Positions 1 to 17,091 of a stretch of DNA of 17,091 nucleotides are shown piece by piece. Source of the DNA: Fibrobacteria bacterium (GTDB lineage Bacteria; Fibrobacterota; Fibrobacteria; UBA11236); the NCBI GenBank assembly GCA_043732185.1, contig JAYTHY010000009.1, positions 1 through 17,091 on the forward strand, read 5' to 3'. Both the position numbers and the translations under genes were made by a program. Positions within the stretch are counted from its first letter, which is position 1; each line of letters starts with the position of its first letter. The notes below the pieces were generated by a model. The model was not told the DNA's origin and did not search any database. It was given only the letters and a program-made list of their open reading frames with translations.

Positions 1-2597
1 AGATTGTACCCGGCCGGCAGGATGAGATTGTCCCCGATGATTTTTTGGGCGTCTTCGATGTAGGTGCCGATGTCGATGCCTCGGATGTCTACGAACACCC
101 ACGCATTGGGCCGCGTGCCTTCCGTGCGGATGACCATGGGTCCGCGCGATGGTTCCAGCGTGGCGATTTGACCAAGCGGGACATGCTGGCCGGATGGAGT
201 GGGGACCAAAACTCTCTTTAAATCTTCGAGATTGTCCCGGAGTTCGCGGCTATAGCGTAGGCTGACCGGGTACCTTTCCAAGCCTTCCACCGTAGTCGTT
301 ATCGTCATGCCGCCCATGGCAGTGCGGATAACATTTTGCACATCTTCTACGCTGACGCCAAAGCGGGCAGCCTCTTCGCGGTTGATGCGTATATCCAAAT
401 AATTTCCGCCCACGGCACGCTCTGCGAATGCGGAAGTGGTATGCGGCACTTTGCGCATCAGGGCTTCAACCTCTTGCCCGATTTTTTGCAACGTATCGAG
501 ATCGGGTCCGGAAAGCTTGATGCCCACCGGCGTCTTGATGCCCGTGGACAACATATCCGTGCGGTTCTTGATGGGCATGGTCCATGAGTTGGTCAATCCG
601 GGAAATTGCAGGGCCGCGTCCATCTCCGTAATCAGACTGTCAACGGTTAGGCCTTTGCGCCAGGTCTTTTCTGGTTTGAGGCGAATGGTCGTTTCCATCA
701 TATCGAGACCGGCGGGATCGGTGGCCGTTTCCGCGCGACCAATTTTTCCGAACACCTGTTCCACTTCCGGAAAGGAGCGGATGATCTTGTCGGTTTGCTG
801 TAAGATTTCTTTGGACTTGGTCACGGATACGCCGGGCAATGTAGTGGGCATGTACAGCAAATCGCCTTCGAACAAGGCAGGCATGAATTCGGCTCCAAGT
901 TTTCCGAATGGAAAGGCCGTCAAAGCAACGGACAGCGCCGTCGCGGCCAAAATGGATTTTGGAAAGCGCAGGACAAAGTCTACCACGGGAGTGTATATCC
1001 GAATCAGAAATCGATTGATGGGATTTTTCCGTTCCGGTAGCAGCTTTCCACGTACAAAGAATCCGATCAGGATGGGAACCACCGTAATTGCCAAAAAGGC
1101 GGAGGCGGCCATGGAATACGTTTTGGTGAATGCTAATGGTCGGAAAAGCCTGCCGGCTTGGGCTTCCAAAGTGAAAACGGGTAGGAAGGATACGGTGATG
1201 ACGAGCAAGGACCAAAACAAGGTGGGACCCACTTCACAGGAGGCGTCCAGGATGATGGCCCAATGTTCCCGTCTATCCGCAGGTGGTTTTTCCGCTTCCG
1301 CTTCCATATGTTTATGGGCGTTTTCAATCAGGATGATAGCCCCGTCCACCATGGCGCCGATGGCGATGGCAATTCCACCCAAAGACATGATATTGGCATT
1401 GATACCCTGATACCGCATGACTAGAAAAGAAAGCAGGATGGCGGCCGGAAGTGTGAAGATGGCTACCAGCGCGCTGCGCACATGCAGAAGGAAAATCGCG
1501 CACACCAGGGCGACGATGAGCATCTCTTCCAACAGTTTATGTTTCAAATTGTCTACGGCTCTTAAGATCAATTGGGATCGGTCATAAGTCGGAACAATCT
1601 TTACATCTAATGGAAGTCCCGTTTTAAGCGTCTCCAATTTCTTACGCACCGCATCAATAACCTCCAAAGCGTTTTGGCCATAGCGCATGACGATGATTCC
1701 GCCTGCCACCTCGCCTTGCCCGTCCAATTCCGCAATGCCGCGCCGCATTTCCGGTCCGATGCTGATGTCGGCGATATCCTTCAAATAAATAGGGGTACCC
1801 GAGGAGCTACCCATGCTTTTTCCCGTCGTGTTTCCAACCGAGGATCCCGCGCCCATACTTAGCGGAATATTCTGGATATCCTCCAGACTTTTCAAGTACC
1901 CCAGTCCGCGAATCATGTACTCGGCTTCACCCATTTCAATGACTTCGCCGCCTGCGTCAGAATTGCCGTTTTGAATAGCCATGTCTACGTCCTTAAGCGA
2001 AAGGCCATAGGCATGCAGTCGAGTGGGATCCACGTTGACCTGGTATTGCTTGACAAAGCCGCCTATACTGGCGACTTCGCTAACGCCTTCAATGCTCGCC
2101 AATTGATATTTGAGGTACCAATCTTGAATGGATCGCAGCTCCTGCAACGATCGTTTTTCAGAAACCAAAGCGTATTCATATACCCATCCCACACCACTGG
2201 CATCCGGACCCAAAGTGGGCGTGACCCCTGGAGGCAAGCGCTTTTGGGCATAGTTTAAATATTCCAAGACGCGGCTTCTGGCCCAATAGATATCAGTGCC
2301 GTCTTGGAAGATGATGTAAACCAGGGAATAGCCAAAAAAGGAATACCCCCGCACTACTTTGGCTCCCGGCACCGAGACCATGGAAGTGGTCAAGGGATAG
2401 GTGACTTGATCTTCGATGATGCGCGGGCTTTGTCCCTTGTGTTCGGTATAGACAATGACCTGTACATCGCTTAAGTCAGGGAGGGCGTCGATGGGGGTGC
2501 TTAGCAAAGCATGCGTTCCAAAGCCCATGGCTACGGCACCCAGTAGAAGCACCAGGATTTTATTTTTAAGGGACCAGGTGATGAGTTTCTCTAGCAT
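1..2597 (-). CDS. cusA: CusA/CzcA-family heavy-metal (Cu+/Ag+) RND efflux permease; 3' end lies outside the window
   Basis: Not in the ORF track because there is no stop in the window. Manual translation from ATG 2597 gives MLEKLITWSLKNK...TPIDALPDLSDVQVIVYT...GQSPRIIEDQVTYPLTT...DIYWARSRVLEYL...NIMSLGGIAIAIGAMVDGAIILIEN...EGDLLYMPTTLPG...DPAGLDMMETTI...NRTDMLSTGIKTPVGIK...LPAGYN, in one frame to the edge. The three Met residues matching the E. coli CusA metal triad (M573/M623/M672) are present. AGGCGG precedes the ATG. Confidence 0.95.
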   Translation of the reverse strand, partial: MLEKLITWSLKNKILVLLLGAVAMGFGTHALLSTPIDALPDLSDVQVIVYTEHKGQSPRIIEDQVTYPLTTSMVSVPGAKVVRGYSFFGYSLVYIIFQDGTDIYWARSRVLEYLNYAQKRLPPGVTPTLGPDASGVGWVYEYALVSEKRSLQELRSIQDWYLKYQLASIEGVSEVASIGGFVKQYQVNVDPTRLHAYGLSLKDVDMAIQNGNSDAGGEVIEMGEAEYMIRGLGYLKSLEDIQNIPLSMGAGSSVGNTTGKSMGSSSGTPIYLKDIADISIGPEMRRGIAELDGQGEVAGGIIVMRYGQNALEVIDAVRKKLETLKTGLPLDVKIVPTYDRSQLILRAVDNLKHKLLEEMLIVALVCAIFLLHVRSALVAIFTLPAAILLSFLVMRYQGINANIMSLGGIAIAIGAMVDGAIILIENAHKHMEAEAEKPPADRREHWAIILDASCEVGPTLFWSLLVITVSFLPVFTLEAQAGRLFRPLAFTKTYSMAASAFLAITVVPILIGFFVRGKLLPERKNPINRFLIRIYTPVVDFVLRFPKSILAATALSVALTAFPFGKLGAEFMPALFEGDLLYMPTTLPGVSVTKSKEILQQTDKIIRSFPEVEQVFGKIGRAETATDPAGLDMMETTIRLKPEKTWRKGLTVDSLITEMDAALQFPGLTNSWTMPIKNRTDMLSTGIKTPVGIKLSGPDLDTLQKIGQEVEALMRKVPHTTSAFAERAVGGNYLDIRINREEAARFGVSVEDVQNVIRTAMGGMTITTTVEGLERYPVSLRYSRELRDNLEDLKRVLVPTPSGQHVPLGQIATLEPSRGPMVIRTEGTRPNAWVFVDIRGIDIGTYIEDAQKIIGDNLILPAGYN

Positions 2598-2608
2598 GGT
2601 TTGACCGC

Positions 2609-3946
2609 CTATTTTCCGGCATTCATGGTGTGTGAAGACGAGGTATCGGACATTGGATTTTCCGCTGGGTCCCGGGCTCTCATCTGCTGGATGGCCGACT
2701 TGAGGTTGCTTTCCGAATCGATCAAGAACTGGGAAGAGATGACCAGCATTTCTCCTTCCGCTATTCCGGACAGCACCTCTACATAATTTCCTGCCACCTG
2801 TCCGAGTTCCACTTCACGCGGTTCAAAGTATCCGTCTCCGGTGGAGAGGACAGCGATGTTGCGACGACCAGACCTTATGATGGCTTGATCTGGAACCGCA
2901 ATGACATTTCGAAGTGATGGGGAGAGGATGCGAACCGTGGCGAACATCTCCGGTTTCAAATCGAGGGATGGTGTATTTACAATTTCGATCCGTACTTCCG
3001 CCGTTTTGCTTACTGGGTCGAGCACGGGTGAAATAAAAGTCACTTTGCCTTTAAAGGGTTTGCTTTGGCCATAACTGAGCTGGACCTCAGCCATGGAGCC
3101 CAGCTTGGCAGTGGCTACATCCCGCTGATAAATACTGGCTACCACCCAAACACGCGACAGGTCCGCGATGCGATAGAGCAGCATGCCCGCCATAATATTT
3201 TGACCCTCCACCACCATTTTTTCCAAGACTACGCCCGTAGCTGGAGAGAGAATGGAAAGCGTATTGCGTGCTTTGTCCTGCTTCTCCAAAGCCTGTATTT
3301 CATTTTCAGAAATACCCCAGTTAAGTAGTCGCCGCCGTGCGCTTTCCACCAAATCGTTGGATCCGGTTCCCGGATTTCCAACTGTCGATTTGGAATAGTG
3401 CAAGGCCGTCAAATACTCTTCTTGCGCGCTCACTAAATCGGGGCTGTAAAGTTCAAGCAGGCTCTGGCCCTTTTTGACCAGCGCTCCAGTGGTGTTCACT
3501 TTTAGTTTTTCCACATAGCCCATCACGCGGGCGTTGACGATGAAAAGTCGGCTTTCATCTACCTGCACCTTGCCACTGCTGCGGATTTCGGTTTGCAAAT
3601 CCCTTCGGGAAACCAATTCTGTTCGGACCCCCATGTTCTGCACAGTAGTCGGATCGATATGCACATTATTGGTTTGCTTTTCCTTATTGTCAGTCTGCGC
3701 GGCCCCATCTTTTTCGCTAGCCTTGGTCATTGGAACCAGTTTCATGCCACATATGGGGCAGTTGCCGGGTTTGTCCGATATGTAATTGGGGTGCATGGCG
3801 CAGTGATACATGGTTTTGGCTTCTATCGGATCATGCCGCTCCGCCGTTGTCGGGGATTTCAAGGCATGACTGTTCCAAAACCATCCGCCCCCAAAGAGCG
3901 CCATAACCAGGATTGCAGCCAGGGATAATTTTATTGTGGTATTCAT
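2609..3946 (-). CDS. cusB: CusB-family RND periplasmic adaptor with N-terminal heavy-metal-binding domain
   Basis: 445 aa. N-terminal membrane anchor; YHCAMHPNYISDKPGNCPICGMKLVP metal-binding motif; CusB motifs LYSPDLVSAQEEYL, IADLSRVWV, LKPEMFA, SQFLIDSESNL. ATGA overlap with the upstream gene. Confidence 0.93.
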   Translation of the reverse strand: MNTTIKLSLAAILVMALFGGGWFWNSHALKSPTTAERHDPIEAKTMYHCAMHPNYISDKPGNCPICGMKLVPMTKASEKDGAAQTDNKEKQTNNVHIDPTTVQNMGVRTELVSRRDLQTEIRSSGKVQVDESRLFIVNARVMGYVEKLKVNTTGALVKKGQSLLELYSPDLVSAQEEYLTALHYSKSTVGNPGTGSNDLVESARRRLLNWGISENEIQALEKQDKARNTLSILSPATGVVLEKMVVEGQNIMAGMLLYRIADLSRVWVVASIYQRDVATAKLGSMAEVQLSYGQSKPFKGKVTFISPVLDPVSKTAEVRIEIVNTPSLDLKPEMFATVRILSPSLRNVIAVPDQAIIRSGRRNIAVLSTGDGYFEPREVELGQVAGNYVEVLSGIAEGEMLVISSQFLIDSESNLKSAIQQMRARDPAENPMSDTSSSHTMNAGK

Positions 3947-5280
3947 TTTCCATCTCCTAGGGATAGTGCGTTGGAAATTTCTTCCAGATTCAGTCCAACG
4001 GCTTCTTCCAATTCCGCTTGACTGACCATGAGTTGCATCAGTGACATTTGTGAATTTTCTTTGGCCATGAGGCGCATGCGATAGGCATCGATAAGTCCCA
4101 TGAACTCACCTTTACCACCTTGATAGGCGGCCAAATTGGACTCCAACGCTTGCTGGGATTGAGGTAAAAGGATGTCCCTAGACAGGCGCAATAATTCCCC
4201 GGTACTTTCAGCTTTCAGCAGCGCGCCTTGAGCCCGGGCATATGCCATATTTTCTGCGTCCGTGTAGTCCATTCTTGCCTGCTCCAGGTTTGCGGCGCTT
4301 TGCACATCCAGTGCTCGGTATTTTGGTAGTGACCAGAGTGCAAAGGGAATATTCATGCTCGCCATCACAGACCAGTAATTTTCAGGTGGACCGGAACTAT
4401 GCGATCCGGAGGTGGATTTGAGCATATCCTTAAACATGCCTCCCACCATGATATCTGGTAGAAGATCTTTTCTGACCAACTTCTTTTCCGCTACGCGCAT
4501 TTGGATATTCGCTTCCATGCCTTGCAATTCAGGATGAGATTTTTTTACTAAGGGCCGAAGTTGATCCAAGTTCCAGTTCACGAGCGCGGGTATTAGCGTG
4601 TCCGTTACGGAAATGGCGGCGGCTGTTTTACGATTGAGCAAGGAATTCAGCATGGATTCCATACTGCGCCTTTCTTGGACAAGAAGGATGGAATCCGATT
4701 TTAGATTTGTGGCTTCTGTCTGGGCACGTAGGATATCCGCTTGCCTACCCATTCCTACTTCGTATTGCCTACGCGCCACTTCGATCAGCCGCGCCATGAG
4801 AGATTGATTCTCCCGATTGATTTCGAGCCTTCGATCCAAGAGGTACAGTTCATAGTAATAGGACTTGACAGCCAATATGGTTTTCCGTTTGCGCACTTCC
4901 AAATCCGCTTCTGCCATTGAGGCATGAGTATGCTCGGCATTGATACGCGCTGAAATTTTGCCCGGAAAGGGAAAGGCTTGCTTGACGGAGTAATCGATTT
5001 CCATCTGGTTTTTAAGTGGATTTGGGAACGAGGCTGTTGGAGTTTGGTAAAAATCGACCCCAATTTCTGGTGGCTCCAGGGACCAGAAGTGATCACTAGA
5101 AGAATGCATCGACTTGGCCCGAAACTCTAGAGCTTTAAGTCCGGGATTATTTTGCACCGCTTCAGCGACTAGGCTGGAAAGGGATTCTGAATCGCTCCAA
5201 CCCATGGCCAGTCCGATAGCTATTCCAAAAAACACACGGAGTAATGGTAATCGTTGCATAAAATTTGGTAATCGTTGCAT
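3943..5280 (-). CDS. TolC/CusC-like outer membrane efflux protein of the heavy-metal RND operon
   Basis: OEP features: LVAEAVQNNPGL, QAFPFPGK, RRQYEVGMGRQADILRAQ, ILLPQSQQALESNLAAYQGGKGEF. Start placed at ATG 5280 because GAGAAGGA lies just upstream and a signal-peptide-like stretch follows. The ORF track start is TTG 5343, and ATG 5259 is an alternative. Confidence 0.88.
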   Translation of the reverse strand: MQRLPNFMQRLPLLRVFFGIAIGLAMGWSDSESLSSLVAEAVQNNPGLKALEFRAKSMHSSSDHFWSLEPPEIGVDFYQTPTASFPNPLKNQMEIDYSVKQAFPFPGKISARINAEHTHASMAEADLEVRKRKTILAVKSYYYELYLLDRRLEINRENQSLMARLIEVARRQYEVGMGRQADILRAQTEATNLKSDSILLVQERRSMESMLNSLLNRKTAAAISVTDTLIPALVNWNLDQLRPLVKKSHPELQGMEANIQMRVAEKKLVRKDLLPDIMVGGMFKDMLKSTSGSHSSGPPENYWSVMASMNIPFALWSLPKYRALDVQSAANLEQARMDYTDAENMAYARAQGALLKAESTGELLRLSRDILLPQSQQALESNLAAYQGGKGEFMGLIDAYRMRLMAKENSQMSLMQLMVSQAELEEAVGLNLEEISNALSLGDGK

Positions 5281-5283
5281 AAA
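5245..5283. repeat. 18-bp perfect direct repeat with 21-bp period (TGGTAATCGTTGCATAAA x2) at the TolC/CusC start
   Basis: Copies at 5245-5262 and 5266-5283. On the minus strand it encodes FMQRLP twice. Confidence 0.9.
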
Positions 5284-5388
5284 GGGAATCCTTCTCAATT
5301 TTATCCATGGACGTAGCGGGACATCTGAGCCTTGCCACGCCAAAAAGGGCGCGCAGACTGGTAAAACCTTGGGATGGGGGCCGCGACA

Positions 5389-5432
5389 AACTTCCGGAGG
5401 AAGTTCACGGCAGGAATTCTAAATCAGAATTC
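5389..5432 (-). promoter_or_regulatory. Two small hairpins at and just after the stop codon of the leader ORF
   Basis: AACTTCC-GGA-GGAAGTT at 5389-5405. GAATTCT-AAATC-AGAATTC at 5414-5432, overlapping the TAG at 5419-5421. The inverted repeats are seen directly; function is inferred. Confidence 0.4.
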
Positions 5433-5853
5433 GACGTTGTGTGAGGTAAAGAGGAGGGTCAGATGCGGAGCGAAGTTCAGATCGATTAGGAGAAGCGGGA
5501 AGGTCGATGACGGCTATAGGTAAAACGCGAACAACCCATTCAGGCAAACTTGGAGCCAATACCATTTCCGATGGAATTTGTGGCAACCGCTGATTGGCAT
5601 CTTGAATGCAACACTCTTTATGTTGCGAGGGATCGGATTTTGAAGCATGGTCGCTGCCGGCTGTTTTAGCTGGCTTTGGGCAACAGAAGTGGGCGGGAGC
5701 CTGGGCGATTTTCTCTGACGTGAATGCCGTAGCTAAGAATTGGCCAATCCGCTGATTGACGAGACAGCAACTGAATATCTGGCTTCCGAGGAAAACCAAC
5801 ATCAAAACCATCGCCATGGTTTGTTGATACCGATGCAAGCGTTGCCGAATCAT
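5419..5853 (-). CDS. Small Cys-Cys/Pro-Pro membrane-targeted protein; putative metal-sensing leader (uORF) of the cus operon
   Basis: 144 aa from ATG 5853 (the ORF track extends to 5922). Basic N-terminus and hydrophobic segment (MAMVLMLVFLGSQIF), then SCC, HFCC and HKECC, and a Pro-rich C-terminus ending DPPLYLTQRRILI. First gene of the operon. Confidence 0.75.
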   Translation of the reverse strand: MIRQRLHRYQQTMAMVLMLVFLGSQIFSCCLVNQRIGQFLATAFTSEKIAQAPAHFCCPKPAKTAGSDHASKSDPSQHKECCIQDANQRLPQIPSEMVLAPSLPEWVVRVLPIAVIDLPASPNRSELRSASDPPLYLTQRRILI

Positions 5854-5859
5854 ACCAAT

Positions 5860-5868
5860 AATATACCA
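5860..5868 (-). promoter_or_regulatory. Putative extended -10 promoter element (TGgTATATT) 6 nt upstream of ATG 5853
   Basis: Minus strand reads GA-TG-G-TATATT-ATTGGT-ATG. There is no convincing Shine-Dalgarno and no good -35 at 17-bp spacing, which fits an extended -10 leaderless transcript. Confidence 0.5.
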
Positions 5869-6040
5869 TCCCGCAAGTTCAATTCGTACCTGTTTTGACG
5901 ATTTGGCAGCAAGAAAGGGCAAAGCTGTCCTTTACTCGCGAATTTTCAAGATCAAGGCCCGGGTTTTCTATTTTAGATATTCGATTGAATTGAATTCCCG
6001 TTTCGAAAATGTCATTCCGAAATATCGGAAGGAGTTGCCG

Positions 6041-7120
6041 TTGTCCAAGGCCACTAATCGAACTCTTGTTGCGCTCGTCACCATAGTCCTGGTGGGCTTG
6101 TTGGCCTACCCCAAACTAAAGTCCAAAACACCTGCCCCTGGCGCCGCCGCCATGGGTGGAAAACCGGGCGGACCGGGGGGAACGCCTCCGTTACCGGTTA
6201 CCGCCAGAATAATTCGACCCCAGCGCCTGGATAATCGGATTTCCAGTACCGGAACTGTAATGGCCAATGAGGAAGTGGAGATTCGCAGCGAAATATCCGG
6301 CAAAATACTACACATCGGCTTTAAAGAAGGCAGCAAAGTTTCCAAAGGTGATTTGTTAGTTAAAATCGACGATAAGGAATTGCAAGCCAATATTCTCAAA
6401 GCCCAGTCCCAACGAAAGTTGGCCGAGGACAATGAGTACCGCATGCGCATGCAGCTCAAAATCGAGGCGGTGAGCCAAAAAGATTTCGACCAAGCGTTGA
6501 ACGAACTAAATCTGGCCAAGGGTGGCGAACAGGTGCTGCGCGCCCAATTGGATAAAACGGAGCTGCGGGCCCCTTTTTCAGGCGTAGTCGGCCTCAAGGA
6601 TGTTAGTGAGGGCGCATTAGTCGGACCTGCGACTCGGATCACCACCTTACAGGAGATTAATCCAGTCAAAGTGGACTTTTCTATTCCTGGAAAGTATGCG
6701 GGTTGGGTCAAGACCGGAACGCCAATCACCTTTACCGTGCAAGGATCGGATAAGAAACAAGTAGGAAAGGTGTATGCGTTGGATCCAAAAATGGACCCGG
6801 AAACTCGTTCCCTGCATTTGCGCGCACTCTGCCCTAATGCGGACGGCCTTGTCCTGCCTGGCGCCTTTGCTGCCGTGGACGTGCCATTGCAGGTGGTCGA
6901 CTCCGCTTTGCTTATTCCCACCGAGGCCATGACCGCCGATGGTCGAGGGGCCAAAGTCTACCTTTACCGGGGAGGTAAAGCCGATCCCGTGCAGGTCCAG
7001 GCCGGGCTCCGTACGGACTCGTTGGTGCAGATTACCAGCGGTTTAAAATCCGGTGACACGGTTCTTACTTCTGGCATCATGCAAATCCGCCCAGGCGCAC
7101 CTGTCACATTATTGCCATGA
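6041..7120 (+). CDS. RND efflux periplasmic adaptor subunit (membrane fusion protein)
   Basis: Motifs GTVMANEEVEIRSEISGKI, FKEGSKVSKGDLLVKID, ELRAPFSGVVG, GLKSGDTVLTSG; N-terminal TM helix. Start placed at TTG 6041, 6 nt after AAGGAG (6029-6034). The ORF track start is 5903. Confidence 0.92.
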   Translation: MSKATNRTLVALVTIVLVGLLAYPKLKSKTPAPGAAAMGGKPGGPGGTPPLPVTARIIRPQRLDNRISSTGTVMANEEVEIRSEISGKILHIGFKEGSKVSKGDLLVKIDDKELQANILKAQSQRKLAEDNEYRMRMQLKIEAVSQKDFDQALNELNLAKGGEQVLRAQLDKTELRAPFSGVVGLKDVSEGALVGPATRITTLQEINPVKVDFSIPGKYAGWVKTGTPITFTVQGSDKKQVGKVYALDPKMDPETRSLHLRALCPNADGLVLPGAFAAVDVPLQVVDSALLIPTEAMTADGRGAKVYLYRGGKADPVQVQAGLRTDSLVQITSGLKSGDTVLTSGIMQIRPGAPVTLLP

Positions 7121-10100
7121 GTCTCTCCTCAGTCAGCATTCGTCGTCCGGTACTGGCCTCGGTACTTTCCATTTTGATCATAGTGTTTGGCTTTATCGGC
7201 TACGCCTATTTGGGTGTGCGGGAATTTCCCGCCGTCGACCCCCCCACCATTTCCGTGACTACCAGCTACCGTGGTGCCAGCGCGGACATCATTGAATCCC
7301 AAATCACCGAGCCCTTGGAAGAATCCGTCAACGGCATCTCCGGCATCCGCACCATCGTCTCCGTCAGCCGCGATCAACAAAGTACCGTCACGGTGGAATT
7401 CGATTTGGGCTCGGATCTCGATGCGGCCGCCAATGATGTCCGGGACCGGGTGGCACGCGCCGTACGCAATTTGCCAGTCGATGCCGATCCGCCCACGGTG
7501 GCCAAGGCCGATGCCAATGCCACGGCCATCATCATGCTCACCGTGCAAAGCACCACGCGGGATATTCTGGAAGTCAGCGCCATCGGCACGCGCATCAAGG
7601 AACGGCTGCAAACCATTGCTGGGGTGGGCGAGGTGCGCATCTGGGGCGAAAAAAAATATGCTATGCGCTTGCGCCTTAATCCGGAAAAGCTCACCGCCTA
7701 CGGCCTCACCGTAGTAGATGTGCGCAACGCCGTCACCGCAGAAAATGTGGAACTGCCTTCCGGCATTATAGAAGGCAAGACAACGGAACTGACGGTTAGG
7801 ACAACGGGCCGCCTCAATACTCCTGAAGACTATAACAACCTCATCCTTAAGGCTGAAAGCGGGCAAGTGGTTCGCTTGGCCGATGTCGGAAAGGCCGAGC
7901 TCGGCGCCGAGAACGAGAAAACCATTCTCAAGAACAACGGTGTGCCCATGATTGGTTTGGCTCTCTCCGCACAGCCCGGTGCCAATAATCTGGCCATCGC
8001 GGAGGAATTTTACAAGCGTCTGGAATTGATTAAGAAGGATATGCCCAAGGATATCAAACTCAAGCTGGGTTTTGATTCCACGCGCTTTATCACCCGGTCC
8101 ATTTTGGAAGTGAAGGACACCATCCTGATCGCTTTTCTTTTGGTCGTACTGATCATTTTCCTGTTCTTCCGGGATTGGCGCACTACTTTGATTCCGGTTT
8201 TGGCCATACCCGTATCCTTGATCGGTTCCTTCTTTCTCATGTATATATGTGGATTCAGCATCAATGTTTTGACTTTACTCGGTGTGGTGCTGTCCATCGG
8301 CCTGGTGGTGGATGATGCCATCGTCGTATTGGAAAATATCTACGCAAAAATTGAAAAGGGCATGGATCCGCGAACGGCCGGTTTTAAAGGATCGCAGGAA
8401 ATCTTTTTTGCCGTACTGTCCACCACTTTAGTTTTAGCGGTCGTTTTTCTACCCATCGTTTTTCTGCAAGGCTTTACGGGTCGCATGTTTCGCGAATTCG
8501 GAGTCGTGGTGGCGGGCTCGGTTCTCATATCTGCCCTGGTTTCGCTTTCCTTGACACCGATGATGACTACGCGATTCATTAAGCATCGGGAGCGCCATGG
8601 CCGCTTTTACGAGCGCACGGAGCCTTTCTTTGTTTGGCTCAATGTACTGTACCGCAATTCGCTGACGGCCTTTCTGGAGCGTCGCTGGCTGGCGCTGGTC
8701 GCCCTAGCGGTTTCCTTAGCCTTGATGCTGGGAATCGGAATGACTTTGAAATCCGAAATTGCCCCGATGGAAGATCGCAGCGCCATCATGATGAATGCCA
8801 CCGCACAGGAAGGTGCTTCCTACGCATATATGGATGCCTTCATGGACACTTTGGCCAAAACCGTATCCGATAATGTTCCAGAGGCGGACATTATTCTCTC
8901 CGTCACCTCGCCCGGTTTCGGCGCGGCCGGTTCGGTCAATTCCGGTATATTCAGAATCTTTCTCGTCGAGCCAGACAAACGAAAACGACCCCAGGCAAAA
9001 ATCGCTGATATGCTAACTGGTAAAGTAAAAGCGCTTTCCGGAGCCAGAACCTTTGTCACTCAGGATCAGACCATTTCGGTGGGCGCCCGCGGTGGACTGC
9101 CCGTGCAGCTTGTCATCCAGGCCACGGATTTCGATAAGCTAAAAGAGGTGCTGCCTAAATTCGTTGAAGAGGCCCGTAAAAATCCGGCCTTCGCCATTGT
9201 GGATGAGAACCTGAAATTCAACAAACCCGAGCTTCGCGTTGACATTGACCGAGAGCGTATGCGTAACCTGGGTGTTTCGGTGCGTGACGTGGCTTCAGCC
9301 TTGCAATTGGCTTTCAGCGGCATTCGGTTTGACTACTTTCTCAAGGATGGCAGACAGTATCAAATTATCGGGCAAGTGGACAGGCCCTTTCGCAGCGAGC
9401 CATCCGCCCTCAAAAATATTTCCGTCAAAAATAAATCCGGCCAATTGATAAGTCTGGACAATTTGATGGCCTATAAAGAACAAATCAATCCGCCACAACT
9501 CTTCCGCTTCAATCGATATGTATCTGCAACAGTATCCGCAGGTCTTGCGCCGGGAGTCACTTTGGGTGAAGGCATCAAAGTCATGCAGTCCATTGCGGCC
9601 AAGGTGCTCGATCCCTCTTTCAGCACCGCCCTTTCCGGGCCTTCGCGTGACTTTGCGGAAAGCTCCTCCAGTTTGCTTTTCGCTCTTGGGCTGGCTTTGT
9701 GCCTGGTGTACCTGGTGCTGGCTGGACAATTTGAAAGTTATCGCGACCCGCTCATCATCATGCTTACGGTGCCTTTGGCTATGGCCGGCGCGGTACTAAG
9801 CCTTTGGTATTTCGAACAGACATTGAACATTTTCAGCAAAATCGGCATTATCATGCTGATAGGCCTCGTTACAAAGAACGGCATATTGATCGTTGAATTC
9901 GCCAATCAACGTCGCCATCAAGGGTTTGCCCTAGTTGATGCCGTAAAAGACGCCGCGGCCTCGCGTTTCCGTCCCATCCTAATGACCAGTCTCGCCACTG
10001 TGCTGGGCGCATTGCCGATAGCCTTGGCCCTGGGAGCCGGTTCCCAGAGCCGCAAGCCCATGGGCATTGCCGTGATTGGAGGTTTGCTTTTTTCTCTAGT

Positions 10101-10176
10101 GCTGACTCTGTACGTGGTTCCCGCCATGTATACCTATCTCTCCAAGCGTGGCGAATTGCCGAAGGAGGGCGAATGA
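7117..10176 (+). CDS. AcrB/AcrD/AcrF-family (HAE1, MdtC/MexW-like) RND efflux permease
   Basis: 1019 aa. SIRRPVLA, REFPAVDPP, GLVVDDAIVVLENI (paired Asp), GLVTKNGILIVEF (Lys) and RFRPILMT (Arg/Thr) show intact proton-relay motifs. ATGA overlaps at both ends. Confidence 0.96.
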   Translation: MSLSSVSIRRPVLASVLSILIIVFGFIGYAYLGVREFPAVDPPTISVTTSYRGASADIIESQITEPLEESVNGISGIRTIVSVSRDQQSTVTVEFDLGSDLDAAANDVRDRVARAVRNLPVDADPPTVAKADANATAIIMLTVQSTTRDILEVSAIGTRIKERLQTIAGVGEVRIWGEKKYAMRLRLNPEKLTAYGLTVVDVRNAVTAENVELPSGIIEGKTTELTVRTTGRLNTPEDYNNLILKAESGQVVRLADVGKAELGAENEKTILKNNGVPMIGLALSAQPGANNLAIAEEFYKRLELIKKDMPKDIKLKLGFDSTRFITRSILEVKDTILIAFLLVVLIIFLFFRDWRTTLIPVLAIPVSLIGSFFLMYICGFSINVLTLLGVVLSIGLVVDDAIVVLENIYAKIEKGMDPRTAGFKGSQEIFFAVLSTTLVLAVVFLPIVFLQGFTGRMFREFGVVVAGSVLISALVSLSLTPMMTTRFIKHRERHGRFYERTEPFFVWLNVLYRNSLTAFLERRWLALVALAVSLALMLGIGMTLKSEIAPMEDRSAIMMNATAQEGASYAYMDAFMDTLAKTVSDNVPEADIILSVTSPGFGAAGSVNSGIFRIFLVEPDKRKRPQAKIADMLTGKVKALSGARTFVTQDQTISVGARGGLPVQLVIQATDFDKLKEVLPKFVEEARKNPAFAIVDENLKFNKPELRVDIDRERMRNLGVSVRDVASALQLAFSGIRFDYFLKDGRQYQIIGQVDRPFRSEPSALKNISVKNKSGQLISLDNLMAYKEQINPPQLFRFNRYVSATVSAGLAPGVTLGEGIKVMQSIAAKVLDPSFSTALSGPSRDFAESSSSLLFALGLALCLVYLVLAGQFESYRDPLIIMLTVPLAMAGAVLSLWYFEQTLNIFSKIGIIMLIGLVTKNGILIVEFANQRRHQGFALVDAVKDAAASRFRPILMTSLATVLGALPIALALGAGSQSRKPMGIAVIGGLLFSLVLTLYVVPAMYTYLSKRGELPKEGE

Positions 10177-11498
10177 ATAGGACCAGATTTTGGAGCGGTT
10201 TTTTCTTTTCAGGTTGGATAGGATGTACTACGCTATTGGCTGAGGTGCCGACCTTGTCCTTAGCAACCGCTGTCCGGGAAGCCTTGGACAATAACCGTAA
10301 CATTCAAGTTTCCGAGATTGAAGCACGTGCCGCTGCGGGGCAAGTATCCTGGGGTAGAGCAGGTGTCCTGCCAAAAGCGGATATCACCGCCAGCCAGGTG
10401 CGCAGTGTTACCGACACCCGGCAGCAAAGGGCGGGTTCGGCTGTAGAGGAGAAAACAGGCGCAAAGTCGACCAGTACAACGGCAGGCATTCTTGGGACTT
10501 GGACAGTTTTTGAAGGAATGGCTTCTCTGGCAGCACATGACAGGCTGGTTGCCCAGTCGAATGTGGCCAGTGAACGGCGATCCCAGATGCGACAGGATAT
10601 TGCGGCCGAAGTAACAGTTGCCTACGTGGATCTGGTCCGACAAAAAATGGTTCTCGTGGCTCTCGACTCCTCGGTTTCCTTTTCCAAAGAGCGAGTAAAA
10701 ATTACCGAAGGCAAATATGGTTTTGGATCTTTGTCCAAATTGGATGTGCTGCAGGCCAAGCTCGATCTCAACGAAGACCTTTCCGCCAGAATCAAACAGG
10801 AAGCAGCATACGTCAATGCCAAATCTTTTCTGAATTCAATTTTAGCCAGGAGCGACTCGGCCTCTTACACTGTAGAAGATTCCATTCTCTTGAACCCAAT
10901 TCCTGCCTTTACGGAACTACATTCGGTGGCTTTGGAAGCCAGCCCTGATTTAAGGCAGGCGGCGCAAATTCGCAATTTGGCCTCAGCTGCATATCGTGAA
11001 TATCGGGGTCATCTTTTCCCACAGCTCGGAGTAACTCTTGGTTACAACTATGGACTTACGGAATCGGAGGCAGGCTTCATCCGATCCAATGAAGCCTTGG
11101 GATGGAATTATGGCGTCAACCTAAAATGGAACGTCTTCGATGGATTTGTACTTCCCGACGATTATCGTAACGCGCGAGCTACTGAGCGAAAAGCCGACCT
11201 TTACTATCTAGAATCCAAGTCCAATTTAGAGACCCATTTGTCCCAATATCACGCCAACCATAAAGCCAGTTTGGACGTCCTGGCTTTGGAAGAGGCCAAT
11301 TTGACTTTGGCTCGCGAGAATGTCACCATCTCGATGGAACGCCTGCGTTTAGGAACCATTACCTCGTTAGAGCTGCGTACGGCGCAAGAGAAATTTGTGG
11401 CAGCGGAGACGCGTCTCATATCGGCCCGCTTTGAATGCAAACGCGCAGAAACAGAATTGCTCCGGTTAGCCGGGCGCTTGGCCCAGGCTTCTCCCTAG
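10173..11498 (+). CDS. TolC-family outer membrane efflux protein
   Basis: 441 aa. Signal peptide, LSLATAVREALDNN, KYGFGSLSKLDVLQAKLD, LKWNVFDGF, ERLRLGTITSLELRTAQ, ELLRLAG. Confidence 0.92.
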   Translation: MNRTRFWSGFFFSGWIGCTTLLAEVPTLSLATAVREALDNNRNIQVSEIEARAAAGQVSWGRAGVLPKADITASQVRSVTDTRQQRAGSAVEEKTGAKSTSTTAGILGTWTVFEGMASLAAHDRLVAQSNVASERRSQMRQDIAAEVTVAYVDLVRQKMVLVALDSSVSFSKERVKITEGKYGFGSLSKLDVLQAKLDLNEDLSARIKQEAAYVNAKSFLNSILARSDSASYTVEDSILLNPIPAFTELHSVALEASPDLRQAAQIRNLASAAYREYRGHLFPQLGVTLGYNYGLTESEAGFIRSNEALGWNYGVNLKWNVFDGFVLPDDYRNARATERKADLYYLESKSNLETHLSQYHANHKASLDVLALEEANLTLARENVTISMERLRLGTITSLELRTAQEKFVAAETRLISARFECKRAETELLRLAGRLAQASP

Positions 11499-11580
11499 TC
11501 TCCCCCAAAAATAACGGTTTAATTGCCTGTCTAAAATGGGTAGAATATACCGGGAGAATAAGTTTCGATTCTAACGGGGC

Positions 11581-11607
11581 GCTGCAAAGGGGTGAGCCCT
11601 TTTTAGC
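11581..11607 (+). terminator. Possible weak intrinsic terminator or hairpin after the TolC gene
   Basis: AAAGGG-GTGAG-CCCTTT(TT), extendable by GCT/AGC, about 80 nt downstream of the stop. The GC stem is short. Confidence 0.3.
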
Positions 11608-11761
11608 AAACCGGTTAAAAAAGACTCGGAATTCAACTCAAATAAGGGGTGTAGGCCATAGGGCCATTACATTATATTCCTTTGTCCGCTGAAGTATGCT
11701 TTTGTTGCGAGCCCGTGACAAAAAGGCACTGTTTAGCAACTGAAAAAGTGAGGACGGTACC

Positions 11762-13879
11762 ATGATTGAATCCCATCCATCTCGACTATTGAATGTGGTC
11801 TCCAGCTCGAGTCGGGGCAAATATATTGCGGCTTTGGGAGTATTCCTGGTTGCTTCTTTGCTGTCAACTCCAATCCAAGCGGCTCCCAAACGTTGCGATT
11901 GGCATGGGCCGAGATCGTCAGGGGAAGCGACTTATAATAAATGCATCGATTTTGCCGCCATTCAAGGCACCACCGTGAACGTCCCAAAAAACGTGACCAG
12001 AATCAGTGCCGATGGAATATCCTTTTGCTCCGGGGCGTTTACGCAGGCGGGTGCAGGAAATGCAGACATTGTTTTTATCTATGACAATAGTGGGAGTATG
12101 GCTTCGAAGGTAGCCTATGTCGACCCAGCCCTCAATGATACTGTTTTCTATTATCAGAATGGAACCAGTACGGCTTGTAATATTAACGTTACAGGCCCTA
12201 TGGATTATCAAACATTGATTGGAAAGAGGACCATCTCCAAACTGGCGAGCGCTGGTTGTAATACTATATCTGGTGATCCATATTATGCCCGTGGTCAGGT
12301 CATTCAAAAGGCTATCGACTTTTTAGTAGCCAATTCGCCTACCTCCACTGCCGGTGCCGTATCGTTCACAGATAAAACCGCACATCTGCGATCACCGCTT
12401 CAATTAAGCCTGGCGTCTAATGCCACACTGGTCAAGAATAGCATCGTCCTCGATTCCTCTGGAGGAACATACTACGGACCTCCTTTGCAGCAGGCCAAAG
12501 ATTGGTTGACTGATCCAGCCATCATCAAAACTCAACGGCAGGCGATTATTTTCATCTCGGATGGAGCGCCCACGGACACAACTGGGACCAATTCCTACTT
12601 GAACATTACCGGGCTTCCACCGGTTTATAGTATTTACCTAGGAGATGCGGCCGTACCAGACACATTGAAACTAAAACAGCTTTCAGATAAAACCGGTGGC
12701 ACTTTTACGCGCGTCAATCCGCGAAACGTATTAGCTATCCAGGACGTTATGACTTCGATTGTAAAATCGATAACTACTACCTCCGTTCCCAAATCCGTGA
12801 CAGTCGTTAATTCCTCCCTAACACCTCCCCAAACTAGCCATAGCAGTGCAGTAACCGTAAACGCAGATGGTAGCCAAGGCGTTACCCTAGACAGCATCAT
12901 AGGACTCAATACAGGCGCCAATAGCATCCAGATCAACGTGATAAAACCGGATAACACGCCAGTGAACTACTCCTTCACCATAAACGTATCCAGTGCCGAA
13001 ATATCCGCCACCGGCGGGAATTATACTTGCTGGGACATGCCCACTCTAACGGCCGTGGACCCTGCAGGCTTGACACCGGAAATTTATGCGCCTGGTGGAA
13101 TTGGTTACACTTTGAAGCTGACCCGTTCGACTTCCGAGTTACGGAATGTTACGGTAGCGGGCACATCGGAAAACGGTGATAAGGAAAATATAACTCTGGG
13201 CACTCCCACCAGTCCTTTAGGGTTTCCCACTCAGACGGGAGATTTTAAATACAACCCCAATGACGCAACGCCCACCTTGGACAATGGAACCCTGGAAGTG
13301 GATAAAAACGGCGCGCTGACTTTCACCTGGAGCCATCCCCGAGATGGTCGGGAAACGGTAACCTACATACTGCCTGGAAGAATCACCCCAGTCATAAATG
13401 GCGATGTAGTTTTTACAATCAAAAATCCCATCACTCAGGGAGAAGTCATCACTCCGGTTAAATTGGAAAATCCTGTCGTTATAGTGGATGGCAAGAATAC
13501 CTGTCTGTCTAATTGCAATGGCACGCAAGTTTTCTGGCCCAACGCCAACATTCCCACTTGGATTCTCTCTATAAAATCCCCCATTACCTATTCCGTGCAT
13601 GTATATGACAACATCGGTCAGTCCGTAGCGATGGGACGTGGTGAAATCACATTAGCGACGTGGAACTCCATGGCGAAATCCGGAGACTCGGCTGCGATAC
13701 AATTGAAGCTCCCGCCTTTGGCGAGTAACGGCCAGCTATTAGGCACCGGTGCGTATGTGATGAAAGTGCTAATTACAGCGCAAGGCGATCAGGTAACCAA
13801 GAATTCCGCCGGGGAGCTGATCATCGTGAAAAACTCCAAACGGGAATATTTCAAAAAATTCGGATTTATCCGCAAGTAG
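11762..13879 (+). CDS. Secreted von Willebrand factor A (vWA) domain protein with beta-rich stalk and C-terminal secretion-tag-like domain
   Basis: 705 aa. Signal peptide (IAALGVFLVASLLSTPIQA); intact MIDAS elements DIVFIYDNSGSM, GGTYY, IIFISDG; Thr/Ser/Val/Asn-rich middle; C-terminus VHVYDNIGQSV...NGQLLGTGAYVMK...KKFGFIRK. GAGG lies upstream of the ATG. Confidence 0.85.
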   Translation: MIESHPSRLLNVVSSSSRGKYIAALGVFLVASLLSTPIQAAPKRCDWHGPRSSGEATYNKCIDFAAIQGTTVNVPKNVTRISADGISFCSGAFTQAGAGNADIVFIYDNSGSMASKVAYVDPALNDTVFYYQNGTSTACNINVTGPMDYQTLIGKRTISKLASAGCNTISGDPYYARGQVIQKAIDFLVANSPTSTAGAVSFTDKTAHLRSPLQLSLASNATLVKNSIVLDSSGGTYYGPPLQQAKDWLTDPAIIKTQRQAIIFISDGAPTDTTGTNSYLNITGLPPVYSIYLGDAAVPDTLKLKQLSDKTGGTFTRVNPRNVLAIQDVMTSIVKSITTTSVPKSVTVVNSSLTPPQTSHSSAVTVNADGSQGVTLDSIIGLNTGANSIQINVIKPDNTPVNYSFTINVSSAEISATGGNYTCWDMPTLTAVDPAGLTPEIYAPGGIGYTLKLTRSTSELRNVTVAGTSENGDKENITLGTPTSPLGFPTQTGDFKYNPNDATPTLDNGTLEVDKNGALTFTWSHPRDGRETVTYILPGRITPVINGDVVFTIKNPITQGEVITPVKLENPVVIVDGKNTCLSNCNGTQVFWPNANIPTWILSIKSPITYSVHVYDNIGQSVAMGRGEITLATWNSMAKSGDSAAIQLKLPPLASNGQLLGTGAYVMKVLITAQGDQVTKNSAGELIIVKNSKREYFKKFGFIRK

Positions 13880-13894
13880 CGGCTCGATTATTCC

Positions 13895-14770
13895 TCAACT
13901 GATCTCGCGCATCCAGCGAATACAGGTTTCTAATTCGACCTGCATTTTATCTCGACCCGCATGGAAACGACGACCGTGCCCGGGTAGAATCCATGTGAAT
14001 GGGTAACTTCTCAGCTTCTCCATGGATCTGAGCGTTTCCGCCCACGAATACCAACATGCGTCCTTAAATGCGTACAAGTGGCCGCGTCTTTTCGAAAAGG
14101 CGAGATGGTCGCCTGTAAATAGAAAGGTGTTCTGAAACAATAATGCCGTGCTGCCTTGCGTATGACCCGGAACGGGTATAATCGTAAGGTCTTGTGCCAA
14201 TCGAACGTCCTTTTCACCTTGCAGTATCCGCTCAATAGCGCGGGTTCCCGCTGTGACATCCCCGGAATGTAAAATGCGTTCGCAGCCGAACCGATTCTGC
14301 CAGAATTGATGGTCGGCCACATCGTCACCGTGCGTTAGGTACAACCATCGCACGCCCCCAAGGGCTTCAATATTATCCGCCAGAATTTCTGATTGTCGCG
14401 GCGAATCCACCAGCACATTACCCTCTGGGTGGCGGATGAGGTAACTGGCGGCCCCGAAAGATTTGGAGCTATGGTATCCGCAGTAGTACACCACTCCGTC
14501 TATGAGTAAAGGAAATTCACGTCGCGCCAATGCTATTTCAGGAGCCGGAGTCATGGTGCCAATAGAGGCCGTGGGGCAGGCGATCAGAGCCCGCAAGGCT
14601 GATTGGCGAGCTTCCTGATCCGATGGTTGACAGTGCACAACCGATTGCTCTTGGGAACGCGTAAAGGTTTCCGGCGCAAGCCAGCGGCATGTATCGCAGT
14701 CTATGCAGGTATGGTCTACATAAAAATCGCCAGGGACATTATCAGGCAGTTTACGCTTTGGATTGGCCAC
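13895..14770 (-). CDS. MBL-fold metallo-hydrolase with N-terminal ferredoxin-like (Fe-S) domain
   Basis: 291 aa, GTG start. FYVDHTCIDCDTCRWLAP...CPTASIG Fe-S motif; MBL motifs LVDSP, LTHGDDVADH, PGHTQGS, FTGDH, LPGHG. Confidence 0.9.
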   Translation of the reverse strand: MANPKRKLPDNVPGDFYVDHTCIDCDTCRWLAPETFTRSQEQSVVHCQPSDQEARQSALRALIACPTASIGTMTPAPEIALARREFPLLIDGVVYYCGYHSSKSFGAASYLIRHPEGNVLVDSPRQSEILADNIEALGGVRWLYLTHGDDVADHQFWQNRFGCERILHSGDVTAGTRAIERILQGEKDVRLAQDLTIIPVPGHTQGSTALLFQNTFLFTGDHLAFSKRRGHLYAFKDACWYSWAETLRSMEKLRSYPFTWILPGHGRRFHAGRDKMQVELETCIRWMREIS

Positions 14771-14790
14771 AGCAATAATCTACACTAGTC

Positions 14791-17028
14791 TTAGTCATCC
14801 CGAAGCGATGTACACATCCGACCCTGCTGCGTTGTACCTCTGGCGTCCTTGAAAACGTACAGGTATAAAGTTTCCGTCAAACCAGTGAGAGTAGAGGACC
14901 ATTTTTGGCCGTTAAAAAAAGCGTGGGCCACCGACTTGCCTTGCAAATTGTAGACGGTCAAGTTGCCGATTCCGAGTCTTGAATCCGGATAGATCTCCCA
15001 TTCGCCCAATCTGCGCAATGCAAATTGAAGCGCCCCTTTGACGAGGGGCGTCTTGGGTGGTTCGGATAAAATAAGGGGCAGATCTACCGGGTGCAGGGCT
15101 GGAGTGACTGGCAGGACAGGCGCATCCGCAATGCCCGAACCGGAATCGGCCTTTGTGAAAGCCAATTTGGACCAAGCATCCAGGTTGTGGTAAGCGGTAA
15201 AAATTGTGATGCCCGTCGTTGCCGGCATTTCCCGTAAGGCGAGCATGGCCCAAAGTCTCACGTGTGGTTCCGTAGCATTCACGGTACCTTGTTCGCGAAT
15301 AGCCATAGCGGAAGCTGCCGTACGCGGCATAGCCTTCACTAGATTCATGCGCACCGCTGGGGAAGGATGTAACAATGCCGCCTTTAGAATAGGATCCCAG
15401 ATTTGCGGATGGGATTTAAAGAACCCCAGGCCTTCTGCAGTCCACATGGCATGTAAGGCGTAACCGTCGATTCCGGCTTCGTCCTTGGCCCAGCTAGTAG
15501 ATAGCGCCGTAGAGAGTAGGACTTCCATTTTGTTCAAATCAGCCGTGGCCGTGGTTACTTTGAGAATTTGTTTTTGAGCGGATGTCCGCCAAAGGAGATT
15601 GGAATGACCTAGCGCGGCAACCAATTGTTCGGGAGTCGCTTTGCTCAGATTAAGAACGGGGTCGAGTCTGCCATCGGCAGGGATTACCCGGTATACGCGT
15701 TCGTGGCTGCGGTCCCTTAAGCTGCGATAGGGCAGCAAGGGATCTTCGAAAGCCTGACCAATACCTTGGGGCAGCATGCCATTGTGCAAAATGATATACG
15801 TGTACCAATCCAAAATCCATAATGCTCCATCCGGGCCGACGCGAGTTTGGATGGGCGCGCTCCAGGCATCGGTGGATGCGTAAATATTTGGAGTGGATGC
15901 CACTCGTTTAGAAGCCCAGGTGCTTCCCACCGGATCGAGAAAATCCACATTGACTAAGTGACCGGTACCTTCGGATACAAATGCCGCACGGTTCCAATAT
16001 TCCTTGGGGAAAAGTCTGGCGGTGTATATTTCGTGGCCGGAAGCGGCCGTGAATCCCCCAAAATTATCGCCTTGCACCAAGTCTTTAGTTATGGCCTTGA
16101 TGCTATTGTCCGGGGACGAGATGATATTTGTTCCTAATCCGGGAATTACTGCGTGATGCGAATGGTACACACCTACGGATGCCGTGAATACCTGGCCGTC
16201 TTCCATCATGCCCAAAGCGGCCGAATTTTTGCTGCTGGTTTCTGCGGCGAAATATTCGAATTTACTGCCGTCCATGCGCATCCGAATGACCCCAGGACCA
16301 AAGGAGACGCCGTTGACTTTCCCTCCATTATATCCGCAATCCGCATACAGCCAATTGTCCATGCCATAACGCAAGTTGGAGATGGAACCATGCGTGTCGC
16401 CTTGATTGAATCCTGAGTACAGTATTTTGCCCTGAGCCGCATCGGCTTTGTCGTCACCGTTGCTGTCAGTGAATAGAAGCATATACGGTGCCATGGCAAC
16501 GACGATGCCTTGGGGCACGATTTCTATTCCTTGCGGGATGTTCAACCCGGTTACGAAAACCGTTTGCTTGTCGACCACATGATCCCCGTCCGTATCTTCC
16601 AAGATAACGACGCGGTCATGACCACCAAAGGGAGTTGTCACGGTATTGGGGTAATCAAAAGTTTCCACCGCCCACATGCGGCCCCGTTCATCGAAAGTGA
16701 AGTTTTGCAAAGAAATGATATGTCCCGAATCTGCTTCCGAAGCCCATAATTCCAATTTGAACCCGGCCGGCACCTCGGTGCAATTCATCGATGGGCCAGG
16801 CGTGAGGGCGGATTGAATGGTTCCGAAATTAGTTTTAAGGGTAAAGTCGGCTGGGTTTCCCAAATATCGGCCTGTGAAATTATCCCCCATGGGAAAGGCT
16901 TCACGGCTTAATGTTGGACAAGGTCCATTTTTGGTGAGGGGCACTTTAAGGGGCCGAGCCCCTGCAAGTGATAAGGCCCCTAAAAGGGTGGAGAGAGCCA
17001 CCCATCGGGGCCAAAAAAGTTCCGGCAT
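14791..17028 (-). CDS. PVC-type putative membrane-bound-dehydrogenase beta-propeller domain protein with HEAT-like repeats and a T9SS-like C-terminal domain
   Basis: Motifs VPAGFKLELWASE, FDERGRMWAVETFDYPN, DRVVILEDTDGD, DTHGSISNLRYGMDNWLY, GPDGALWILDWY; HEAT-like LGHSNLLWRTSAQ and LLHPSPAVRMN. Start placed at ATG 17028 because a signal peptide (MPELFWPRWVALSTLLGALSLAGA) follows. The ORF track start is 17085. Confidence 0.82.
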   Translation of the reverse strand: MPELFWPRWVALSTLLGALSLAGARPLKVPLTKNGPCPTLSREAFPMGDNFTGRYLGNPADFTLKTNFGTIQSALTPGPSMNCTEVPAGFKLELWASEADSGHIISLQNFTFDERGRMWAVETFDYPNTVTTPFGGHDRVVILEDTDGDHVVDKQTVFVTGLNIPQGIEIVPQGIVVAMAPYMLLFTDSNGDDKADAAQGKILYSGFNQGDTHGSISNLRYGMDNWLYADCGYNGGKVNGVSFGPGVIRMRMDGSKFEYFAAETSSKNSAALGMMEDGQVFTASVGVYHSHHAVIPGLGTNIISSPDNSIKAITKDLVQGDNFGGFTAASGHEIYTARLFPKEYWNRAAFVSEGTGHLVNVDFLDPVGSTWASKRVASTPNIYASTDAWSAPIQTRVGPDGALWILDWYTYIILHNGMLPQGIGQAFEDPLLPYRSLRDRSHERVYRVIPADGRLDPVLNLSKATPEQLVAALGHSNLLWRTSAQKQILKVTTATADLNKMEVLLSTALSTSWAKDEAGIDGYALHAMWTAEGLGFFKSHPQIWDPILKAALLHPSPAVRMNLVKAMPRTAASAMAIREQGTVNATEPHVRLWAMLALREMPATTGITIFTAYHNLDAWSKLAFTKADSGSGIADAPVLPVTPALHPVDLPLILSEPPKTPLVKGALQFALRRLGEWEIYPDSRLGIGNLTVYNLQGKSVAHAFFNGQKWSSTLTGLTETLYLYVFKDARGTTQQGRMCTSLRDD

Positions 17029-17091
17029 CCGTTTACAGTCTGGTCGTTCCCGTGATTTTACCCTGTAACTGATCACCGTGTGCATTTTGGA

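Follow-up and report, generated by a model that had tools for sequence, protein, structure and literature searches.

In front of a set of cus-like efflux genes of a Fibrobacteria bacterium lies a small cysteine-rich ORF, which raises the question of whether its product is a metal-sensing leader that controls the efflux genes or a protein that works alongside the pump. To our knowledge, CutF and CruR are the only proteins for which experiments have shown a nascent exported chain to act as a post-transcriptional metal sensor, and both depend on Pro-rich motifs placed at the extreme end of the ORF. The leader family described here is sequence-unrelated and well delimited, and provides a test case placed before a heavy-metal RND pump, the type of target predicted most often, with natural paralogues that carry different metal motifs and a host genome that has no recognisable CueR, CsoR or CusS. 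Its 51-residue ruler, its 10-residue tail and its post-stop hairpin are sharp falsifiable parameters. If the tail is an arrest sequence, a non-RAPP motif would join the known repertoire and the control of copper efflux in Fibrobacterota would be explained; if it is not, the family would represent an unstudied periplasmic copper-handling protein.

Genomic context of the leader ORF

The window (the whole stretch of 17,091 bases that was analysed, equal to the entire contig) contains genes for an outer-membrane efflux protein (OEP), a CusB-like adaptor and a CusA-like pump behind the leader ORF on the same strand (Table 1), and the upstream neighbour of the leader is a divergent multidrug-type RND operon. 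The adaptor encoded by 2609-3946 scores 184 bits against the NCBIfam model for CusB, which is below the cut-off of 390. No regulator gene was found in the window, in agreement with the preliminary description of the ORF as the head of a cus-like operon with no regulator upstream. A regulator adjoining the orthologous operon is likewise absent in three of four neighbourhoods, and at one orthologous locus a histidine kinase lies at a distance of 1.5 kb. In the host genome, which is 100% complete by marker genes, no CueR, CsoR or CusS-type kinase scores above cut-off, and there are 40 histidine-kinase-like matches.

The leader family is small and almost confined to one Fibrobacterota family. Of its 47 hits in fetched loci, 39 are followed on the same strand by an OEP-like ORF and two more, both at Fibrobacteria loci, by the RND pump itself. 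Paralogues differ in their metal motifs, with CC in type A and HxHCHGH in type B, and both types head copper-linked operons.

Table 1. Features of the leader locus and the genes behind it, in order of transcription, with positions numbered along the window
Feature	Position	Strand	Remarks
Extended -10-like element TGGTATATT	5860..5868	-	By sequence; ends 6 nt 5' of ATG
Leader ORF	5419..5853	-	144 aa by translation; start ATG 5853; stop codon 5419-5421
Hydrophobic export segment	5758..5817	-	Residues 13-32; ends with first Cys-Cys (5764-5769)
H55-F-C57-C58 motif	5680..5691	-	H55 and C57 at least 90% conserved, C58 invariant; Cys-Cys at 5680-5685
Third Cys-Cys, C81-C82	5608..5613	-	Opens conserved CCIQDANxxLPQxPSE block; starts 51-residue ruler
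Pro133-Pro134	5452..5457	-	Invariant
10-residue tail LYLTQRRILI	5422..5451	-	Family consensus x-Y-L-x-x-L-R-L-L-I/V, then stop
C-rich intergenic region, 138 nt	5281..5418	-	Leader stop to likely OEP start
Stable hairpin	5380..5411	-	Begins 8 nt 3' of stop, after C-rich spacer AATTCCT (5412-5418)
Shine-Dalgarno-like GAGAAGGA of OEP gene	5289..5296	-	By sequence; OEP ATG at 5278-5280
Outer-membrane efflux protein (CusC/TolC type)	3943..5280	-	Pfam OEP, E = 4.2e-35
CusB-like membrane fusion protein with heavy-metal-binding domain	2609..3946	-	HlyD_D23 2.3e-71, HMBD 4.4e-12
CusA/CzcA-family RND pump	3..2597	-	TIGR00914, 975 bits against cut-off 701; cut by contig end

A TGnTATATT-like element ends 6 nt 5' of the candidate start in 10-11 of 11 type-A orthologues, as counted by eye, and the leader mRNA is predicted to be leaderless, with transcription starting at the ATG that this -10-like element precedes. 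A longer reading from a TTG at 5922 was rejected, as it would place the conserved -10-like element inside the ORF and the homologues begin at the ATG. The divergent promoter region 5' of the leader spans 180 nt and is rich in palindromes.

Sequence features and conservation of the leader

Translation and alignment of the ORF confirm the previously noted combination of a Sec/TM-like N-terminus, three CC pairs and a Pro-Pro close to the C-terminus. The N-terminus is basic and is followed by the hydrophobic stretch (residues 13-32), and all six cysteines are in pairs, at residues 29-30, 57-58 (in HFCC) and 81-82 (in HKECC), while a CxxC motif is absent from the translated 144-aa ORF. The Pro-Pro occupies residues 133-134, the 12th and 11th from the C-terminus (DPPLYLTQRRILI*). 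Residues Q25, C29, C58, C81, P133 and P134 are invariant in a 30-sequence family alignment, in which conservation reaches at least 90% for C30, H55, C57, C82, P91, P101, L137 and L143. Judged from this conservation, the motif pattern is more than chance. In some members the residues preceding the first invariant Cys are signal-peptidase- or lipobox-like (VMAC, AAGC).

Comparison with two close orthologues gives a pN/pS of 0.19 for the leader ORF as a whole and of 0.05 for the export helix. AlphaFold2 predicts a helix over residues 2-46 (block pLDDT 79-94), beyond which the model has no confident fold (pTM 0.29, block pLDDT 54-67 at residues 41-100), with block pLDDT at 75-82 for residues 101-120. 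Searches of Pfam and NCBIfam, including CusF and other chaperone families, gave no match to the leader. In the ESM Atlas the clusters closest to the leader are unnamed, the closest named one being DUF8199 (PF26622, score 0.94).

The C-terminal tail and its fixed spacings

Of 61 sequences, 41 have C82 and P133 spaced 51 residues apart, and in 59 the spacing falls within 50-53 (sd 2.3), whereas the two linkers N-terminal of this span vary over 14-64 and 16-63 residues (sd 7.7 and 7.6). The last residue comes 11 positions after P133 in 60 of the 61 aligned sequences, and a separate count of the listed tails gives 10 residues after PP in 38 of 43. The tail sits at the extreme C-terminus in every case and its terminal residues are aliphatic (LLI or ILV).

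Substitutions in the tail comprise seven synonymous changes and one non-synonymous change, and the tail is therefore conserved as a peptide and not as RNA, since pN/pS is 0.06 while pS is 0.51. Conservation of the 10 residues C-terminal of PP equals that of PP itself, and stalling at the PP codons would leave this unexplained.

The same tail also occurs outside the Fibrobacterota. In a Terrimicrobiaceae MAG it ends a small exported Cys-rich ORF 5' of a CusB-like gene, and in a Burkholderiales MAG it ends another such ORF 5' of a SCO1/SenC gene, so that a common tail fronts different downstream genes across three phyla. Its occurrence before OEP, CusB-like, RND and SCO1 genes makes the ribosome or the translocon a more likely common partner than a pump subunit.

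The intergenic region

The intergenic region between leader and pump genes is unusually long for an operon, with a family median of 137 nt (range 72-285, n = 38 loci with heuristic start calls). It is also C-rich, with a C/G ratio in its first 100 nt of 1.32 at the window locus, above 1.2 in 31 of 38 family intergenic regions, and with medians of 1.40 for the intergenic region against 0.95 for the OEP coding sequence. The genome encodes Rho (664.7 bits, above cut-off). [quoted passage not shown] Across 40 family loci the mean z of the post-stop folding is -2.07, with z below -1 in 34 of the 40 and the first paired base at +4 to +11 after the stop in 33. These values come from per-sequence shuffles, used in place of a covariation count since the hairpins were out of register in a 6-sequence MAFFT alignment. 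RNAalifold on 12 orthologues returned no consensus pairs, and Rfam gave no match at E<=1 in 5150-6100. The search for an intrinsic terminator after the leader found 0 against 1.9 expected in shuffles, and U-tracts after the leader are absent from most orthologues.

A GAAGGA sequence is kept 8-10 nt 5' of the OEP start in orthologues. The predicted main partner of this pump Shine-Dalgarno (SD) sequence in 11 orthologues lies in the ORF tail in three, in the intergenic region in four and in the downstream coding sequence in four, and modelled ribosome masking shifts its accessibility little in the same 11. The ORF tail was considered as an anti-Shine-Dalgarno sequence, as GAAUCCUU pairs with AAGGAUUC in one genome (G008), but the pairing is inconsistent across orthologues, and the synonymous changes in the tail disfavour this role because they argue against constraint at the RNA level. 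Read-through or fusion into the OEP gene was also set aside, since the frames are in phase without an intervening stop here, yet this holds at only 5 of 47 loci.

Relation to known metal-sensing leaders

A layout similar to that of CutF and CruR had been proposed for this ORF. The layout is real and conserved, but the family shows neither a DUF2946 match nor a RAPP-like core. The leader resembles CruR (Bp2923 of Bordetella pertussis) in several respects: both are uORFs, both combine an export signal (predicted in the leader) with a metal motif whose distance to a C-terminal PP is conserved, and both are followed by a long intergenic region (162 nt in CruR, 138 nt here). A conserved spacing from metal motif to PP is described as a hallmark of CruR/DUF2946 (PMC9426467). 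According to the same account, CruR has CXXC and a RAPP three residues from the C-terminus (2-3 in DUF2946 proteins) with 45 intervening residues, which makes 48 residues from last Cys to first Pro; copper relieves the stalling so that an importer is repressed, and the intergenic region is the site of Rho termination of transcription (PMC9426467). The leader differs in having CC and SDPP (family consensus S-[SG]-P-P) where CruR, as so described, has CXXC and RAPP, in its C82-to-P133 distance of 51 (50 intervening residues) followed by a 10-residue tail, and in its putative target, which is an exporter and not an importer.

Homology between the two was not detected. The leader scores 13.1 bits (E = 0.17) against PF11162 (DUF2946), whose gathering score is 23.7, and only one of 68 family members (30 + 38 scanned) matches this model at E<=1. 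When the family (30 or 68 sequences) was compared by hhalign with 37 Fibrobacteria DUF2946-like proteins, of which five carry PF11162, the probability was 1-3%. Fibrobacteria possess their own canonical DUF2946 genes (CQLC...SRAPPSA*), and these do not align with the leader family. The resemblance to HYC_CC_PP (NF047658) that had also been suggested did not amount to membership either. Its name, from which the family is judged here, implies His-x-Cys, CC and PP, like the order H-x-C-C, CC and PP of the leader, but none of 30 family members matches the model (cut-off 28 bits) at E<=1, and the sole match in the host genome (12.7 bits) lies in an unrelated place, with no family locus matched.

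Like CutF of Rhodobacter capsulatus, the leader is a small, putatively exported protein that carries a Cys-based metal motif and has a PP close to its C-terminus, and its gene comes first in a copper-homeostasis-type operon; induction by metal would be the logic that an efflux or detoxification system requires. The leader carries CC pairs where CutF has CxxxC (PMC9973294; bioRxiv 10.1101/2025.02.05.636593), and its PP is followed by the conserved 10-residue tail whereas CutF has PPP two residues from the end. Further differences from CutF are the intergenic region of about 137 nt, which has no consistent stem-loop shielding the ribosome-binding site, the predicted leaderless mRNA, the occurrence in Fibrobacterota and the lack of detectable sequence homology. 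In RAPP-like arrest peptides the core at the arrest site is Arg-[Ala/Gly]-Pro-Pro/Gly (Morici 2024; Fujiwara 2025), an AAPP variant being cited as an arrest-defective control (PMC12992588), and no R[AG]PP core occurs among the listed family tails.

No case in this lineage had been known to the preliminary description, a statement that holds in part. The main text of Ozturk et al. 2023 (PMC9973294) has no occurrence of 'fibrobacter', although the catalogue reported there holds 5,334 'CutF-like' proteins, with an RND-associated OEP as the most frequent downstream neighbour. The filters given in that source are rule-based (fewer than 150 aa, PP in the last 15 residues, an N-terminal signal peptide and a same-strand downstream gene with an intergenic region of less than 1000 nt), and the leader, at 144 aa with PP at -12/-11 and a same-strand gene after 138 nt, falls within those for length, PP and downstream gene; its putative signal consists of the basic N-terminus, the hydrophobic stretch and the helix predicted over residues 2-46. 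The leader family looks like a CutF-like variant with its own conserved tail replacing the usual stalling motif.

A sensing leader or an accessory protein

We give an even chance to a reading in which the ORF belongs to the CutF/CruR functional class, as a metal-sensing leader that acts in cis, is exported co-translationally and controls expression of the cusCBA-like genes. In such a mechanism the nascent leader would thread through the Sec translocon, and Cu or Ag would bind the emerged Cys motifs. Binding would delay the release of ribosomes that have come to the end of the ORF. The delay could occur at PP, but we favour the stop codon, with PPxYLxxLRLLI in the exit tunnel; the lingering ribosome would cover the first part of the intergenic RNA. 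This would prevent termination by Rho or premature folding, so that the pump genes would be transcribed and translated, whereas in the absence of metal the ribosome would depart and the operon would be attenuated.

Three features fit a CutF/CruR-like leader, namely the fixed Cys-to-PP distance, the long C-rich structured intergenic region and the presence of one tail before varied genes. The reading is supported because an OEP-like gene comes next in 39 of the 47 hits, with RND in two more, because the tail is under strong peptide-level selection and because AlphaFold2 finds no confident fold beyond the N-terminal helix. It is also supported by the intergenic region, as this is long and C-rich and begins with a stable hairpin in a genome that has Rho, by the paralogues, as their metal motifs differ and yet both types head copper-linked operons, and by the absence of CueR, CsoR and CusS from the genome and of a regulator from three of four neighbourhoods. 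The Cys-to-PP and PP-to-end rulers are a further support because they are fixed, a spacing of this kind being described as a hallmark of CruR/DUF2946 (PMC9426467). Against the leader reading, no sequence test shows homology to the validated sensors, and both the Arg of the RAPP cores and the PPP of CutF are absent; in addition, SD sequestration is inconsistent, RNAalifold gives no consensus and there is no intrinsic terminator.

The fixed and conserved C-terminus could instead be part of a mature protein whose folding requires metal or a partner. The ORF may encode a stable metal-binding accessory protein of the periplasm, anchored in the membrane or lipidated, that acts in trans as a chaperone, a sponge or a CzcI-like modulator and delivers metal to the pump or senses it, though the chances are rather against this explanation. 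It would account for purifying selection over the whole ORF including the export helix (pN/pS 0.05), for blocks of the CCIQDANxxLPQxPSE type, which exceed the needs of a tunnel-resident arrest sequence, for the pLDDT of 75-82 at residues 101-120, and for the resemblance of VMAC and AAGC before the first invariant Cys to signal-peptidase or lipobox sites in some members. CusF, a small periplasmic protein encoded in such efflux operons, is a precedent. Another is CzcI of Cupriavidus metallidurans, described as a small protein encoded, like the leader, directly 5' of a czcCBA-type RND operon, proposed as a metal-sensing regulator and reported there to have no C-terminal proline motif (PMC9973294); no sequence relation between CzcI and the leader was found. 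However, an accessory protein would be expected neither from the lack of a confident fold nor from the lack of a match to CusF, Pfam or NCBIfam families, a single docking partner is disfavoured by a tail that precedes OEP, CusB-like, RND or SCO1 genes, and the exact 10 residues to the stop and the long structured intergenic region in place of tight coupling are left unexplained.

The conserved and aliphatic end of the protein also bears on an improbable alternative, a proteolysis-controlled signalling peptide whose C-terminus (LLI/ILV) would serve as ligand or degron to a PDZ or tail-specific protease of the periplasm and whose turnover would be altered by metal. The motif is always at the extreme C-terminus, disorder is predicted for the periplasmic part and rapid degradation in the periplasm has been reported for CutF, but the cytoplasmic part of about 12 residues has no obvious output domain, no protease or sigma/anti-sigma gene is linked, and the 51-residue ruler and the features of the intergenic region are not explained. 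There is similarly little probability that the ORF is an ordinary first gene, with metal control exerted wholly by a distant transcription factor at the promoter and spacings that reflect protein structure only. The kinase 1.5 kb from one orthologue, the 40 kinase-like matches in the genome and the palindrome-rich 180-nt divergent promoter region upstream speak for such a factor; the absence of CueR, CsoR and CusS-type matches over cut-off, the three of four orthologous neighbourhoods without a regulator and the long intergenic region with its conserved hairpin weigh against it.

The tail as a possible arrest module at termination

Should the ORF be a sensing leader, its tail invites comparison with TnaC, the 24-aa cytoplasmic leader peptide of the E. 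coli tna operon, which senses free tryptophan inside the tunnel. In TnaC, ligand-dependent retention of the ribosome at the stop codon blocks Rho-dependent termination in a long spacer, and the conserved residues lie about 8-12 positions from the C-terminus. The logic proposed for the leader would be alike in keeping the ribosome at the stop and in its conserved residues near the C-terminus, long spacer and use of Rho, and the long C-rich, G-poor post-leader spacer and the Rho that a TnaC-type mechanism requires are present at the leader loci. Unlike TnaC, the leader has 144 aa, is predicted to be exported and would sense metal outside the ribosome. It is conceivable, though unlikely, that the PP-x-Y-L-x-x-L-R-L-L-I/V-stop tail is an undescribed arrest module acting at termination, a metal-gated exported counterpart of TnaC found in at least three phyla and combined with interchangeable Cys/His sensors. 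With the ribosome held at the stop, PP would lie 10-11 residues from the peptidyl-transferase centre, where the tunnel is constricted. By then the last conserved Cys pair (62 residues back) would just have left the translocon for the periplasm, and metal bound to it would decide whether the ribosome is retained; a retained ribosome would abut the hairpin 4-11 nt past the stop and mask a Rho loading region.

A scan for tails ending in V gave 10 places, eight of which were examined individually and seven of which were chance matches. Only three of the places, L105, L111 and L112, were counted as family members, and these comprise two Fibrobacteria-labelled records and one 'uncultured bacterium' record.

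The leader and its operon

The open reading frame ahead of the cusCBA-like genes translates into a protein ending in DPPLYLTQRRILI directly before the stop. Its position, hydrophobic N-terminus, three Cys-Cys pairs and Pro-Pro ending are as given in the preliminary description, which had proposed a metal-sensing translational-arrest leader from the sequence alone. Its upstream neighbour is a divergent multidrug-type RND operon, and the earlier remark that no regulator adjoins the operon holds for the whole 17,091-base contig, in which no regulator gene was found.

Features of the leader and of the operon that it heads (residue numbers refer to the leader protein)
Feature	Position	Strand	Detail
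Extended -10-like element	5860-5868	-	TGGTATATT; 6 nt between its end and the ATG
Leader ORF	5419-5853	-	144 aa, start ATG 5853
Hydrophobic stretch	residues 13-32		after a basic N-terminus
Cys-Cys pairs	residues 29-30, 57-58, 81-82		second in HFCC, third in HKECC
OEP/TolC-type outer-membrane factor	behind the leader	-	Pfam OEP 4.2e-35
CusB-like adaptor with heavy-metal-binding domain	behind the leader	-	HlyD_D23 2.3e-71, HMBD 4.4e-12
CusA/CzcA-family RND pump	behind the leader; gene overruns the contig end	-	TIGR00914 975 bits, cut-off 701

This arrangement recurs across the family. In a survey of 5-6 kb around family matches, with downstream ORFs labelled by phmmer against the pump proteins encoded in the window and on C46 (another contig of the same genome), the next same-strand ORF was OEP-like in 39 of 47 loci and the RND gene itself in two; of the other six, two end before the neighbour is readable, and in four the neighbour is something else (an IS-like gene or unknown ORFs) or the match is itself a fragment. 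Among four orthologous neighbourhoods, three have an adjoining P1B-type ATPase gene (HMA or YHS/HMBD domains) and one has a regulator-type gene, a histidine kinase, near the operon. Marker genes put the completeness of the window's genome at 100%, and it gave no match to CueR at E<=1e-5 or to CsoR at E<=1e-3, while the best score for a CusS-type kinase was 148.6 bits against a cut-off of 292.55, with 40 kinase-like matches present. None of these three regulator types was found above the curated cut-offs in this genome, which has at least two copper-linked RND operons.

Conservation and spread of the family

Searched by word index, 5.8 billion proteins yielded six relatives, and phmmer, run exhaustively against 1.84 billion cluster representatives, yielded 30. 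In the 30-sequence alignment Q25, C29, C58, C81, P133 and P134 are invariant, with conservation of 90% or more at C30, H55, C57, C82, P91, P101, L137 and L143. Comparison with two close orthologues gives a pN/pS of 0.19 for the whole ORF, 0.05 for the N-terminal helix, 0.35-0.37 for the middle and 0.06 for the last 16 codons, which have seven synonymous changes and one non-synonymous change (pS 0.51); the constraint on the tail is therefore at the level of the peptide and not of the RNA.

Family matches occur in 31 of 296 Fibrobacterota genomes; of the 31 further genomes in the same taxonomic family as the window, 26 have one (both counts take in the unpublished genome G011). Several paralogues per genome are common. 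Contig C46 carries three further copies or remnants (region L041: 2544-3014, 4265-4529 and 7385-7870; also region L114). The second copy in this genome is His-rich (HHCHGHEVH), has a single Cys at the position of the third pair and ends in SSPPIYLLTLRILV; it leads another OEP-MFP-RND operon, followed by a beta-propeller gene, two multicopper-oxidase-like genes and a DUF3347 gene. The third copy is complete and is followed by an IS630-like HTH gene, and an 87-codon N-terminal fragment is also present. In some family members the residues ahead of the invariant first Cys (e.g. VMAC, AAGC, IFSC) are lipobox-like, and a mature form of the protein, if one exists, might be a lipoprotein that begins with Cys-Cys.

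Geometry of the tail and relation to CutF and CruR

In the 68-sequence family alignment, 61 sequences have equivalents of both C82 and P133. The distance between the two is 51 residues in 41 of them and 50-53 in 59 (sd 2.3), whereas the two linkers upstream of C82 are much more variable (14-64 residues, sd 7.7; 16-63 residues, sd 7.6). From P133 to the last residue the distance is fixed in 60 of the 61, giving the tail consensus S-[SG]-P-P-x-Y-L-x-x-L-R-L-L-I/V, then stop. AlphaFold2, run with the family alignment, predicts a confident helix over residues 2-46 and no confident fold beyond it (mean pLDDT 69, pTM 0.29; block pLDDT 54-67 over residues 41-100).

CutF carries a CxxxC motif and a PPP at its C-terminus; it detects periplasmic copper in the course of its SRP/Sec export and opens up a stem-loop covering the cutO ribosome-binding site. 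CruR (DUF2946) has an export signal and a CXXC motif, with RAPP placed three residues from the C-terminus and a conserved spacing of 45 residues, and acts via Rho within a 162-nt intergenic region (PMC9426467). The resemblance to DUF2946 and HYC_CC_PP proteins raised in the preliminary description does not extend to homology in profile searches: the DUF2946 HMM scored 13.1 bits on the leader protein (cut-off 23.7) and matched one of 68 family members at E<=1, and the HYC_CC_PP model (NF047658) gave no match to the family. Aligned by hhalign with 37 DUF2946-like proteins of Fibrobacteria (consensus CQLC...SRAPPSA before the stop; PF11162 in five), the family reached a probability of 1-3%. The Arg found in RAPP-like cores is likewise missing from the leader protein, and AAPP is arrest-defective (Fujiwara et al. 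2025, PMC12992588). Related Fibrobacteria also encode canonical DUF2946/CruR-like small ORFs (L007 1492-1890, minus strand; proteins P0052-P0088), in which CxLC and, two residues ahead of the stop, SRAPP are invariant; these form a separate family and failed to align with the leader family.

Promoter-like element and intergenic RNA

By eye, the -10-like element stands 6 nt ahead of the start in 10-11 of 11 orthologues with Cys-Cys motifs like those of the leader (type A) and in many type-C genes, and we infer that the leader is a leaderless or near-leaderless first cistron. In the His-rich (HxHCHGH) type-B paralogues the hexamer lies further upstream, at about 19-20 nt, and a ribosome-binding site resembling GAAGGA follows it. 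The extended -10-like sequence TGnTATATT is recurrent in the window's lineage; where protein calls of the family run too far upstream it shows up as an artefactual 'WYI', and in one DUF2946-like protein as 'DWYIL'.

The window has 138 nt between the leader stop and the probable start of the pump gene (median 137, range 72-285 over 38 loci with heuristic start calls). The 50 nt after the stop are more stable than dinucleotide shuffles (mean z -2.07; below -1 in 34 and below -2 in 18 of 40 loci), with the first paired base at +4 to +11 in 33 of 40, downstream of a C-rich spacer that resembles [A/C]AUCCC. C/G exceeds 1.2 in the first 100 nt of the intergenic region in 31 of 38 loci (medians 1.40, against 0.95 in the OEP coding sequence), and Rho is encoded in the genome. 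No intrinsic terminator was found after the leader, no Rfam family matched the leader region, RNAalifold gave no consensus structure from a 12-sequence alignment, and predicted sequestration of the pump's Shine-Dalgarno site was inconsistent across 11 orthologues.

Proposed mode of action

The best-supported reading, to which we give about an even chance, makes the ORF a metal-sensing leader that acts in cis and is exported co-translationally, belonging to the CutF/CruR functional class but to its own sequence family. Its main rival, a stable membrane-anchored metal-binding accessory protein, appears possible but rather unlikely. For a cis-acting leader, stalling at the Pro-Pro pair alone would not account for the conservation of the ten residues that follow, or of the precise spacing to the stop codon, so retention at that codon is favoured. 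The ribosome would be held there with the entire tail inside the tunnel, and its leading edge would abut the hairpin after the stop and the beginning of a C-rich spacer accessible to Rho. This would be a TnaC-like arrangement in which metal, on binding the Cys or His motifs that have emerged, acts as the gate.

The tail also occurs beyond the phylum. A degenerate pattern scanned against one genome per prokaryotic species hit 13 places: eight in Fibrobacteria, three chance matches and two genuine cases elsewhere, both of them small, Cys-rich ORFs for exported proteins that share this ending. One, in a Terrimicrobiaceae MAG, ends in HGPPLYLLQLRLLI and lies 88 nt ahead of a CusB-like gene (HMBD and HlyD); the other, in a Burkholderiales MAG, ends in GPPPYLKQLRLLI ahead of a SCO1/SenC gene. 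Another pattern, in which the tail ends in V, added chance matches and only three family members (two labelled Fibrobacteria, one 'uncultured bacterium', the G268 contig). The tail precedes OEP, adaptor, RND and SCO1 genes alike, so its partner is more probably something universal, such as the ribosome or the translocon, than a subunit of the pump.

The preliminary description knew of no described case in this lineage. The class itself, small exported PP-tailed ORFs at the head of copper RND operons, has already been published, as a bioinformatic catalogue of 5,334 rule-defined "CutF-like" proteins in 29 clusters, mostly from Pseudomonadota and Bacteroidota, with an RND-associated OEP as the commonest downstream neighbour and intergenic regions mostly below 100 nt (Ozturk et al. 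2023, PMC9973294). By these rules the leader protein, with its predicted export signal, counts as CutF-like. What stands is that Fibrobacter goes unmentioned in its main text, as in a small part of its supplement, and that the tail is undescribed in the literature found on HYC_CC_PP, on CutF/CruR since 2023 and on copper-efflux uORF arrest peptides. New in the family are a different, longer and strictly positioned tail, the CC or His motifs, the 51-residue ruler, the long structured intergenic region, probable leaderless expression and a phylum absent from that main text.

Additional sequence features around the pump-gene start

An 8-bp hairpin specific to the window spans the leader stop codon (5414-5432, minus strand; GAAUUCUG-AUU-UAGAAUUC). 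In G008 and G002, genomes with close orthologues, the codons at this position read GAAUCCUU, the exact complement of AAGGAUUC in the OEP ribosome-binding region. Just 5' of the OEP start, several type-A orthologues share the block CCATGGAT..AAAT[T/C]GA(G)AAGGA (5289-5310, minus strand), which in the window ends a 7-codon mini-ORF (MSRYVHG). The OEP gene itself begins with a 15-nt tandem duplication (5238-5280, minus strand), ATGCAACGATTACCA occurring twice, 21 nt apart; it encodes MQRLPNF-MQRLPLL and offers two possible start codons, and the G008 orthologue carries the duplication too.
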